From IMG/VR virus record IMGVR_UViG_3300042560_001826, positions 1-64,000 of that record: a stretch of 64,000 nucleotides of DNA; one strand, given 5' to 3'. Both the position numbers and the translations under genes were made by a program. Origin of the DNA: a virus. A model generated the notes under the pieces. The model searched no databases and was not told the origin of the DNA. It saw only the letters and a list, made by a program, of their open reading frames with translations. Below, in pieces: positions 1 through 64,000 of this stretch (its first letter is position 1; every line of letters begins with the position of its first letter).

Positions 1-1
1 A

Positions 2-799
2 GTTTCAGCTGCTGCTGCAATTGTTGGTGATAAATTTGCAAAAGAATATAACATTGATTATTTTGAGAATAAAGCAATTCCTCGCTATGCTGTAATTGTT
101 AAGGGTGCAAAGCTTAGTAATCAGTCAAAGCAGGAATTAATTAATTATTTTAGAAAAGAAGTCAAAGGAAGAAATCATGGAACTCTTGTTATTCCTATCC
201 CTGCCTCTATTGGAGCAGATAGTGATATTAGATTTGAGAAGCTTGAAGCCGGTGTTCAGGATGCATCATTTGATAAGTATCGTAAAGCAAACAGGGATGA
301 AATTCTTGTAGCCAATAGAGTACCAGCACCAAAAGTTGGTGTCTATGACAATGCAAACCTTGCAGTGTCTAGAGATTCTGATAAGACATTTAAAATGCAG
401 GTTGTTGGTCCAGATCAATCAGTGATTGAAAAGAGAATTAATCGCGTTCTTGTTGAATTTACAGATTTATTTATTATGAGATTTAAGAAGATTGACTTGA
501 TTGATGAAGATATTCAGTCTAGAATTAATGATAGATATTTGAGGACAGAAGTTATTGCTCCGAATGAAGTTCGGTCATCACTTGGCTTGCCTGAGAGGGC
601 TGATGGTGATGAGGTTCTTCCGTTCCCAACAAAGATTAAAAAAGAGTCTGGTGCGGGAGCCCCAGTTGGTAATTCAAACAATCAGGCTTCCCAGCCAAGA
701 AATGCAAGGTCGGATACGCCAGAAGGCGCATCTGATCCAAGAGTATCTGGCGATCAAGCAGAGCGCGGAGAGAACCAAGATAATTCAGGAGGACAATAA
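2..799 (+). CDS. Portal protein (HK97-like), 5'-truncated by window edge
   Basis: Frame of ORF 365..799 is open back to base 2 (VSAAAAIVGDKFAKEYNIDYFENKAIPRYAVIVKG...). The C-terminal NEVRSSLGLP..DGD motif is typical of portals; it lies upstream of protease and MCP. Confidence 0.9.
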   Translation, partial: VSAAAAIVGDKFAKEYNIDYFENKAIPRYAVIVKGAKLSNQSKQELINYFRKEVKGRNHGTLVIPIPASIGADSDIRFEKLEAGVQDASFDKYRKANRDEILVANRVPAPKVGVYDNANLAVSRDSDKTFKMQVVGPDQSVIEKRINRVLVEFTDLFIMRFKKIDLIDEDIQSRINDRYLRTEVIAPNEVRSSLGLPERADGDEVLPFPTKIKKESGAGAPVGNSNNQASQPRNARSDTPEGASDPRVSGDQAERGENQDNSGGQ

Positions 800-1056
800 T
801 GGGTTACGAAATGGGTATTGTTTATTCTTCTACAGCAGTGACAAGCACTACTGGAGAAGTTAATACAAATCATCACACATCCTGCATTCACTTTTTAAAC
901 ACACATGCTAGCACAAATGCTGTTGTTAAATTAAACGGTGGACCGCATAAAGTGGTTATTCCTGCAGGAAAGAACTATGTTGAAGTTGAAGGAGACTATA
1001 CAAAGTTTGAAGTTGAAACAGCAGGGGTTACCTTGGCAGTATTTGCCATAGGATGA
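799..1056 (+). CDS. Small beta-rich hypothetical head-region protein (85 aa)
   Basis: TAATG coupling to portal stop; GGAGG upstream. Confidence 0.75.
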   Translation: MGYEMGIVYSSTAVTSTTGEVNTNHHTSCIHFLNTHASTNAVVKLNGGPHKVVIPAGKNYVEVEGDYTKFEVETAGVTLAVFAIG

Positions 1057-1057
1057 T

Positions 1058-1086
1058 TTGCTACATAATAAATACATTACTAGTAT
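1058..1086 (+). promoter_or_regulatory. Sigma70/HrdB-type promoter TTGCTA-N17-TAGTAT upstream of protease gene
   Basis: -35 at 1058-1063, -10 at 1081-1086, ATG at 1099 with no SD. Confidence 0.5.
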
Positions 1087-1098
1087 AGACTAAACACT

Positions 1099-2631
1099 AT
1101 GAACGATTTTAACTTAGCTTTTCCTATCACGATGGTGAAGAAAGAACAAAGAATTGTTAGTGGAATTGCAACCGCAGACAATATTGATAAAGTTGGTGAT
1201 GTTGTTGATTTTAATGCCTCAGTAGAGGCATTCAAAAATTGGCAAGGTAATATCAGAGAAATGCATGCACCAATTGCTGTCGGTAAAGCAATTTCTTATA
1301 AGCCAATTAAGTTAAAAGCACCAGATGGTCAAGAATATAACGCCATGGAAGTTGAGGCGTATATTTCTAAAGGTGCAGAAAATACATGGCAAAAAGTTTT
1401 GGATGGAACACTTCGTGCTTTTTCCATTGGCGGAAAAATTCTGAAAAAGGAATTGATGCAGGGTAAGATGTTTAATGGTCGCCAAGTTTCTTTGATTAAA
1501 GAATATGAACTTGGTGAATTGAGCTTAGTGGATAATCCTGCAAATCCAGTAGCTGTTATTGATATTATTAAATTTGATCCATCAACTAATAATCTTGATT
1601 ACATGTTGAAGTGCTGCGATGGAGAAAATATTTGTGCATGCGATAATGTTGAAAAAAAGCAACCTATCAAAGATCCTAAAGGCGGTCTGACAGCCGCCGG
1701 TAGAAGATATTTTAGACAAAAAGAAGGCGCTAACTTAAAACCGGGAGTTAAGGGTGCAGCAAATACTCCTGAGAAGATGAGAAGAAAAGGCTCCTTCCTT
1801 ACAAGATTCTTTACAAATCCTTCTGGTCCAATGAAAAAGCCAAACGGCGAACCGACAAGACTTGCTCTTTCGGCAGCAGCCTGGGGCGAGCCTGTACCTC
1901 AGAATATGCAGGATGCCGCTAGATTGGCAGCAAAGGGTCGAAGGTTATTGGAAAGATATGCAAAAACAAAAGAAAAGAAGAAGTTTATATCATTTGAAAA
2001 TGATGAGGCTCTTCAAAAGTATATTGACAGTTTAGTAGATGAAGATTTTGGCAAAGAAACCGAAAACTCATTGCTAAATGATGTACAATATGATATGGTG
2101 GTTGAACCTATGGATAATTTAAATGTTGATAATGATAATAAGATGTCGTTAATCAAAAAGTTTGTCACTTGGCTAAGTTCGGAGTCAAGTGATAGTGAGC
2201 TTGAAAAGTTCACAAGCGCTGAAGTCTCACAATCAGAGGCCGCAGTTGAAACTGAACAAATGGAGGAACAAGAAATGGATATTGACGTTCTTAAGGATGC
2301 TCTTGGTTCCGTCATTGATCAGAAGCTAAACGACTTTGCCACTTCGCTTAAGGCTGAAGTTGAAGCAAATGTCGCTGCCAAGATTGATGAGGTTTCCAAG
2401 AATTTTGAAGAGCAAAAGTCTGAGCTTAATCAGAAGTTAGAAACGACTGAAAAGGCTTTAGAAGAGCAGACAGCCAAAGTTGAGCAACTCGCCAGCGCAG
2501 GCGCTGTTAAAAAGAGTGTTGATCCAGCAGACGATGAGGAGGAAGTAATTGAAAAGACTGCCCCCAAGTCGCTTTGGAACAACCTTTATCTCCCACAGGC
2601 TCTTATTGAGTCTTTGGGTTACAAGTCGTAA
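1099..2631 (+). CDS. Prohead (maturation) protease with inserted basic domain and C-terminal scaffold region
   Basis: N-terminal HK97-type protease motifs (REMH, FSIGG, ELSLVDNPAN); coiled-coil C-terminus; position between portal and MCP. Confidence 0.85.
   Translation: MNDFNLAFPITMVKKEQRIVSGIATADNIDKVGDVVDFNASVEAFKNWQGNIREMHAPIAVGKAISYKPIKLKAPDGQEYNAMEVEAYISKGAENTWQKVLDGTLRAFSIGGKILKKELMQGKMFNGRQVSLIKEYELGELSLVDNPANPVAVIDIIKFDPSTNNLDYMLKCCDGENICACDNVEKKQPIKDPKGGLTAAGRRYFRQKEGANLKPGVKGAANTPEKMRRKGSFLTRFFTNPSGPMKKPNGEPTRLALSAAAWGEPVPQNMQDAARLAAKGRRLLERYAKTKEKKKFISFENDEALQKYIDSLVDEDFGKETENSLLNDVQYDMVVEPMDNLNVDNDNKMSLIKKFVTWLSSESSDSELEKFTSAEVSQSEAAVETEQMEEQEMDIDVLKDALGSVIDQKLNDFATSLKAEVEANVAAKIDEVSKNFEEQKSELNQKLETTEKALEEQTAKVEQLASAGAVKKSVDPADDEEEVIEKTAPKSLWNNLYLPQALIESLGYKS
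2071..2099 (+). promoter_or_regulatory. Intragenic promoter TTGCTA-N17-TATGGT (TGn extended -10) ahead of nested scaffold/MCP
   Basis: Same -35 hexamer as the 1058 promoter with 17-nt spacer; GGAGG at 2262-2266 precedes in-frame ATG 2275. Confidence 0.45.
2275..2631 (+). CDS. Putative nested scaffolding protein (internal in-frame start of protease gene)
   Basis: GGAGG 8 nt before in-frame ATG; MDIDVLKDALGSVIDQKLNDF... coiled coil. Confidence 0.5.
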   Translation: MDIDVLKDALGSVIDQKLNDFATSLKAEVEANVAAKIDEVSKNFEEQKSELNQKLETTEKALEEQTAKVEQLASAGAVKKSVDPADDEEEVIEKTAPKSLWNNLYLPQALIESLGYKS

Positions 2632-2650
2632 TTAAGGAGGAACAACAATT

Positions 2651-3682
2651 ATGGCAACACAAGAAGAGATTCTTGCAAAGGCTGACGAAGTTACTACGAG
2701 CGTCGTTGGCAATGCAAGCGGTGGTCTGCTCAAGCCTGAGCAGTCAAATCGTTTTATTGATTTCGTGGTAGATCAGTCCAACCTGATGCGTAACTCGCGT
2801 GTCGTTCGCATGCGCACACCGCAGATGGAGATTGACAAGCTGTCCATTGGTACTCGCTTGCTTGCAAAAGCAACTGAGGCAACAGACACTGGCTCAAATG
2901 CCCCTGTTACTTTCACGAAGGTTTCGCTTTCTAGCGTTAAGCTTCGTCTTGACTGGGAGTTGAGCACTGAGTCGCTTGAGGATAACATTGAAGGTGCTTC
3001 GCTGGAAGATCACATCGCACAGGTGATGGCTCGCCAGACAGCAAATGACATGGATGACCTCTTGATCAATGGTAATACATCTTCTAACAACGGTCTGCTG
3101 AAGGCTCTTGACGGTTTCGTTAAGTTGGCTCTTGGCGGCGGTGTGACAGTTGATGAAGGCGGAAATAACGTGTCTCGTGCAACATACGATCGCGTTCTCC
3201 GTAACATGCCAACTAAGTACCTGCAGAAGCGTAATGAATTGCGTTTCTTCACTGGTCCTGGTTTGGTTCAGGATACATCATTCAGCCTGCAGAACCCCAA
3301 CTCGGCAACTGCAGCAACTGCTGGTGCACCTGCTCCTGGTTCGACATTTGGCGAACAGGCATTCATGAACGGTGCTATCCGTGCAAACGGTGGCCCTGGT
3401 GCAACTGGTCTTGCTCCTTATGGTATTCCGCTGGTGGAAATCCCGCTGATGCCAGAGACAGTGACTGGTGACTACTCGGGTGCTGCTGGTAGCCATGGCT
3501 ATGTTGAATTGACATTCCCCAACAACAGAATTGTTGGTATCCACAGAGATATTACTGTGTATCGTCAGTTCCAGCCAAAGACAGACACGATTGAGTACAC
3601 ACAATTTGTCCGACTTGCAAGCAACATTGAGAACGGTGCTTCTTATGTCATTGCAAAGAACGTCAAGTTGCGTTCGCTCTAA
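2651..3682 (+). CDS. Major capsid protein (HK97 fold)
   Basis: 343 aa, GGLLKPEQ motif, strong AAGGAGG SD, GC-richer high-expression codon usage, position after protease. Confidence 0.92.
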   Translation: MATQEEILAKADEVTTSVVGNASGGLLKPEQSNRFIDFVVDQSNLMRNSRVVRMRTPQMEIDKLSIGTRLLAKATEATDTGSNAPVTFTKVSLSSVKLRLDWELSTESLEDNIEGASLEDHIAQVMARQTANDMDDLLINGNTSSNNGLLKALDGFVKLALGGGVTVDEGGNNVSRATYDRVLRNMPTKYLQKRNELRFFTGPGLVQDTSFSLQNPNSATAATAGAPAPGSTFGEQAFMNGAIRANGGPGATGLAPYGIPLVEIPLMPETVTGDYSGAAGSHGYVELTFPNNRIVGIHRDITVYRQFQPKTDTIEYTQFVRLASNIENGASYVIAKNVKLRSL

Positions 3683-3707
3683 TTAATAGTCTGTAATTAG
3701 TTGTTGC

Positions 3708-3733
3708 GGCGGGGTGGATTATTCCGCCCCGCC
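3708..3733 (+). terminator. GC-rich hairpin after MCP (terminator or 3' stabiliser)
   Basis: GGCGGGGTGGA-ttat-TCCGCCCCGCC; no U tract. Confidence 0.6.
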
Positions 3734-3749
3734 AAAACAATATAAAGGG

Positions 3750-4037
3750 ATGATTATGAGTGATAATGTAATTAAAAGTGAAGATATAGCTCCAAAGAAA
3801 ACAAAGCAGGCTAAACCTAAAAAGGTAGCTCCTGCTGAAGTGCCATCTGGTGATAAGTCAATTGTCTTTTTTGAAAGCGGATATTCTTATTCATTATCAA
3901 ACGGTTTTACTTTTACGCAAGAAAATAGAATGCTTGAACTATCGGCGGAAGAGGCAAATAGATTGTTGGCTTTAGATAATTTTAGATTGCCTACTGACGA
4001 AGAAAAGCAAATGTATTATAATAGTTTGGAGGCATAA
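3750..4037 (+). CDS. Small post-MCP head-associated protein (start 3750 or 3756)
   Basis: Lys/Pro-rich N-terminus plus ~53-aa domain ending FRLPTDEEKQMYY; the ORF-track GTG start lies inside the hairpin. Confidence 0.75.
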   Translation: MIMSDNVIKSEDIAPKKTKQAKPKKVAPAEVPSGDKSIVFFESGYSYSLSNGFTFTQENRMLELSAEEANRLLALDNFRLPTDEEKQMYYNSLEA

Positions 4038-4040
4038 TTA

Positions 4041-4424
4041 ATGGCTGGCAATCTTTCTAATTACCTTGAGAATAAGCTGATTGATCACTTCTTGGGGACA
4101 ACAACATTTACAAAGCCTTCGGCTGTCTATGTTGCTCTATTTACAGTAGCACCAAATGATGCTGGCGGTGGTACAGAAGTTACCGGCGGCTCCTATGCTC
4201 GCCAAACTGCCGCATTTACTGCCGCAGCAAGCGGTGCAACCTCTAACAGTGGAAATATTGATTTTGTAAATATGCCAGCTGCAACGACAGTTGCAATAGG
4301 CATTTATGACGCTTTGACAAGTGGTAATTTACTTCTTTGGGGAACACTTACAGCGAATAAAACAACAGATGCTGGAGACACACTAAGAATCGCAACTGGC
4401 GATCTTGATATCAGCATTGATTAA
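4041..4424 (+). CDS. Virion structural protein, fibre/filament subunit-like (MAGNLSNYLENKL...)
   Basis: YVALFT..P...GGTEV.GGSYAR motif common in phage fibre/head-associated proteins. Confidence 0.65.
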   Translation: MAGNLSNYLENKLIDHFLGTTTFTKPSAVYVALFTVAPNDAGGGTEVTGGSYARQTAAFTAAASGATSNSGNIDFVNMPAATTVAIGIYDALTSGNLLLWGTLTANKTTDAGDTLRIATGDLDISID

Positions 4425-4433
4425 GGAGAGCCC

Positions 4434-4775
4434 ATGTTGAGAAGAGAATTTAGTGGTGGTGTGTTAAGAACAACCCTTGATGCAAATATTAGCAACTCAG
4501 ATACTTCAATCACGGTTGTTGATGCATCTACTTTTCCTTCCGGAACAAATCCTTTTGTAATTGTAATTGATAGAGGAACTTTGTCAGAAGAGAAAATTCT
4601 TATCTCTTCAAAGACATCTAATACATTTACTGTTGCTTCTCGTGGATATGATGGTTCTTCTGCGTCAATACATACCACTGGTGCTTTTGTTGATCATGTT
4701 CTTGATGCAACAGTTATTCAAGACATGAATCAAACAACATATGATAATGAAGTTTTAGTTTGGATGGGGGTCTAA
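4434..4775 (+). CDS. Structural adaptor protein with C-terminal hydrophobic peptide
   Basis: TL...I...EE.I...RG..G..A..H beta domain, also found twice in tail protein 35053..38985; ends DNEVLVWMGV. Confidence 0.7.
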   Translation: MLRREFSGGVLRTTLDANISNSDTSITVVDASTFPSGTNPFVIVIDRGTLSEEKILISSKTSNTFTVASRGYDGSSASIHTTGAFVDHVLDATVIQDMNQTTYDNEVLVWMGV

Positions 4776-5114
4776 ATGGCTAATTTAACACCTAAGAGTT
4801 TTTATATTGGATCTAATGTTGGAGCTGGCTCCAATGTTTATACTGTTTCAAATACAGTTGGCAACTATTCAATAATTAAAAACATTAATTTATGCAATAC
4901 AACAGCTTCAAATGCTGTATGTAGCATTCATCTTCTTGTTAATGGAGCATCAGTTGCTGATGCAAATAAAATTGTTAGCAATGTGAATGTTTTGGCAAAT
5001 AATGTTGTTTTCTATAATACATCCATAGTCATGCCTGCTAATAGTCGTATTCATGTTACTCAAGTAACAGCGAATGCTATAACATTTACAATTAGCGGTG
5101 TTGAATATGCCTGA
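4776..5114 (+). CDS. ~115-aa beta-sandwich 'hub' protein, paralog 1
   Basis: Shares pattern with 7117, 11966 and 13761. Confidence 0.7.
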   Translation: MANLTPKSFYIGSNVGAGSNVYTVSNTVGNYSIIKNINLCNTTASNAVCSIHLLVNGASVADANKIVSNVNVLANNVVFYNTSIVMPANSRIHVTQVTANAITFTISGVEYA

Positions 5115-7080
5115 TCTTAATAGATCACTACTTGTTGAATCAGAAAATGCCGATACGCTCGGCGGATTGACTGATGTTACAATTACTGCCGCTGAAGAGT
5201 TTCAGGGTTTAAGTTATAACGGAACACAATGGGTTAATAGTCATATCCCAGTTGTTTCGTATGTTAGAAATGCTGAAGCAAATACATTAACAGCGGGGAC
5301 TGTTGTTTATCTTTTTGGCGGAACCGGTGATCACGCTACTGTTAAAAGAGCAGATAATTCAAGCGATACAACATCTTCAAAGACATTAGGTATTGTTGCT
5401 AATCCTATCTCAGCTTCACAAAATGGTCCAGTCGTAACTCGTGGCTATGTTGATGGAATGGATTTAAGCGTAGGTTATTCAGTTGGAGATATTCTGTGGT
5501 TAGGCAAGAACGGTGCGTTTACAAAGACAAAACCAACCGCCCCAGACCATCTTGTTTTTATTGGTGTGGTCGTCCGTGCAACCAACAACGGAATCATTTA
5601 CGTTGCAACACAAAATGGTTATGAACTTGAAGAATTGCACGATGTTAAGCTTTCAAATGTTGCATCTGGAGATTTTTTAAAGTATAACGGAACGCTGTGG
5701 ATTAATGGACCAATTACTCTTGGTACAGACACAACTGGGAATTATATGTCCAATGTGTCTGCTGGAAACTTAATATCTATTTCTCATACGCCGGGTGAAG
5801 GATCCACTGCAACTATTAATGTTGCTAATGGAACTGCAGGTCAAATAATTGTTGCAAATGCATCTGGTGCTCCAGTGTGGGTTACTGAATCTGGCGATAT
5901 AACAATTGATTCATCAGGCGTTGCATCAATCACTTCAAATGTTATCGTTAATGCCGATATAAGCACTACGGCTGCTATTTCTCTTTCTAAGCTTGCAAGT
6001 GGAACATCTGGTCAAGTTCCTGTTGCAAATGCAACCGGTGTTCCTACATATGTAACACTTTCTGGCGATATAACCATTGCTGCCAATGGTCAAACAACAA
6101 TTGCTGCTAACTCTGTTGCACTTGGTACTGACACTACAGGAAACTATATTGCTACAATTACTGGTACTGCAAATGAAATAACAGTAACTGGTTCTGGATC
6201 AGAAAGCGCTACTGTTACATTAAGTCTTCCAGCTAATGTTACTATTGCAAACAATCTTACAGTTACTGGAGATTTAACTGTTAATGGAAATACAACAACT
6301 CTTAATACCGCAAATCTTAATGTTGAAGATAACTTTGTTCTTCTTAACTCTGGAGTCACTGGATCTCCCACACTAAATGCGGGAATTGAAATTGAAAGAG
6401 GAACATCTACAAATGTTGCTATTCGCTGGAATGAGACAACAGATAAGTGGGAATTTACTGTTGATGGTACAAATTATACAGAGCTGGGTGCTGGTGGCGC
6501 AACTGTTTCTTCAACAGCGCCTTCTACACCAACAACCGGGTCTCTATGGTTTGACTCAGATGATGGTAAAACATATGTCTATTATGATTCTTCTTGGGTT
6601 GAAATTGGTGGCAATCCTCTTGGTGTTACAATCAGCGACTCTGCGCCATCTAGCCCGATAGCGGGTCAAGTTTGGTTTAATTCTAATAATGCTGGCACAT
6701 ATGTATATTATGACAGTCACTGGATTGAAATCGGCTCCAGCGGCTTGGTATCGGCTGTAAGCGCTACTGCGCCAGCAAGTCCTGTCACTGGTCAAATCTG
6801 GTTTAATTCAGAAGATGCCGGAACATATATTTATTACGATTCGGCTTGGATTGAAATTGGAGCAGCTCCATTCAATACAGTTCTTAATCAAATTGATGCC
6901 AAGGGCGATATTCTAGTCGGTACAGCAGATAATACGCTTTCTAAGATTGCACTTGGTACAAATGGCTATGTTCTTGCAGCAAACTCTGCAACAGCAACTG
7001 GTCTGGAATGGACACAGGTTTCAAGTAATCCCTTAACATCAAATGCTGCCGCCATATTTATTATGGACATCGGGGTATAA
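5107..7080 (+). CDS. Long fibre protein with three Trp-containing repeats near C-terminus
   Basis: Fibre-type repeats (LxDV, LGTDTTGNY, GDLTVNG); 3x S.TAP..P..G..WF.S....TYVYYDS.W.EIG; ATG 5107 overlaps upstream stop. Confidence 0.8.
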   Translation: MPDLNRSLLVESENADTLGGLTDVTITAAEEFQGLSYNGTQWVNSHIPVVSYVRNAEANTLTAGTVVYLFGGTGDHATVKRADNSSDTTSSKTLGIVANPISASQNGPVVTRGYVDGMDLSVGYSVGDILWLGKNGAFTKTKPTAPDHLVFIGVVVRATNNGIIYVATQNGYELEELHDVKLSNVASGDFLKYNGTLWINGPITLGTDTTGNYMSNVSAGNLISISHTPGEGSTATINVANGTAGQIIVANASGAPVWVTESGDITIDSSGVASITSNVIVNADISTTAAISLSKLASGTSGQVPVANATGVPTYVTLSGDITIAANGQTTIAANSVALGTDTTGNYIATITGTANEITVTGSGSESATVTLSLPANVTIANNLTVTGDLTVNGNTTTLNTANLNVEDNFVLLNSGVTGSPTLNAGIEIERGTSTNVAIRWNETTDKWEFTVDGTNYTELGAGGATVSSTAPSTPTTGSLWFDSDDGKTYVYYDSSWVEIGGNPLGVTISDSAPSSPIAGQVWFNSNNAGTYVYYDSHWIEIGSSGLVSAVSATAPASPVTGQIWFNSEDAGTYIYYDSAWIEIGAAPFNTVLNQIDAKGDILVGTADNTLSKIALGTNGYVLAANSATATGLEWTQVSSNPLTSNAAAIFIMDIGV

Positions 7081-7084
7081 AATA

Positions 7085-7093
7085 GGGTATAAT
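7085..7093 (+). promoter_or_regulatory. -10 element GGGTATAAT upstream of hub/Gly-rich cassette
   Basis: TATAAT at 7088-7093, followed by AAGGAG SD. Confidence 0.5.
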
Positions 7094-7116
7094 ATAAGTT
7101 ATTAAGGAGATAAAAA

Positions 7117-7452
7117 ATGGCAGTAGGAGATAGAACAGAAGCTAGGCTTGGCGGTCCAACACAGCTTAATACAAACACAACAACGGTTTGCACAGTTTCA
7201 GCAAGCCGGGTTGAGGTTTTAAAGCAGATCGTTATTACCAATACAGATACCGTTGATAGAACGGTTTCTTTGGCTATTGGAAATGCAGCGGTTGCTGCAA
7301 ATAGATTAATGTCTCAATTACCAATTGGTGCAAACGACATTATGGTTTTTGATACAGCACTTGTCCTCACAGCAGGTGAAACATTACAAGGTTTAGCCGA
7401 TGCAAATAGTGTTGTCAATGTAACAGTCATCGGTTGGGAAAAAGAAGTCTAA
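7117..7452 (+). CDS. Beta-sandwich 'hub' protein, paralog 2
   Basis: AAGGAG SD; paralogous to 4776, 11966 and 13761. Confidence 0.75.
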   Translation: MAVGDRTEARLGGPTQLNTNTTTVCTVSASRVEVLKQIVITNTDTVDRTVSLAIGNAAVAANRLMSQLPIGANDIMVFDTALVLTAGETLQGLADANSVVNVTVIGWEKEV

Positions 7453-7458
7453 TTTTAT

Positions 7459-9195
7459 ATGGGTCTTTCTAAGGCTTACGGAGAGAAGTCCTTAACTGGA
7501 TATTCATACGGTGCTGGAACTGGTGGAGACACAACTTCCACTGGTGTCACCATTGGCGGAACGCTTTACAATATCCATACATTTACCAACACAGGTACTT
7601 TCACCGTTACTCGCCCAGGAAAGTTTGATGTGTTTGTCGTCGGTGGAGGAGGCGGCGGTGGTCGCCGCAGTAGCACCAATGTAGGCAGCGGTGGCGGAGG
7701 TGGCGGTGTTGTTATCCAACAAACGATTTACCTTGATACAAATGCAACGGTTACAGTCGGTGCGGGTGGAGGTGTGCAAACAAATACCAATACTGATGGC
7801 AATCGTGGTTCTTTTAGTCGTGTAAATCAAGTTACTGCTGGTGGTGGTGGCGGTGGTGCTGGCGGCGGTAGAGGGGCAGCAAATACCGCTATGGATGCGG
7901 CTGGTAGTGGTGGCGGTTCGTTCGGTTCTACCGCTACGGCTGGTGAAACACCAGGGCAAACGTTAATCACTATCGGCGCAAATAATGGCGGTAATGGCGG
8001 CTACACCACAAACCTTGCAGGCGGTGGAGGTGGAGGTTCGGCACAAGTTGGACAAGGTAATAGTGGTAATGCAGCAGGTAATGGTGGCGCAGGAACAGAT
8101 GTTTCAACTTTTATTGGAGGCTCATCTTTATTTGTAGGCGCTGGTGGCGGTGGTGGGTCAGTATCTGGCACTGGCGGTACAGCAGGTAGTTCAACAGGTG
8201 GCAATGGCGGTTCATCTGGCGCACAAGGTTTAAATGCAACGGCGACAAATTATGGTTGTGGCGGTGGAGGTGGTGCCACAACACAAGGTGGTTCTGGATC
8301 AAATGGAGTTGTCTACATCCGTTACGCAACCAATCAAGGCTTTACAACCAATACGGGAAATACAAAGAATGGTTATGGGACCGCAACTGGCGGCTCGTCA
8401 TCATCAATAACGGCTGATGGTGTAGGTTATACACTTTTAACTTTTACCTCTGCTGGCACATTGACAGTTACACAGGCTGGTTTGTTTGATTTATTAGTTG
8501 TTGGCGGTGGCGGTGGTGCCGGTAGTTCAGAAGTTGGCTCCAGTGGTGCTGGCGGTGGTGGTGCTGTTATTCAACAAACTGTTTATTTAAGTAGCAATCA
8601 ATCAATTACTGTTGGAGCTGGTGCTGCTGCTGGAGTATCTGCTAGAGGTGGTCCCAATGGTGGTGCATCTATTGTTGGTTCAACTGTTGGCGCTGTTGGT
8701 GGCGGTGGTGGAGGGGGTAGTTTTTCTGGACCATTTGTTGGTGGTTCTGGAGGTGGTGGTGCAGGTCAAGTAGGTGGTGGATATGGCAATGGTCAAACAG
8801 GTGCAGCTAGTGCATATGATCCAAGCACATCTTTTGGCAATTCTGGTGGCACATCATCTGGAGCCGCAGGGGATGCAGGCGGTGGCGGAGGTGCAGGTGG
8901 CGCAGGTGCAGCTAGTAATACTGGAGGAACAAACGGTGGTAAAGGCGGAGACGGAAAAGATGTTTCCTCCTTTCTTGGTCAATCTGCAGGGACTACTTAT
9001 CTTGGTGCTGGCGGTGGTGGTGGCGCAGATGCTGGTACTGCTGGAGCAGCGGGTTTAGGTGGAGTTGCTGGTAAAACAAGTGGAACTGGCAACAGCGGTG
9101 CAAACAATTCTGGTGCTGGTGGTGGAGGAACTGTCAATAATGCTACTGCTGGCGCTGGCGGTTCAGGCGTTGTCTATGTGAGGTTTAGAACATGA
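7459..9195 (+). CDS. Glycine-rich adhesin-like protein with two tandem Gly-rich domains
   Basis: Two units of F...GT.TVT..G.FD..VVGGGGGGG...VTVGAGG...GSG.VY.R. Confidence 0.85.
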   Translation: MGLSKAYGEKSLTGYSYGAGTGGDTTSTGVTIGGTLYNIHTFTNTGTFTVTRPGKFDVFVVGGGGGGGRRSSTNVGSGGGGGGVVIQQTIYLDTNATVTVGAGGGVQTNTNTDGNRGSFSRVNQVTAGGGGGGAGGGRGAANTAMDAAGSGGGSFGSTATAGETPGQTLITIGANNGGNGGYTTNLAGGGGGGSAQVGQGNSGNAAGNGGAGTDVSTFIGGSSLFVGAGGGGGSVSGTGGTAGSSTGGNGGSSGAQGLNATATNYGCGGGGGATTQGGSGSNGVVYIRYATNQGFTTNTGNTKNGYGTATGGSSSSITADGVGYTLLTFTSAGTLTVTQAGLFDLLVVGGGGGAGSSEVGSSGAGGGGAVIQQTVYLSSNQSITVGAGAAAGVSARGGPNGGASIVGSTVGAVGGGGGGGSFSGPFVGGSGGGGAGQVGGGYGNGQTGAASAYDPSTSFGNSGGTSSGAAGDAGGGGGAGGAGAASNTGGTNGGKGGDGKDVSSFLGQSAGTTYLGAGGGGGADAGTAGAAGLGGVAGKTSGTGNSGANNSGAGGGGTVNNATAGAGGSGVVYVRFRT

Positions 9196-10928
9196 GTATT
9201 TCTGGAGCAAGACAACCAAGATTGGCAACCGAATACGGTATTGCAGCCGGTGGCACAGATGTTACTGTTAATGGCATTGGATATAAGCTACATACATTCA
9301 CTGCAACAGGTACACTAACTGTCACTACTGGTGGTCTTTTTGATATCTTAGCTGTTGGCGGTGGCGGTGCTGGTGGAGGTAACTGGGATGGAACATTTCA
9401 GTCTGGTATGGGCGGTGGTGGTGCCGGAGGATATATTGAAAAAACTATCTACATTGCTAGCGGTACTCATTCAGTTGTAATAGGCGCAGGTGGTGCTGGT
9501 GATTATGCAGCTCCAAGAAATGGAACAAGTAGCGGTGTCTATGCCACATTTACTGGTGGTGGTGGAAGTGCTCCTTCATATGCAATCAATTTTAATAATA
9601 CTTGGTACGGTGCTAAAACTGGTTCTGATGGTGCTTCTGGTGGTGGTGGAACTGGTAGAGCTTCTCAAACTGCAACAAATGCTGGCGGTGCAGGTCAATC
9701 ACCATTAGGAAATAGTGGTGGTTCATCATTTAGTGAAAGCGGAAGCGGAACTTCCGCAGCAGGCGGAGGTGGTGGCGGTGCCGGTGCTGTTGGATCAAAT
9801 GCATCAGCAAATACTGGAGGCGCTGGTGGAGCAGGTGTTACATCAACATTTACCGGATCATCCACAACTCTTGGCGGCGGTGGAGGAGGCGGTGGTGTAA
9901 CCACTGGAGGCGCAGGTGGTGCTGGTGGAGGTGCTGCTGGTAGAACTGGTACTGGCAATGGAAACAATGCAACAGCAAACACCGGTGGCGGTGGTGGTGG
10001 TGCAAGAAGCAATGGAGAAAATCAATATATTGGCGGCAATGGTGGCTCAGGAATCGTCTATATCCGTAGAAGAGTAACAGGATCCATTGCAGCAACTGTT
10101 GCTGGTTATGGTACAGCAACTGGTGGAACAGACTTAGGAACACGGACTGTTAGTGGCATTGATTACAAGATTCTTCAATTCACATCAACGGGAACTTTGA
10201 CAGTGACGAAGGGTGGACTTTTTGACATTATAGCCATATCTGGTGGTGGAGGCGGAAATCAGGGATATACCAACTTCCCATCGCTTGCAAATGGTGGAGC
10301 TGGTGGCGGTGGCATTACCACTGAAACAATTTCCCTCACTACAAATGTGACTATCACGGTTGGTGCTGGTGGCGCTGGTGGTGCAACTGGCACTAATGGC
10401 ACAAGTGGAGCAACTGGATCTCCATCAGGTGTTAGCACGAGACTATTTGCCTTTGGTGGCGGAGGTGCTCAAGATAATATTCCGTCAAATGGTATTTGTG
10501 GCGCTGGTAGCACTCGCCAAACAGCTACAGGCGGATTAGCGATTTTAAATCAAGGAACCGGAGTGGTTCGTGGTTATGATGGCGGCTCAGGTCCAACTGG
10601 AAATACTAATGGCTCTGCTGGCGGTGGCGGTGGAGCTGGCGGTGTTGGTGGTAATGGTGTAGGCACTACTGGCGGTGCTGGCGGTGCTGGTTTTGATGTC
10701 TCAACAATTATTGGTGGCTCAACTTTGCTACTTGGTGGCGGTGGCGGTGGTCCTGGTTCAGTTACAGGTGGAACTGGTAATGGTGGCGGTGGCAATGGTG
10801 GTTCAAATGGTGCAGGAACATCTGGTTCAACAAACACAGGCGGAGGTAGTGGTTCAAGTATCAACAATAATTCTAATACTCTCAATGGTGGATCTGGCAT
10901 TGTTTATGTCAGATTTAGAGTATTGTAA
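9192..10928 (+). CDS. Glycine-rich adhesin-like protein with two tandem Gly-rich domains
   Basis: Same architecture and identical length (578 aa) as 7459..9195; ATGA overlap. Confidence 0.85.
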   Translation: MSISGARQPRLATEYGIAAGGTDVTVNGIGYKLHTFTATGTLTVTTGGLFDILAVGGGGAGGGNWDGTFQSGMGGGGAGGYIEKTIYIASGTHSVVIGAGGAGDYAAPRNGTSSGVYATFTGGGGSAPSYAINFNNTWYGAKTGSDGASGGGGTGRASQTATNAGGAGQSPLGNSGGSSFSESGSGTSAAGGGGGGAGAVGSNASANTGGAGGAGVTSTFTGSSTTLGGGGGGGGVTTGGAGGAGGGAAGRTGTGNGNNATANTGGGGGGARSNGENQYIGGNGGSGIVYIRRRVTGSIAATVAGYGTATGGTDLGTRTVSGIDYKILQFTSTGTLTVTKGGLFDIIAISGGGGGNQGYTNFPSLANGGAGGGGITTETISLTTNVTITVGAGGAGGATGTNGTSGATGSPSGVSTRLFAFGGGGAQDNIPSNGICGAGSTRQTATGGLAILNQGTGVVRGYDGGSGPTGNTNGSAGGGGGAGGVGGNGVGTTGGAGGAGFDVSTIIGGSTLLLGGGGGGPGSVTGGTGNGGGGNGGSNGAGTSGSTNTGGGSGSSINNNSNTLNGGSGIVYVRFRVL

Positions 10929-10994
10929 AAAATGGTAAAAGCATGATCGGGCAAAAATATCATAAATATGTTATTATTTATATGGAGATAAATT

Positions 10995-11687
10995 ATGCCG
11001 TTTAGTTCTGTATTGGGTGCATCAACTGTTATAAGACCGGGTGTTTGTACTTCTACAACCCGCCCATCTGCTCCATATACAGGGCAGTTAATCTTTGAAA
11101 CCGATACCAGCCGATTGGCAGTATGGACAGGTTCTGCATGGCAGTACGAAACCGCTGCTGCTGGTCCTCCTGGGTTGGTATATATCACTGGGGCAACCTT
11201 TACAACTGCCACATCATTTAGCTTGCCTAATGATACCTTTAGTAATACTTATCTCAATTACAAAATTATAATCAATCTGACTGCGCTGACAGCCGACGCA
11301 GACTTTACTATGCGTTTTCGCACCGCTGGAACGGATAACAGCAATAACACATATGCATATACTTTTGCTGGAGTGGGGCTTGGCGGCACTGCTACCAACA
11401 GTGCAGCCAACGATGGAACAGCGTTCGTCGTAGGAGAACAAGAGGCTACATCTGGTTCAGAAATGCGTTATGGTCTTACATTTGATATCTTAAGCCCTAA
11501 AGCAACAACGACTACTAAAGTACAAGGTCATTACGTTTACGTCAATAAGGCGGCAACAGACCAAATTTCTCGTTTCGGTTCAGGCGTATTTAGGGCTACT
11601 ACTTCTTTTGACAGTTTAAGCTTCATAAGCTCTGTAGCGTCAAGCATGTCTGGAAACTACCGTGTATACGGATACACGGATAGTTAA
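10995..11687 (+). CDS. Fibre/receptor-binding-like protein
   Basis: N-terminal TSTTRPSAPYTGQLIFETDT...WTGSAW module and beta-rich C-terminal domain. Confidence 0.7.
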   Translation: MPFSSVLGASTVIRPGVCTSTTRPSAPYTGQLIFETDTSRLAVWTGSAWQYETAAAGPPGLVYITGATFTTATSFSLPNDTFSNTYLNYKIIINLTALTADADFTMRFRTAGTDNSNNTYAYTFAGVGLGGTATNSAANDGTAFVVGEQEATSGSEMRYGLTFDILSPKATTTTKVQGHYVYVNKAATDQISRFGSGVFRATTSFDSLSFISSVASSMSGNYRVYGYTDS

Positions 11688-11704
11688 TATCGGAGGTATA
11701 TAAA

Positions 11705-11956
11705 ATGCCAATTGATTTTCCAAATAGCCCCGCAACAAATGATCAGTTTGTAAGTGGCGGTCGTACATGGATTTGGGATGGTTCCGTATGGAAGGCATAT
11801 ACTCAAGCATTAAATAATTCAACAATTACTTCTAATATGATTGTAGATGGTACAATTGTTAATGCTGATATCTCAAATACAGCTGCAATTAATACAACTA
11901 AAATTACAAATTGGGAAGATGACCAAGTAGTTCTAGCTGTCCAAGCTTTTATTTAA
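11705..11956 (+). CDS. FPxxP branch adaptor 1 (MPIDFPNSP...WEDDQVVLAVQAFI)
   Basis: Paralog of 13505 and 15406; GGAGG SD. Confidence 0.8.
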   Translation: MPIDFPNSPATNDQFVSGGRTWIWDGSVWKAYTQALNNSTITSNMIVDGTIVNADISNTAAINTTKITNWEDDQVVLAVQAFI

Positions 11957-11965
11957 GGAGGAAAA

Positions 11966-12328
11966 ATGGCAACATTTTCAAAGACAATTTTAAGCGGATC
12001 TACAAATGGTAGACCAGTTCTTGTCAATACAACATCATCTAATACATGTGTTGTTCACACAGGTTCAACAAATACATCTGTCCAACACGAAGTCTGGATT
12101 TATGCAATGAATACAGATACGACAGATCGCAAGCTTACGCTTGAGTTTGGTGGTGTTACAAGCCCCAATGACTTGATCGAGCAAACAATTACCGCTGAAG
12201 GCGGGTTGTTATTGGTCATTCCAGGTTTAATTCTTAGCGGTAATGCTTCTACAGCTCCCAGAATCACAGCATTCGCAAACACAGCCAATGTTGTTACAGT
12301 TCTTGGTTTTGTCAACGTCATTGCATAA
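11966..12328 (+). CDS. Beta-sandwich 'hub' protein, paralog 3
   Basis: AAGGAGG SD; NTDTTDR motif shared with 7117. Confidence 0.78.
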   Translation: MATFSKTILSGSTNGRPVLVNTTSSNTCVVHTGSTNTSVQHEVWIYAMNTDTTDRKLTLEFGGVTSPNDLIEQTITAEGGLLLVIPGLILSGNASTAPRITAFANTANVVTVLGFVNVIA

Positions 12329-12338
12329 GGAGGCTTAA

Positions 12339-13187
12339 ATGCGTTTTGGTGAGCGTACACGCCCCGGCGTATCTATAAGCACATTTGGTAGACGACCTTC
12401 TGCTGGTATTTCCTATGGCGTGGCAACAGGTGGCACCTCTTCATCTATTACCGATAACAGTATTGCTTACACACTGTTGAGTTTTACTTCTGATGGAACT
12501 TTAACTGTAACCAAGGCTGGGCTATTTGATATTTTGTGTGTTGGAGGCGGTGGTGGAGGTGGCGCACAACTGTACGGAGGTGAACCAACTGGAGGCGGCG
12601 GTGGAGGAATGGCTTGCATTTCAACTTTGTTTCTTCCAGTCGCTTCTTATACTGTTGATGTTGGTGTTGGTGGTGCTGGCGGAGATTCCAATACACACGC
12701 TGGTTCTCTTGGGGAAACATCCGTAATTTTTAATGCAAAAGCAACAACTTCTGTCATGCATGCAATAGGTGGACAGGGTGGTGCTGGAGACTGGGGCGGC
12801 GTTAGTCGTTATCCCGGAAATCAAGGTGGTCAAAGTTACCGCAACGGATATAATCAAACTGTTGCAGGTGCAATATCTTTGCATCCACTTGGATACAACG
12901 GTGGAGGTTCGCAGAACTCAACAACTCGTGCTGGCGGTGGTGCTGGTGCAGGAGGAGATGCGAGCGATTCGCCAGCAGGAACTGCTGGTATTGGTCGCAC
13001 ATTGACATTTACTGGAAGCAGTGTAACTTTTGGTCAAGGTGGTGGCGGAGGAACCGCTACTGGTCTTGGCACAAACACACCGTCTACAGTGAACTCTGGG
13101 AATGGTGGCAATGGTCGCCAAAGCGGAGGCTCTGGTAACGGTGGGAATGGTCAAGCAGGTGCAATATATGTGAGGTTCCGCCCGTGA
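12339..13187 (+). CDS. Glycine-rich adhesin-like protein (single domain)
   Basis: Same Gly-rich domain; ends IYVRFRP. Confidence 0.85.
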   Translation: MRFGERTRPGVSISTFGRRPSAGISYGVATGGTSSSITDNSIAYTLLSFTSDGTLTVTKAGLFDILCVGGGGGGGAQLYGGEPTGGGGGGMACISTLFLPVASYTVDVGVGGAGGDSNTHAGSLGETSVIFNAKATTSVMHAIGGQGGAGDWGGVSRYPGNQGGQSYRNGYNQTVAGAISLHPLGYNGGGSQNSTTRAGGGAGAGGDASDSPAGTAGIGRTLTFTGSSVTFGQGGGGGTATGLGTNTPSTVNSGNGGNGRQSGGSGNGGNGQAGAIYVRFRP

Positions 13188-13411
13188 GTGAACAAACCTA
13201 TTTTGCCAAAGTTGAAGATGGTATTGTTACAGATGTTCGTATTGTAAAATGGGATTTCCTTGTAGCAAACCCAGACCGTTACGGTGATTCCTCTTTTTGG
13301 ATTGAAGTTTTTCCAGATAACTCTGGTCGTGGCTACTGCTCTAAGGGTTGGTCATATGACGCTGAACTTGATAAATTTATAGGTCCGTTTATTAGCAAGG
13401 TAGCAGAATAA
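13184..13411 (+). CDS. Small partner protein following Gly-rich gene, paralog 1
   Basis: YFAKV...VTDV...YDAELDKFIGP; paralog of 15026 and 16595. Confidence 0.75.
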   Translation: MSEQTYFAKVEDGIVTDVRIVKWDFLVANPDRYGDSSFWIEVFPDNSGRGYCSKGWSYDAELDKFIGPFISKVAE

Positions 13412-13504
13412 TGTGTTCGTATATTGGCTATGTATAGTTTAGGATTTAATTAAATATATTTTAATATAAAATAATATATGATATTCTTTATTGAGAGGTA
13501 AAAT

Positions 13505-13759
13505 ATGGCAATTGATTTTCCAAACTCCCCAACAACAAACCAGATTTTTACATCTGGCGGAAAGACATGGGTGTATGATGGAACAGTTTGGACATTAAGA
13601 TCCTCGTTGGCAGGTCCTGGTGGAATTACCTCAACAGAGCTTGCAAACTCATCTGTTACAACTGATAAAATTGCATCAGGTGCAATAGTTTCTAATTTAG
13701 GATTTACACCGGCATCAACCGGTAAAAGTATTGCTATGGCAATAGTATTCGGAGGATAA
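13505..13759 (+). CDS. FPxxP branch adaptor 2 (MAIDFPNSP...GKSIAMAIVFGG)
   Basis: N-terminal domain shared with 11705 and 15406; different C-terminal peptide. Confidence 0.8.
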   Translation: MAIDFPNSPTTNQIFTSGGKTWVYDGTVWTLRSSLAGPGGITSTELANSSVTTDKIASGAIVSNLGFTPASTGKSIAMAIVFGG

Positions 13760-13760
13760 A

Positions 13761-14114
13761 ATGGCAGCGCCAAATATAGTTAATGTAACAACAATTACGG
13801 GTAAAACAGCAGTTCAAGCGGTGACCACATCTGCTACAGCGATTGTCACAAATTCTGCTGCCAGTAATACAGTCGTTAAAATCAATGCATTATATGTTGC
13901 AAATATTGATGGTACAAACGCTTGCGATCTCACTGTTGATTTGTTTAGAAGTTCAACCGCATATAAAATTACTTCAACCGTATCGGTTCCGGCAGATGCG
14001 GTGCTAGATGTTATTAGTAAATCAATATATCTTGAAGAAGGTGACTCTCTCAGACTCACTGCTGGTGCTAATTCAGACCTTGAGGCGGTTTGTTCTTACG
14101 AAATTATTAGTTAA
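13761..14114 (+). CDS. Beta-sandwich 'hub' protein, paralog 4
   Basis: MAAPNIVNVTTITGKT...YLEEGDSL...SYEIIS. Confidence 0.78.
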   Translation: MAAPNIVNVTTITGKTAVQAVTTSATAIVTNSAASNTVVKINALYVANIDGTNACDLTVDLFRSSTAYKITSTVSVPADAVLDVISKSIYLEEGDSLRLTAGANSDLEAVCSYEIIS

Positions 14115-14116
14115 TT

Positions 14117-14962
14117 ATGCGTAGAAGAGGCGGCGTAATAGGACCAAAGCGAAATGCTAATGGTGGTGGTGGCATATGGTCATTAAATGATCAACAGCAA
14201 GAAAATGGCGCTGGAACTTGGGGTGTAATGTCAACATCCGTAGTTGAATATTTGATAATTGCTGGCGGTGGCGGTGGTGGTCCTAGTGGCGGTGGCGAAA
14301 GAGGCGGCGGTGGTGCTGGAGGTTATAAGACAAACCTATCTGGAGCAACCAATGGTGGCGGTCAAGCACTTGGTACTGTCATGAATGTTACTGGCGGGAG
14401 TCAGTATACGGTAACTGTTGGTGGAGGTGGAAATGGAAGTTCAACCCCAACAGCCGGCAGTAGCTCCGTATTTAATTCAATCACTTCTACTGGTGGCGCT
14501 GTCGGTGGTGGTGGTGGTACTGACCCTGGTGGTGCTGCTGGTTCGTTTGGCTATACTGGCGGTTCGTCAATAAATAACTCTGCTGCTGGCGGAGGTGGTG
14601 GCGCTGGGGCTGCTGGTGGTAATGCCAGCAGCGGCGTTGCAGGAAATGGTGGCGCAGGTTTGGCAAGCACAATTACTGGTTCATCGGTTACTCGTGGCGG
14701 TGGCGGTGGTGGGAGTGCTTCAGGTGGAACTAATGGAACTGGCGGTTCTGGTGGTGGAGGTAATGCAACCCTAGGTGGAACAGCAAATACTGGTGGCGGA
14801 GGTGGTGGCGCTGGTGGTGCTGGCGGTTCTGGCGTTGTTATTATTCGTTACCCATCAACATCATTAGCGGCAACAACGACTGGTGCATCTGTTGTTTATA
14901 ATAACGGTGCTGGCGGTTATCATGTTTACACATTTAATGCTTCTGGTACAATAACATTTTAA
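14117..14962 (+). CDS. Glycine-rich adhesin-like protein
   Basis: VEYLIIAGGGGGG...GGSGVVIIRYP...YTFNASGTITF. Confidence 0.85.
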   Translation: MRRRGGVIGPKRNANGGGGIWSLNDQQQENGAGTWGVMSTSVVEYLIIAGGGGGGPSGGGERGGGGAGGYKTNLSGATNGGGQALGTVMNVTGGSQYTVTVGGGGNGSSTPTAGSSSVFNSITSTGGAVGGGGGTDPGGAAGSFGYTGGSSINNSAAGGGGGAGAAGGNASSGVAGNGGAGLASTITGSSVTRGGGGGGSASGGTNGTGGSGGGGNATLGGTANTGGGGGGAGGAGGSGVVIIRYPSTSLAATTTGASVVYNNGAGGYHVYTFNASGTITF

Positions 14963-15025
14963 CTAATAGATTTTTATTTCTACCTGTGGTATTATATACA
15001 AGAAACCAAAAGGAGGTTTTCTAAA

Positions 15026-15391
15026 ATGGCTCATTTTGCCCAAATTAACGAAAGCAATATCGTGACACAGGTTATCGTTGTGTCCAATAACGATTGTGGT
15101 GGTGGAGAATACCCCGGATCGGATTCCATCGGAGCTGCCTTTTGCCATAATCTTTTAGGCGGAACATGGAAACAAACTTCTTATAATAATAATTTCCGTA
15201 AGCGCTACGCCGGAATTGGATATACATTCAATGCTGAGCTTGATGCATTCATTGCCCCTCAGCCGTATCCTTCTTGGACATTGAATACGGAAACAGCAGA
15301 TTGGGAAGCCCCAACACCACGCCCCACAGAAGGCGTATGGACATGGAATGAATCCACTCAGCAATGGGATGAGGTTACATTACCCGCTTAA
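15026..15391 (+). CDS. Small partner protein, paralog 2 (MAHFAQ...)
   Basis: QTSYN..FRKRYAGIGYTFNAELDAFIAP; AGGAGG SD; TGGTATTAT -10 at 14987-14995. Confidence 0.8.
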   Translation: MAHFAQINESNIVTQVIVVSNNDCGGGEYPGSDSIGAAFCHNLLGGTWKQTSYNNNFRKRYAGIGYTFNAELDAFIAPQPYPSWTLNTETADWEAPTPRPTEGVWTWNESTQQWDEVTLPA

Positions 15392-15405
15392 TTAAGAGGT
15401 AACTA

Positions 15406-15696
15406 ATGCCATTAGATTTCCCAAATACACCGGCAACAAATGATAAGTATTCTGCTGGTGGAAGAACATGGACATATAACGGAACATCTTGGGTATTAGA
15501 TGTTTATGTCGGAGTTGTACCAGTTGGTGCTGTTGATACAGCGCAGCTGGCAAATTCCGCTGTCACAAGTGCAAAGATTGCAGATGGTACGATTGTTAAT
15601 GCCGATATCTCTACATCAGCAGCAATAACAACAACAAAAATTACAAACTGGGAAGATGATCAAGTCGTTCTATCTTCCCAAATTTTTTCTGCATAG
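15406..15696 (+). CDS. FPxxP branch adaptor 3 (MPLDFPNTP...WEDDQVVLSSQIFSA)
   Basis: C-terminal ~35 aa nearly identical to 11705 protein. Confidence 0.8.
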   Translation: MPLDFPNTPATNDKYSAGGRTWTYNGTSWVLDVYVGVVPVGAVDTAQLANSAVTSAKIADGTIVNADISTSAAITTTKITNWEDDQVVLSSQIFSA

Positions 15697-15707
15697 ATGG
15701 TGATTTG

Positions 15708-16592
15708 ATGTCTTACGGAAGAAGATTAAGATCGGGCACTTCAGTAAGTAATTGGACTAAGCGTAGTGCCAGCGCTCCTCTAAATATTGCCACTGTTGAA
15801 TATCTTGTCATTGCTGGTGGTGGCGGTTCGCAAACATCGGGCGGCGCTGACCGTGGCGGTGGTGGCGCTGGTGGCTATCGCTGTTCAGTAGTCGGTGAAA
15901 CAACTGGTGGTGGTGGTTCAGCAGAAGTAAGACTGGCTTTCTTCAAGAACACGACCGTGACTGTCACCGTTGGTGCTGGTGGCGGTATCTCTACACAAGG
16001 TAGCAGTAGTTCGTTTGCCGGAATTACATCTACTGGTGGTGGCGGGGCTACTGACGGTACTGGCGGTTCTGGCGGTTCTGGTGCTGGTGGTTCGGGTGGT
16101 TCGGCTGGCGGCGCTCGCACTGCATCACCGGTACAAGGCAACAACGGCGGAAGTGCGGGAACGCAAGGTTCTGGTGGCGGTGGTGGTGCTGGCGGTGCTG
16201 GCACTAATGCCACCACGAATACTGGCGGCAATGGCGGTATCGGTTTGAGTTCGTCTATTGACGGAGCCGCAACTAGTCGTGGCGGCGGTGGTGGCGGTGG
16301 TGGTCTAAGTACTGGCGGTCCTGGCGTTGCTGGCGGTGGGAACGGCGATTCAAACTCTGTTCCTGGTAGTGCTGGCTCAGCAAATACTGGTGGTGGCGGT
16401 GGTGGAACTTACGCAAGTCGTTCAGGGCGTTCTGGCGGCTCGGGAATAGTCATCATGCGTTATCCATCAAGTTTTGGAACGTTGACATCTATCGGCGCAG
16501 GACTCACATCAACGACGGGAACCTACTCATCTGGTGGAGTAACTTATCGTTACTACTCATTCACTGCTGGCACGGACACGATTACTTTCTGA
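15708..16592 (+). CDS. Glycine-rich adhesin-like protein
   Basis: VEYLVIAGGGG...GGSGIVIMRYP...FTAGTDTITF. Confidence 0.85.
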   Translation: MSYGRRLRSGTSVSNWTKRSASAPLNIATVEYLVIAGGGGSQTSGGADRGGGGAGGYRCSVVGETTGGGGSAEVRLAFFKNTTVTVTVGAGGGISTQGSSSSFAGITSTGGGGATDGTGGSGGSGAGGSGGSAGGARTASPVQGNNGGSAGTQGSGGGGGAGGAGTNATTNTGGNGGIGLSSSIDGAATSRGGGGGGGGLSTGGPGVAGGGNGDSNSVPGSAGSANTGGGGGGTYASRSGRSGGSGIVIMRYPSSFGTLTSIGAGLTSTTGTYSSGGVTYRYYSFTAGTDTITF

Positions 16593-16594
16593 TT

Positions 16595-16879
16595 ATGGCA
16601 CACTACGCATTTATCAACTCAAACAATGTCGTGACGGAAGTGATTGTAGGTCGTGACGAAGATGATCTAGCAGATGGAGTTTCCTCGTGGGAAGAATATT
16701 ACGCAACAAAACGTGATGGTGTTATTTGCAAACGAACTTCATACAACACTTATCGTGATGAGAACGGCGTTCCGCAACATGCAAACGGTGGCGTACCATT
16801 CCGTGGTCAGTATGCTGGTATCGGTGACAGATACGACGCAGAACTAGATCAATTTATAACACCAAATAATCCTAAATAA
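16595..16879 (+). CDS. Small partner protein, paralog 3 (MAHYAF...)
   Basis: RTSYNT...FRGQYAGIGDRYDAELDQFITP. Confidence 0.8.
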   Translation: MAHYAFINSNNVVTEVIVGRDEDDLADGVSSWEEYYATKRDGVICKRTSYNTYRDENGVPQHANGGVPFRGQYAGIGDRYDAELDQFITPNNPK

Positions 16880-16919
16880 TATCTTTGCGATATAACTTAA
16901 AATAAAATATAATTATTGT

Positions 16920-17126
16920 ATGAAAACAATATTTGAGATACTATTTGTATCCTTAATTCTTTCCTCATGTGGTTATGAAGGTCGTTATCGTTATGAATGT
17001 CAAGACCCCACAAATTGGGAAAGTAGCGAATGCAACCCGCCCGAATGCAAGGTGACGGGTACATGCACAACGGACATTATCGGATTTGATCCAAATGAAC
17101 AATCCGAAGGAGAGACTAATGAATAA
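16920..17126 (+). CDS. Small Cys-rich lipoprotein
   Basis: Signal peptide with lipobox LSSC; four further Cys; TATAAT 6 nt upstream of ATG (leaderless). Confidence 0.7.
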   Translation: MKTIFEILFVSLILSSCGYEGRYRYECQDPTNWESSECNPPECKVTGTCTTDIIGFDPNEQSEGETNE

Positions 17127-17400
17127 TAAATATACCCCAGAAGACCTTGATGCAAGGTTAAGATTTGTTATTGGCTGTGTCTTGGGTGCAGTGCTCTTTA
17201 CAACGACATTAGCCATTCTATATGCTCTCGTTTTTGTTTCTCAACCAATTGGTGCACAAGCAGAAAATGACAAAATGTTCTTTAGCGTTCTTTCAAGCAT
17301 TGCCACATTTATTACCGGCACATTGGCTGGTTTGATGATTTCCAATGTGAAAGGAAAGCAGGCACAGGAAGAAGAGGCTGATATTCCAGTAGAGGAATAA
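17119..17400 (+). CDS. Two-TM membrane protein (holin-like)
   Basis: AAGGAG SD before ATG 17119; two hydrophobic segments. Confidence 0.7.
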   Translation: MNNKYTPEDLDARLRFVIGCVLGAVLFTTTLAILYALVFVSQPIGAQAENDKMFFSVLSSIATFITGTLAGLMISNVKGKQAQEEEADIPVEE

Positions 17401-20300
17401 TGAAAATTAGCTTTAGAAAAGGCTGGTGGACAGCTCTGCCCTTGGCGGTTATTGCTTTAATAACAATTCCAACCGTTGATGCTTCTTCTACACAAGAACC
17501 CATAGCAAATGCTGGCTTTGAAGATAATTCATTTACTGGCTGGTCTAGGGGGACTCAAACAGGCAATTTGGGATCTGCAATAAATGGCAATGGTACTGGC
17601 GTAACTATTTTTAGCGGTCCAAAAACCTTTAGTCATCCATCACATCCAGCAGTAGGTAGTGCTACAAGAAATGGCGCTCCCAACCCATATTATGCCCCAG
17701 CGGTATCGGCAGGAAGCTGGACATTCTCCCCAAGCAATGCCTCATACGCTGCTTTGCTGCAACCAAGGAATGAGCAAAATTTTTCTCAAGCAATGACAGC
17801 CCTTGGCTTATCTGGATCCCCACAAACAGCAATACAAGCACAATTAACAGCAGATGCGCAAGCTGCCGCAAATGGAGGGCAGTCCAATCCAACTGATGCT
17901 GCATGGATTACTCGTGAAGTTCAATTGACTTCTGGAATTACTTATACGATGTCTTGGAACTATTTGGGTACTGATTATGTTCCATTTAATGATGGTTCAT
18001 TAACTTCGCTTGTTGCTGTCTCTACACCATCAACTCCGACAATAACAGTTAATAATTTTAATCGCTCATATGCACTTCTTGGATTTACAAATCCGGGAAC
18101 TGGAGATTATTCTGTAAACTCATATGGCTCTACTGGTTGGCAAACATCAACTTATAAAGTTTCAGTAAGTGGTACATATAAACTTGGCTTTGCTGTTTTT
18201 AATCTTGGAGATACAGCTCTATCTCCAGTATTAATGATTGACAATGCAATAGGTGACACTCAGCGATGTGCTCCTGCAGGTAGTAATTGTACGACTTTTG
18301 GTGGCGTTGCCCCGAATAATGAAACGGCTCCAACTGTAGCACCTACAACAACTACCACTTCTACTACAACTACGACTACTACAACGACTACAACAACTAC
18401 TACAACTACTACCACGACAACTACTACGACTACAACATTACCACCTACAACAACTACAACGCAGCCTGCAAACAATACACAGTCAGGATTAAATGCCGTT
18501 GGTTATTTAATAAATCAAATTCCTCCTATTAAATCTGATACGCAATACACATCATGTGGTTCTGAAATTGAGAATAATATAAATCGTAATTTTGATGGAG
18601 AGCCGTTCCAGCAATGCGGCTCGGATAATTTTATGATCCACTACACTGGATTTATTACCATTCCTGAAAATAATACAATCCAATTTATGGTTGCTGCAGA
18701 TGATGGCGGAACTATAAAAATTGACGATACAGAATTTGGTGATTGGAATGTCAAAGGATGTTCTTGGTCGCAGGCTACAACAAATTCTTTTGCTGCAGGA
18801 ACATACGCATTAGATGGTTGGTTTTATGAGCACGGCGGTGCATCTTGTTATATGCTGGCATGGAAAATTAATGGTGGTGATTGGGAGATAGTTCCGGATT
18901 CTGCATTTACTATTGACGGATCAAGCACTCCTACAACAACTACAACTGTTGCTCCTCAAACAACCTCAACGATTTCTTCAACGACTTCCACAACGACAGT
19001 CCCTGAAACAACATCTTCAACCAGTACCACAACAACATCGCCTCCCCAGACTACTACTACAACCGTTTATGTGCCAACAGTCACGACAACAACTGAACCT
19101 GAGCCTGAAGAAGAACCAGAAACTACTACAACGACTGAGCCAGAAGTTACTACGACAACTGAGCCTGAGTTTATTCAACCGGAGGATGAAGAGGAGGCTC
19201 AGCCTGTTGAGCCTGAAACGACCCTTCCTGATTATCCAGAAGAAGAACAAGAAGGAGAACAGCAGCCAGAACCGATATCCCCAGAAGAAACGACAGAGCA
19301 AGATACAGAATCACAAGAGACTATAGTAACACAAGAAGAGTTTGAAAGTATTATTGAAGATATATCTTCTGAAGAAATTCAGGCAGAAGATGTAATAGAG
19401 GTAATTGATAATCTCAATTCAGAACAACTTACAGAAGTTTTAGAATCTATAGGTATAGAGCAATTAACAGAAGTAATTGATGAATTATCAGAAGAGCAAA
19501 CTCTTGATCTTGTTGAAAATATTGAATCCGTAGAAGCTTTAGATAATGTTATTAATGCAATTGCTGATTCGGAAGAACCAATTGAGGCATCTGTTGCAGT
19601 AGCAATTATTTTAAATGATAACTTTACAGAGATATCTACTGAGGCAGCCCAAGAGGTTTTTGCAAATGTTGATGCTGATTCTTTTACTGATGAACAAAAA
19701 GAGGAACTCTCTGAGGCTCTTACGGAAGCCCCTGATGAAATCAAAGAGGCTTTTGAAGAGGAAATTGATGTTTATGGCGGAGGTTTTGATACTTATGTTC
19801 CAACAGGATCAAGCATTGATGTTGGCGCAAGAAAAACAGTTATCGCTGCAGTTGCAACATTAACAGCAACGGTTGCCGTTACTGGCGCTGCCGGAGCGTC
19901 ACCAACAGCACCAGCAGGAGGCTCAGGAGGCGGTTCTGGAGGCTCAGGAGGCTCTTCTAATCCAAGTTCTGGCTCAGAAGGTCGTTCACGAAAAGAAGAA
20001 GAGGGAAGCGAGCCAGCAGGTGAAATTGTTGATGCTGAAGGTGAGGATGATGAGCATTATGCTAAAAATAGCATTTACGAGTATTATATAAAGGAGGGAA
20101 TTGAAATGAAGAAATTTAACTGGTCTGGTTTTATAAACAAACTTTGGAATATAACTGCCGGGTTAGCATTTACTCTTGCAGGTAGCTATGTTGTTTATAT
20201 TACCCTCTCTGGCGCAACGCAAAGAGCAGCGGGTGTTGCTACCTTAATTGCAATATTTATCCACTATACTCACAATATCTTTAAAAACGATATTAACTGA
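17400..20300 (+). CDS. Large exported, membrane-anchored protein: carbohydrate-binding-like domain, Thr-rich linkers, PA14-like domain, acidic stalk, C-terminal TMs
   Basis: N-terminal signal peptide; NAGFE..F.GW; poly-Thr; YTGFI...ADDG...FYEHGG (PA14-like); three hydrophobic segments at C-terminus. Confidence 0.75.
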   Translation: MKISFRKGWWTALPLAVIALITIPTVDASSTQEPIANAGFEDNSFTGWSRGTQTGNLGSAINGNGTGVTIFSGPKTFSHPSHPAVGSATRNGAPNPYYAPAVSAGSWTFSPSNASYAALLQPRNEQNFSQAMTALGLSGSPQTAIQAQLTADAQAAANGGQSNPTDAAWITREVQLTSGITYTMSWNYLGTDYVPFNDGSLTSLVAVSTPSTPTITVNNFNRSYALLGFTNPGTGDYSVNSYGSTGWQTSTYKVSVSGTYKLGFAVFNLGDTALSPVLMIDNAIGDTQRCAPAGSNCTTFGGVAPNNETAPTVAPTTTTTSTTTTTTTTTTTTTTTTTTTTTTTTTLPPTTTTTQPANNTQSGLNAVGYLINQIPPIKSDTQYTSCGSEIENNINRNFDGEPFQQCGSDNFMIHYTGFITIPENNTIQFMVAADDGGTIKIDDTEFGDWNVKGCSWSQATTNSFAAGTYALDGWFYEHGGASCYMLAWKINGGDWEIVPDSAFTIDGSSTPTTTTTVAPQTTSTISSTTSTTTVPETTSSTSTTTTSPPQTTTTTVYVPTVTTTTEPEPEEEPETTTTTEPEVTTTTEPEFIQPEDEEEAQPVEPETTLPDYPEEEQEGEQQPEPISPEETTEQDTESQETIVTQEEFESIIEDISSEEIQAEDVIEVIDNLNSEQLTEVLESIGIEQLTEVIDELSEEQTLDLVENIESVEALDNVINAIADSEEPIEASVAVAIILNDNFTEISTEAAQEVFANVDADSFTDEQKEELSEALTEAPDEIKEAFEEEIDVYGGGFDTYVPTGSSIDVGARKTVIAAVATLTATVAVTGAAGASPTAPAGGSGGGSGGSGGSSNPSSGSEGRSRKEEEGSEPAGEIVDAEGEDDEHYAKNSIYEYYIKEGIEMKKFNWSGFINKLWNITAGLAFTLAGSYVVYITLSGATQRAAGVATLIAIFIHYTHNIFKNDIN

Positions 20301-20320
20301 TCCAGTTTCCTTATCACAAA

Positions 20321-20350
20321 CAATGGGGTATAATAGAATTATACCCATTG
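20321..20350. promoter_or_regulatory. Palindrome containing opposed TATAAT -10 boxes upstream of holin/endolysin genes
   Basis: CAATGGGGTATAAT-aga-ATTATACCCATTG. Confidence 0.55.
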
Positions 20351-20366
20351 GGGTAGGGAGGTGATC

Positions 20367-20597
20367 ATGTCTACTAAGTCACAAAACTTAGATCAAGCAC
20401 TTAAGGGAGGCGCACTCGGCGTTTGGGTCTGGCTGGCTACTGTTCAGCTAAATCTTGACGGTGAAGTAGTTGCCGTATTAACACCGGCAATTGCCTACGG
20501 ACTTGCATGGTTATCAACAAGAGTTGGCGATCCAACAGTTGCTTCTTTCTTAGCAAAGAAGCCTGCGGAAAAGCCCGCTGTTAAAAAGAAGGCATAA
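20367..20597 (+). CDS. Small membrane protein (holin-like)
   Basis: GGAGGTGATC SD; two hydrophobic segments; basic C-terminus. Confidence 0.7.
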   Translation: MSTKSQNLDQALKGGALGVWVWLATVQLNLDGEVVAVLTPAIAYGLAWLSTRVGDPTVASFLAKKPAEKPAVKKKA

Positions 20598-20600
20598 GCG

Positions 20601-20858
20601 ATGGAACAGGTCAAAAATATTTGCCTTCGTATATTGGCGACCTTTTCTGCCTCGGGACTTGGAGTTATCGGGGCGGGTACAATTGCTGGCGTTCCTGTTT
20701 GGAAGGCGGTTTTTATGGCAGGGATTGCTGGCGTTGCTACCGTTGTTGAAGGTTTATCACGTGAGTTCTTAGATGATGGTAAACTAGATATGGATGAAAT
20801 CAATGAAGTCTTCAGTAAAGTCGATAAGAAAGCAGTTAAGAAAGAGGAGGAGTTCTAA
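20601..20858 (+). CDS. Holin-like membrane protein
   Basis: Two TMs then DDGKLD...EINE; directly upstream of endolysin. Confidence 0.7.
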   Translation: MEQVKNICLRILATFSASGLGVIGAGTIAGVPVWKAVFMAGIAGVATVVEGLSREFLDDGKLDMDEINEVFSKVDKKAVKKEEEF

Positions 20859-20859
20859 A

Positions 20860-21669
20860 ATGAGCGTTAAATGGAATATTATTGTACCGGTAAAACAGCC
20901 AGCAGATTTAAAGGGAGTTGCACCCGGAAAACTTCCAGACAGTCTTCTTAAGCCAGTTAAGGGCGGTGGAAAGTTACACTGGAGAGCTGCAGATGCTTGG
21001 GATGCAATGGTTGAAGCTGCAAAGATTGATGGTATTGAATTAAAGCCAGTTTCTGCCGGAGATACATATCGTTCATTTGAATCTCAATTGGCAGCATTTA
21101 GGCAGAGATATCAGAAAGAGCCAATTGCTGGAGCTCAGACAAGAACTTTTGAAGGGGTTAAGTGGTACAAGAAAGATCCTAAATTAGCCAGTCTTGCCGC
21201 ACCTGGTACATCGCAGCATAATAGCGGATTGGCAGTCGATGTTCATACTGCTGCTGAACCAAAGCGCTTAAATTGGCTTATTGATAATGTTCGTAAATTT
21301 GGATTTAGTTGGGAAGTTGTGCCAGAAGAGCCATGGCACTTACGCTATACAGAAGGCGACAATCCCCCTGCTGCTGTGATTGAATTTATTACAAAGAGAG
21401 ATGGGCAAGCACCTGCTAGTGCTCCAGCTAAAGCTCAAAATGAAGAGGCAAAGGTTGATCCAGCTGCTCTTCCAGTACTAGTTAGAGATTATAAAGGGGC
21501 GGCTGTTCGGAGAGCTCAAGGTCTTTTAAACAAGCATGGAATTGCTTGCAAAGAAGATTCTAGCTTTGGTCCAAAAACTCAAGAAGCTGTTAAGCAATTC
21601 CAAAAGAAAGTTGGCCTACCAACAACTGGAGATGTTGATGCAGCAACTTGGAAAGCCTTGCTCTCATAA
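20860..21669 (+). CDS. Endolysin: M15 (VanY-like) peptidase plus peptidoglycan-binding domain
   Basis: YRS..Q, PGTSQH..GLAVD and EPWH motifs; C-terminal FGPKT..AVKQFQ...GL..TG.VD..TW. Confidence 0.88.
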   Translation: MSVKWNIIVPVKQPADLKGVAPGKLPDSLLKPVKGGGKLHWRAADAWDAMVEAAKIDGIELKPVSAGDTYRSFESQLAAFRQRYQKEPIAGAQTRTFEGVKWYKKDPKLASLAAPGTSQHNSGLAVDVHTAAEPKRLNWLIDNVRKFGFSWEVVPEEPWHLRYTEGDNPPAAVIEFITKRDGQAPASAPAKAQNEEAKVDPAALPVLVRDYKGAAVRRAQGLLNKHGIACKEDSSFGPKTQEAVKQFQKKVGLPTTGDVDAATWKALLS

Positions 21670-21700
21670 CTAAATATTGATATATTTTTAATGAGGTTTT

Positions 21701-22033
21701 ATGGCAGCTACAAGAAATATTACAATCTATCAAGGCGATACTTATATTCATGAGTTAAGAATTAAAAATAACTCTAATGTTGCTATTAATATCTCTACAA
21801 GAACATATAATGGTGCAATTAGAAAGAAAAGGAATTCAGATACTGTTGCTGCAAATTTCTCTTCTGAAATTACAGATGGGGCAAATGGCGTTGTAGTCAT
21901 GTCTCTTACTGCAAGCAATACAGCAAATATTGCTGCCGGAACATATGTTTATGATTTTCAAGAAACAAATGGGCAAACCATTACAACACTTCTCACAGGT
22001 AATGTAACAGTAACCGGGGAGGTGTATAAGTAG
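21701..22033 (+). CDS. Ig-like structural protein (BppU-N-like)
   Basis: I.QGDT...L....T......YVYD...G.V.V pattern. Confidence 0.65.
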   Translation: MAATRNITIYQGDTYIHELRIKNNSNVAINISTRTYNGAIRKKRNSDTVAANFSSEITDGANGVVVMSLTASNTANIAAGTYVYDFQETNGQTITTLLTGNVTVTGEVYK

Positions 22034-22332
22034 TGCCTGCTGATGTGACATCAGTAAGAGTTGCAACTGGAGATATTACATCACTAGCAATCAATACAGA
22101 TTCTTCAAATCTGACAATTGCTTCTGATGTTACAGCTGTAACAGTTCAAACAGCAGATACAACAGTTATAACAGCTGCGCCAGCAACAATTAATCTTGCA
22201 TCCTTATCTTTTGCGGTAACAAATCCAGAAGATGTTGGAAGAACAGCAAGTGTTGGCGTAAGCAATTTGGCAGCTCGAGCTGACCATAGACATAGTGCAG
22301 CAAGTCTGCTGCTTGATGGAGGAAATTATTAA
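22033..22332 (+). CDS. Short fibre linker protein ending DGGNY
   Basis: ARADHRH motif; C-terminal DGG-aromatic motif. Confidence 0.65.
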   Translation: MPADVTSVRVATGDITSLAINTDSSNLTIASDVTAVTVQTADTTVITAAPATINLASLSFAVTNPEDVGRTASVGVSNLAARADHRHSAASLLLDGGNY

Positions 22333-23657
22333 TGGCTAATAAAATAAGAATTAAGCGCAGGGCTACCGGCAGTGCTGGAGCACCAACAAGCTTAGAGAAT
22401 GCAGAATTAGCATTTAACGAAGTAGATGATGTTCTTTACTATGGTGAAGGAACTGGCGGTATTGATGGCACAGCCACAACAGTTATTGCCATCGGCGGTT
22501 CAGGTGCGTTCTTAACTCTTAGTGGTGATCAAACTATTACTGGTAATAAAACAGTTAATGGAAATACGACATTTAATGGGATTACAATTGTACCTACCCC
22601 AACTGCAAACAATCATGCAGCGACTAAGTTATATGTTGATGGCGCAATAGCCAATGTAGCTTCCTCGTTTACAGTTACTGGTGATGGTGGTACTCCACAA
22701 ACAATTACAACTGGCAGTGACACTCTTACGATTTCTGGCGGAACAGGTCTTTCGTCTGTTGCTGGCGCTACAGATACAGTCACTATTAATCTTGATAATA
22801 CAGCTGTTACAGCGGGCTCTTATGGATCTGCAAATACTGTTGCTACTTTTACGGTTGATGCGCAAGGTCGTTTGACAGCTGCTGGTAATTCTACAATCTC
22901 AATTAATGCTGGTCAAATCACCGGATTTACAGAAGACGCTCAGGATGCTGCGGCTGCATTGTTTACCAATGGAACACATAGTGGCATTGCTGCAGCATAT
23001 GATGATGCAAATTCAAAACTTAATCTTGATGTTGCAGATTTCACGATTACTCTTGGTGGAGATTTAACTGGTAGTGCTACGATTACAAATCTAGCTAATG
23101 CAACACTTAATGCAACAATTGCTGCAAACTCAGTAGCGCTTGGAACTGATACAACTGGAGATTATGTAGGATCGGTTGCCGCGGGAACAGGTATTGCAGT
23201 TTCTAATACTGGGGTTGAGGGCGGAACATTTACAATAACAAATAACGGTGTAACTTCTCTTACTGGAACAACAAATGAAATTGCAGTAAGCGCTTCGACC
23301 GGTTCTGTTACACTCAGCCTCCCAGCTAATGTCACAATTCCTAATAATCTTGTAGTCACCGGGGATCTCACAGTTCAGGGTAATACGACTACACTTAACA
23401 CAGCAACACTTGTTGTTGAAGATAAGAATGTTGTTCTTGCGAATGTTGCAACTCCAACAGATACAACGGCAGATGGTGCTGGTATTTCTGTTCTTGGAAC
23501 TACAGCAAAAACATTTAACTGGGTTGATTCAACTGATTCGTGGACATCTTCTGAGCATATTGATCTTGCCTCCACAAAGGTTTTCAAGATTGCTGGAGTC
23601 ACCGTATTAAGTGGAACAAATCTTGACAATGTTACTGTTGATGGTGGTACTTTCTAA
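22332..23657 (+). CDS. Fibre protein (IRIKRR...ELAFN N-terminal domain; ends DGGTF)
   Basis: PT...HAATKLYVD and VTAGSYG...TVDAQGR fibre motifs; segment paralogous to 5107 protein. Confidence 0.8.
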   Translation: MANKIRIKRRATGSAGAPTSLENAELAFNEVDDVLYYGEGTGGIDGTATTVIAIGGSGAFLTLSGDQTITGNKTVNGNTTFNGITIVPTPTANNHAATKLYVDGAIANVASSFTVTGDGGTPQTITTGSDTLTISGGTGLSSVAGATDTVTINLDNTAVTAGSYGSANTVATFTVDAQGRLTAAGNSTISINAGQITGFTEDAQDAAAALFTNGTHSGIAAAYDDANSKLNLDVADFTITLGGDLTGSATITNLANATLNATIAANSVALGTDTTGDYVGSVAAGTGIAVSNTGVEGGTFTITNNGVTSLTGTTNEIAVSASTGSVTLSLPANVTIPNNLVVTGDLTVQGNTTTLNTATLVVEDKNVVLANVATPTDTTADGAGISVLGTTAKTFNWVDSTDSWTSSEHIDLASTKVFKIAGVTVLSGTNLDNVTVDGGTF

Positions 23658-23667
23658 GGAGCCCTAA

Positions 23668-23889
23668 ATGGCTAATGTTGTAAAAATAAAAAGATCTGGA
23701 ACTCCGACAGCGGCTCCGACGAGTTTAGAATATGGCGAACTGGCTATTAACTATGCAGACGGTTTAATCTTTTATAAAGATTCAAGTAATACGATTGTCT
23801 CATTTGATGTCTCTAGTTCTTTTGCTATTACAACATTACAAAGTGATGTAAGTGATCTTGAGGTTTCTGTAGCAATGCAGGCGTTCTAA
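23668..23889 (+). CDS. Small fibre adaptor (KIKRSG...GELAINYADG; ends DLEVSVAMQAF)
   Basis: N-terminal domain paralogous to 22332; AAGGAG SD. Confidence 0.7.
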   Translation: MANVVKIKRSGTPTAAPTSLEYGELAINYADGLIFYKDSSNTIVSFDVSSSFAITTLQSDVSDLEVSVAMQAF

Positions 23890-23924
23890 CTCTTAGAACG
23901 GTAATTCTGGTACAATTGAATATT

Positions 23925-24851
23925 ATGGATGATGTCAAAATTAACACAAGCAAAACACTTACGCTGACACTTCCGAGCGACCCTGCAAGCAATGTTGTTT
24001 CTGTAAGCCTATATCATGAATTTGGTTCATTAGTTTCTGGTCCAACAAATGCAACAAGAACAGGTACCGGAGTTTATACGATCACATATGGTCAGCAAGC
24101 ATCTGGTATTTATATCTTAAATAGCGCTGGTCGTCACAGGGCTGATTTTACATACACAATTTCTGGAACGAGCTATACGCAATCTCAGTATATTAATGTT
24201 TATACGCCGTATGCAAATATTGATATATTCTTTGAGGATCACCCAGAATTAGAAGATGATTACTATGATCAGTTCAATAATATGGAAAAGAAAGTCCGTA
24301 ATATAATTAATACTTTCTGTGGTCAATCATTTGATTACTATCCAAATAAATTTCTTATTCTTCCGGGCACTGACAAAAAGACAATGCATCTGCCATTTCC
24401 AATTACAACATTAAGAAAAGTAACTGTTAATCTTGGAGATGAGGATGAGGAAGTTTTGCATGATTCAACAGATGCAACTCTTAATAACATTGAGAAAACA
24501 AGAGAGCCTCACAAATTCCAAAGCTCATACTACATCCAGTTTAGGAAGTCTTATTTAGATAAGACACAAACTAAGATTTATGAATCTAAATTTAGCGAAG
24601 AAGATGATTTTAAAATTGAAGGAGATTTTGGTTGGCAATTTGTTCCAAACAATATTGAGCAAGCCGCAGATCTGCTTTTGGTAGATATGATGACCGATGA
24701 CTCAGAATTGCGCAGGCACGGTGTTGTTTCGGTTGATATGGATACAATCAGCTACACAACTAAGTCCTCCTTTTATGAATCTACAGGCAATATTGATGCA
24801 GATGTTCTGCTTATGGACTACACACTATTTGTAATGGATTATGTGGTTTAA
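23925..24851 (+). CDS. Head-tail adaptor with N-terminal Ig-like extension
   Basis: I..FCGQ.F, G.FGW..VP..I..A motif; TGGTACAAT -10 at 23908-23916 suggests leaderless start at ATG 23925. Confidence 0.75.
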   Translation: MDDVKINTSKTLTLTLPSDPASNVVSVSLYHEFGSLVSGPTNATRTGTGVYTITYGQQASGIYILNSAGRHRADFTYTISGTSYTQSQYINVYTPYANIDIFFEDHPELEDDYYDQFNNMEKKVRNIINTFCGQSFDYYPNKFLILPGTDKKTMHLPFPITTLRKVTVNLGDEDEEVLHDSTDATLNNIEKTREPHKFQSSYYIQFRKSYLDKTQTKIYESKFSEEDDFKIEGDFGWQFVPNNIEQAADLLLVDMMTDDSELRRHGVVSVDMDTISYTTKSSFYESTGNIDADVLLMDYTLFVMDYVV

Positions 24852-25226
24852 ATGTCTAATGGAATTTTTCTTAAACTTCCTCACAAGATGGATATTTATA
24901 CCAAAACAATTACAACCAGTGTTGCTGGTCAGAGGACAGTTACCTATACAAAGTCGGCAACTGTAAAAACATTCTTTCAGCCTATTTCATCTGAAAGAAG
25001 GGTTAGTCCCTATACAGATAATATTGATGAATATCAATTTTATGTTTCTTACCGCGATGCTCAAAATATTACATATGATAATAGAATTCAAAACATTGTA
25101 GATCGATATGGCAATGTTGTATACAGCGGTCCAATTGAAATTGTAAATATTGTTAAACAGCCAGGTTTTAATGGTAAAATTAGACATATACAATTAGTCG
25201 GTAGAGTGGTGGTAGAAAATGCTTAG
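24852..25226 (+). CDS. Head closure/stopper protein
   Basis: Size, beta-rich pattern and synteny. Confidence 0.6.
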   Translation: MSNGIFLKLPHKMDIYTKTITTSVAGQRTVTYTKSATVKTFFQPISSERRVSPYTDNIDEYQFYVSYRDAQNITYDNRIQNIVDRYGNVVYSGPIEIVNIVKQPGFNGKIRHIQLVGRVVVENA

Positions 25227-25770
25227 TATGAGAATTAATAAAAGCGCAGCCTTAGAATTAGATATCGCTGCTGTCTATGCAGAAACTCTTCCAAATAGAA
25301 TTGCTGCTGCTCGCTCTGCCGCTATGCAAAAAGCAAAACAGGAAGCTAAGATAAGATTACCTCAACTTGGTAGACCTGCAAAATATATTGTTGTTTCGGT
25401 TGAAGGCTTCGGTCCAATTGGTGCAACGATTAAGGCATCACCACAAAAATCTTATAGAACCGGTAAACATGGATATGATAGAGGAATGGGTGCGTCTATA
25501 TTCTTAACAGGAAGAAGGGCTGGTAAAATTATTTTTTCTCAATCAAAGTCATTCATGAAGATAAGACCAGAAAGCGTTAATAAAGGATACCCGCCATATT
25601 TGGTAAAAGTTCGCATGGGTGCAGTTAGATCTCATAAAGACGAGGTTAAGAGGATGCTCAAAGAAATTACTTTGAGAAATCTTAGAAGGGGTCTTAACCT
25701 CCAAGGTTTTGGTCCAAGAGGTGGAGTCGCAAGACCTACCCTTGATGCTCCAGCGCAGATTGTAGGATAA
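25219..25770 (+). CDS. Neck/tail-completion protein (basic)
   Basis: Synteny; Arg/Lys-rich. Confidence 0.5.
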   Translation: MLSMRINKSAALELDIAAVYAETLPNRIAAARSAAMQKAKQEAKIRLPQLGRPAKYIVVSVEGFGPIGATIKASPQKSYRTGKHGYDRGMGASIFLTGRRAGKIIFSQSKSFMKIRPESVNKGYPPYLVKVRMGAVRSHKDEVKRMLKEITLRNLRRGLNLQGFGPRGGVARPTLDAPAQIVG

Positions 25771-25773
25771 TTT

Positions 25774-26187
25774 ATGCCAATTAGCGTATACGACATTAAT
25801 CAGTATTTAAAAAACGATACAAGCCTTGCTAACATCGCTGGCAAGACAATGAGTTTCTTCCCAGCTCATGGTTATGGAAATGAAGCGGCCCCATTTGTTG
25901 TCTATTTTTATTACCCCTTCATTCCATCCGTAGAGGCTTATTGGAACAGGTATGATGCTGTTAAATATTCTATTTATGATAGTGATGTTGATAGGCTTTT
26001 TCAAATCGGGGAGAGAATTATTGAGCTTCTAGGCATAGCTGATCAGATTCAAGGCAATGTCCCAAGTTCTAATGTGAGGGTTCTATCAACTTATTTGGCA
26101 TCTTCTAACTTTATAGAGCCTCTTGAAAAAGAAGGTTGGTACCAAATGGACCTTGATTTTTCCATATATTCCGTAAGCGCTTCCTAA
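25774..26187 (+). CDS. Tail terminator protein
   Basis: PFVVY motif, size and synteny before tail tube. Confidence 0.65.
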   Translation: MPISVYDINQYLKNDTSLANIAGKTMSFFPAHGYGNEAAPFVVYFYYPFIPSVEAYWNRYDAVKYSIYDSDVDRLFQIGERIIELLGIADQIQGNVPSSNVRVLSTYLASSNFIEPLEKEGWYQMDLDFSIYSVSAS

Positions 26188-26208
26188 AGTGTGGTATCAT
26201 AAAAGTAT

Positions 26209-26403
26209 ATGGAGTATACTGTTATTACCTATATAGGAAAGACTTCAGGATATGTTGTCAATATAGGCAAAAAGATTTATGAATTTGAGTGGCAAAAAGG
26301 TCGAGGAATCGGTCGTCGCTCTGATGAAGTAAACCCTGAACATGCAAAAACAATTTCAAAATGGCGTGACAGGAAGGGCAAAAAAATATTTGTCCTAGAA
26401 TAA
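26209..26403 (+). CDS. Small hypothetical protein
   Basis: TGGTATCAT -10 ends 8 nt upstream of ATG (leaderless). Confidence 0.65.
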   Translation: MEYTVITYIGKTSGYVVNIGKKIYEFEWQKGRGIGRRSDEVNPEHAKTISKWRDRKGKKIFVLE

Positions 26404-26423
26404 AAATATAGGAGGAAATACTT

Positions 26424-27002
26424 ATGGCAGTTTCAGTTTCTAACATTGTCGTGGGTGAGGCAACAGTCAAGACTGGCGTTTCTAACACAGCAATGACAAA
26501 CGCTGACTTTGACAGCCTCACAGATGTGGGTGCAACAAATGGCGGTGTTGAGATTTCGTGGGAGCCTGACATGGTTGACATTGAGATCGACCAGTACGGC
26601 GATGCAGCTAAGGTTATTCAGTCCAAAGTTAAAGTGATGGTTAAGACCACGCTTGCTGAGGCAACATTGAACAACCTTGCTACAGCATGGAGTTACGACA
26701 ACGTTACAGGTGGCGCAGATGTTAAGAGCAACAATGATGGTGCAAACACCAAGACATTGCTGTTCGGTACACAGTCGGTTTATCCGTTTGAGTACGCTTT
26801 GCAAATCACCGGTAATGCCCCCGGTTCAACAGCATCGGTAACAAAGACACGCAAGTTTAATACAAAGCGAGCAGTGTCGTTCACATCTTCAATGCTTTCA
26901 ATGAAGCGCGCTGAAGCCTCAATGTTTGAAGTTTCGTTCCGCATTCTTCCAGTTACGGAAGATGCTGGTTACGAGTACGGCAAGATCATTGACCAAGTGT
27001 GA
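26424..27002 (+). CDS. Major tail tube protein
   Basis: VGATNGGVE...LAEATL.NL motifs; AGGAGG SD; high-expression codon usage. Confidence 0.85.
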   Translation: MAVSVSNIVVGEATVKTGVSNTAMTNADFDSLTDVGATNGGVEISWEPDMVDIEIDQYGDAAKVIQSKVKVMVKTTLAEATLNNLATAWSYDNVTGGADVKSNNDGANTKTLLFGTQSVYPFEYALQITGNAPGSTASVTKTRKFNTKRAVSFTSSMLSMKRAEASMFEVSFRILPVTEDAGYEYGKIIDQV

Positions 27003-27028
27003 TTTAAAGATAAAAATCTTTAATTGAT

Positions 27029-27075
27029 AAATCCCGGCGGGATCAGTATGGTATACTGAAAACGCCGGGATTTTT
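27029..27075 (+). terminator. Intrinsic terminator-like hairpin after tail tube, with TGGTATACT -10 inside
   Basis: AAATCCCGGCG...CGCCGGGATTT followed by a T run; inner stem TCAGTAT/ATACTGA. Confidence 0.6.
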
Positions 27076-27109
27076 CATCCCCAATAACACATAGGAGATA
27101 AATTAAAAT

Positions 27110-27424
27110 ATGGCAACAAATGACGATCTGTTCAATGGTAAGGAAATCCTTTTTGCTGATGGCAAGAAGCGAGTAGTTAAGCCGTTAACAATCAAGAACC
27201 TTCGTGAGTTTATGAAGGTTGCAAATGGAATGAAACAGAATGCTGAAGAGGGTGGAATGACGGATGAGGATATTGATAAGATGGTCACTGCAGCCTCTAT
27301 TGCCCTTAAGAAGGCAGATCCCGAGTTGGCAGCAAATAGAGATGCTCTTGAAGAAGTTCTTGACCTCGCAACTTTTGCGCAAGTCATGGCTGCTGCGATG
27401 GGGAATAACGACCCAAACTTGTAA
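27110..27424 (+). CDS. Tail assembly chaperone (gpG-like)
   Basis: Between tail tube and tape measure; ends at slippery site. Confidence 0.85.
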   Translation: MATNDDLFNGKEILFADGKKRVVKPLTIKNLREFMKVANGMKQNAEEGGMTDEDIDKMVTAASIALKKADPELAANRDALEEVLDLATFAQVMAAAMGNNDPNL

Positions 27425-27780
27425 ATGGGGAAGGTGATGAGCTAGGTGAAGATCTAGCTTGGGAAGAATTACCTCTCCTCAAATATGAATCAGAAGTCTT
27501 TGTTCGGGTTGGCGCTTGGATAAGCCTAGAGCAATTAGAAGAATCTCTTATACTACGTGAATTGTTTATATTGCATCGTGCATGTAGTCATGAATTTATG
27601 CAAAACCTCAAGGCGTTAGCCTATTCGCAGGGTGCAGAAGATGTTGACTTTGAGGAAGATTGGTATGATGCACCAGTTACAACAAAAGATGAGAGAGTTA
27701 TGCGAATGCATGATCTTCCTAGCTTTGCAGCAAGTGGTCTATCCTTAGGATACGAGTCAGCATCTCAACAAAATCAATGA
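27110..27780 (+). CDS. Tail assembly chaperone gpGT-like -1 frameshift product
   Basis: In-frame heptamer C CCA AAC at 27412-27418; -1 frame is open from 27418 (LVNGEGDELGEDLAWEELPLL...) into ORF 27562..27780. Confidence 0.8.
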
Positions 27781-27828
27781 TTTTATTGCTTTTTTTGATA
27801 TCAAGTGTAATAATTATGTTGGTGAATT

Positions 27829-30800
27829 ATGTCTGATGTCGATATTATAATACAAGTACACACACAGGGTGTGCAGCAGATCGGCAATCTAAGCGCCTCT
27901 CTTAGAAATCTTACAGCTACATTACGCGGCATTAATGTGCCGATGTCTAAACTTGATGCTCAGACAAGGGCTGTCCATAAGGCTCTTGGTATTACATCTC
28001 GTGGTGTAGATCAACATGCTAAATCAATTAAGGGGTTAATACAAAATCAAAAAGTTCTTGGAATTGAGCAAAAAAGAATTGTAACTGATTTAAATGCATT
28101 AAGAACTGCATATGTATTAGCCGGTAAAGAAACAACAGAATTAGGGCGTTCAATTGGAGTTACTACAAGAGAATTGCAGGCATTCTCTAAAACATTTAGA
28201 GGCATGCGATTAAGGGCAATTGGATCAGATTTTGCAAATATTTCTTTAAGAATGTCCAAGCTTGGTAAGGATGCTCAATTCGTTGGTAGAAGCTTACTTA
28301 TTAACCTGACATTACCATTGGCGGCGTTTGCTAGAACTGGGTTGCAAACATTCAAAGAAGTTGATACTCAGTTAACAAGATTAACAAAGGTTATGGAAGA
28401 TGTCGCCCCAACCTTAGATATTGCAGCTCAAAAAATTACAGGTCTCAAAGATGCAAAATTTGGAGACTTAATAAAACCACAAGATATTCAGAATGCCAGA
28501 TTGTTTGTTAAAAACTTTAATGATTTAAATACAGCATTAACGCAAATGTCATTGCAGTTTGGTGTTGCTAAGCAAATGGTTGTATCTATTGGTGCAGATT
28601 TTGCGGAATTAGGTGTTACATCTCAAGATAATATTGAAAATCTTACCAAGATGACACTGCAGTTAGAAAAACTTGGCACAATGGATATTAAAGGTGCTCA
28701 AGATCTTACTCAGGCTTTATATTTCCAATCAAAGAGAGCTCTTGAGGCAAATGGAGCTTTTGATTCACTAACAACAGCAAGAGAAAGAGAATCTAGAGCT
28801 CTTGAAGCAGCAAGAGCGCAAATGCTTTTATTCAATGCAATTGAAAATGCAACCGCATTGACATTAAGAGACCTTGGCGATGCATTGCCGGAAGTCGGTT
28901 CAATGGCAACCAGCTTTGGTATATCAATGACAGAAGCAGCAGCATTGCTTGCTCCGATGAAAGCCGCCGGTCTTGATATTGGCGCATCTTCAAACTCAAT
29001 TAAGGTTTCGCTTCAAAGATTATTAGCTCCAACTAAACAAAATTCTGACATGATTAATAAACTTGCCAAAGAGTACGGAGTTCTTGGTGATGCTCAAAAT
29101 GACTTTACTCTTTCTACGAAAACTGGTCTTATTGGTTTAGATGCTACAGTTAAAATGTTTAGAGCAATTTTGAAATCAAAAGCTGGACCAGAAGGTGCTC
29201 TTAGATTGATGTCTGATTTGTTTGAAAAGCGTCAAGGTCCAAGAATGTATCTAGCAATTGAACAGCTTGATTTATTCAATAGAGAGCTTGAAAAAACTGC
29301 GAGCTTCCTGGGCAAAGTTCCGCCAGCTGGAGCCTCAGCAGAAATTCAATTAGCACAAGTGGCAGACAACGCGGCAAAAAGTTTTGTTAATTTTAATTCA
29401 ACAATCGTTCCAAAAACAATAAGATCATTTAAAGATATTGGAAATGTTGCAAGAATAGCAACAGCAACTGCTGGTCAAAAAATTGAAATTGAACCCGGTA
29501 AAGAGCTAATTATTCAGCCTCAAGATATTAAGAATGCTCAAGCTATGAGAAAAGCAGTTGGAGATTTTGTCGTTAAGAAAAAACAGGCTGAGGGCATAGA
29601 TATTATTTCAGAAGTTAAAACAGAGACCGGCAGAGCATTAATGATTCAACTTGCTGGTGGTGCAAATGCTGCAGTATTAGCCCAGGCTGAATTGGATAGA
29701 TCTCTTTTAACAACATCAGCAAGTATTGAAAAAATTAAAAATGCATTTAAATTGTTTGCAGCGGATCTAATTTCTCGCCTTGCTCCAGCAATTGAGGCTA
29801 TTTCTGAAAAAGTTGTTAAAATGTATGAAACGTGGATGTCTCCACAATTTGAAGAAACAAGAAAAAAAATTCTTGATTTAATAATTGCAGTCGGTAGCTT
29901 TTTAGGTAGCTTAGGTCCAGTAATTCTTGCAATGGGTACATTCCAAGCAGTTGTTGGCAAGGTTGGTCTTGGATTAGCAAGATTCTTTCCAAAATTAAAA
30001 AATCTTGATGGTGGTTTTGTTGGGCTAGGAAGAAGTGCTGAGCTTGCTACAACATCTATAAACAATTTTTACGAAAAATATATTAAAGGGGTTAAAGCTG
30101 CTACTAATCAAGCGAATATAGCAGCCCCATCAATATCAGCACTTGTTTCTGGTCAAATTTCTAAAGGGAAACAATTAATATCTACAGAAACTGCTCTTGG
30201 AACAATTAAAGCAAGAAGCTCTGCAATACAGGCGGCAAGAAACTTTGGTATTACTGATATTGCAAGTGGACCAAGTGCAATTCAGCAAAAAAATGTTATA
30301 TCAAAATATTTACAATCCAGACCAACAGCGACAAGATTGCCTAAATTAGCTACTCAGGCAGCATTTTATGGAATACCAGCATCATTTTATGATGGCGGTA
30401 TTTTAAGACCAGAAATTGAAAGTGCTTTTAGTACATATCAAGGGTTATCTCCATCTCAAAGATCAAGTATAATAAGCACTAGTAAAGCAAAAAATTTAGC
30501 AAAGAAACAAATTCAAGCAGTGCAGGCTTTTCAAACAGTCCAGCCAATTTTTGCGGCAAAAGGTGTTGGTATTTCTCAGCAAATATCTGATACTGGTCAA
30601 GTTGGAGCAATGCGTTATGCATTCCGAGATAGAGAAATTACTACAAAACAAGCAAGAGGGATTGCTCGTGGCGGTATGCGTGGAGTTGTTTCTCGTATTG
30701 GAATTGGTGCAGATGTCGCTAGAGCAGGAATTGGGGATGGGGTAGCAAGGGCAAGAGGTGTAATGGCAACAGTAAGAACTGCTGCCGCCGCTGCTCCATC

Positions 30801-33564
30801 AACTGGCGCTGGTGTCGTTTCTGGAATGAAGGCTGGGACTGTAGCAATTCTTGCTCAAACAAGAGCTTGGCAGGCAGCAACTGGTGCAACTAGGGCGTAT
30901 GTTGCACAAACAATGGCTTTAGGCGGAACTCCCACATTGATGGGCAGGATATCTGCAGCAATTGCTGGATTGACAAAGAGTACAAGGATTGCAACAATTG
31001 CAGCAAAGATATTTAAAACAACACTTCTATTTACTGGAGTTGGGGCAATTATTGCTGGTATTGCTGCTGTTGTATTCCTTGTCATTAAGAATATGGATAA
31101 GATTAGAGGCGCTACAAAAGCTTGGGATGCGCTAAAGAGAGCGTTTGGTCTTATTAAAGATGCTGCTATGGAAGTCATTAGGCCAATTCAAGATCTCTTT
31201 GCTGAATTTGGTAGTGGCAAAGATGGTGCTGAAGCCGCTGGTGCTGGCATCGCAAATGTATTTACTGGGATAGCAAAAGCAGTTGAGTTTGTTGCCGGCA
31301 TGATTAAGATCTTTGTTCAGAAAGTTATCCAACCGTATTTGTATGGCATTATAAATATTGTAATGGCTGTTGTAAGCATATTCAAGGGTAATTGGGGCGA
31401 TGCATTTAAATTCTTAATTGCCGGGGTTGCCTCAGTTGCTAAAGGTGTTATTAATCTATTCGTTGAAATGGGTGTGGGGATTGTTAAGGTTATTGTTGCT
31501 GCCATTAGCAAGGTACTTGATGCTTTTGGTGAAATTCCAATTGTTGGAAAAGTATTTAATATGGCAAAAGGTGGTTTGCAAGCAATAAGTAATCTCGCAA
31601 CTAGCGCAATGAAAGGCGTTGCTGGGAAGATCACTGGAGCTCTTGATAAGGCGGCATCGCTTGGTATTAAGAAATCCACTAATGCAATTAAGCTTGGTGG
31701 TACTGCATTAGCACAAACAGCCACTGATGTTGGAGAAGCAGGTAATGAAGCTATCACTAGCGCTCTTGGCAATACTGATGGCGTTGAAGACGCAATGGAT
31801 AGAATTAAAAATAAGATTAAAGAGGGTTTAAGTGATGCTGCACAGAAACTATATGATTTCTTGGTTGATAGATTATCTGATTCTATAAAGAAATTTGTTT
31901 CTGAATCAACAAAAGCTCTTAATAAACAAAAAGAATCTGCATTGAAAGTGTTTGATGTTCAAATTAGAACATTGATGAAACTTGAACAGGCTGAAGAATC
32001 TCTTACCAGAACAAAAGAATACGAAACAAATCGCAGAAAGCTAATTGATGATGCAAGTCTAAGACAAGAACAGTATAGAAGAAATAGAGCTCTTGCTATA
32101 TATGAAGGCCGAATTGATGATGCTAGACTTATGGATCTTGAAGAAATTAATGCTTCAAGAGACTCTAGTAGAGAACTTGCATCCCTTGATGAATCAAGAA
32201 GAAAGGAATTAGCAAAAGAAAATCTTGATGCATTGAGAGCAGCAATTGAGGAAGCTAAAGAGCTTGCCGGAAGATTTTTTGATGAATCGCTTGAAAAATT
32301 CCAAAACGCTGCAGAGTATATCACTCGCATTGCACCAGTTACAATGGAGCAGTATTCTGCTCAACTGGAGCAGTTAAGAGCTCTTACGACACAATATTCT
32401 GATACAAATAATCTTGAGTTTGGCAAAATGTTTGAAAAGTTCAGTACAACGATTACTGATCGTATGCCAAATACTATTGATGATTTTGGCAATGCAATTG
32501 GTGGATTCAGCGAACCCCTTGATAAATTAGTTAATCTTGCTCAGCAAAAATATGGTCTGGGTTCGGATGCAGAAAATACATTCCTTGGCGTTACTAAAAA
32601 ACTTTCTGATTCAGTTATCGGGGTTACTCTTGGAATGCTTGTTGACATGGGTGGCAAGTTTGAAACTGAAGCTCCAGGCGTTGTTGAAAAATATGGTGAA
32701 ATAACTGGTGGTATTAAAGGTGGAACAGATACATTTAAGACAGAAGTTCTAAGCGTATTCGCAGCTCTATTGTCTGAAGTTAAAACAACGTTTATTACAC
32801 CTTTTAAAGCTGCTTTTGATGCTTCCGATCCAACAAGTGTATATAACCAAGCAATTGCTGATGGCAATGAGACAATCAAGAGGGAGTTTGAGAAAACACT
32901 TAAGTATAATAAAAGTTTGGCAAAAAAGATGGAAGATGCTCTTGATCCTGCAGTTAAGAAATGGATTGAATTGAAAGCTGCTATTGATGACGCTGCGGAA
33001 TCAGCAAAGAATGCAGGCGGTGGTGGTGGAATGGGAGATATTCCAAAGACTGGCGGATATGTCGTTACTCCATATGGTGCAATGCCAACAAGTACGCCTG
33101 GGATTAGAACAATTCTTGAGACTTCAAGGTTAGCAACAAGAGGTGGTGTTGGTGTAAAAATCACCAGTAGAAAAGCCGGTGGAACAATTCCAGGCTCAAT
33201 CAATACGGCTGTTCCAGCAATTCTACACGGTGGCGAATTTGTTCTTAATGCAGCAGCGGTCAAGAGAATTGGTGTTGCAACATTAATGAAATTAAATAAT
33301 TATCAAATTCCACAGTATAAGATGGGAGGTTATGTTCCGTCAAGATTTAGCACTCCTCGCTCCTCCACTCCATCGGTCGGAGGTGTAGCAGTTAATAGCG
33401 TTAGTACGGTCAATATTCAAGTTGAAAACTTTATTGGCCAAGAAGAATGGTTTAAGTCAATGATGAAAGAATACAATATTAATGTTGTTCCGAGAAATCA
33501 AAAAGCCGCCGGTCTTGAATCCAGAACATTCACAAGCTATAGCGGTATTAATCAGGGATTATAA
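27829..33564 (+). CDS. Tape measure protein
   Basis: 1911 aa, Ala/Gly-rich helical with central hydrophobic stretch; follows chaperones; C-terminal LHGGEFVL motif. Confidence 0.93.
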   Translation: MSDVDIIIQVHTQGVQQIGNLSASLRNLTATLRGINVPMSKLDAQTRAVHKALGITSRGVDQHAKSIKGLIQNQKVLGIEQKRIVTDLNALRTAYVLAGKETTELGRSIGVTTRELQAFSKTFRGMRLRAIGSDFANISLRMSKLGKDAQFVGRSLLINLTLPLAAFARTGLQTFKEVDTQLTRLTKVMEDVAPTLDIAAQKITGLKDAKFGDLIKPQDIQNARLFVKNFNDLNTALTQMSLQFGVAKQMVVSIGADFAELGVTSQDNIENLTKMTLQLEKLGTMDIKGAQDLTQALYFQSKRALEANGAFDSLTTARERESRALEAARAQMLLFNAIENATALTLRDLGDALPEVGSMATSFGISMTEAAALLAPMKAAGLDIGASSNSIKVSLQRLLAPTKQNSDMINKLAKEYGVLGDAQNDFTLSTKTGLIGLDATVKMFRAILKSKAGPEGALRLMSDLFEKRQGPRMYLAIEQLDLFNRELEKTASFLGKVPPAGASAEIQLAQVADNAAKSFVNFNSTIVPKTIRSFKDIGNVARIATATAGQKIEIEPGKELIIQPQDIKNAQAMRKAVGDFVVKKKQAEGIDIISEVKTETGRALMIQLAGGANAAVLAQAELDRSLLTTSASIEKIKNAFKLFAADLISRLAPAIEAISEKVVKMYETWMSPQFEETRKKILDLIIAVGSFLGSLGPVILAMGTFQAVVGKVGLGLARFFPKLKNLDGGFVGLGRSAELATTSINNFYEKYIKGVKAATNQANIAAPSISALVSGQISKGKQLISTETALGTIKARSSAIQAARNFGITDIASGPSAIQQKNVISKYLQSRPTATRLPKLATQAAFYGIPASFYDGGILRPEIESAFSTYQGLSPSQRSSIISTSKAKNLAKKQIQAVQAFQTVQPIFAAKGVGISQQISDTGQVGAMRYAFRDREITTKQARGIARGGMRGVVSRIGIGADVARAGIGDGVARARGVMATVRTAAAAAPSTGAGVVSGMKAGTVAILAQTRAWQAATGATRAYVAQTMALGGTPTLMGRISAAIAGLTKSTRIATIAAKIFKTTLLFTGVGAIIAGIAAVVFLVIKNMDKIRGATKAWDALKRAFGLIKDAAMEVIRPIQDLFAEFGSGKDGAEAAGAGIANVFTGIAKAVEFVAGMIKIFVQKVIQPYLYGIINIVMAVVSIFKGNWGDAFKFLIAGVASVAKGVINLFVEMGVGIVKVIVAAISKVLDAFGEIPIVGKVFNMAKGGLQAISNLATSAMKGVAGKITGALDKAASLGIKKSTNAIKLGGTALAQTATDVGEAGNEAITSALGNTDGVEDAMDRIKNKIKEGLSDAAQKLYDFLVDRLSDSIKKFVSESTKALNKQKESALKVFDVQIRTLMKLEQAEESLTRTKEYETNRRKLIDDASLRQEQYRRNRALAIYEGRIDDARLMDLEEINASRDSSRELASLDESRRKELAKENLDALRAAIEEAKELAGRFFDESLEKFQNAAEYITRIAPVTMEQYSAQLEQLRALTTQYSDTNNLEFGKMFEKFSTTITDRMPNTIDDFGNAIGGFSEPLDKLVNLAQQKYGLGSDAENTFLGVTKKLSDSVIGVTLGMLVDMGGKFETEAPGVVEKYGEITGGIKGGTDTFKTEVLSVFAALLSEVKTTFITPFKAAFDASDPTSVYNQAIADGNETIKREFEKTLKYNKSLAKKMEDALDPAVKKWIELKAAIDDAAESAKNAGGGGGMGDIPKTGGYVVTPYGAMPTSTPGIRTILETSRLATRGGVGVKITSRKAGGTIPGSINTAVPAILHGGEFVLNAAAVKRIGVATLMKLNNYQIPQYKMGGYVPSRFSTPRSSTPSVGGVAVNSVSTVNIQVENFIGQEEWFKSMMKEYNINVVPRNQKAAGLESRTFTSYSGINQGL

Positions 33565-33980
33565 TGGCTATACAGAATCAGCAAACGGGAATTACACATT
33601 TAGTCGTTTTAAATGGCGAAGAGATTACTGAGCATAATCGTATTTTTGATGGCGGATTTAAAATCAATTCAGAATCTGTTGAACTAGCAAATGGTAACAA
33701 AAGAAGATTTATTAAAAATAATAAAAACTCATATAGTTTATCTTTTCAATATCTTCCAAACTCTCATACGGAAACAATTGATGGAAGAAAAGCAAGAGAT
33801 TATTTACTGCAGCTGGCAAGAACTCCATCCAGCTTATCTTTATCAATAAAACTTGATCCGTCTGAACCGTTTTATAATACGACAGTATATGTTGATTCTT
33901 ATACCGAAACACTTATTCGCCGGGATATCCCGAATCAATGTGCGTATTATAATGTCAATATGAATTTAATTGAGGCATAA
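33564..33980 (+). CDS. Distal tail (Dit-like) protein
   Basis: Directly follows TMP; paralogous to C-terminal domain of next gene. Confidence 0.65.
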   Translation: MAIQNQQTGITHLVVLNGEEITEHNRIFDGGFKINSESVELANGNKRRFIKNNKNSYSLSFQYLPNSHTETIDGRKARDYLLQLARTPSSLSLSIKLDPSEPFYNTTVYVDSYTETLIRRDIPNQCAYYNVNMNLIEA

Positions 33981-33982
33981 AT

Positions 33983-35053
33983 ATGTCATCTAATAGCATC
34001 TTTAGTTTCTCAGATCCATTTTCTAGCGGCATAGATTTCTTTACCCCAGATGATTATCGCACAATAGCTACATCAATTCAAATTGAATCTAATCTTGTTG
34101 TGCAATTCCAAAAAACTGCGTTTAGTTCAGTGCAAATTGATGCAAATTCCAATGCTTCTATAACAATAACAAAAATTGCTTTTGCCTCAGCAAATATAAT
34201 TTGCGATGGGGCTACATTAACATTAGGAACAAGAATTAAGCTTGCAGAGTGTTCAATATCAGCAACATCAAATCTAACAGTGTCTGCTGTAAAGACTGCA
34301 CTATCGCAAGTCGCAATTCAAGCAAATTCAAATCTCACGACATCACTACTTAAGACAGCTTTGGGATCTGTATTAATAACAGCAGAATCTAATGCAACTG
34401 TAGTAGCAACCAAGATTGCTTCTGGTGCTTCTGTAATATCAGCAACATCAAATCTTACAGCGCTTGCAAGACTAATTAGGTTTGCAAGCTCTTCAATAAG
34501 TGGCAATGTAAATCTTACAGTTGCTGGAGATATTATTCTTGTCACTGCAAGGATTGAAATATTTAATAATACAAATATTACTGCTCAAGCAATAAGATTT
34601 AGTAATTCTATAACTGCTGACTTTAGCCTTATTAGAACACTTCTAATGCTTGATGGTGTACCGCTTACAAACCAAAATAGACAACTTGATGTTGCAGTTG
34701 CTCCCGTTTATATAGAAAATAATAATTGGCAGGGCGATACATCAAGATATTATAAAAATACTAGCGCACTCGCTGGCGGGAAGAGAACATTCAATCTTCA
34801 GTGGAGATTTATACCAAATTATGAAAATAAAACCGTTGATTTAAAAGCTTCTCGTAACTATATTAAGAAAAAGTCAAAAGACGGTGATGTTCATACATTA
34901 ACTATAGTGAAGCAAGACGAGAGTGGAACAACTCCATATACAGAAGAGGCTATAGATGTATTTATAACTAATTATTCAGAGAATCTTATAAGAAGAGACT
35001 TGATTGATGATGTATACTATTTTGATTGCTCACTTTCACTTGAGGAGGTCTGA
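33983..35053 (+). CDS. Minor tail protein: ~20-aa repeats plus C-terminal Dit-like paralog
   Basis: Repeats I.A.SNLT....K.A..; C-terminal PN...T.D....R.Y...Y.E.LIRRD shared with 33564. Confidence 0.7.
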   Translation: MSSNSIFSFSDPFSSGIDFFTPDDYRTIATSIQIESNLVVQFQKTAFSSVQIDANSNASITITKIAFASANIICDGATLTLGTRIKLAECSISATSNLTVSAVKTALSQVAIQANSNLTTSLLKTALGSVLITAESNATVVATKIASGASVISATSNLTALARLIRFASSSISGNVNLTVAGDIILVTARIEIFNNTNITAQAIRFSNSITADFSLIRTLLMLDGVPLTNQNRQLDVAVAPVYIENNNWQGDTSRYYKNTSALAGGKRTFNLQWRFIPNYENKTVDLKASRNYIKKKSKDGDVHTLTIVKQDESGTTPYTEEAIDVFITNYSENLIRRDLIDDVYYFDCSLSLEEV

Positions 35054-38000
35054 TGATTACAATTGATCAATATAGTAAAGACCTGTCCTCAGACTTTAAT
35101 ACAGCTATTGCCGCCAAAGCGCAAAAAATTAAGCCAAAAGTAGTGGTGACTTGGCTGGATAGTCGCCATCTGGATAACCTTGTCGTTACTACAAACAGTT
35201 CTCATGCAAATACATCGTACCCAGAAACCGGCTTCTATTTTTCAGCTTCAGAGGCTTTTAACGGGATTGAAAGGCAATCGTTTACATGGGGTGTAGCAGG
35301 CGCTAAGGACAGGGATGGCGATGTTATAAAGGCAGATGGCACTTGGCACACAATGCCATCTTTAATAACAACAGATCTCGCAAATACGCAGGTTGGCGGC
35401 AATTTAGAGTTCGGGTGGTGGTCGGCCAGTCAAAGCAATGCTTCTGTGCATGGCACATATTCTGGCTATGGATTTGTTACTGATCCATATATTGAGGCTA
35501 CTTTTACATCAAGAAAAGTTAATAAGATTAGAATTATTACATCTGAATACTATGGTCGGATAGCCAACTATACTATCTATGTTTATGATTCATCTAATAA
35601 TCTCGTCGTTTCATTTAGTGATTTAATACCAGCCAGTACATATTACAAGGATCATATTTTATCAGCAGCACTCTCTACACAGAATATAGCAAAAATAAGA
35701 GTCACTGTTCATAGTACTCGTAATCCATCTGATAATGCAAGAATTCAAGAAGTTATTCCACTTTATGAAGAGGATATGAGTGATTATGTAATTTCAATGT
35801 CTTTAAACAGAACTAGAGATATTCACGAGACAAGTTTACCTATTGGCGGGAGTGAAATGGGAACAGCGTCTGTTGAATTTGATAACACAACAAAAAAGTT
35901 TAATATCTTTGATAATAGCTCTCAATATGGTAAGTATTTAAAAAAGGAATTAAAAGTTGATATTTATTCTGGTTGGAGAATTAAAAAGCCATCTGATGAC
36001 TACATAGATAATATTTATCTTGATACATTTTTAACCGCTAATGCAAATTCAACAACAACAAGTTTAAGTGTAAATGATACATCAATATTTCCATCTGGTG
36101 GAGCTGGGAATCATTTTGTTGTAATTTTAGACAAAGATACACAATCTGAAGAATTGATTCTCTGCTCAGGCGTAACTTTGCCAAGCACCCTAAATGTCGT
36201 TCAGAGAGGGTATGCTGGCACAACTGCAAAATCCCATACTACTCAATCTTCTGTAAAATTTGAAGTTTATGAATATGTAAAAAATGGTACTTATTATATT
36301 GATGAATGGAATACAACATCTTCCTCAATGACAGTTGGTGCATCAATGCAAGACTGGACAAAGTATCTTGTTGAGAAGACAATTAAATACGGCTTCCTTT
36401 TACAAAATGCATATGTTGGAGATGCTGTTAAGAATTTATTGATGCGCTCCAATTTTCCACGAGCTGATATTGAAAAACTAAGTAAATATTCACAGGGTGC
36501 TATTGAAAGAGGTGCTATTGCTAGTTATTCATTTAAAGAAGAAACAATTGATAGAAGTGGAAATAATATTATTCCTTCAAATGGTCTTCGTGCAAGATTT
36601 TGGGGCATGCCATCAAATAAAAAAGACATATCTGTAAAAGATATTTTAGCTGATGCTCTTGATAGACAGCTAACTAAAATGGATCTAGCTCTTGGAGAAA
36701 CAAGATTTGTTAGCCCCTCATATGTTGCTCTATCTAAAAGTATATCTTCAAACTCATCTAACGCTATTCAATTGGTTGATTACTCATTCACTGGTGCCAA
36801 CGGCACCTCGTATTCAGATTATTATAATGGCGTTATTGATGGATATTATATTCCTTTAGCAAGCGGTAATCAAAATCTTGTTATATATATTACAGGCGGA
36901 GGTGTAAGATTATATCTTGATGATGCTTTGATTATAAATAAGTGGAATACTTATGAATCAAATACAAGATTGCAAAGTACAACAGTAAATCTTACCGCTG
37001 GAGTTCCAAGAAAAATAAGGCTAGAGTTTTATCACCCTTATAATAATGGCCCGACATCTAATTTTAGATTGGCTCTTTATAAAGTTGTTGGTGCTGGCGT
37101 TGATACACTTGTAACGGCAAATGAATGCACTACAATAGCAGCTTTTGATTCTATTGGTACAAAAAATGCTTCAAGCAACTTAACTGTTGCAGATGCATAT
37201 AATATGAGAAATAATGGCATTTATATAAATAATCCCAAGTTAAGTCAGCCAACTGGTTTAATATCTGAAACTCAAGATGGAGCCGTTTTATTAGAATCTA
37301 ATGCATATATTAGAATACCAATGCATGACAGTATTAATATTTCAAATGCAAATTCATCACTATATACTGGTAAATGGACAATTGAATTTTATGGGAAATT
37401 CAATACCGGTTCGTTTAGCTCAAATGGTGAATATATTAGCACTTGGGCTAATGGCACTCCAACAAGCGGATTTGAATTTTTTAACAATAGTTCGTCAAAC
37501 GGATTTAAAATAAGGACATTATCTAATTCTGTAGTAATTACAGAGACGGTTTCTTCAAATACTGCTCTTTCAAGTAACTCTTTTAATCACATAGTCGCAA
37601 CCTTTGATGGAACAAAGCTTTACTACTATGTAAATGGAGATCTCAAATCAAATACAACAATTGTTGGATCACAAATTGCTTTTGCTTCTGATATAACAAT
37701 CGGAGGTAGAGGAGCTTCATTTACTGCAAATGTTGGTGAAGTCGCACCATCAACCATAAGAACTTTCACCATTGACGAATTCCAAATTTATAATCAGACT
37801 CTCACACCTACTCAAATCAAAGATAGATATTCAGAATCTCAAATTCAGCCATTAACTAATTTTGCATTTTTGTATGGGAACAACTCTAGTTTAAAGCAAA
37901 TAATTGACGACATTACATTTGCAGATATCGGAAGGCTATATATTGATGAACTTGGAAAAGCAAAATATGAACATTTCTATAGATTCTTTGAAACATCAAT

Positions 38001-38985
38001 TGATCAGCATGCCAATGTTCAATCAACAATTAGTGATTCAACATATCTTATTGATGGCAGTTATACGGTGCAATTGCAATGTAATAAGGTAGATGTTCCT
38101 CTTTCTGGTCTGCAAAAAGCAATAGATGCAAAACAGGCTTTGTGGAATATTGATAATGATACAACAATTACAGCAGTTACATTATCTTCTAATATGACAG
38201 CCAATTCCAATGTTGCATATTATTCTTCAAATTCTGATATCCCATTCCCTAATGCTGGGTATATAAAAATTGGTAGCGAAATAATTAAATATAATTCAAA
38301 GACTGGTAATTCATTTAACAATCTTGAAAGAGGTCAGTTTCAAACAGCCGCAGCATCCCATATTATTAATGATGGCAACGGTTCAAAGATTAGAGAAGTT
38401 AAATACTTCAATGTCTCCTTCCAGAAAGCACCGGCTTTTAATGTTCAGACTCCATTTATAACTGCAATTAGAATAGATGAGCCAGATCTTCTTGAAATCC
38501 ATAAATATATCCCATACGCCTATGGTGCAGAACTAATAATTGCTGCGGCAAATACAGCTCCAGTAGAAAAGATAATAATGCTTGCTGGTGAAGATCGTGA
38601 AACGCGGTATCCATACGCAACATCAATTGCTGGCATCCCTGTTGAGATTTCTGAACAGAATTCTGATATTAAATCACAAACAGCATCTGTTGCTGAAAGC
38701 ATTAAAAAGTATGGAATTAAAGATGTTACAATTCAAAGTAATTTTATTAATGACGCAATTCATGCGCAAAGAATTGCTGATTTTATTATTTCCAAAACGC
38801 AAATACCAGTGGCTATTTTAAATGTTACGACAGTAATAATGCCAAAAGTACAACTAGGCGATAGAATAAGGATATCTAATTTTACAGCTCTCGGAATTAC
38901 AAATACCGATTATTGGGTGATATCATATAGTAGAACAATCGGTAGTAATTTTACTCAGCAGATGACTCTTAGGCAGGTTTCATAA
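35053..38985 (+). CDS. Large tail tip/hub protein with PA14-like and LamG-like domains
   Basis: GGVRLYLDD.LII.KW...L.AG...IRLEFY (PA14-like); HIVATFDG...YYVNG...IGG...IDEF.IYN (LamG-like); C-terminal SIKKYG...QLGDRI. Confidence 0.8.
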   Translation: MITIDQYSKDLSSDFNTAIAAKAQKIKPKVVVTWLDSRHLDNLVVTTNSSHANTSYPETGFYFSASEAFNGIERQSFTWGVAGAKDRDGDVIKADGTWHTMPSLITTDLANTQVGGNLEFGWWSASQSNASVHGTYSGYGFVTDPYIEATFTSRKVNKIRIITSEYYGRIANYTIYVYDSSNNLVVSFSDLIPASTYYKDHILSAALSTQNIAKIRVTVHSTRNPSDNARIQEVIPLYEEDMSDYVISMSLNRTRDIHETSLPIGGSEMGTASVEFDNTTKKFNIFDNSSQYGKYLKKELKVDIYSGWRIKKPSDDYIDNIYLDTFLTANANSTTTSLSVNDTSIFPSGGAGNHFVVILDKDTQSEELILCSGVTLPSTLNVVQRGYAGTTAKSHTTQSSVKFEVYEYVKNGTYYIDEWNTTSSSMTVGASMQDWTKYLVEKTIKYGFLLQNAYVGDAVKNLLMRSNFPRADIEKLSKYSQGAIERGAIASYSFKEETIDRSGNNIIPSNGLRARFWGMPSNKKDISVKDILADALDRQLTKMDLALGETRFVSPSYVALSKSISSNSSNAIQLVDYSFTGANGTSYSDYYNGVIDGYYIPLASGNQNLVIYITGGGVRLYLDDALIINKWNTYESNTRLQSTTVNLTAGVPRKIRLEFYHPYNNGPTSNFRLALYKVVGAGVDTLVTANECTTIAAFDSIGTKNASSNLTVADAYNMRNNGIYINNPKLSQPTGLISETQDGAVLLESNAYIRIPMHDSINISNANSSLYTGKWTIEFYGKFNTGSFSSNGEYISTWANGTPTSGFEFFNNSSSNGFKIRTLSNSVVITETVSSNTALSSNSFNHIVATFDGTKLYYYVNGDLKSNTTIVGSQIAFASDITIGGRGASFTANVGEVAPSTIRTFTIDEFQIYNQTLTPTQIKDRYSESQIQPLTNFAFLYGNNSSLKQIIDDITFADIGRLYIDELGKAKYEHFYRFFETSIDQHANVQSTISDSTYLIDGSYTVQLQCNKVDVPLSGLQKAIDAKQALWNIDNDTTITAVTLSSNMTANSNVAYYSSNSDIPFPNAGYIKIGSEIIKYNSKTGNSFNNLERGQFQTAAASHIINDGNGSKIREVKYFNVSFQKAPAFNVQTPFITAIRIDEPDLLEIHKYIPYAYGAELIIAAANTAPVEKIIMLAGEDRETRYPYATSIAGIPVEISEQNSDIKSQTASVAESIKKYGIKDVTIQSNFINDAIHAQRIADFIISKTQIPVAILNVTTVIMPKVQLGDRIRISNFTALGITNTDYWVISYSRTIGSNFTQQMTLRQVS

Positions 38986-40469
38986 TGATGAACGAATCAT
39001 CAATATATTTCTTTCCCGGTGGTGGACATAATCATGATGGTAATAACTCGTCATTAATTAACACATCCGCATATTCAATATTTGATTTTGATTTTGGAAA
39101 TATTGGTGGTCCCAACAGGGTTTATCGTCAAGAATTAAATCAAAATGGTTTTAAACAATTTATTATTGCAACTGTTAACTCTTCAATTCTTGAACCATCA
39201 GGTCTCGTTCTACAACCTGGCGTTGTAAATGGCAATGCTCATATTATTGCAGGCAGTGTAACTGGAAATGAAATATCGGCAAATACGATCACCGCAAATA
39301 ATATTGTTGCTGGAACAATTACAGCAAATCTTCTTTCAGCAAATATTGTTCTAGTTGATAATGTTATTAGAAGTAATAATTTTGATGGCACAATTGCTTC
39401 AAATGGAATTATTACATCTTCGGGGAATACTGGGTGGGCAATAACATGGGCCGGCGATGCGGTATTTGATAGCTCTGTAATTAGAGGATCAATTGTCGCA
39501 GCCTCGGTATCAACCCCTGGTGTTGATATATTTTCAAATGGTACATTGTCAGCAAACGCATTTACATTATATGGCAATGGTGCAATTGTAACATCATCTG
39601 GTAATTTCTCTGTAGATGCTAGCGGTAATCTTTCCGCAAATAATGCTGATATAACTGGAGAAATTAATGCAAACACTGGTGAGATTGGAAATTGGTCAAT
39701 AGGAGCGACATCACTTTCTTCTGCAGATGGCACTATATTCCTTTATAGTGATGGAACAGGTTCATCAATAGTTGTTGGTACTGGAGTATCTGATCAAATT
39801 GTTCTTAGTTCAGACGGAGATTTGTACTCTGTTCGCAATAATGTGCAGACAACAATAAATGGTGTTGCTGATGCTTATTACAGTATTCGGGTCATTGATA
39901 GTTCAACTCCATACACTACAAAAATCTCTCCGCAGTTAATTTCTTCCGTCTATGGAGGCTCTTTTTCTTTTCTTGCATATAACGAAATTTATTCAACTGG
40001 TGAAATCGGAATGGGAACTGGGAATGTAAATGGTATCGGAATAGCATATCCTGGATGTACAACTGGTCCCGGAACTGCAAATTACATGGGGCTCGTATGG
40101 GACAACCCAGATATTCGCGGCACAGTTGATAATGTTGTTTCTGCTGTTCTTGGAACTGTATCCGATATAAGGTTTAAAACAGACATATCAGATATTGGAG
40201 ATGAATATATTGATAAAATACTTAATGATATTAATATTATTCAATACACTCCTATTGATAAATTAAATAATGATAGATTAGGAGATACCCGTAGAGCTGG
40301 TATTATTGCTCAAGAAATAATTGACATATTTCCAGACCTTATTGATGGAGATTATAATAATCCAGATGCGTATTTATCTGTCAATTATGCTGGCTTTGTT
40401 CCATATCTGATAAAAACAATTCAATATCTTAATGATAAAATTAAAAAACTTGAGGAGAGTCAGAAATGA
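38985..40469 (+). CDS. Tail fibre/spike with C-terminal intramolecular chaperone (peptidase S74-like)
   Basis: I.A.TITA repeats; SDIRFKTDI...GIIAQE...VNY...PYLIKTIQ.L. Confidence 0.82.
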   Translation: MMNESSIYFFPGGGHNHDGNNSSLINTSAYSIFDFDFGNIGGPNRVYRQELNQNGFKQFIIATVNSSILEPSGLVLQPGVVNGNAHIIAGSVTGNEISANTITANNIVAGTITANLLSANIVLVDNVIRSNNFDGTIASNGIITSSGNTGWAITWAGDAVFDSSVIRGSIVAASVSTPGVDIFSNGTLSANAFTLYGNGAIVTSSGNFSVDASGNLSANNADITGEINANTGEIGNWSIGATSLSSADGTIFLYSDGTGSSIVVGTGVSDQIVLSSDGDLYSVRNNVQTTINGVADAYYSIRVIDSSTPYTTKISPQLISSVYGGSFSFLAYNEIYSTGEIGMGTGNVNGIGIAYPGCTTGPGTANYMGLVWDNPDIRGTVDNVVSAVLGTVSDIRFKTDISDIGDEYIDKILNDINIIQYTPIDKLNNDRLGDTRRAGIIAQEIIDIFPDLIDGDYNNPDAYLSVNYAGFVPYLIKTIQYLNDKIKKLEESQK

Positions 40470-40654
40470 CAAAGAGTGATTTAGACAGTTATGTATTAAG
40501 TAATATGTCAAAATACACAACACTAAATGAGAGCAGGGCAAATCGTATATCTGGCATTATTTGGAGAGTTTATGAATTTGATTTAGTAGCAAAATCTGAC
40601 GCTGAGTGTCACATTTTGATTGATGAAATAATGAATAATATCTTTGATAATTGA
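40466..40654 (+). CDS. Hypothetical protein
   Basis: ATGA overlap, GGAG SD. Confidence 0.55.
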   Translation: MTKSDLDSYVLSNMSKYTTLNESRANRISGIIWRVYEFDLVAKSDAECHILIDEIMNNIFDN

Positions 40655-40674
40655 AAATGAGGTATAATAGATAA

Positions 40675-41352
40675 ATGGCATACGAAAACTATTCAATCGT
40701 CTCATGGACAGACGGAACTCCAATAACTGGTGAGCGACTTCAGCAAATGTCCACTAATATTCAGCAAGTCAAAGAGGCTACTGACGATCGACCGCAGGGT
40801 ATTAAAAAATACAAGTCTGTCACCTCTGGTAGTGGTAACTTTACAAACTTTGCTACAACAAATGAAATTATTGCTCTTAAAGATGAAACTGGAACCGGCG
40901 GTGCCGACAGAAGAGTTACGATTGAAGGGAATAGATATTATCGCGTTGTTTTAAATTTCACAGGGTTTGTTGTTGATGCAAAAGGGGCAGAGGATGCTTA
41001 TTATGTAGTCTCTCTACATCACGGCACCCATGGAGGGGTTAATACAATGATTTATTCTGCAGAATTTACACCTCCTATATTTGCGTACATCAATGTCGCA
41101 ACGGCTGGTGCAGGAGCAACGATTAGCAATATTGCTCTCAGAAGTGATTCATATGACAGCAGATTTGGTGCTGGAACTCATTCTGTTGTGATTGCAAGCG
41201 ACGGTGCTGGTTTTACAAATAGATCATTCTTTGCTGCCGTAAATAGATTCCAAGGATTAAGTTCAGCAAATGCTCCAGCATATAGTGTTCCGGCATCTTC
41301 TGGAACTAGAGAGTTGCAATTATATGTTGAGGATATTGGAGGCGTTGTCTGA
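40675..41352 (+). CDS. Minor tail/fibre protein
   Basis: W...TPIT..RL..M N-terminus, ends VEDIG; TATAAT 6 nt before ATG. Confidence 0.7.
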   Translation: MAYENYSIVSWTDGTPITGERLQQMSTNIQQVKEATDDRPQGIKKYKSVTSGSGNFTNFATTNEIIALKDETGTGGADRRVTIEGNRYYRVVLNFTGFVVDAKGAEDAYYVVSLHHGTHGGVNTMIYSAEFTPPIFAYINVATAGAGATISNIALRSDSYDSRFGAGTHSVVIASDGAGFTNRSFFAAVNRFQGLSSANAPAYSVPASSGTRELQLYVEDIGGVV

Positions 41353-41408
41353 GAAGATCAACATTAGCATCTCAGAGAGAAGATGTTAAATGGAATGATC
41401 GCGCTCCA

Positions 41409-41774
41409 ATGGGTGAAGGTAGTCCAAATTATCGTGGTGGAAAATATATTGATGATAAAGGCTATGTTCGGGTATTAAAACCAGATCACCCAAAAAATAT
41501 CCGGGGATACACTTATGAGCATCGGCTTGTAATGGAAAAATATCTTGGAAGATTTTTACAAGCTTGGGAGACTGTACATCACATCAATGAGGTCAAAATA
41601 GATAATCGACTGGATAATCTCTTTTTGTGCTCTCATAAAGAACACAGTGCAATACATCGTGAAGGAACTAAATTATCTGACGATCACCGCAATAAGTTGC
41701 GCCAGATGGCATATAATAATAAGCCTCATACTAGAAAAAGAAATTTTGCAAAAAATATTCCAAGAAAAAAGTGA
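41409..41774 (+). CDS. HNH homing endonuclease
   Basis: EHRLVME...GR.L...E.VHHIN..K.DNR..NL. Confidence 0.85.
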   Translation: MGEGSPNYRGGKYIDDKGYVRVLKPDHPKNIRGYTYEHRLVMEKYLGRFLQAWETVHHINEVKIDNRLDNLFLCSHKEHSAIHREGTKLSDDHRNKLRQMAYNNKPHTRKRNFAKNIPRKK

Positions 41775-41791
41775 AAGTCTGACCGATTTTG

Positions 41792-41816
41792 CGGAAGTCA
41801 TATGGTATGATTTCCG
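41792..41816 (+). promoter_or_regulatory. Extended -10 TGGTATGAT inside an inverted repeat, start of replication operon
   Basis: CGGAAGTCATA-tgg-TATGATTTCCG. Confidence 0.55.
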
Positions 41817-41835
41817 TAGGAGTTGATAAATCCTT

Positions 41836-43005
41836 ATGAAAATATGCGAAGCAGAAGGCTGCAATCAGCAGTTTGAACCAAAAGCCGCCAATCACAAATA
41901 CGCCGACAAAGACTGTCGGAAGTCAATTGATATTGGTGGTCTATGTAAATTTAGAAGAGAGAAAGGACTATTTGAAGTGCCAGTAAATCCAGTAACAGGT
42001 GAAGTCCCAAAGACTGATGCCGAACTAAAAGTTGCTTATTCCAAGCTATTAAGTGAATATAAAAAAGTAAAGGAGAAGAGCGACGATTTTGTAGATGCAA
42101 TATTCAGAGCAGTAAAGGAAGATATTAAATCTTCTAAGAGTGTTAAAATTCCAAAACCAAAAATTGCAAAGGGTAAAGGAACGCCTGAAGTTGCTGTTGC
42201 AATCCTTTCGGATTGGCAATTATCTAAAATTACACCAGATTACAATTCGCAAGTATGTGAAGAAAGAATCTACAAGTTTGCAGAAAAAGTTGTTCATCTG
42301 ACCAATATTCAGCGTAAAGATCATCCAGTCAATGAATTAAGAATATGGGCGCTTGGAGATATTATTGAGGGAGAGCTTATATTCCCTGGGCAATCCTTCC
42401 TTGTTGATGGCGGTCTATATCGCCAAATCACCGTTGATGGTCCTAGGATCATGAAGAATTTTATCAACATTATGTTGGAAAATTTTGAGAAAGTAACATT
42501 TGTCGGTGTTATTGGTAATCATGGTTCAATCGGTGGAAGAGCCAGAAGAGACCATGACCCAGAGACTAACGGTGATAGAATGCTATACCGCATTACGCAG
42601 TTGATGTTTGAAAAAGAACCAAGAGTGAAGTTTATCATTCCAGATGGAAGAGGTGAGCGTCACTGGTATGCCGTTGATAAGATTGGCAAATATAGGGCTT
42701 TGCTATGTCACGGCGATCAATTTGGAAGTCTTTCATCTTTCTATGCCTTCCAAAAGAAAGCTTATGGTTGGAAAATTGGTGCGGTTGATGAAGATTTTGA
42801 TGATATCTATATCGGTCATTTTCACACCCCAACCAAGATGACATTCAACACTGTTCAGTTAAGAATTTCTGGAAGTCCAGAGTCTGTTAATACCTATGCT
42901 GCAGAAACTCTTGCTGCTGTTGGAAGACCATCACAAACTTTAGTCTTTGTCCATCCAGAAAAAGGATTGGTAACAGCGGAGTATAACTGCTGGCTTGATC
43001 AATGA
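41836..43005 (+). CDS. Calcineurin-like metallophosphoesterase/nuclease
   Basis: SDWQ, GDIIEG, GNHG, HGD and GHFH motifs; N-terminal Cys motif. Confidence 0.85.
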   Translation: MKICEAEGCNQQFEPKAANHKYADKDCRKSIDIGGLCKFRREKGLFEVPVNPVTGEVPKTDAELKVAYSKLLSEYKKVKEKSDDFVDAIFRAVKEDIKSSKSVKIPKPKIAKGKGTPEVAVAILSDWQLSKITPDYNSQVCEERIYKFAEKVVHLTNIQRKDHPVNELRIWALGDIIEGELIFPGQSFLVDGGLYRQITVDGPRIMKNFINIMLENFEKVTFVGVIGNHGSIGGRARRDHDPETNGDRMLYRITQLMFEKEPRVKFIIPDGRGERHWYAVDKIGKYRALLCHGDQFGSLSSFYAFQKKAYGWKIGAVDEDFDDIYIGHFHTPTKMTFNTVQLRISGSPESVNTYAAETLAAVGRPSQTLVFVHPEKGLVTAEYNCWLDQ

Positions 43006-43241
43006 AAAAGATTAATATTCCGGAGTTAAAAGCGTATTATCTTCAACACGATATTCGTTGCTCGCATTGCAATAATAAAATGTTGGCAGGTGTTCAATAT
43101 TATGCCCTTAAAACAATGTGGGTTGAATTCTCATGCGTTGGTTGTGCAAGAGGTGGAGATATTGAATTAAAGAAACTTAACGGTATCCTTAGAGAGTTTA
43201 ACTTTCTACCTGTTAGGGAACGCTATGTTGTTTCAGAATAA
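43002..43241 (+). CDS. Zinc-ribbon protein
   Basis: CSHC...CVGC. Confidence 0.65.
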   Translation: MKKINIPELKAYYLQHDIRCSHCNNKMLAGVQYYALKTMWVEFSCVGCARGGDIELKKLNGILREFNFLPVRERYVVSE

Positions 43242-43662
43242 AGTTATCACCAATAAATTTTATATCTATGCCAATCATTTTGTTAAGGTAAAGAGAATCA
43301 ATAAAAGCACAGCAAAGATTACACTTGTCAATCTTCTTGACAACTCAATCATTGATATTCCATCAGAATCTTCAGATTTGTTGCTTAGAAGGATCTATAC
43401 CGTAGGAGAAGTTGCTAAGATAGTTGGCAGACAACCAAATACGCTTCGTAAATACGAGCGAAAAAATCTTATTACCTCACCAAAAAAATTTGGTGAAGCA
43501 TATAAGGGCTATAAAAACTGGAGATATTATCAGGAATCTGATGTCTATGATATTGTTGAGTTTTTTAACAATAGAGTGCAAGGCAGACCTGTTAATAAAT
43601 CGCGTGGCTTTGTAGCAACAACTATAAAAACATTAAACCAAAAAGTCAAACTACACAAATAG
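43225..43662 (+). CDS. MerR-type HTH DNA-binding protein
   Basis: YTVGEVAKIVGRQPNTLRKYE...WRYY. Confidence 0.8.
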   Translation: MLFQNKVITNKFYIYANHFVKVKRINKSTAKITLVNLLDNSIIDIPSESSDLLLRRIYTVGEVAKIVGRQPNTLRKYERKNLITSPKKFGEAYKGYKNWRYYQESDVYDIVEFFNNRVQGRPVNKSRGFVATTIKTLNQKVKLHK

Positions 43663-43670
43663 GAGACAAC

Positions 43671-43877
43671 ATGAAAGAAAATAACGGCACAGAAATCTGG
43701 GCATCAATTGGCATTACCAAGAATCTTGGTAACTATGAATCTCTCCGCCTTGATGCCGGTGCAAGAACATCAGCAAAATCTCTTGATGATGCAGAAGCTT
43801 GGTCAAAGCTCTGGGAGTCTATTGATTCTCAGATTGAAGCTAAACTGCAAGAACTTGATAATGAAAAACAGTCATAA
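43671..43877 (+). CDS. Hypothetical protein (TKNLGNYESLRLD family)
   Basis: AGGAG SD; compact ORF. Confidence 0.7.
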   Translation: MKENNGTEIWASIGITKNLGNYESLRLDAGARTSAKSLDDAEAWSKLWESIDSQIEAKLQELDNEKQS

Positions 43878-44166
43878 TCAAATATGGCAAAGATCTGCTG
43901 TTTGTCTCAGAGATAAAAATTCTTCGTATTGGTTATCATACAACATTGAGCATATAAAATATGCAAAAGAGGGTTGCAAGTCGTGTAGTGTAAAAACGGC
44001 ATGTCTTGCGAACGCTCTTAGTCAAGAGTTTTTTATTGGAGTAAACGCTGGCATCTCGGAATGGGATTATTTAAATAAAACATGGAAAGAGGTGAAAAGT
44101 GTCAGAAAAACCAACTGGTCAAGAAGTGATGCAACACTTCGTAAGCTGTTGCAAGAAGCGAAGTAA
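43861..44166 (+). CDS. whiB: WhiB-family Fe-S transcription regulator
   Basis: WQ..A.C...AK..C..C.V...CL..AL...GVNAG; probable start ATG 43861. Confidence 0.72.
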   Translation: MKNSHNQIWQRSAVCLRDKNSSYWLSYNIEHIKYAKEGCKSCSVKTACLANALSQEFFIGVNAGISEWDYLNKTWKEVKSVRKTNWSRSDATLRKLLQEAK

Positions 44167-44410
44167 GTTATTCGTTCCAGATAGTCCTCGTCAAGAGCAG
44201 GTGTGTGATGCACTTGCTGGCTTCTATAATAGAGAAATATTGTTTGATGCAATTGATGAGTTTACAAAGGTAAATCCGGGACCGTTTATTATCTTTGATT
44301 TTGCAGTTCAATCAAAAAAATATATTGACCATGTTACATTAGAAAAGAAATCTAGGAATAACTTCCTTAATATCGTACAAGAAACCAAAAAGAGAATGGA
44401 GCAGGAGTGA
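44099..44410 (+). CDS. Hypothetical protein upstream of helicase
   Basis: ORF coupled to dnaB; start uncertain. Confidence 0.6.
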   Translation: MSEKPTGQEVMQHFVSCCKKRSKLFVPDSPRQEQVCDALAGFYNREILFDAIDEFTKVNPGPFIIFDFAVQSKKYIDHVTLEKKSRNNFLNIVQETKKRMEQE

Positions 44411-45624
44411 ACTACGAAGTTAGGTTACTTAATGCAATTGTTGATAGCGGAAACTACATTGAGGCGATAAGTGAAGGCGCTGAAAATGTATTTCTAGAAT
44501 ACAGAGACATTTGGAGCTTTGTTGTAAAGCATCATGATGAGCATGGTAAAACCCCGTCAAAAGATACTATAAAGCACCACTTCCCAGAATTTGATTTTGT
44601 TTCAACTCCGGAGCCTTTAAAGTACTATCTTGATGAAGCAAAGCGTGAATCTCTTGCATATCAAACAAGAGTAATTGTTTCTAAGTCCAATAACATTTTA
44701 AATGAACTTGGTGCAAAAGATGCGCTGTCTTTCTTGATGGAGCAAACATCAAAGCTCTATAAGTTCTCTAGCAGTCTTAAAGATAGCGATTTGGCTGGTG
44801 AGTGGCAAGATCGTGTAAAAGACTTGCGTGAGCGTTCTGAACGCGATCAAAGTGATTTTATTGGCATCCCAAGTGGTATCAGTGTAATTGATAAAACATT
44901 TGGAGGTTGGCAACCGGGTGACTTTATCGTGTTGCTTGGATGGACAGGGGTTGGTAAATCATTTATTGCAAGATTATTTGCAGTGAATGCATGGAGGGCC
45001 GGATATAGACCTTTGATTATCTCTCTTGAGATGAATAAACAACAAGAAGGTCAACGACTTGATACATTGCTAACTAATGGAGATACCTCATTTAACAATA
45101 CCGACTTGGTTCGTGCAAATCCAGCAATTGTTGAAGCCTACGAAGAATGGGCTCAAAAAACATTTGAGGGCAAGCACCCAATTCATCTTGTTACATCAGA
45201 GGGGCTTGAGGCAGCAGATCAAATGATGGTGCAAGCCAAGATTGATCAATATCATCCTGATATTGTTATTCTTGACTATCATGGTTTGTTTGATGATGCA
45301 TCAGGTGCCAAGACGGAAACTGAGAAAGCAAAGAATCTTTCTAAGGCATTTAAACGATTGGCTGTAAAAAATGCAGTGCCAATCATTGATGTTGCTGCAG
45401 TAACAATGTCTGAAGGTCACTCAGAAAGACCGCCAGAGCTTGAAGAGGTCGCTTGGAGTAAACAGTTGGCTTATGATGCTGACTTGGTGTTGGCTATCCA
45501 TAGAGAGCCATCATCTGATTTATTTCAAGTGGTATCAAGAAAAGTAAGAAGAGCAACGCATTTTGCATTCTATCTTAGATGGAATCTAGAGACCGGTAAA
45601 TGGTCAGAGGAGTGGGATTTCTAA
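44407..45624 (+). CDS. dnaB: Replicative DnaB-like helicase
   Basis: GW.PGD...GWTGVGKS Walker A, SLEM, ILDY and YDAD motifs. Confidence 0.92.
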   Translation: MNYEVRLLNAIVDSGNYIEAISEGAENVFLEYRDIWSFVVKHHDEHGKTPSKDTIKHHFPEFDFVSTPEPLKYYLDEAKRESLAYQTRVIVSKSNNILNELGAKDALSFLMEQTSKLYKFSSSLKDSDLAGEWQDRVKDLRERSERDQSDFIGIPSGISVIDKTFGGWQPGDFIVLLGWTGVGKSFIARLFAVNAWRAGYRPLIISLEMNKQQEGQRLDTLLTNGDTSFNNTDLVRANPAIVEAYEEWAQKTFEGKHPIHLVTSEGLEAADQMMVQAKIDQYHPDIVILDYHGLFDDASGAKTETEKAKNLSKAFKRLAVKNAVPIIDVAAVTMSEGHSERPPELEEVAWSKQLAYDADLVLAIHREPSSDLFQVVSRKVRRATHFAFYLRWNLETGKWSEEWDF

Positions 45625-45809
45625 TGGATAATATCGTTACAGGAGTAGCAGTTGATATTGAAACAATAGCAAGGTTAAGACCTTGGCTAGAAGATGAAGC
45701 AAAAAGAAAAAACGGATTCAAAGGGCCGACAAAACTATTTACAGATTATGATAAAGACAAGAACCTATTCAAATTTAAAATCGTATTCGCAGATGAATCT
45801 AAGGGATGA
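45624..45809 (+). CDS. Hypothetical protein
   Basis: TAATG coupling to dnaB (MDNIVTG...). Confidence 0.5.
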   Translation: MDNIVTGVAVDIETIARLRPWLEDEAKRKNGFKGPTKLFTDYDKDKNLFKFKIVFADESKG

Positions 45810-46689
45810 TATTGAGAGCTTTCTTGAGGAATATCATTTAGATATTCATTCCTCAAGCGGTTCTGAATATGTGATCTTTTGTCCATTCCATAAGAATGTA
45901 AATACGCCATCATTCTATATCAATTCAGGCACAGGATTGTGGCAATGCTTTAATCCATCGTGTGGTAAAAAAGGCAACTTTAGACAGCTGTATCGCCATG
46001 TTACAGGTCGCTCTTTTGAATCTAAAGTCAAGCTTGATCCAGTAGAATTACAGAGTGTTATTGATGCCGGATTTATTGTTCAAAAGGAAAAAGATATTGA
46101 TATCTCTGCAATAGGGGTTGACTATAATAGTTTAGATGGCATTAAGAAAGTTCAACAGTTTATTGATAGAGGACTTAGCCCTAAGACCCTTCAGTATTTT
46201 GAGATTGGCTTTTCTGAAATCAAAAATAGAATTGTAATTCCTGTAAGAAATCATCAGTATAAGATTGTTGGCCTTATTGGTCGGGCTATATCTAAAGAGC
46301 AGGAGCCTCGCTATCTCTATAACAAAGGTTTTAAAAGAGCAGATGTATTGTTTAATATTCAAAATGCAAAACATTACACAGATGTAATTGTTGTTGAAGG
46401 CAGTGTTGATGCAATGAAGGTTTATGAGGCTGGATTCCCAAATGTTGTTGCTACACTTGGTGCTCAAGTTTCAAACTATCAAGGCTCTCTGCTACGAAAA
46501 TATTTTGACAGCATCACTATTTTTTCTGACGCAGATGACGCTGGCAACGCTATGCGAGATGCTATAATGGGTTTGTGCAGGGGGAAAAAAATCTACTCTG
46601 CACAAATATCAGCAGGATGTAAAGATCCTGGTGATATGAATATAACAGAAATAACAAACAGTATAAACAGCAAAAATAACATCATATAG
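45793..46689 (+). CDS. dnaG: DNA primase (CHC2 zinc finger + TOPRIM)
   Basis: CPFH...CFNPSC; VEGSVD; D.DDAG; KDPGD; probable start ATG 45793. Confidence 0.9.
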   Translation: MNLRDDIESFLEEYHLDIHSSSGSEYVIFCPFHKNVNTPSFYINSGTGLWQCFNPSCGKKGNFRQLYRHVTGRSFESKVKLDPVELQSVIDAGFIVQKEKDIDISAIGVDYNSLDGIKKVQQFIDRGLSPKTLQYFEIGFSEIKNRIVIPVRNHQYKIVGLIGRAISKEQEPRYLYNKGFKRADVLFNIQNAKHYTDVIVVEGSVDAMKVYEAGFPNVVATLGAQVSNYQGSLLRKYFDSITIFSDADDAGNAMRDAIMGLCRGKKIYSAQISAGCKDPGDMNITEITNSINSKNNII

Positions 46690-46697
46690 GAGAAAAC

Positions 46698-47342
46698 ATG
46701 ACATTCACATCAGTTAAAACACTAAAAGACTTGGAGAAGCAAGTCGCCCCTACACAGGGTAAAAGCGGAGCGAAGAAGTTCTTTTCTCTGCAATCAGGAG
46801 ATTCCTTCAAGATTAGATTCTTGCAGGAGCTTACTGAAGATAGCACAAACTACAACGATAAGGCTGGAACTGGAATTACGGTCCCGGTTATTGTTTCGCC
46901 AGTAAACTGGAAATGGAAGGTTGCTTCCACATCCTCTCTGGAGAAGTTCAATTATCGTTGCTGGGGTAGCGAGCAAGCTGTCCATGATAAAGCTTGGAGA
47001 GCAAAGCCGCACTTGCTTATCAATGTTGCCGTTGAGGTTGAGCCAAACAAATGGGAAGCCAGAGTTTTGGATACGACATTCAATCAGCGCCACATTGGTT
47101 TGACTCTTTTGGAATACGCAAAGGAGTTCGGAACAATCACCGACCGTTACTATAAGTATTCCAGAACAGGTTCTGGTGCTTCAGACACTAATTACAGTCT
47201 TATTCCGCTGGCAGTTGGTGAACCTAACGATCAAATCAAGGAATTGACCTTGCATGATCTTGGCAATGTTTATATGACACTGCCTTACGAAAAGCAACAG
47301 GTGTACCTGACAACTGGTGAATTGGCTAAGGATAGCTGGTAA
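46698..47342 (+). CDS. Single-stranded DNA-binding protein (gp32-like)
   Basis: KIRFL...SRTGSG..DT.Y pattern; position after primase; AGGAG SD; TGCTATAAT at 46560-46568. Confidence 0.65.
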   Translation: MTFTSVKTLKDLEKQVAPTQGKSGAKKFFSLQSGDSFKIRFLQELTEDSTNYNDKAGTGITVPVIVSPVNWKWKVASTSSLEKFNYRCWGSEQAVHDKAWRAKPHLLINVAVEVEPNKWEARVLDTTFNQRHIGLTLLEYAKEFGTITDRYYKYSRTGSGASDTNYSLIPLAVGEPNDQIKELTLHDLGNVYMTLPYEKQQVYLTTGELAKDSW

Positions 47343-47349
47343 TAGAGCA

Positions 47350-47423
47350 GGGGGCATAGCTCAATTGGCTAGAGCATCTGCTTTGCAAGCAGAAGGTTAA
47401 GGGTTCAATTCCCTTTGCCTCCA
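47350..47423 (+). tRNA. tRNA-Ala (anticodon UGC)
   Basis: Acceptor GGGGGCA/TGCCTCC with G3:U70, discriminator A; D arm GCTC/GAGC; anticodon arm TCTGC-ttTGCaa-GCAGA; GGTTCAATTCC T arm; CCA not encoded. Confidence 0.93.
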
Positions 47424-47436
47424 CGAAAGGAATAAA

Positions 47437-47979
47437 ATGCAACTTGTAAATAAGGCGATTGCGCTTGATCTTGATGGCGTGATTGCTGATATCGCTACGA
47501 CCATGCTATCTGTTATGGATAGCCGTGGTATGCCAGCAGAGGAAATAGATCTTGAATCTTGGCTCATCTCAGATACAAAAGATGAAGAGATTCTCAAGAT
47601 ATTTAATGAACCACTATTTTGGAAAAATATGAAGCCGTACCAAGATGCATGGCATCAAGTTAATTATTGGTTTGCACTTGGTTACGATATTCATATTGTT
47701 ACAGCAAGAAGGCAACCTAATGCCGTATTGCAAACAGAGCCTTGGCTAAACGATTGGAATATAAACACGAGAGCACCGATTTTTTCCAAAATGGGTGATA
47801 AGATTTCTCATATTAAAAAAATAGATCCGCTTTTCGTGGTGGAAGATAACCCCAAGGAAATTAGAATTTTACAAGAAGCGGGGGTGAAATGTTATTTAAG
47901 AGCGCAAAGCTATAACCAGAAATACTGGAATGAATTTGACACTATTGAATCACTATACGACATTGATTTGGAGAAATAA
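47437..47979 (+). CDS. HAD-family 5'-nucleotidase-like protein
   Basis: DLDGV, VTAR and VEDN motifs. Confidence 0.8.
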   Translation: MQLVNKAIALDLDGVIADIATTMLSVMDSRGMPAEEIDLESWLISDTKDEEILKIFNEPLFWKNMKPYQDAWHQVNYWFALGYDIHIVTARRQPNAVLQTEPWLNDWNINTRAPIFSKMGDKISHIKKIDPLFVVEDNPKEIRILQEAGVKCYLRAQSYNQKYWNEFDTIESLYDIDLEK

Positions 47980-50900
47980 TGAGCAACTTTGTTCACCTGC
48001 ATTGCCATTCTGAATACTCACTGCTTGATGGGATGTCAACGCCAGAAGAGATTGCTAAAATTACAAGCATTAATGGTCAATATGCTGCCGCAATTACAGA
48101 CCATGGTTCAATGGCTGGCGTACTTCGTTTTCAAGAGGCATGTGTTTCTAATAATGTAAAACCTCTCTTTGGTGTTGAAGCATATTTTGTTCCTTCAATT
48201 AGTCGTGATGATGATGGCAAACATGAAAGACATCACCTAATTTTGCTTGCTAAGACAAATACCGGTCTTGAAAAACTTTTTAAGATGTCTAAGATTGGTT
48301 GGACAGACAATTTTTATTATAAGCCAAGAATTGATTTTGCTCTCTTGGAAGATTTGGTTGATGATGACATTATTGCATTATCTGGGTGCATGGCTAGTTC
48401 CATATGTAGAGCTATTGAGGCAGATAACTTCTCTAGGGCAGAAGAATTGTCGGAACGGTTCATAAAGATTTTTAAAGATGACTTCTACTATGAAGTCCAA
48501 GCTTGGAACAGTAAGAAGATTAACGATGGCATCATGCAATTGGCAAGCACCTATAATAAAAAACTGGTTGCAACTGCTGACTGCCACTTCCCCAGCGCAC
48601 ACGATAAAGGTTGTGAAGAAGTCCTGCTGTGCGTATCCCAATATCCTGGGTTCTCTCCAGCGGTATTAAGACATGCTGAGCAAGAGGCTGCAAAGTTTGA
48701 TAAAGCCGAAACGGATATCGTAAAGAAGATTAATAAGATGTACCCAGATCGCCAATTACGATTTGATGAGATTAATCCTTATGTTGCCAAAGCAGAAGAG
48801 ATTGCAGGATGGTTTAAGGATGCCGGGTATGACCGTTCAGATATCTTAGACAATACTCTTGAGGTGGCCGAGAAATGTACTGCAAGCGTACAAAAGCGTC
48901 GTAACCTTTTGCCAAAGTATATGAAGTCGTTGAACTCTGATGACTATCTCAAGGAGATGGCTGAATTCCGACTCAAGGAGCTGGGTCTGGGGGATGAGTA
49001 TAAGACTCGACTCTATGAAGAACTGGGGATTATCAAACAGCTTGGCTTTGCTGATTACTTCTTGATCGTCTGGGACTTGGTGAAATGGGCAGACAATAAC
49101 GGTATCGGTAGGGGTACAGGCAGAGGTTCGGTTGGCGGTAGTGTGCTGGCGTATTTGCTGGAGATTACCAAGGTTGATCCTGTGAAATACAATCTGCTGT
49201 TTGCACGATTTATCAATGCAGAGCGCAACGACTATCCCGATATTGACTTGGACTTTGAAGATAAGAGGCGAACAGAGGTGCGGTCTTATCTTGTTGAGCG
49301 CTGGGGTAAAGATAATGTTGCGGCAATCACCACCTACGGCACATATAAGCCCAAGAGTGCGGTCAAAGATGTCGCTCGCGTTCTACAAGTTCCGTACAAG
49401 GAAACCAATAACATCACGCCGTATTTTGAGACCATTGAAGAATTGCAGACCACGCAAAAGGGCAAATTGTTTTGTTCAAAGTATCCCGATGTGCCAAAGT
49501 TTGCCAAACGGCTGGAAGGGCGTATCCGTAACGCAGGCGTACACGCTGCCGGTATGGTCGTATCGTCAATTCCACTTACACAAGTCTGCCCAATTGAGAC
49601 ACGCAAGGATACCGATGGTGAGGGCAGGGCGGTTGTCACAGCTTTTGACATGACCGATGCAGAAGCAGTCGGGCTTATTAAAATAGATATCTTGGGTCTT
49701 CGCACCGTATCTGTCATTAAAGACGCTCTAGCGATGATTAGGAAGCGCTATGGCACTGATGTAGAAGCACTTTCGTTGGGGTTAGATGATCCCGAAGTAT
49801 ACCGAAACTTTAATGATGGCAATACCGTTGGCGTATTCCAGACCGATGCTGCTGCCTATCGTAATCTTATTGAGCGTATGGGTATTGACAACTTCAACGA
49901 CCTTGTAGTGTCAAACGCTCTAGTTAGACCCGGCGCTTTGCTCTCACAGGGTGAGCGCTATATTAACTGCAAGAGGGGAGTCGATCCTGCCTATTATCCA
50001 GATGAGTCAGTTAGGGCAATTCTGGAAGAGACATACGGTACGGTTATTTTCCAAGAGCAGTTGATGCAAATGTGTGTGAAGCTGTCTGGTTTTTCATGGT
50101 CGGATGCTGATAAATTGCGTAAGATTATCGGTAAGAAGCGTGATGCCGCTGAGTTTGAGCAATACAAGGATAAGTTTATTAACAACTCAATCTTGCCTAA
50201 ATCAGAGGCAAAGCAGATGTGGTCAGAGTTTGAGCTTTCTGCTTTGTATATGTTCAATAAATCTCACGCTGTTGCTTATTCAATGTTGTCTTATCAAACG
50301 ATGTGGCTAAAGGTCAACTATCCGTCTGAATATCTTTGGGCTTTATTGTTCAATGAAGATGTCGGTGAAAAGATCACTGCCTATCTCATGGAAGCACAGC
50401 GTTTGAATATCCCAATTTTGCCACCGGATGTTAATCTATCTGATGAATTCTTCTCAATTGATTACACAGGAGAAAAGCCAGCCATTCGTTTTGGTCTATC
50501 CAATGTGTTGTCATGCGGTCGGGCAGCAATTGCAGAAATCCTTGCTAAGCGACCATTTAATTGTTATGAGGAGTTTGATGCAAAATGCTCAAAGAGTGCG
50601 GTTAAAAAGCCGTTGAGGGAAAACTTTGACAAGGTTGGGGCTTTCGCTTCCCTTGGATATGTCTCTCAGTTTGACCATAAACGATATTATTTGCCGATAC
50701 TTGGTTTCTCAATTGAAGACACTGAGAAGAATGAGATTGACAATGTTGTTGATAAACTAGTTGACTTCCATGAGACAAACTCGCCACTGATGCTAGTGAA
50801 GGCAATTGTTAGATCGACTAAAAAGACACCGCAATATCTCCGTGTTGAGTTGGAAGATTTGTCCGGCTCGGCAACAATATTTGCTGAACGCAATACTGAG

Positions 50901-51401
50901 CTCTCAACAAGAGATCATATCTATGCATTAATTGGGGATAGAACATTGCATCACTTCTGCGATGCATACAATTATATTGATACACCACTGTATGAATTTA
51001 TTAAACTTAAAATGCAAGGTATTAATCATAAATATGCATGGCTGTATAATCATGGTCTCGGAGATGTAGACAACGATAAAACTTTGCTCTATATCTTTAA
51101 TCTCAGACTGTTCAAAACAGCACGAGGTTTTGACATGGGCAATATTTATTGCTGGGACGGTAAGAGAATGTTCAAGATTGTAGTGTTTGCATCAGTGCTC
51201 AAGAAGGTAAAGGGGATTCTTAAGCAGAACGAATGGTATGCTGCAAAGATTGATAAAATTGATGAGAAAAACCCACTTGTGCAGATAGATTCGTATAAAC
51301 TATCATCAGGTGATGCATTGATCACGGTAAAAGATTTTATTAAAAGAAAAAACTTGCAGGAGCTACAAAATGAAGTTAACTATATACATTCCGACATATA
51401 G
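47979..51401 (+). CDS. dnaE: DNA polymerase III alpha subunit
   Basis: HLHCHSEYSLLDG PHP domain, GRGS, PDIDLDF, HAAG, FNKSHA motifs. Confidence 0.96.
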   Translation: MSNFVHLHCHSEYSLLDGMSTPEEIAKITSINGQYAAAITDHGSMAGVLRFQEACVSNNVKPLFGVEAYFVPSISRDDDGKHERHHLILLAKTNTGLEKLFKMSKIGWTDNFYYKPRIDFALLEDLVDDDIIALSGCMASSICRAIEADNFSRAEELSERFIKIFKDDFYYEVQAWNSKKINDGIMQLASTYNKKLVATADCHFPSAHDKGCEEVLLCVSQYPGFSPAVLRHAEQEAAKFDKAETDIVKKINKMYPDRQLRFDEINPYVAKAEEIAGWFKDAGYDRSDILDNTLEVAEKCTASVQKRRNLLPKYMKSLNSDDYLKEMAEFRLKELGLGDEYKTRLYEELGIIKQLGFADYFLIVWDLVKWADNNGIGRGTGRGSVGGSVLAYLLEITKVDPVKYNLLFARFINAERNDYPDIDLDFEDKRRTEVRSYLVERWGKDNVAAITTYGTYKPKSAVKDVARVLQVPYKETNNITPYFETIEELQTTQKGKLFCSKYPDVPKFAKRLEGRIRNAGVHAAGMVVSSIPLTQVCPIETRKDTDGEGRAVVTAFDMTDAEAVGLIKIDILGLRTVSVIKDALAMIRKRYGTDVEALSLGLDDPEVYRNFNDGNTVGVFQTDAAAYRNLIERMGIDNFNDLVVSNALVRPGALLSQGERYINCKRGVDPAYYPDESVRAILEETYGTVIFQEQLMQMCVKLSGFSWSDADKLRKIIGKKRDAAEFEQYKDKFINNSILPKSEAKQMWSEFELSALYMFNKSHAVAYSMLSYQTMWLKVNYPSEYLWALLFNEDVGEKITAYLMEAQRLNIPILPPDVNLSDEFFSIDYTGEKPAIRFGLSNVLSCGRAAIAEILAKRPFNCYEEFDAKCSKSAVKKPLRENFDKVGAFASLGYVSQFDHKRYYLPILGFSIEDTEKNEIDNVVDKLVDFHETNSPLMLVKAIVRSTKKTPQYLRVELEDLSGSATIFAERNTELSTRDHIYALIGDRTLHHFCDAYNYIDTPLYEFIKLKMQGINHKYAWLYNHGLGDVDNDKTLLYIFNLRLFKTARGFDMGNIYCWDGKRMFKIVVFASVLKKVKGILKQNEWYAAKIDKIDEKNPLVQIDSYKLSSGDALITVKDFIKRKNLQELQNEVNYIHSDI

Positions 51402-52092
51402 AAGAGAATCACTTGATGCTTGCTTAAACAGCATTACATCACAATATAATGACCATGTTGAGATTATTGTTTCTGACAATGATCAAGACGGATTTGCAAA
51501 AAATATAGTTTATAAATATAAAAAATATATATCTGAATATTCAATTAGAAAGCAAAATATTGGCTGCGATGGGAATTGTTTATATGGAATCACAGCCGGT
51601 GATGGAGAATATGTATGGGTTATTGGAGATGATGATGTTATCCTACCTGGGGCTTTGGATACTATTTTATCAATGCTTGATGGAACAGATCGTATAATGC
51701 AATTTGCACCATATTCTGGTGAAGTAATACCTGCATTTTCTGGCGCAATGTCTGAGTTAATAACTAAACTTAATGACAAATCATTTTTAATTGCTGCAAC
51801 ATTAGCAAGTATGAATGTGTGGAGAAGGGATGTTATGGACTTTAGAACAGGAGTAAAACACTTGGATTCTAGGAATGTGTTAGCTTGGGCTGGTCTTAAT
51901 TGCAAGACAGTTAGTATTCCAATTTCCCCAACAGTTTTAGTCAATGACACTAATTTGTTTGAATTTAAGGATTTTGATGGGGTTATGTTTGAATATTCAG
52001 ATGCATTAGCTGATGCTAACGGTGTTGAGAGATTTACTTTTTACAACGCTAATAAATGGAATTTTGTTAGCGCCTCGTTGGAGGCAAAATGA
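51370..52092 (+). CDS. Glycosyltransferase family 2 (GT-A)
   Basis: IYIPTY.R, IIVSDN, N.G...N, GDDD motifs. Confidence 0.85.
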   Translation: MKLTIYIPTYRRESLDACLNSITSQYNDHVEIIVSDNDQDGFAKNIVYKYKKYISEYSIRKQNIGCDGNCLYGITAGDGEYVWVIGDDDVILPGALDTILSMLDGTDRIMQFAPYSGEVIPAFSGAMSELITKLNDKSFLIAATLASMNVWRRDVMDFRTGVKHLDSRNVLAWAGLNCKTVSIPISPTVLVNDTNLFEFKDFDGVMFEYSDALADANGVERFTFYNANKWNFVSASLEAK

Positions 52093-52136
52093 TTGTCTCT
52101 ACAGGTGGCACATTTGATCTATTTCATTCCGGTCAT

Positions 52137-52166
52137 TTCACTGGAGATAAGTTCACTGGAGATAAG
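52137..52166 (+). repeat. Perfect 15-bp tandem duplication TTCACTGGAGATAAG x2
   Basis: 52137-52151 and 52152-52166. Confidence 0.9.
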
Positions 52167-52601
52167 ATGGTTGTGTATACAGGTGGTACATTTGATTTAT
52201 TTCATTTTGGTCATTCAAGATTGTTGGAGAGATGCAAAAAAGCAGTTGGCGATAATGGCTATTTAGTCGTTTCGGTTAATACAGATGAATTCTGCTCTCA
52301 ATACAAAGAACCTCCAATTTGCAGTCTAGCTGAAAGAATGGAAGTTGTTTCTTCTTGTAAATGGGTGGATAAAGTAATTGTAAATTCGGGCGGTGCTGAT
52401 TCTCGACCTGCTATTATAGAGGCGAAAGCTAATCTTATAATTGTTGGTTCCGACTGGCAAACTAAAGATTATTACAAACAAATGGGATTCACTCAAGAAT
52501 GGCTTGACGAGCATAATATTGGTGTGATGTTTATCCCGTATACAGATGCTATCTCAACAACAATTATTAAATCAAGAATACTAAACAGATCATTACAATA
52601 A
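52167..52601 (+). CDS. Cytidylyltransferase (TagD/RfaE-like); a duplicated 5' remnant extends the ORF to 52089
   Basis: GTFDLFHFGH (HxGH), ER...V, GSDW and ISTT motifs; GGAG SD before ATG 52167. Confidence 0.85.
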   Translation: MVVYTGGTFDLFHFGHSRLLERCKKAVGDNGYLVVSVNTDEFCSQYKEPPICSLAERMEVVSSCKWVDKVIVNSGGADSRPAIIEAKANLIIVGSDWQTKDYYKQMGFTQEWLDEHNIGVMFIPYTDAISTTIIKSRILNRSLQ

Positions 52602-52610
52602 AGGAGAAAT

Positions 52611-53531
52611 ATGTTAATAGTAGATAAAAGAAAAGGAGATCTGATGCCGGTGCATCAGATTATTCCAACACCTAGCATTGGATTAAACCGGGCGCTTGGT
52701 GGGGGATTAAATACAGGAGCAACACATCTATTCTGGGGAACTCCGTCTGTCGGTAAAACGACGATGTGCTTTAGAATTATTGCAGAAGCTCAAAAGATGG
52801 GTTATCGGCCGGTAATCGTTGATTCTGAATCATCTTATAATGACGAGTATGCAAAGAAGTGCGGTATTGACATTGATGATATCGTAGTCATTCAGTCTAC
52901 TGTCGTGGAAGATATTTTGAAGAATATCCATCAATATTTAACTCATGAAGAAGAGAAGCACATCTTCCTCTTTGACAGTATTTCCAACATCATCAAAGAA
53001 GAGTTTTATGACAAGCCGGAGGGTGGCAAGGCAATGGGTTTGCAGTCACGCTCACAGGGCTTCTTCTTGCAAAAACTGGTAAATTATTTGCATAAGGAGA
53101 AAAATATTATGCTCTTTATTGCTCATCAAACAGTCGATCTCAGTGGAATGTTTGCTGTGACGAAGGGCAAGATGGGCAATACTGTCCACCACAATATGCA
53201 TAATATTGTTAAGCTTTTCTTGTCTATGTCAAAGAGTGAGATGGAGAGGGATGAGAGCAATCTCATCACCAGTCAGAAAGCGACATGGACTATTGAGAAG
53301 TCAAAGCAGACTCCTAGTATCGGTACAAATGGATACTACTATGTTCTTCCTCAAGAAGGCAAGATTGATATTAACCGGGAACTTATTGACATTGCAGTTG
53401 AGATGAATGTGATTGAAAGAAAAGGTGCATGGTATACTTATGAAGATAGTAAATGGAATGGTCTTGGTTCAATTGACTTGACTGATAAGCAAAGAAAGGG
53501 AATTGAGAAGGTGATTCTAAATGGAGAATGA
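52611..53531 (+). CDS. recA: RecA/UvsX-like recombinase
   Basis: LNRALGGG, GTPSVGKTT, DSE, FDS and KGAWY motifs. Confidence 0.9.
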   Translation: MLIVDKRKGDLMPVHQIIPTPSIGLNRALGGGLNTGATHLFWGTPSVGKTTMCFRIIAEAQKMGYRPVIVDSESSYNDEYAKKCGIDIDDIVVIQSTVVEDILKNIHQYLTHEEEKHIFLFDSISNIIKEEFYDKPEGGKAMGLQSRSQGFFLQKLVNYLHKEKNIMLFIAHQTVDLSGMFAVTKGKMGNTVHHNMHNIVKLFLSMSKSEMERDESNLITSQKATWTIEKSKQTPSIGTNGYYYVLPQEGKIDINRELIDIAVEMNVIERKGAWYTYEDSKWNGLGSIDLTDKQRKGIEKVILNGE

Positions 53532-53865
53532 AATGGATTTTTCTAATTATCAATTTAGGGCGTGTAAAACTGCAAAGTATCCTCAGAACCCCACCACTGG
53601 GGTTATTTATACTGCTCTTGGATTGGCTTCAGAAGCTGGAGAAGTTGCTGGCAAAATCAAGAAGATGATCCGTGATGATAATATGGAATTAACATTTGAT
53701 AGAAAGCAGCAGGTGGTAGATGAGATTGGTGATGTCTTATGGTATTGCGCCATGCTCGCTACCGAACTAAACATTTCATTTAATGAAGTTGCAATCAGAA
53801 ATCTTCAGAAACTTGAAGATCGCAATAATAGAAATGCAATTCATGGAGATGGCGATAATCGTTAA
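53521..53865 (+). CDS. MazG-like NTP pyrophosphohydrolase
   Basis: LGLASEAGEVAGK.KK...EIGDVLWY...G.GDNR. Confidence 0.88.
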   Translation: MENEMDFSNYQFRACKTAKYPQNPTTGVIYTALGLASEAGEVAGKIKKMIRDDNMELTFDRKQQVVDEIGDVLWYCAMLATELNISFNEVAIRNLQKLEDRNNRNAIHGDGDNR

Positions 53866-55112
53866 TGCTGTTTTCAATTCATACTGATCAGCACATTATT
53901 GATGCCAACGGTATATTTGGGTATTCATATGGATACCATAAAACGATTGAAAACTTTAATAAGTTTAAGTATCGCAACGAAAAAATGAATGTCGTTAAAA
54001 ACGACAAGGCTTCTCCAATTCAAATGTTCTACATGGAGCCTGAGTGGTATAACTTGAAAACGATGACAAGTTTTCGTTCCCCTGAATTCCAAAAGTTCCA
54101 TGATCACCAGTATAAAATCTATGGAACATACCTTGAGACAACCCGCGTTTGGTCTCATTGGATTGAGGCGATGAAGCAAGTTGATGAAATTTGGGTCGGT
54201 AATAAATTTTCTGTAGATGCAATTAAGAATTCCGGCATTGAAACACCTGTGTATATTTTTGAATTGGGTTTAGATAAGATTTGGCAACCATACAAAAGAA
54301 AAGATACAGGCGTTGTCAGATTTCTTCATGTTGATTCAGGCAGTCCAAGAAAACGAGCTGACCTTGTAGAAAAAGCTTTTACTACTATTTTTGGAGACAG
54401 AAATGATGTTCAATTAACATTAAAATATCATTCTCATGAAGGCGATTCTGGTTACAGTGTGATGAATCTATTTTCTGGAAAATCTAACGTTGTAAAACTG
54501 TATAAAACATTAAGCACTGAGGAGATGGTAAAACTTTATCAAGATCACGATGTTCTTTTGTACCCAAGTGAGGGCGAAGGATTTGGTCTAATACCACTTC
54601 AGGCAATGGCTACAGGTATGCCTGTAATATCAACAGGAGTTTGGTGTGATTATGAAAGATTTTTTAACTCAAATATTATTGATTCAACCATGGGTAAAAC
54701 TCAACATACCGGGTATTTTGAAGGCGAAGTTGTGCTCCCAGACTTTGATTCGCTTGTTTCGCTTATTAAAAAAGTATACGACGATATTGATGCGCAAAAA
54801 AAGTTTTTTTATGATCAAGCTCCTCTTGTCATTGAAGAGTATGATTGGAAAAATAAAACAGATAAGGTTCTTAATGCTCTCATAAAAAGAGTCGGCATAA
54901 AAAAATTTAATCCCATCAAGGAGTATGTTGTTGTAAAAGACTTCATCTACTTTAAAGGCAACAACCGCTACATAGCCCCAGATGGATCTATGTTTGATTC
55001 AGAAAATAGAATTAGAGAAGTTGATAAGAAAGTCGCTGACAGCTTGGTATATAATAAGTCTTTTAGAAAAGCAACAGACGATGAGATAAGGGCGTTTAAT
55101 GAAAAGAACTGA
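53865..55112 (+). CDS. GT-B glycosyltransferase (GT4-like) with C-terminal domain homologous to post-MCP protein
   Basis: RK..D, YPSEGEGFGLIPLQAMATG.P motif; extra ~55-aa C-terminal domain. Confidence 0.85.
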   Translation: MLFSIHTDQHIIDANGIFGYSYGYHKTIENFNKFKYRNEKMNVVKNDKASPIQMFYMEPEWYNLKTMTSFRSPEFQKFHDHQYKIYGTYLETTRVWSHWIEAMKQVDEIWVGNKFSVDAIKNSGIETPVYIFELGLDKIWQPYKRKDTGVVRFLHVDSGSPRKRADLVEKAFTTIFGDRNDVQLTLKYHSHEGDSGYSVMNLFSGKSNVVKLYKTLSTEEMVKLYQDHDVLLYPSEGEGFGLIPLQAMATGMPVISTGVWCDYERFFNSNIIDSTMGKTQHTGYFEGEVVLPDFDSLVSLIKKVYDDIDAQKKFFYDQAPLVIEEYDWKNKTDKVLNALIKRVGIKKFNPIKEYVVVKDFIYFKGNNRYIAPDGSMFDSENRIREVDKKVADSLVYNKSFRKATDDEIRAFNEKN

Positions 55113-55398
55113 GAAGGAAGAGATTAAAAAAGACAAGGCTAAGGGTGTTAAAAATTCTGGGCGTGGCGTGAAGAAGGGAGATGCAACTCTTAATAAATTT
55201 CTTGTTGATTACAAGCACAATGGCAAGTCATTTACTCTTACGCATGAAAACTGGCTTGAGCACCGGAAAAATTCTTGGAAATCAAATTACCGTTATCCTT
55301 GTATTTCTGTCGTATTTGGGGAAGATTCCGAAACAAAGGTTGCTATAGTGGAGTGGGAAGTGTTCAAAGAACTCATAGAAGGCTCAGAATATGAATAA
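55099..55398 (+). CDS. PD-(D/E)xK Holliday-junction-resolvase-like nuclease
   Basis: NSGRG..KGD......VDYK. Confidence 0.65.
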   Translation: MKRTEKEEIKKDKAKGVKNSGRGVKKGDATLNKFLVDYKHNGKSFTLTHENWLEHRKNSWKSNYRYPCISVVFGEDSETKVAIVEWEVFKELIEGSEYE

Positions 55399-56761
55399 AA
55401 AAACTTTTGGATCGCTATTTGCAGGTGTTGGCGGGTTTGACATTGGCATGGAAAATGCTGGCTGGGATTGTAGCTGGCAAGTTGAATGGGATAAACATTG
55501 TCAGTCAGTACTGCAAAAGCATTGGCCTAATGTGCCAAAGTATTGGGATATTCAAGATGTAAATGGTGCAGAATTAACGCCAGTAGATTGCATCGTTTTT
55601 GGTTCTCCTTGCCAAGACCTATCGGTTGCTGGCAAGGGTGGAGGGCTTGAGGGATCACGCTCAGGCTTATTTTATGAAGCAATTAGAGTTATAAAGGAGA
55701 TGAGAAATGCAACTGGAAATCAATTTCCAAAATGGTCAATCTGGGAGAATGTCCCAGGAGCCCTCACAAGCAATAAAGGAAACGACTTCGCAAAGGTCCT
55801 TGACGAAATGGCAAACATCGGGGCATTGGTCCTTGAATGGCACATCTTGGATGCACAATGGTTCGGAGTCGCCCAGCGCAGAAGAAGAGTCTTCTTGCTT
55901 GCTTGTTACGATTCTGGAACCGCTTCAAGATGTTCCGAAAAAATATTACCTGTCCCCCAAGACAGCGAGGGGAATATTAAAAAGGGCAGAAAAGAAAGGA
56001 AACATTCTGCCAGAGCCTCTAAGACAAACGCTGATCAACCTATCCTCTATGGACAGTCAGGATTTGCAAAGTGGACAGAAGGCGGAGTAACGCTGGCAGC
56101 AACTGATTACAAACGACCAGAAAGAAATGTTGTTTGTGAGCCTATATCGTTTCATTTAAAGCAAGATCCAGTGCATTCATATAATGTTTCGCAATGTTTA
56201 TATGGGCAAAATGGTGTTGGCGTAGCAATTGAAAGACCTTTTATTCTTGATGGTACAAGAGTTGGTGATGCGAGAATATATGAAGATCAAATTGTTCCAA
56301 CGCTAAAGCACAGGATGGGAACAGGTGGCGGTCAAGTTCCACTTGTTGGCGTAGATGCAGATGTTCTTGCTTATGATGGCTATAATAACGCTGTTAGCGA
56401 GAATATTTATCGCACATTAAGAATTGGAATTGATTCTGCTGACCATATTGCAATCCCAATTCAAGGCACAATTATTGGTCGTTCAGACAAGGCCGGACCG
56501 CAAGGGAAAGGCTTTGGTGACGAAAATGATCCATCGTATACTCTTGATACAATTTCACAGCATGGAGTTATGACACCTGATCTTCTACTTAGAAGATTGA
56601 CTCCTCTTGAATGTGAAAGGCTTATGGGGTTCCCTGATGAACATACGAAATATTATCACGATGGGAAGATTGTTGCAGATACCAACAGGTACAAGATGTG
56701 CGGTAATGCTGTGGCAAGTCCAGTTGCCGAATGGATTGGGAGGAAAATCTATGAAATTTAG
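55391..56761 (+). CDS. DNA cytosine-5 methyltransferase with expanded variable region
   Basis: FAGVGG (I), GSPCQ (IV), ENV (VI), QRRRRVF (VIII), RRLTP.ECERLMGFP (IX), YKMCGNAV (X). Confidence 0.93.
   Translation: MNKKTFGSLFAGVGGFDIGMENAGWDCSWQVEWDKHCQSVLQKHWPNVPKYWDIQDVNGAELTPVDCIVFGSPCQDLSVAGKGGGLEGSRSGLFYEAIRVIKEMRNATGNQFPKWSIWENVPGALTSNKGNDFAKVLDEMANIGALVLEWHILDAQWFGVAQRRRRVFLLACYDSGTASRCSEKILPVPQDSEGNIKKGRKERKHSARASKTNADQPILYGQSGFAKWTEGGVTLAATDYKRPERNVVCEPISFHLKQDPVHSYNVSQCLYGQNGVGVAIERPFILDGTRVGDARIYEDQIVPTLKHRMGTGGGQVPLVGVDADVLAYDGYNNAVSENIYRTLRIGIDSADHIAIPIQGTIIGRSDKAGPQGKGFGDENDPSYTLDTISQHGVMTPDLLLRRLTPLECERLMGFPDEHTKYYHDGKIVADTNRYKMCGNAVASPVAEWIGRKIYEI
55707..56090 (+). CDS. Alternative-frame protein nested in the methyltransferase gene (putative beta subunit)
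   Basis: AAGGAG at 55694-55699, 7 nt before ATG; ILE...VP.KYYLS...GIL.RA resembles the post-motif-VIII segment of C5-MTases. Confidence 0.6.
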   Translation: MQLEINFQNGQSGRMSQEPSQAIKETTSQRSLTKWQTSGHWSLNGTSWMHNGSESPSAEEESSCLLVTILEPLQDVPKKYYLSPKTARGILKRAEKKGNILPEPLRQTLINLSSMDSQDLQSGQKAE

Positions 56762-56966
56762 ATTTTTTTGTGATAGATTAATGGGCTGGATGGCATTTGG
56801 CATCACAATTAACTGGGATGATGGTGTATACTTTGGAGTGTACATTGCGAAATGGCTCATCGGGTTACAGTCTTATAAAGAAAAGAAAGCAGTAGTAATG
56901 GCGGAAGATCTTATTAAATATAACTACGGTAGAAAGGGATCAAATGCCAGACATTCTGATCAATAA
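56751..56966 (+). CDS. Hypothetical protein (MKFRFFCDRLMGW...)
   Basis: GGAGG SD before ATG 56751. Confidence 0.55.
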   Translation: MKFRFFCDRLMGWMAFGITINWDDGVYFGVYIAKWLIGLQSYKEKKAVVMAEDLIKYNYGRKGSNARHSDQ

Positions 56967-57267
56967 AGAAATTCTTGCATCCCATATGGGAGACAAGGCA
57001 GATGAATTTATTGAGTGCCTTCGGATAGTAGAGGATATTATTTCTAATCCGGACCATTATGTTGGTCTGCAAGCTATTAAATATGCAAATATTTTGGCGG
57101 CTTATCGCACAGTAATGATTGTTAAATCTCAGATGTTTAAGAGAAAATCAACAATGATGTCTGAACAAGATAAGTTTGTTAACGATATATGGAAAACCAT
57201 GTATGAAGCCCTGTCTGAAAATATTAATGCCCTCAAATTAGCTGCTAAAGGAGGCTATAACCAATGA
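56944..57267 (+). CDS. Hypothetical helical protein
   Basis: ORF coupled to neighbours. Confidence 0.65.
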   Translation: MPDILINKEILASHMGDKADEFIECLRIVEDIISNPDHYVGLQAIKYANILAAYRTVMIVKSQMFKRKSTMMSEQDKFVNDIWKTMYEALSENINALKLAAKGGYNQ

Positions 57268-58007
57268 AATCATTAAAGAAATTAAAGGAAAAGAAAGAAC
57301 CATTGGCAAAAGATGTCAAGGTTGAAATAAGAAAAACTATTACTGAGGGGATTGATGAGTTCCTTTCTAAAAGGAATACCCCTGTTTATAAACAAGTAAG
57401 TGGTTTTCACCCAAGTTATACAAACCAATGTGCAAGATATTGGTATTATCTGTTTAATGGAGTTGAAGTAACATCATCCTTTAACCCTCAGACATACAGA
57501 ATTTTTGATAATGGACATGCAGTTCACAATAGATTGTACAGTTATTTTAGAGATATGGGGATCTTGGTTGAGGAAGAAATTCCAGTAACCCATGATTCTC
57601 CGCCAATTGAAGGCACTGCAGATGGTATCATTGATTGGTATGGACATAAGCTTATTGAATTAAAATCAATTAGTTCAGAAGGCTTCCATTACAGAAAACT
57701 TTATAACAAACCAAAAGACGAGCACTACAGGCAAGCGCAGATCTATATGCGCTGCTTAAATCTTGATTCTGGATATGTTATTTACGAAAACAAAAACAAT
57801 CAAGAGATACTACCAATTTATATTGAAAAAGACGATAAATTCATAAACAAACTATTTGACAAGTATACTAAGATTTATAATAATTATCTGAATAATCAGA
57901 TACCCGAGCGACCTTATAAGAGAACTTCAGAGCATTGCAGTTCTTGTGATTTGGCTGCTTTATGTTGGTCGGAGAATGTACGAGAAGGAAAAGAAGAAAT
58001 GTTCTAA
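57264..58007 (+). CDS. Cas4-like PD-(D/E)xK exonuclease
   Basis: C.R...G.AVH...GTADG...ELKS...Q..IY...C..C....C. Confidence 0.82.
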   Translation: MKSLKKLKEKKEPLAKDVKVEIRKTITEGIDEFLSKRNTPVYKQVSGFHPSYTNQCARYWYYLFNGVEVTSSFNPQTYRIFDNGHAVHNRLYSYFRDMGILVEEEIPVTHDSPPIEGTADGIIDWYGHKLIELKSISSEGFHYRKLYNKPKDEHYRQAQIYMRCLNLDSGYVIYENKNNQEILPIYIEKDDKFINKLFDKYTKIYNNYLNNQIPERPYKRTSEHCSSCDLAALCWSENVREGKEEMF

Positions 58008-58287
58008 CCCTGAATGTAGTAAGGTATTTTTAGCTAAAGTCTATAATGCTATCTATTGCTCAGCAGAGTGCAGAAGAATAGTCACAAATAAAAATTTACT
58101 TGCGAATTATTACGAGAAAAAAAGTAATAAAAATAAAAAGAGGATTTGTAAAACTGAGGGGTGCGCAACAGTCTTATCTAAATATAACAAGGAAAAGATT
58201 TGTGAAAGTTGTAAACGCGAAAGATTTGTTAAGCGTCTCATGTCTTGGGGCTGGTCTGAAAAACAAGCCAGAGGAGACATGTGGTGA
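57976..58287 (+). CDS. Cys-rich zinc-binding hypothetical protein
   Basis: Four Cys pairs; GGAG before ATG 57976. Confidence 0.65.
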   Translation: MYEKEKKKCSNPECSKVFLAKVYNAIYCSAECRRIVTNKNLLANYYEKKSNKNKKRICKTEGCATVLSKYNKEKICESCKRERFVKRLMSWGWSEKQARGDMW

Positions 58288-58889
58288 CAATATCAAAACT
58301 GATATCGTCAGTTAAGAATACTAGAGTGATTGCAATAGATCCGGCATCTCATTCTCTTGCTTGGGTCATTTATGATATTGAATCATCAAAAATTAAAATT
58401 AGTGCATGCGGTAAAATAAACTATAAAGAACACAAAGGGGCATCAGCAAAATTTTCTGTTATTGATATTGAGTTGAAAAAAGTCTACAAAGAATACAACC
58501 CAAAACTGGCTATAATTGAACAATCAATCTATATTCAAAATTTTGAAACAAGTAGAATAATTTCTTACATTATAGGATATTCTTGGGGCGTACTAAACAA
58601 CTTCGGTTGCTCCGTTTCAGATGTAAATCCTCTTGTTTGGAAATCCGGGATTGGGTATAAAAATCTAAATAAAAAAGAACAACAAATTATTGCAGAAAAT
58701 GGAGAAAAGGGTTCTCTCGCTGTTAAGCTAAAGAAAGAGAGGAAGCGCCGCGTTCAAGAAATTGTTGCAAAATACTTCAAGGAGCTACCAGAATATTTAA
58801 ACGATGATGATATTATAGATGCAGCGGGTATTGGTTTATGGTATTGTAATCAAATAGTAGAGGGTTCAAATGGCAAACGAAATATATAA
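58281..58889 (+). CDS. RuvC-like Holliday junction resolvase
   Basis: IAIDP, IIE, P..WK, DD..DA.GIG motifs. Confidence 0.8.
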   Translation: MVTISKLISSVKNTRVIAIDPASHSLAWVIYDIESSKIKISACGKINYKEHKGASAKFSVIDIELKKVYKEYNPKLAIIEQSIYIQNFETSRIISYIIGYSWGVLNNFGCSVSDVNPLVWKSGIGYKNLNKKEQQIIAENGEKGSLAVKLKKERKRRVQEIVAKYFKELPEYLNDDDIIDAAGIGLWYCNQIVEGSNGKRNI

Positions 58890-59169
58890 AGACAAAGCTT
58901 TTTTGTACGATATGTATGTTAAACGCAGGATGAATCTTACTGATATTTGTAAGCATCTTGAGCAGGCTTACAACATTAAAGTCACCCCACAGGCCGTTTA
59001 TAACTGGGTTAAAAAATACGATCTTCTTAAGTTTAGAGGCAAGGGAAGAAGGCTCGCCAACACAAGTATGCGCAGACCAAAATCCCCAGCTCAGGAAGAG
59101 GCTAACAGGCGTAAAAGAGAATTGCAAAAAAGAACAAAACAAAAAAGAAAGGATATTAGAGGAAGATGA
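58870..59169 (+). CDS. HTH DNA-binding protein with basic tail
   Basis: LY..YV......DI......VTPQAVYNW.KK. Confidence 0.65.
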   Translation: MANEIYKDKAFLYDMYVKRRMNLTDICKHLEQAYNIKVTPQAVYNWVKKYDLLKFRGKGRRLANTSMRRPKSPAQEEANRRKRELQKRTKQKRKDIRGR

Positions 59170-59921
59170 GAAGAAGTGTAAGTGTAAAGGACATATCAAG
59201 CTTTGCAAAGCTTAATATGATTTACAATCAAGTAAGAGTTATTGAGGCAAAGCAGAATGCTACTCAGTACAAGTGTTTAGGTTCTGGCAACTGCTGCAGA
59301 ATAGGATTGAATATTCATATGGCGGAATGTGCAAGTATTGCATTCAATATCCGTCAGCAATATTATCTATATTTAGAAGATAAGGGTTTAGAGTATGCTG
59401 ACAATTGGGTTGATGGAATTGTAAAAGATCTAAAAGAAGCAATGTTTGACGAGGATTGGCAAATTGGTGGAGAGACAAAACGGCACTGCGCCTTCTACAA
59501 GGGTGGCTGTAGCATCTATGGTTACAGACCGATGGTGTGTAGAACATTTGGCACAGTGACATATGTTGATGATTATTGTCCAAGAATTAGAAATGCTACC
59601 GGCAACATTGACTACTTTAGTGGTGATGGTGTGAGAAAAGTAATCATGGCATTTCAAGATTTCTTAAAGGAATATACAAGTGATAAAGAAGAGGGCTACG
59701 ATATGGTTGTGTATATGCCTCTCGGTGTCCTCAGCTTCTTGCTTACAACTGATGAATTGATTGAGCTTGAAAAGGCAACCGATAAGAAGTTCTGGAAGGC
59801 TGTTCAGGGCTGGTTCAATTACAGAGTCGGATATACAAAGCTTCACGGCTATGATTACGACAAGTTGAATTCGGAAGCAAAAGCTGTTGGAGTTGAATTG
59901 AGATTTCCCAAAGAGCAATGA
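59166..59921 (+). CDS. YkgJ-like cysteine-cluster (Fe-S/Zn) protein
   Basis: C..SG.CC ... C.F....C.IY..RP..CR.FG. Confidence 0.75.
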   Translation: MRRSVSVKDISSFAKLNMIYNQVRVIEAKQNATQYKCLGSGNCCRIGLNIHMAECASIAFNIRQQYYLYLEDKGLEYADNWVDGIVKDLKEAMFDEDWQIGGETKRHCAFYKGGCSIYGYRPMVCRTFGTVTYVDDYCPRIRNATGNIDYFSGDGVRKVIMAFQDFLKEYTSDKEEGYDMVVYMPLGVLSFLLTTDELIELEKATDKKFWKAVQGWFNYRVGYTKLHGYDYDKLNSEAKAVGVELRFPKEQ

Positions 59922-60976
59922 TTTTTTGGAATGAAAATCCAGTTTCTTCTTACGCAGAAGGCTATAGCTACGCAGCAAAATCAATAGTTAATAGCTTAAC
60001 CAAGCACGGCGTTGATGTCCACAGATCAAAATCTTCTGGTAATGCAGATGTTAATGGTTTAGTCAATCTTGGTATTTCCTACATAGATAAAAGCGATTCT
60101 GGCGAGGCAATTAAAATAACTCATGCTCTGCCAGAACTATACTCAAGAGGCGCAAAGCATTCAATAGGGTTTTCCTACTGGGAGACTAATAAACTTCCGG
60201 GATCTTGGATTCCCGAAATGAATCAAATGGATGAAATATGGACAGCATCCGAATGGGCTAGAAATGTTTTTATTGAATCAGGAGTCAAGATACCTGTGCA
60301 CGGTTTCAAGCTTGGCATAGATGATTCATTGTATTTCCCGCCGGACAAACCAAGAAAAGTGCAGGGGAATAAATTTAAATTTCTTAGCATAGGCTCCCCA
60401 TCGACTCGTAAGAACTCTCAGATGGCTGTAGATGCATTTTTAAAGCTGTTTAGCAACAATGACGAGCATGTGCTCATATTTAAATCAATGGGGCCTCCAG
60501 ACGCGAGGATATCCAGAGGCACTGGTCATCAGAAATCTCTCTATGATACTAAGAATATTAATGTTATAGATTATGAATTAAGCCATCAAGATTTAGCAAA
60601 CTTGTACGATAGCGTTGATTGCGTTTTGTACCCAACAAGCGGAGAAGGGTGGGGGATTTTGCCAATGAAAGGAATTGCAAAAGGGATCCCAACAATCTGC
60701 ACTAATGCAACAGCTTGTACAGAGTATGCCGAGTTATCAATACCATTAGACTATCAATGGGGGACAGATAATATGGGTGGCATATATAGTGGTTGCGGGA
60801 CATGGGCAATACCAAATCTTGATGATTTATGTGATAAAATGTTATATGTCGTTAATCACTATGATAAGGCTTCCGAGAAGACTTTTTCAGGTGCTCAATG
60901 GGTAAATGAAAATCTTACTTGGGATAAAGTAACGAAACCAATGGCGGATAGATTATGTCAGATATTGAACCAGTAG
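59918..60976 (+). CDS. GT-B glycosyltransferase (GT4-like)
   Basis: WET, DE.W..S, RKN, YPTSGEGWG..P motifs; paralog of 53865. Confidence 0.85.
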   Translation: MIFWNENPVSSYAEGYSYAAKSIVNSLTKHGVDVHRSKSSGNADVNGLVNLGISYIDKSDSGEAIKITHALPELYSRGAKHSIGFSYWETNKLPGSWIPEMNQMDEIWTASEWARNVFIESGVKIPVHGFKLGIDDSLYFPPDKPRKVQGNKFKFLSIGSPSTRKNSQMAVDAFLKLFSNNDEHVLIFKSMGPPDARISRGTGHQKSLYDTKNINVIDYELSHQDLANLYDSVDCVLYPTSGEGWGILPMKGIAKGIPTICTNATACTEYAELSIPLDYQWGTDNMGGIYSGCGTWAIPNLDDLCDKMLYVVNHYDKASEKTFSGAQWVNENLTWDKVTKPMADRLCQILNQ

Positions 60977-61527
60977 TAGGAACCGAAATTGAGCCAGCAT
61001 CCAGAACAATTTTGGATGATCTAGCAGACATAGAGCAGGCCGGTCTCCTGCATGTAAAGGGGTATTCTAATCACGAAATTAGCTCCTTGATGAGTGTCTC
61101 TGCGGATAAAGCAAAAGGCATGATTACTGAATACAAGAAGATACTTAATCGTCAAGCTGAATCGGATCCGTATTTCTTAGAGAAAATCCAATTTAATACA
61201 ATCAAGGCTCTGCAAGAATTTGATCAATTGAGCAAAGAAGCTTGGGAGACTATTAATATTGCTACAGATCACGGCATGGTCCCGGCAAGAATTCAAGCTA
61301 TTAAATTAGCGGCAGAAGTTGCTACTAAGAAAGCGCAATTGCATAAGCTTATGGGTGGCAATCAAACAGACGGGCAATATATTGCTAGAATGCAGAAAGC
61401 AGAGAATGTTAATCAAATTCTTTCTAAAGTTTTAAGGGATGTTATTTCCAAGCATCCTCAGATTGCCGAAGAGGTCAGGAGAGAATTGGAAATTGCATTT
61501 GAAATCATGAATGATGGTGTTGAATAA
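60955..61527 (+). CDS. Probable terminase small subunit
   Basis: N-terminal HTH-like (GYSNHEIS..M.VS), helical body, directly upstream of TerL; TGATAAAAT at 60832-60840. Confidence 0.6.
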   Translation: MSDIEPVVGTEIEPASRTILDDLADIEQAGLLHVKGYSNHEISSLMSVSADKAKGMITEYKKILNRQAESDPYFLEKIQFNTIKALQEFDQLSKEAWETINIATDHGMVPARIQAIKLAAEVATKKAQLHKLMGGNQTDGQYIARMQKAENVNQILSKVLRDVISKHPQIAEEVRRELEIAFEIMNDGVE

Positions 61528-61591
61528 AGAGACGGAAAAATTATCACATAAAGGTTTATGTAAAGAGACGGAAAAACTCTCACATAAAGGT
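61525..61591 (+). repeat. Two 31-bp direct repeats (36-bp period) between terminase genes
   Basis: TAAAGAGACGGAAAAATTATCACATAAAGGT vs TAAAGAGACGGAAAAACTCTCACATAAAGGT (2 mismatches). Confidence 0.88.
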
Positions 61592-61730
61592 GTAAACTCA
61601 CTTGTCTATGAGGTGATCCTGCTCTAAGCTTACAGCGGTGTAAGAATCCATATGTGTAAGATTACTCATTCGTAATCTTGTCGCCGCGTAAGTTTTCATA
61701 TTTCATAGTGTATACTATTAAGGGTGGCAA

Positions 61731-63461
61731 ATGTCTGACTTTATTGGACTAAATTTAGAATTTAATGACTTTGATCGCTTGCTTAGGCAAGACGATTTGG
61801 TTGAAACTCCTGTTCCGATTCAAGTGTTCGTTCAGGATAAGAAATACTTAGGCTTACCGCCATTGTCTCCAATTCAAGAAGAGATAGTCAAGCACAGTAC
61901 ACAAATTCTTAAAGAACGCACTTTGATATCTTTACATGGTGAAGAAGCAGGGCGTGAATATTATAAGAAATATACTGACAATGAGGTTATATGCATGTTG
62001 GGCAAAGGATCTGGTAAAGATCATTGTTCAAGAATCTCAATCGCTTATACAGCATACTTACTACATTGTTTGAGGGATCCGCTTAGTTATTTCGGTAAAG
62101 CTCACGGTGTGTATATTGACTTGCTTAATCTTGCTGTTAACGCACAACAAGCCCAAAGAGTTTTCTTTGAGCCATTAAAAAACCTATTGTTAAGCTCACC
62201 GTACTTTAATGAAGTTGGATTTGAGCCTAGGGTTTCAGAAATATTTTTCTTTTCAAGACCGGTAAGATGTTTCTCGGGTCACTCTGAAAGTGAAGGTTGG
62301 GAAGGTTATGAAGTTTTGACTGTGGTTTTGGATGAAATTGCAGCTTTTAAAACTGATGCAGAATTGAAAGGCGAAACAAGATCTAAAGGATCGGCATCTG
62401 CAATTTATAACATGAGTAAGCTATCTGTTATGTCGCGCTTCCCAGAAGTTGGTAAAGTTATTCTTCTCTCATTCCCCCGGTATAAGGGAGACTTTATTGA
62501 ACAAAGATTTTATGGGGCTAAAGAAAAGAAAGAGCCTAAGACTTGGTTCATAAAAGCTGCTACTTGGGAAGTAAATCCTACGATTAAGAGAGAGCAATTG
62601 GAATCTGAATACATTAGAAATCCTATTGAGGCAGCTGCAAGATTTGAGTGCAATCCTCCAAATATGGAAGATGCTTATTTTAGAGATCCTGATCTTGTTA
62701 GGAAAGCTTTTACATATGGCGAAGATCCAATCAATGAAGATGGCACATTTAAAAAATGGTTTAATAATACAGATCAGCATGTTCGTTTTATCCATGTTGA
62801 CTTAGCGCTTAAAAGAGACAGGGCAGCGTTAAGCTTAGTGCATTCTCCTGGATTAAGAGAAGTGAAAACGCTAAACGGTATTGAAAAGCTTCCGGTAATC
62901 AATGTTGATCTTGTTTATTCTTGGGAGGCCGGTATCAATGAAGAAATTAATTTCTCAAGCATTAGGCAAATGATAATTGATCTATGCAGAAAGTTTGATG
63001 TAGCCAAGGTTACATTTGACAGATGGCAATCAATTGAAATGATTCAAAGCTTAAGATCGTTAACAATTAATGCAGATTTTCACAGCGTAAAGAAAACAGA
63101 CTATGATACATTAACATCTGCAATATATGATGGCCGTTTGCGTGGATATTGGAATGAATTATTAGTTGAAGAAGAACTTCTCAAATTACGTTTGTTTTCA
63201 AATAATAAAATTGATCACCCATCATCTGGATCAAAAGATTTGGCAGATGCTATTGCCGGGGCTGTATTTAACTGTATAGAAAATATTTCAGTAAGCAGTG
63301 AGATCGAGATTGAGTTATTGCAGCCGGATAAATGGCATGAAATAAACGAAGAAATGCCTGATTTTGGTACTGTATCTGTGTATAATGGTGGAAGTGGAAG
63401 GTTTGAACAAGGCTTTTCTCAACAGAAATCAGAGGCAAATAAATGGTTGGAAACGCTATAA
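61731..63461 (+). CDS. terL: Terminase large subunit
   Basis: Walker A GKGSGKD, Walker B VVLDE, nuclease HVDL...D, DHP..GSKD.ADA. Confidence 0.92.
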   Translation: MSDFIGLNLEFNDFDRLLRQDDLVETPVPIQVFVQDKKYLGLPPLSPIQEEIVKHSTQILKERTLISLHGEEAGREYYKKYTDNEVICMLGKGSGKDHCSRISIAYTAYLLHCLRDPLSYFGKAHGVYIDLLNLAVNAQQAQRVFFEPLKNLLLSSPYFNEVGFEPRVSEIFFFSRPVRCFSGHSESEGWEGYEVLTVVLDEIAAFKTDAELKGETRSKGSASAIYNMSKLSVMSRFPEVGKVILLSFPRYKGDFIEQRFYGAKEKKEPKTWFIKAATWEVNPTIKREQLESEYIRNPIEAAARFECNPPNMEDAYFRDPDLVRKAFTYGEDPINEDGTFKKWFNNTDQHVRFIHVDLALKRDRAALSLVHSPGLREVKTLNGIEKLPVINVDLVYSWEAGINEEINFSSIRQMIIDLCRKFDVAKVTFDRWQSIEMIQSLRSLTINADFHSVKKTDYDTLTSAIYDGRLRGYWNELLVEEELLKLRLFSNNKIDHPSSGSKDLADAIAGAVFNCIENISVSSEIEIELLQPDKWHEINEEMPDFGTVSVYNGGSGRFEQGFSQQKSEANKWLETL

Positions 63462-63610
63462 ATGATGTCGTAGTTACGAGCGAAGAAATCGCATCGTCAT
63501 TGTCTTCGGAATTGCAGAGGATGATTCTTCAAGTCGTTACGCTAAGAATTGAGAACGCTAAGTTGAGGGAAAAGCTGAACAGCCTTGTAAAGCAATCTAG
63601 CGACAATTAG
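63443..63610 (+). CDS. Small coiled-coil protein (55 aa; not in ORF track)
   Basis: MVGNAINDVVVTSEEIASSLSSELQRMILQVVTLRIENAKLREKLNSLVKQSSDN; GAGG upstream. Confidence 0.55.
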   Translation: MVGNAINDVVVTSEEIASSLSSELQRMILQVVTLRIENAKLREKLNSLVKQSSDN

Positions 63611-63684
63611 ATTAATTTTTAAATTCTTAGCAAAAAAAAATAGTTTCTCGCACATAGCCTATTTCTCTGTGCTAGTGTTCCTTC

Positions 63685-63727
63685 TGCTGGCGATTCCTTA
63701 TGTAATTCGCATAGAGAATCGCCAGCA
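63685..63727 (+). other. Stable RNA hairpin in leader of next transcription unit
   Basis: TGCTGGCGATTC/GAATCGCCAGCA 12-bp perfect stem beginning ~7 nt after TGC-TAGTGT -10. Confidence 0.55.
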
Positions 63728-63762
63728 CCAAGTAAAAACCTACAAAGAATACGGAGAAAAAT

Positions 63763-64000
63763 ATGACACTCAAAATGAATAAAGTAGATAATTTCCCAGA
63801 AATCACTAGGGCTGGCAGACAGTCTGAAGATTTGCAGGCGATTATTAATGCTCTTCACGAATCGGTTAATACTGGACAAAAGTTTAGCCTTTTTGTTGAG
63901 CCTGGTAATCCATATAACTCAATGCAACAGCGTATTCGTGCGCAGGCAAAGAAGTTTGGATATAAGATTATCATTCGTTATGACTCAGCCAAGAAGGAAC
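63763..64000 (+). CDS. Hypothetical protein, 3'-truncated by window edge
   Basis: GGAG SD; MTLKMNKVDNFPEITRAGRQSEDLQAII... open to the end of the window. Confidence 0.7.
   Translation, partial: MTLKMNKVDNFPEITRAGRQSEDLQAIINALHESVNTGQKFSLFVEPGNPYNSMQQRIRAQAKKFGYKIIIRYDSAKKE

Follow-up and report, generated by a model that had tools for sequence, protein, structure and literature searches.

The window analyzed here is a 64,000-nt stretch of viral DNA (positions 1 to 64,000 of IMG/VR record IMGVR_UViG_3300042560_001826) whose source virus record is 105 kb long and rated complete by CheckV. A C5 DNA cytosine methyltransferase gene is located at 55391..56761 on the + strand and codes for 456 amino acids in the reading frame designated frame 0. 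The frame-0 ORF matches PF00145 (E 1e-59, 203 bits vs a Pfam cut-off of 22). Residues 14–171 (motifs I–VIII) and 271–316 (motifs IX–X) of M.HhaI align with the protein, and all ten motifs (I–X) are present in order. Motifs I–VIII span residues 6–173 and motifs IX–X span residues 400–451, with the variable region between them. Motif IX (RRLTPLECERLMGFPD, residues 400–416) lies in the part aligned to M.HhaI 271–316. Motif VIII, QRRRR, occupies residues 162–166 (55874..55888, +), and its Arg codons in the window gene are AGA or AGG. It is followed by the connector VFLLACYDSGTASRCSEKILPVPQDSEGNIKKGRKERKHSARASKTNADQPILYG (residues 167–221; 55889..56053, +), which is poorly conserved and has wobble positions that are fixed by the +1 gene described below. 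Most of the variable region (residues 192–400) was poorly modelled by AF2, with pLDDT values of 23–47. More than 100 homologues of the frame-0 protein were identified, at 53%–99% identity. Comparisons were run at the protein and locus level because a blastn search of a phage collection returned only short matches (68%–71% identity) and no close DNA relatives.

A second ORF lies wholly within the methyltransferase gene, on the same strand and in another frame. It extends from an ATG at 55707 to 56090 (+), with 127 codons and a TAA stop (56088–56090), and its frame is +1 relative to the methyltransferase ORF [(55707 − 55391) mod 3 = 1]. A Shine-Dalgarno box, AAGGAG (55694..55699, +), is formed by the frame-0 codons AAG GAG (K-E of IKEMR) and is separated from the ATG by a 7-nt spacer (55700–55706). 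An earlier, sequence-only reading of this DNA had pointed out a nested 127-codon ORF with AAGGAG 7 nt before its ATG; the ORF is in the program-made list, and its peptide is as quoted there. Residues 1–53 of the nested protein (55707..55865, +) form a leader that overprints frame-0 motifs VI–VIII and contains two additional in-frame ATGs, at 55749 and 55851. Residues 54–113 (55866..56045, +; ESP...LLVTILEPLQDVPKKYYLSPKTARGILKRAEKKGNILPEPLRQTL) form a conserved domain, as defined by alignments A3 and A4. The best-kept stretch of this domain (SSCLLVTILE onward) starts at 55890, and the domain profile starts upstream of it, at 55866, within the overlap with motif VIII. Seven domain columns are invariant in A3 and A4 (L66, L82, G89, R93, P102, L105, and L109), all of which are present in the window, and the window domain is 33%–73% identical to the members of A3.

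Conservation of the nested ORF was assessed in 80 viral loci encoding methyltransferases with 30%–78% identity to the window protein. A tblastn search with the nested peptide matched 75 of the 80 loci, every one in the +1 frame, and a profile HMM added the other five in the same frame (L064, L069, L075, L045, and L039), bringing the total to 80 out of 80. Three Bacillus-phage-like loci already matched by tblastn (L066, L073, and L074) had a weaker HMM match (E ~1e-6). Among 60 full-length genes, the +1 open run at the locus has a median length of 132.5 codons and a minimum of 113, and elsewhere in those genes the +1 frame has one stop per 20.6 codons. A +1 frame that stays open and conserved in homologues, as expected if the ORF is a gene, is therefore what these loci contain. 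In the window gene, the open run is 128 codons long (−62 to +66 relative to the end of motif VIII), and the remaining 330 codons of the +1 frame contain 12 stops. A run of this length at the given place in the window gene has a P value of ~0.009; codon-usage and open-run probabilities count related loci as independent and are overstated. A chance ORF was rejected on the basis of the +1 peptide in 80/80 viral loci and the maintained open run, and a sequencing frameshift was rejected on the basis of both frames being open in all full-length loci.

Just past motif VIII, nearly all loci read (S)LSxILQ..VPxKYYLSxKAxxGILRRAxxRGKxLPxxLxxAL in the +1 frame, whereas the frame-0 reading of the same DNA varies widely (KILPVPQDSEGNIKKGRKERK in the window vs EILFEPEGVQGDSAAGTG elsewhere). 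Mean pairwise identity over the 55 codons past motif VIII is 0.52 in the +1 frame, 0.30 in frame 0, and 0.26 in the +2 frame, which has 3.2 stops per sequence over these codons. The main frame had been described as linker-like in this region, a description that is partly supported by the 30% pairwise identity and by a drop in AF2 confidence from ~88 to ~28 between residues 171 and 210. Nucleotide conservation at +1 codon positions 1, 2, and 3 of the domain is 0.60, 0.67, and 0.41, respectively, such that the most conserved base in the domain is the frame-0 wobble position and the least conserved is the +1 wobble position. Frame-0 third positions that fall on the invariant G, R, L, and L codons of the +1 frame reach 0.92–0.97 conservation. 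For identical frame-0 residues, the share encoded by the same codon is 0.42 upstream, 0.575 in the leader, 0.731 in the domain, 0.44 in the tail, and 0.39 downstream. Frame-0 synonymous variation is thus moderately suppressed in the leader (0.575 vs about 0.40) and more so in the domain (0.731). Every selection test points in the same direction. Taken together, the identity, codon periodicity, same-codon share, and open-run results indicate that the domain bears the marks of purifying selection as a +1-frame protein.

The start signals of the nested ORF are conserved as well. Most loci have a strong Shine-Dalgarno box at initiation spacing before the first ATG past the upstream +1 stop. In the subfamily that includes the window, frame-0 IKEMR[ND]A is written AAG GAG ATG xxx xAT GCA in 22/22 loci, compared to gene-wide shares of 0.46 for AAG among K codons, 0.28 for GAG among E codons, and 56% for N/D codons ending in T. 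A second subfamily has MR(C/E)xT(N/D)G in frame 0, with the Arg encoded by AGG in 24/41 loci (vs 0.12 gene-wide) and the N/D codon ending in T in 40/41, which yields the start layout GAGGTG (or AGGAG) + 8 nt + ATG. These patterns indicate that synonymous codon choice in frame 0 is preserving the Shine-Dalgarno box and ATG of the nested gene. Independent initiation is favored over slippage because the two subfamilies reach the same start need by different sequences, and the nested gene is likely to have a start of its own. The ORF, its conservation, and the selection on its frame and start signals are established by these comparisons. The central idea of the sequence-only reading, that the nested +1 ORF is a gene, is upheld by selection on the frame together with the gene's own conserved ribosome-binding site and start, and we consider it very probable that the nested gene is real.

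An AF2 model of the nested protein was built on an alignment of 72 sequences. Residues 1–60 have a pLDDT of ~54 and no secondary structure, and the leader is predicted to lack a stable structure in isolation. Residues ~65–115 form three helices with pLDDT values of 83–91. Across its 33-residue core, the domain is strongly basic, averaging a net charge of +6. A Pfam search with the nested ORF returned no match, and a search with 54 domain sequences returned only scattered single matches (E ≥ 0.003). A sequence profile search of the PDB with the domain yielded nothing at E ≤ 10. For the nested-protein model, Foldseek against the PDB yielded nothing at E ≤ 1e-3, and VIA-align wide yielded only generic helical matches with a best Z of 5.1. 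Matches in the ESM Atlas are all to unnamed viral 'hypothetical protein' clusters. One PHROG family, phrog_16143 ('DNA methyltransferase', 139 positions), matches 37 of the 72 nested products with a best E value of 2.2e-10, and matches the window product with an E value of 9.5e-4. Proteins with the nested domain are thus already present in some phage annotations; the family is an automatic cluster, and its name and category are silent on nesting in another frame.

We searched 1.84 billion proteins with the domain profile to see how widely it is distributed. A cut-off of E ≤ 1e-3 gave 4,400 cluster representatives, and one of E ≤ 1e-10 gave 3,531. Most are proteins 75–170 aa long that carry the domain C-terminally. 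Those that were looked up are nameless or annotated as 'hypothetical protein'. The nested gene is also found in well-known phages. In P1 dmt, whose CDS begins at 1867, the nested peptide match is at 2501, which places it in the +1 frame (HMM E 7.5e-23). Vibrio phage CP-T1 gp12 and mycobacteriophage Omega gp127 carry the same nested gene, also in the +1 frame; it is unannotated in all three. In conjugative elements of Firmicutes (L084, L092, and L105), it lies, likewise unannotated, in the +1 frame of genes for 600-aa methyltransferases, adjoining a ParB-like gene. The family layout is a +1 ORF of ~113–186 codons over motifs VI–VIII and the first 55–70 codons past motif VIII. The window fits this layout and has the ORF span, the domain, and its own Shine-Dalgarno box and ATG, which together make it a member of the nested family. 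In everything examined, the nested gene occurs inside methyltransferase genes only, its start is always in the motif V–VI region, and the domain always begins at motif VIII. A literature search for the nested gene found no description of it and returned only papers on M.EcoHK31I and M.AquI.

Relatives with a divided methyltransferase indirectly tie the domain to the enzyme. In rare alpha/beta variants (loci L146, L038, and L039 and proteins P0161 and P0121–P0123), frame 0 stops soon past motif VIII, and the +1 ORF, which has the same start, spans the domain and continues in frame into the target-recognition domain (TRD) and motifs IX–X. In L146, alpha (2161–2901) and beta (2501–3778) overlap by 401 nt. 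Because the beta ORF runs from the +1 start into the TRD and motifs IX–X, the gene layout implies that this start must be used in the variants to make an essential half of the methyltransferase. In these variants, the in-frame fusion links the domain covalently to the TRD. A single indel close to the domain's end would convert the nested layout to the alpha/beta layout or the reverse. None of 120 main-frame homologues searched with the domain profile carries the domain. Among 147 loci sorted by a crude regex classification, which left 39 as partial or other, the domain was never found in frame with the catalytic half (motifs I–VIII), and no one-frame gene with motifs I–VIII, the domain, and motifs IX–X was identified.

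Homology between the nested domain and the L.DILE..KYYLS segment that follows motif VIII in one-chain enzymes had also been proposed. An hhalign comparison placed the domain on E. coli Dcm residues 309–338, the expected spot, but with E values of 0.02–0.05 and a probability of 1%–2%. For alignment A3, the E value was 0.053 with Dcm and 0.023 with a Dcm family profile (A6), which is shallow and contains only Dcm relatives at least 71% identical over the searched region. The Dcm segment occupies the same place in gene order (past motif VIII and before the TRD) and has a similar L..[IL]L....V..KY.L[ST] pattern. However, it is encoded in frame, the GILRRA..RGK.LP half of the nested domain has no counterpart there, and the similarity is not significant. 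The position was thus as proposed, and homology of the nested domain to the proximal variable-region segment of one-chain (Dcm/EcoRII-type) enzymes is no more than suggestive.

Two-chain C5 methyltransferases with overlapping genes are already known; this nested variant is widespread and unannotated. M.EcoHK31I (E. coli HK31, YGGCCR) is a two-polypeptide C5 methyltransferase with internal start codons, and its beta chain carries motif IX, which is absent from the alpha chain (PMC2836561). The sequence-only reading had cited this enzyme as needing a beta polypeptide encoded in an alternative frame of the alpha gene, which is correct (PMC2836561). The analogy drawn from it holds for the presence of a second ORF inside the gene and in another frame, but not for motif IX, which is in the main frame here. 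In both systems, a small chain is nested in another frame where the main frame is without the corresponding piece. The nested protein of the window differs from the beta chain in having no motif IX and in having its domain directly past motif VIII. M.EcoHK31I was compared by description rather than by beta-chain sequence and is an architectural analogue only. M.AquI (CYCGRG) is an alpha/beta C5 methyltransferase divided between motif VIII and the TRD (PMC3404938). It resembles relatives L146, L038, and L039, in which alpha has motifs I–VIII, beta has the domain, the TRD, and motifs IX–X, and the beta start is inside alpha in the +1 frame. In contrast, frame 0 of the window is unsplit through motif X at 456 aa, and its second chain is the small domain only; the comparison with M.AquI is one of described layout, not of sequence family. 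C5 methyltransferases are known to withstand being split within the proximal variable region, and two-chain forms occur in nature (PMC3404938 and PMC2836561).

The best explanation as a whole, to which we assign a probability of roughly 0.58, has the small protein acting in trans as a piece of the enzyme that sits where the large domain meets the TRD. The AAGGAG in the main-frame K-E codons would direct ribosomes to initiate at ATG 55707 and produce a 127-residue protein with an overprinted leader followed by a basic three-helix domain. The coding region of this domain would coincide exactly with the passage of the main frame from motif VIII into the variable region. The small protein would bind the enzyme or the enzyme-DNA complex and supply the start of the variable (target-recognition) region in trans, such that the active enzyme would consist of two chains. 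Translation, binding, and a need for the protein in methylation are inferred, and we consider the nested protein somewhat more apt than not to be a subunit of the enzyme. Several observations weigh against a two-chain enzyme. The main-frame protein, with all ten motifs, might work alone. The nested fold alone matches nothing known (best Z 5.1), so its structure gives no functional hint. The model of the frame-0 variable region (pLDDT 23–47) is of too low confidence to reveal a structural 'missing piece,' and the similarity to the in-frame Dcm segment is not significant. A broader claim can be made only tentatively, at a little under even odds: that these C5 methyltransferases of phages, prophages, and conjugative elements (at least ~4,400 clusters at 50% identity, including P1 dmt) are obligate two-chain enzymes, in which the small basic protein is needed for activity or target choice and the layouts interconvert by single indels at the domain end.

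The main rival is that the nested gene encodes a real, translated protein that is not part of the enzyme, such as a DNA-binding regulator of the methyltransferase or neighboring genes, or a helper against host defenses. A compact, strongly basic helical unit would suit such a role, as would the failure of Pfam models and methyltransferase structures to match it, the absence of the domain in frame with the catalytic half across the 147 loci, and a main frame that keeps all ten motifs. A separate role nonetheless appears unlikely, given that the domain is fused to the half containing the TRD and motifs IX–X in the alpha/beta variants, that the gene position corresponds to the proximal variable region of one-chain enzymes, where the best hhalign placement on Dcm also falls, and that the gene was found only inside methyltransferase genes in everything examined.

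Ribosomes slipping into the +1 frame near motif VIII could also produce the +1 peptide, as a truncated catalytic domain fused to the nested domain. The conserved +1 sequence starts right at motif VIII, with its AGA and AGG Arg codons in the window, and a few database proteins (P0128, P0159, and P0230) are single chains that switch from frame 0 to +1. These fused proteins change frame at differing places, however, as errors or broken genes would, and an unsystematic inspection of the junction sequences revealed no common slippery sequence. The +1 frame is open for 60–85 codons upstream of the domain, which would be superfluous for a slip at motif VIII, and synonymous codon choice keeps a Shine-Dalgarno box and ATG at 7–8 nt in two unlike subfamilies. 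We regard slippage as very improbable. Least probable of all is that there is no second product and that the +1 likeness is left over from an ancestral frame or is a side effect of the main frame or of RNA structure: conservation of frame-0 motifs VI–VIII could by itself fix part of the leader, and runs of C, G, and A give P, G, and K in either frame, but in the domain the +1 frame is better conserved than frame 0 even as main-protein identity falls to ~30%, codon periodicity is that of the +1 frame, and a relic would have decayed rather than maintain an open run and start signals. An ancestral-frame relic was rejected on the same grounds.

To our knowledge, phage and bacterial annotations hardly ever include genes nested in another frame, and few such genes are backed by comparative evidence this strong. 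M.EcoHK31I is the single described case that we know of, and the nested gene reported here runs through a very large family. The nested layout connects M.EcoHK31I and M.AquI, both known but unusual enzymes, to a widespread arrangement, and it is a clean natural case in which to follow the evolution of a single DNA segment constrained by two proteins. Many methyltransferases of prophages and conjugative elements protect mobile DNA from restriction. If the nested protein is a subunit, then the cloned, expressed, and predicted 'single-gene' methyltransferases of this family, including P1 Dmt and those of many prophages and conjugative elements, would have been studied and annotated with a hidden partner, and codon-optimized or recoded synthetic versions would silently lose it.

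The C5 DNA cytosine methyltransferase gene (55391-56761, plus strand) is directly preceded by two genes on the same strand. The first encodes a 415-aa family-4 glycosyltransferase (53865-55112; PF00534, E = 5e-12; phrog_2170, E = 8e-46), which PF20706, "GT4 in conflict systems", matches weakly as well (26.6 bits against a cut-off of 26). Between it and the methyltransferase gene lies a 99-aa Holliday junction resolvase-like ORF (55099-55398; phrog_2002, phage Holliday junction resolvases, E = 1.4e-14). This ORF overlaps the end of the glycosyltransferase gene by 14 nt and the start of the methyltransferase gene by 8 nt, and because of these two overlaps the three genes look translationally coupled. 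At the other end, the methyltransferase gene shares its final 155 nt with a plus-strand ORF of 119 codons that has a TTG start and is read in another frame (56607-56966). Further downstream on this strand, a Cas4-like PD-(D/E)XK exonuclease with a cysteine cluster on its C-terminal side (57264-58007; phrog_1706, E = 2e-41) is overlapped at the 3' end of its gene by a cysteine-rich ORF of 113 aa with no assigned function (57946-58287; phrog_10853, E = 4e-15).

In mycobacteriophage Omega (L201, 705-2009), the annotation divides the methyltransferase between two "hypothetical" genes, gp127 and gp128, and the conserved domain of the nested protein was found in the +1 frame of gp127. In Schatzie (L202, 21-1905), an HNH endonuclease gene interrupts the methyltransferase gene, which is annotated "unable to determine intron boundaries." In L029 (1501-2996) the methyltransferase is distributed over three frames: frame 0 holds motifs I-VIII, +1 the domain ORF, and +2 motifs IX-X. 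Either the gene is broken or the enzyme could exist in three pieces. A predicted protein of 481 aa (P0251) has the order leader, domain, TRD, and motifs IX-X, with motif I (MASLFDGIGGFPL...) C-terminal of these, which suggests a permuted gene order in some elements, the beta part ahead of the alpha part.

Three viral contigs (L066, L073, and L074; about 1490-2140) carry methyltransferases of a more distant group, in which frame 0 after motif VIII reads IYLVGY..G..IFPI.E. A long open +1 frame is also present in these contigs; it reads TLSDILETE..KYFLS.K and is matched weakly by the domain profile (E about 1e-6). This frame may be the nested gene's second branch, one that occurs in Bacillus-phage-like enzymes.
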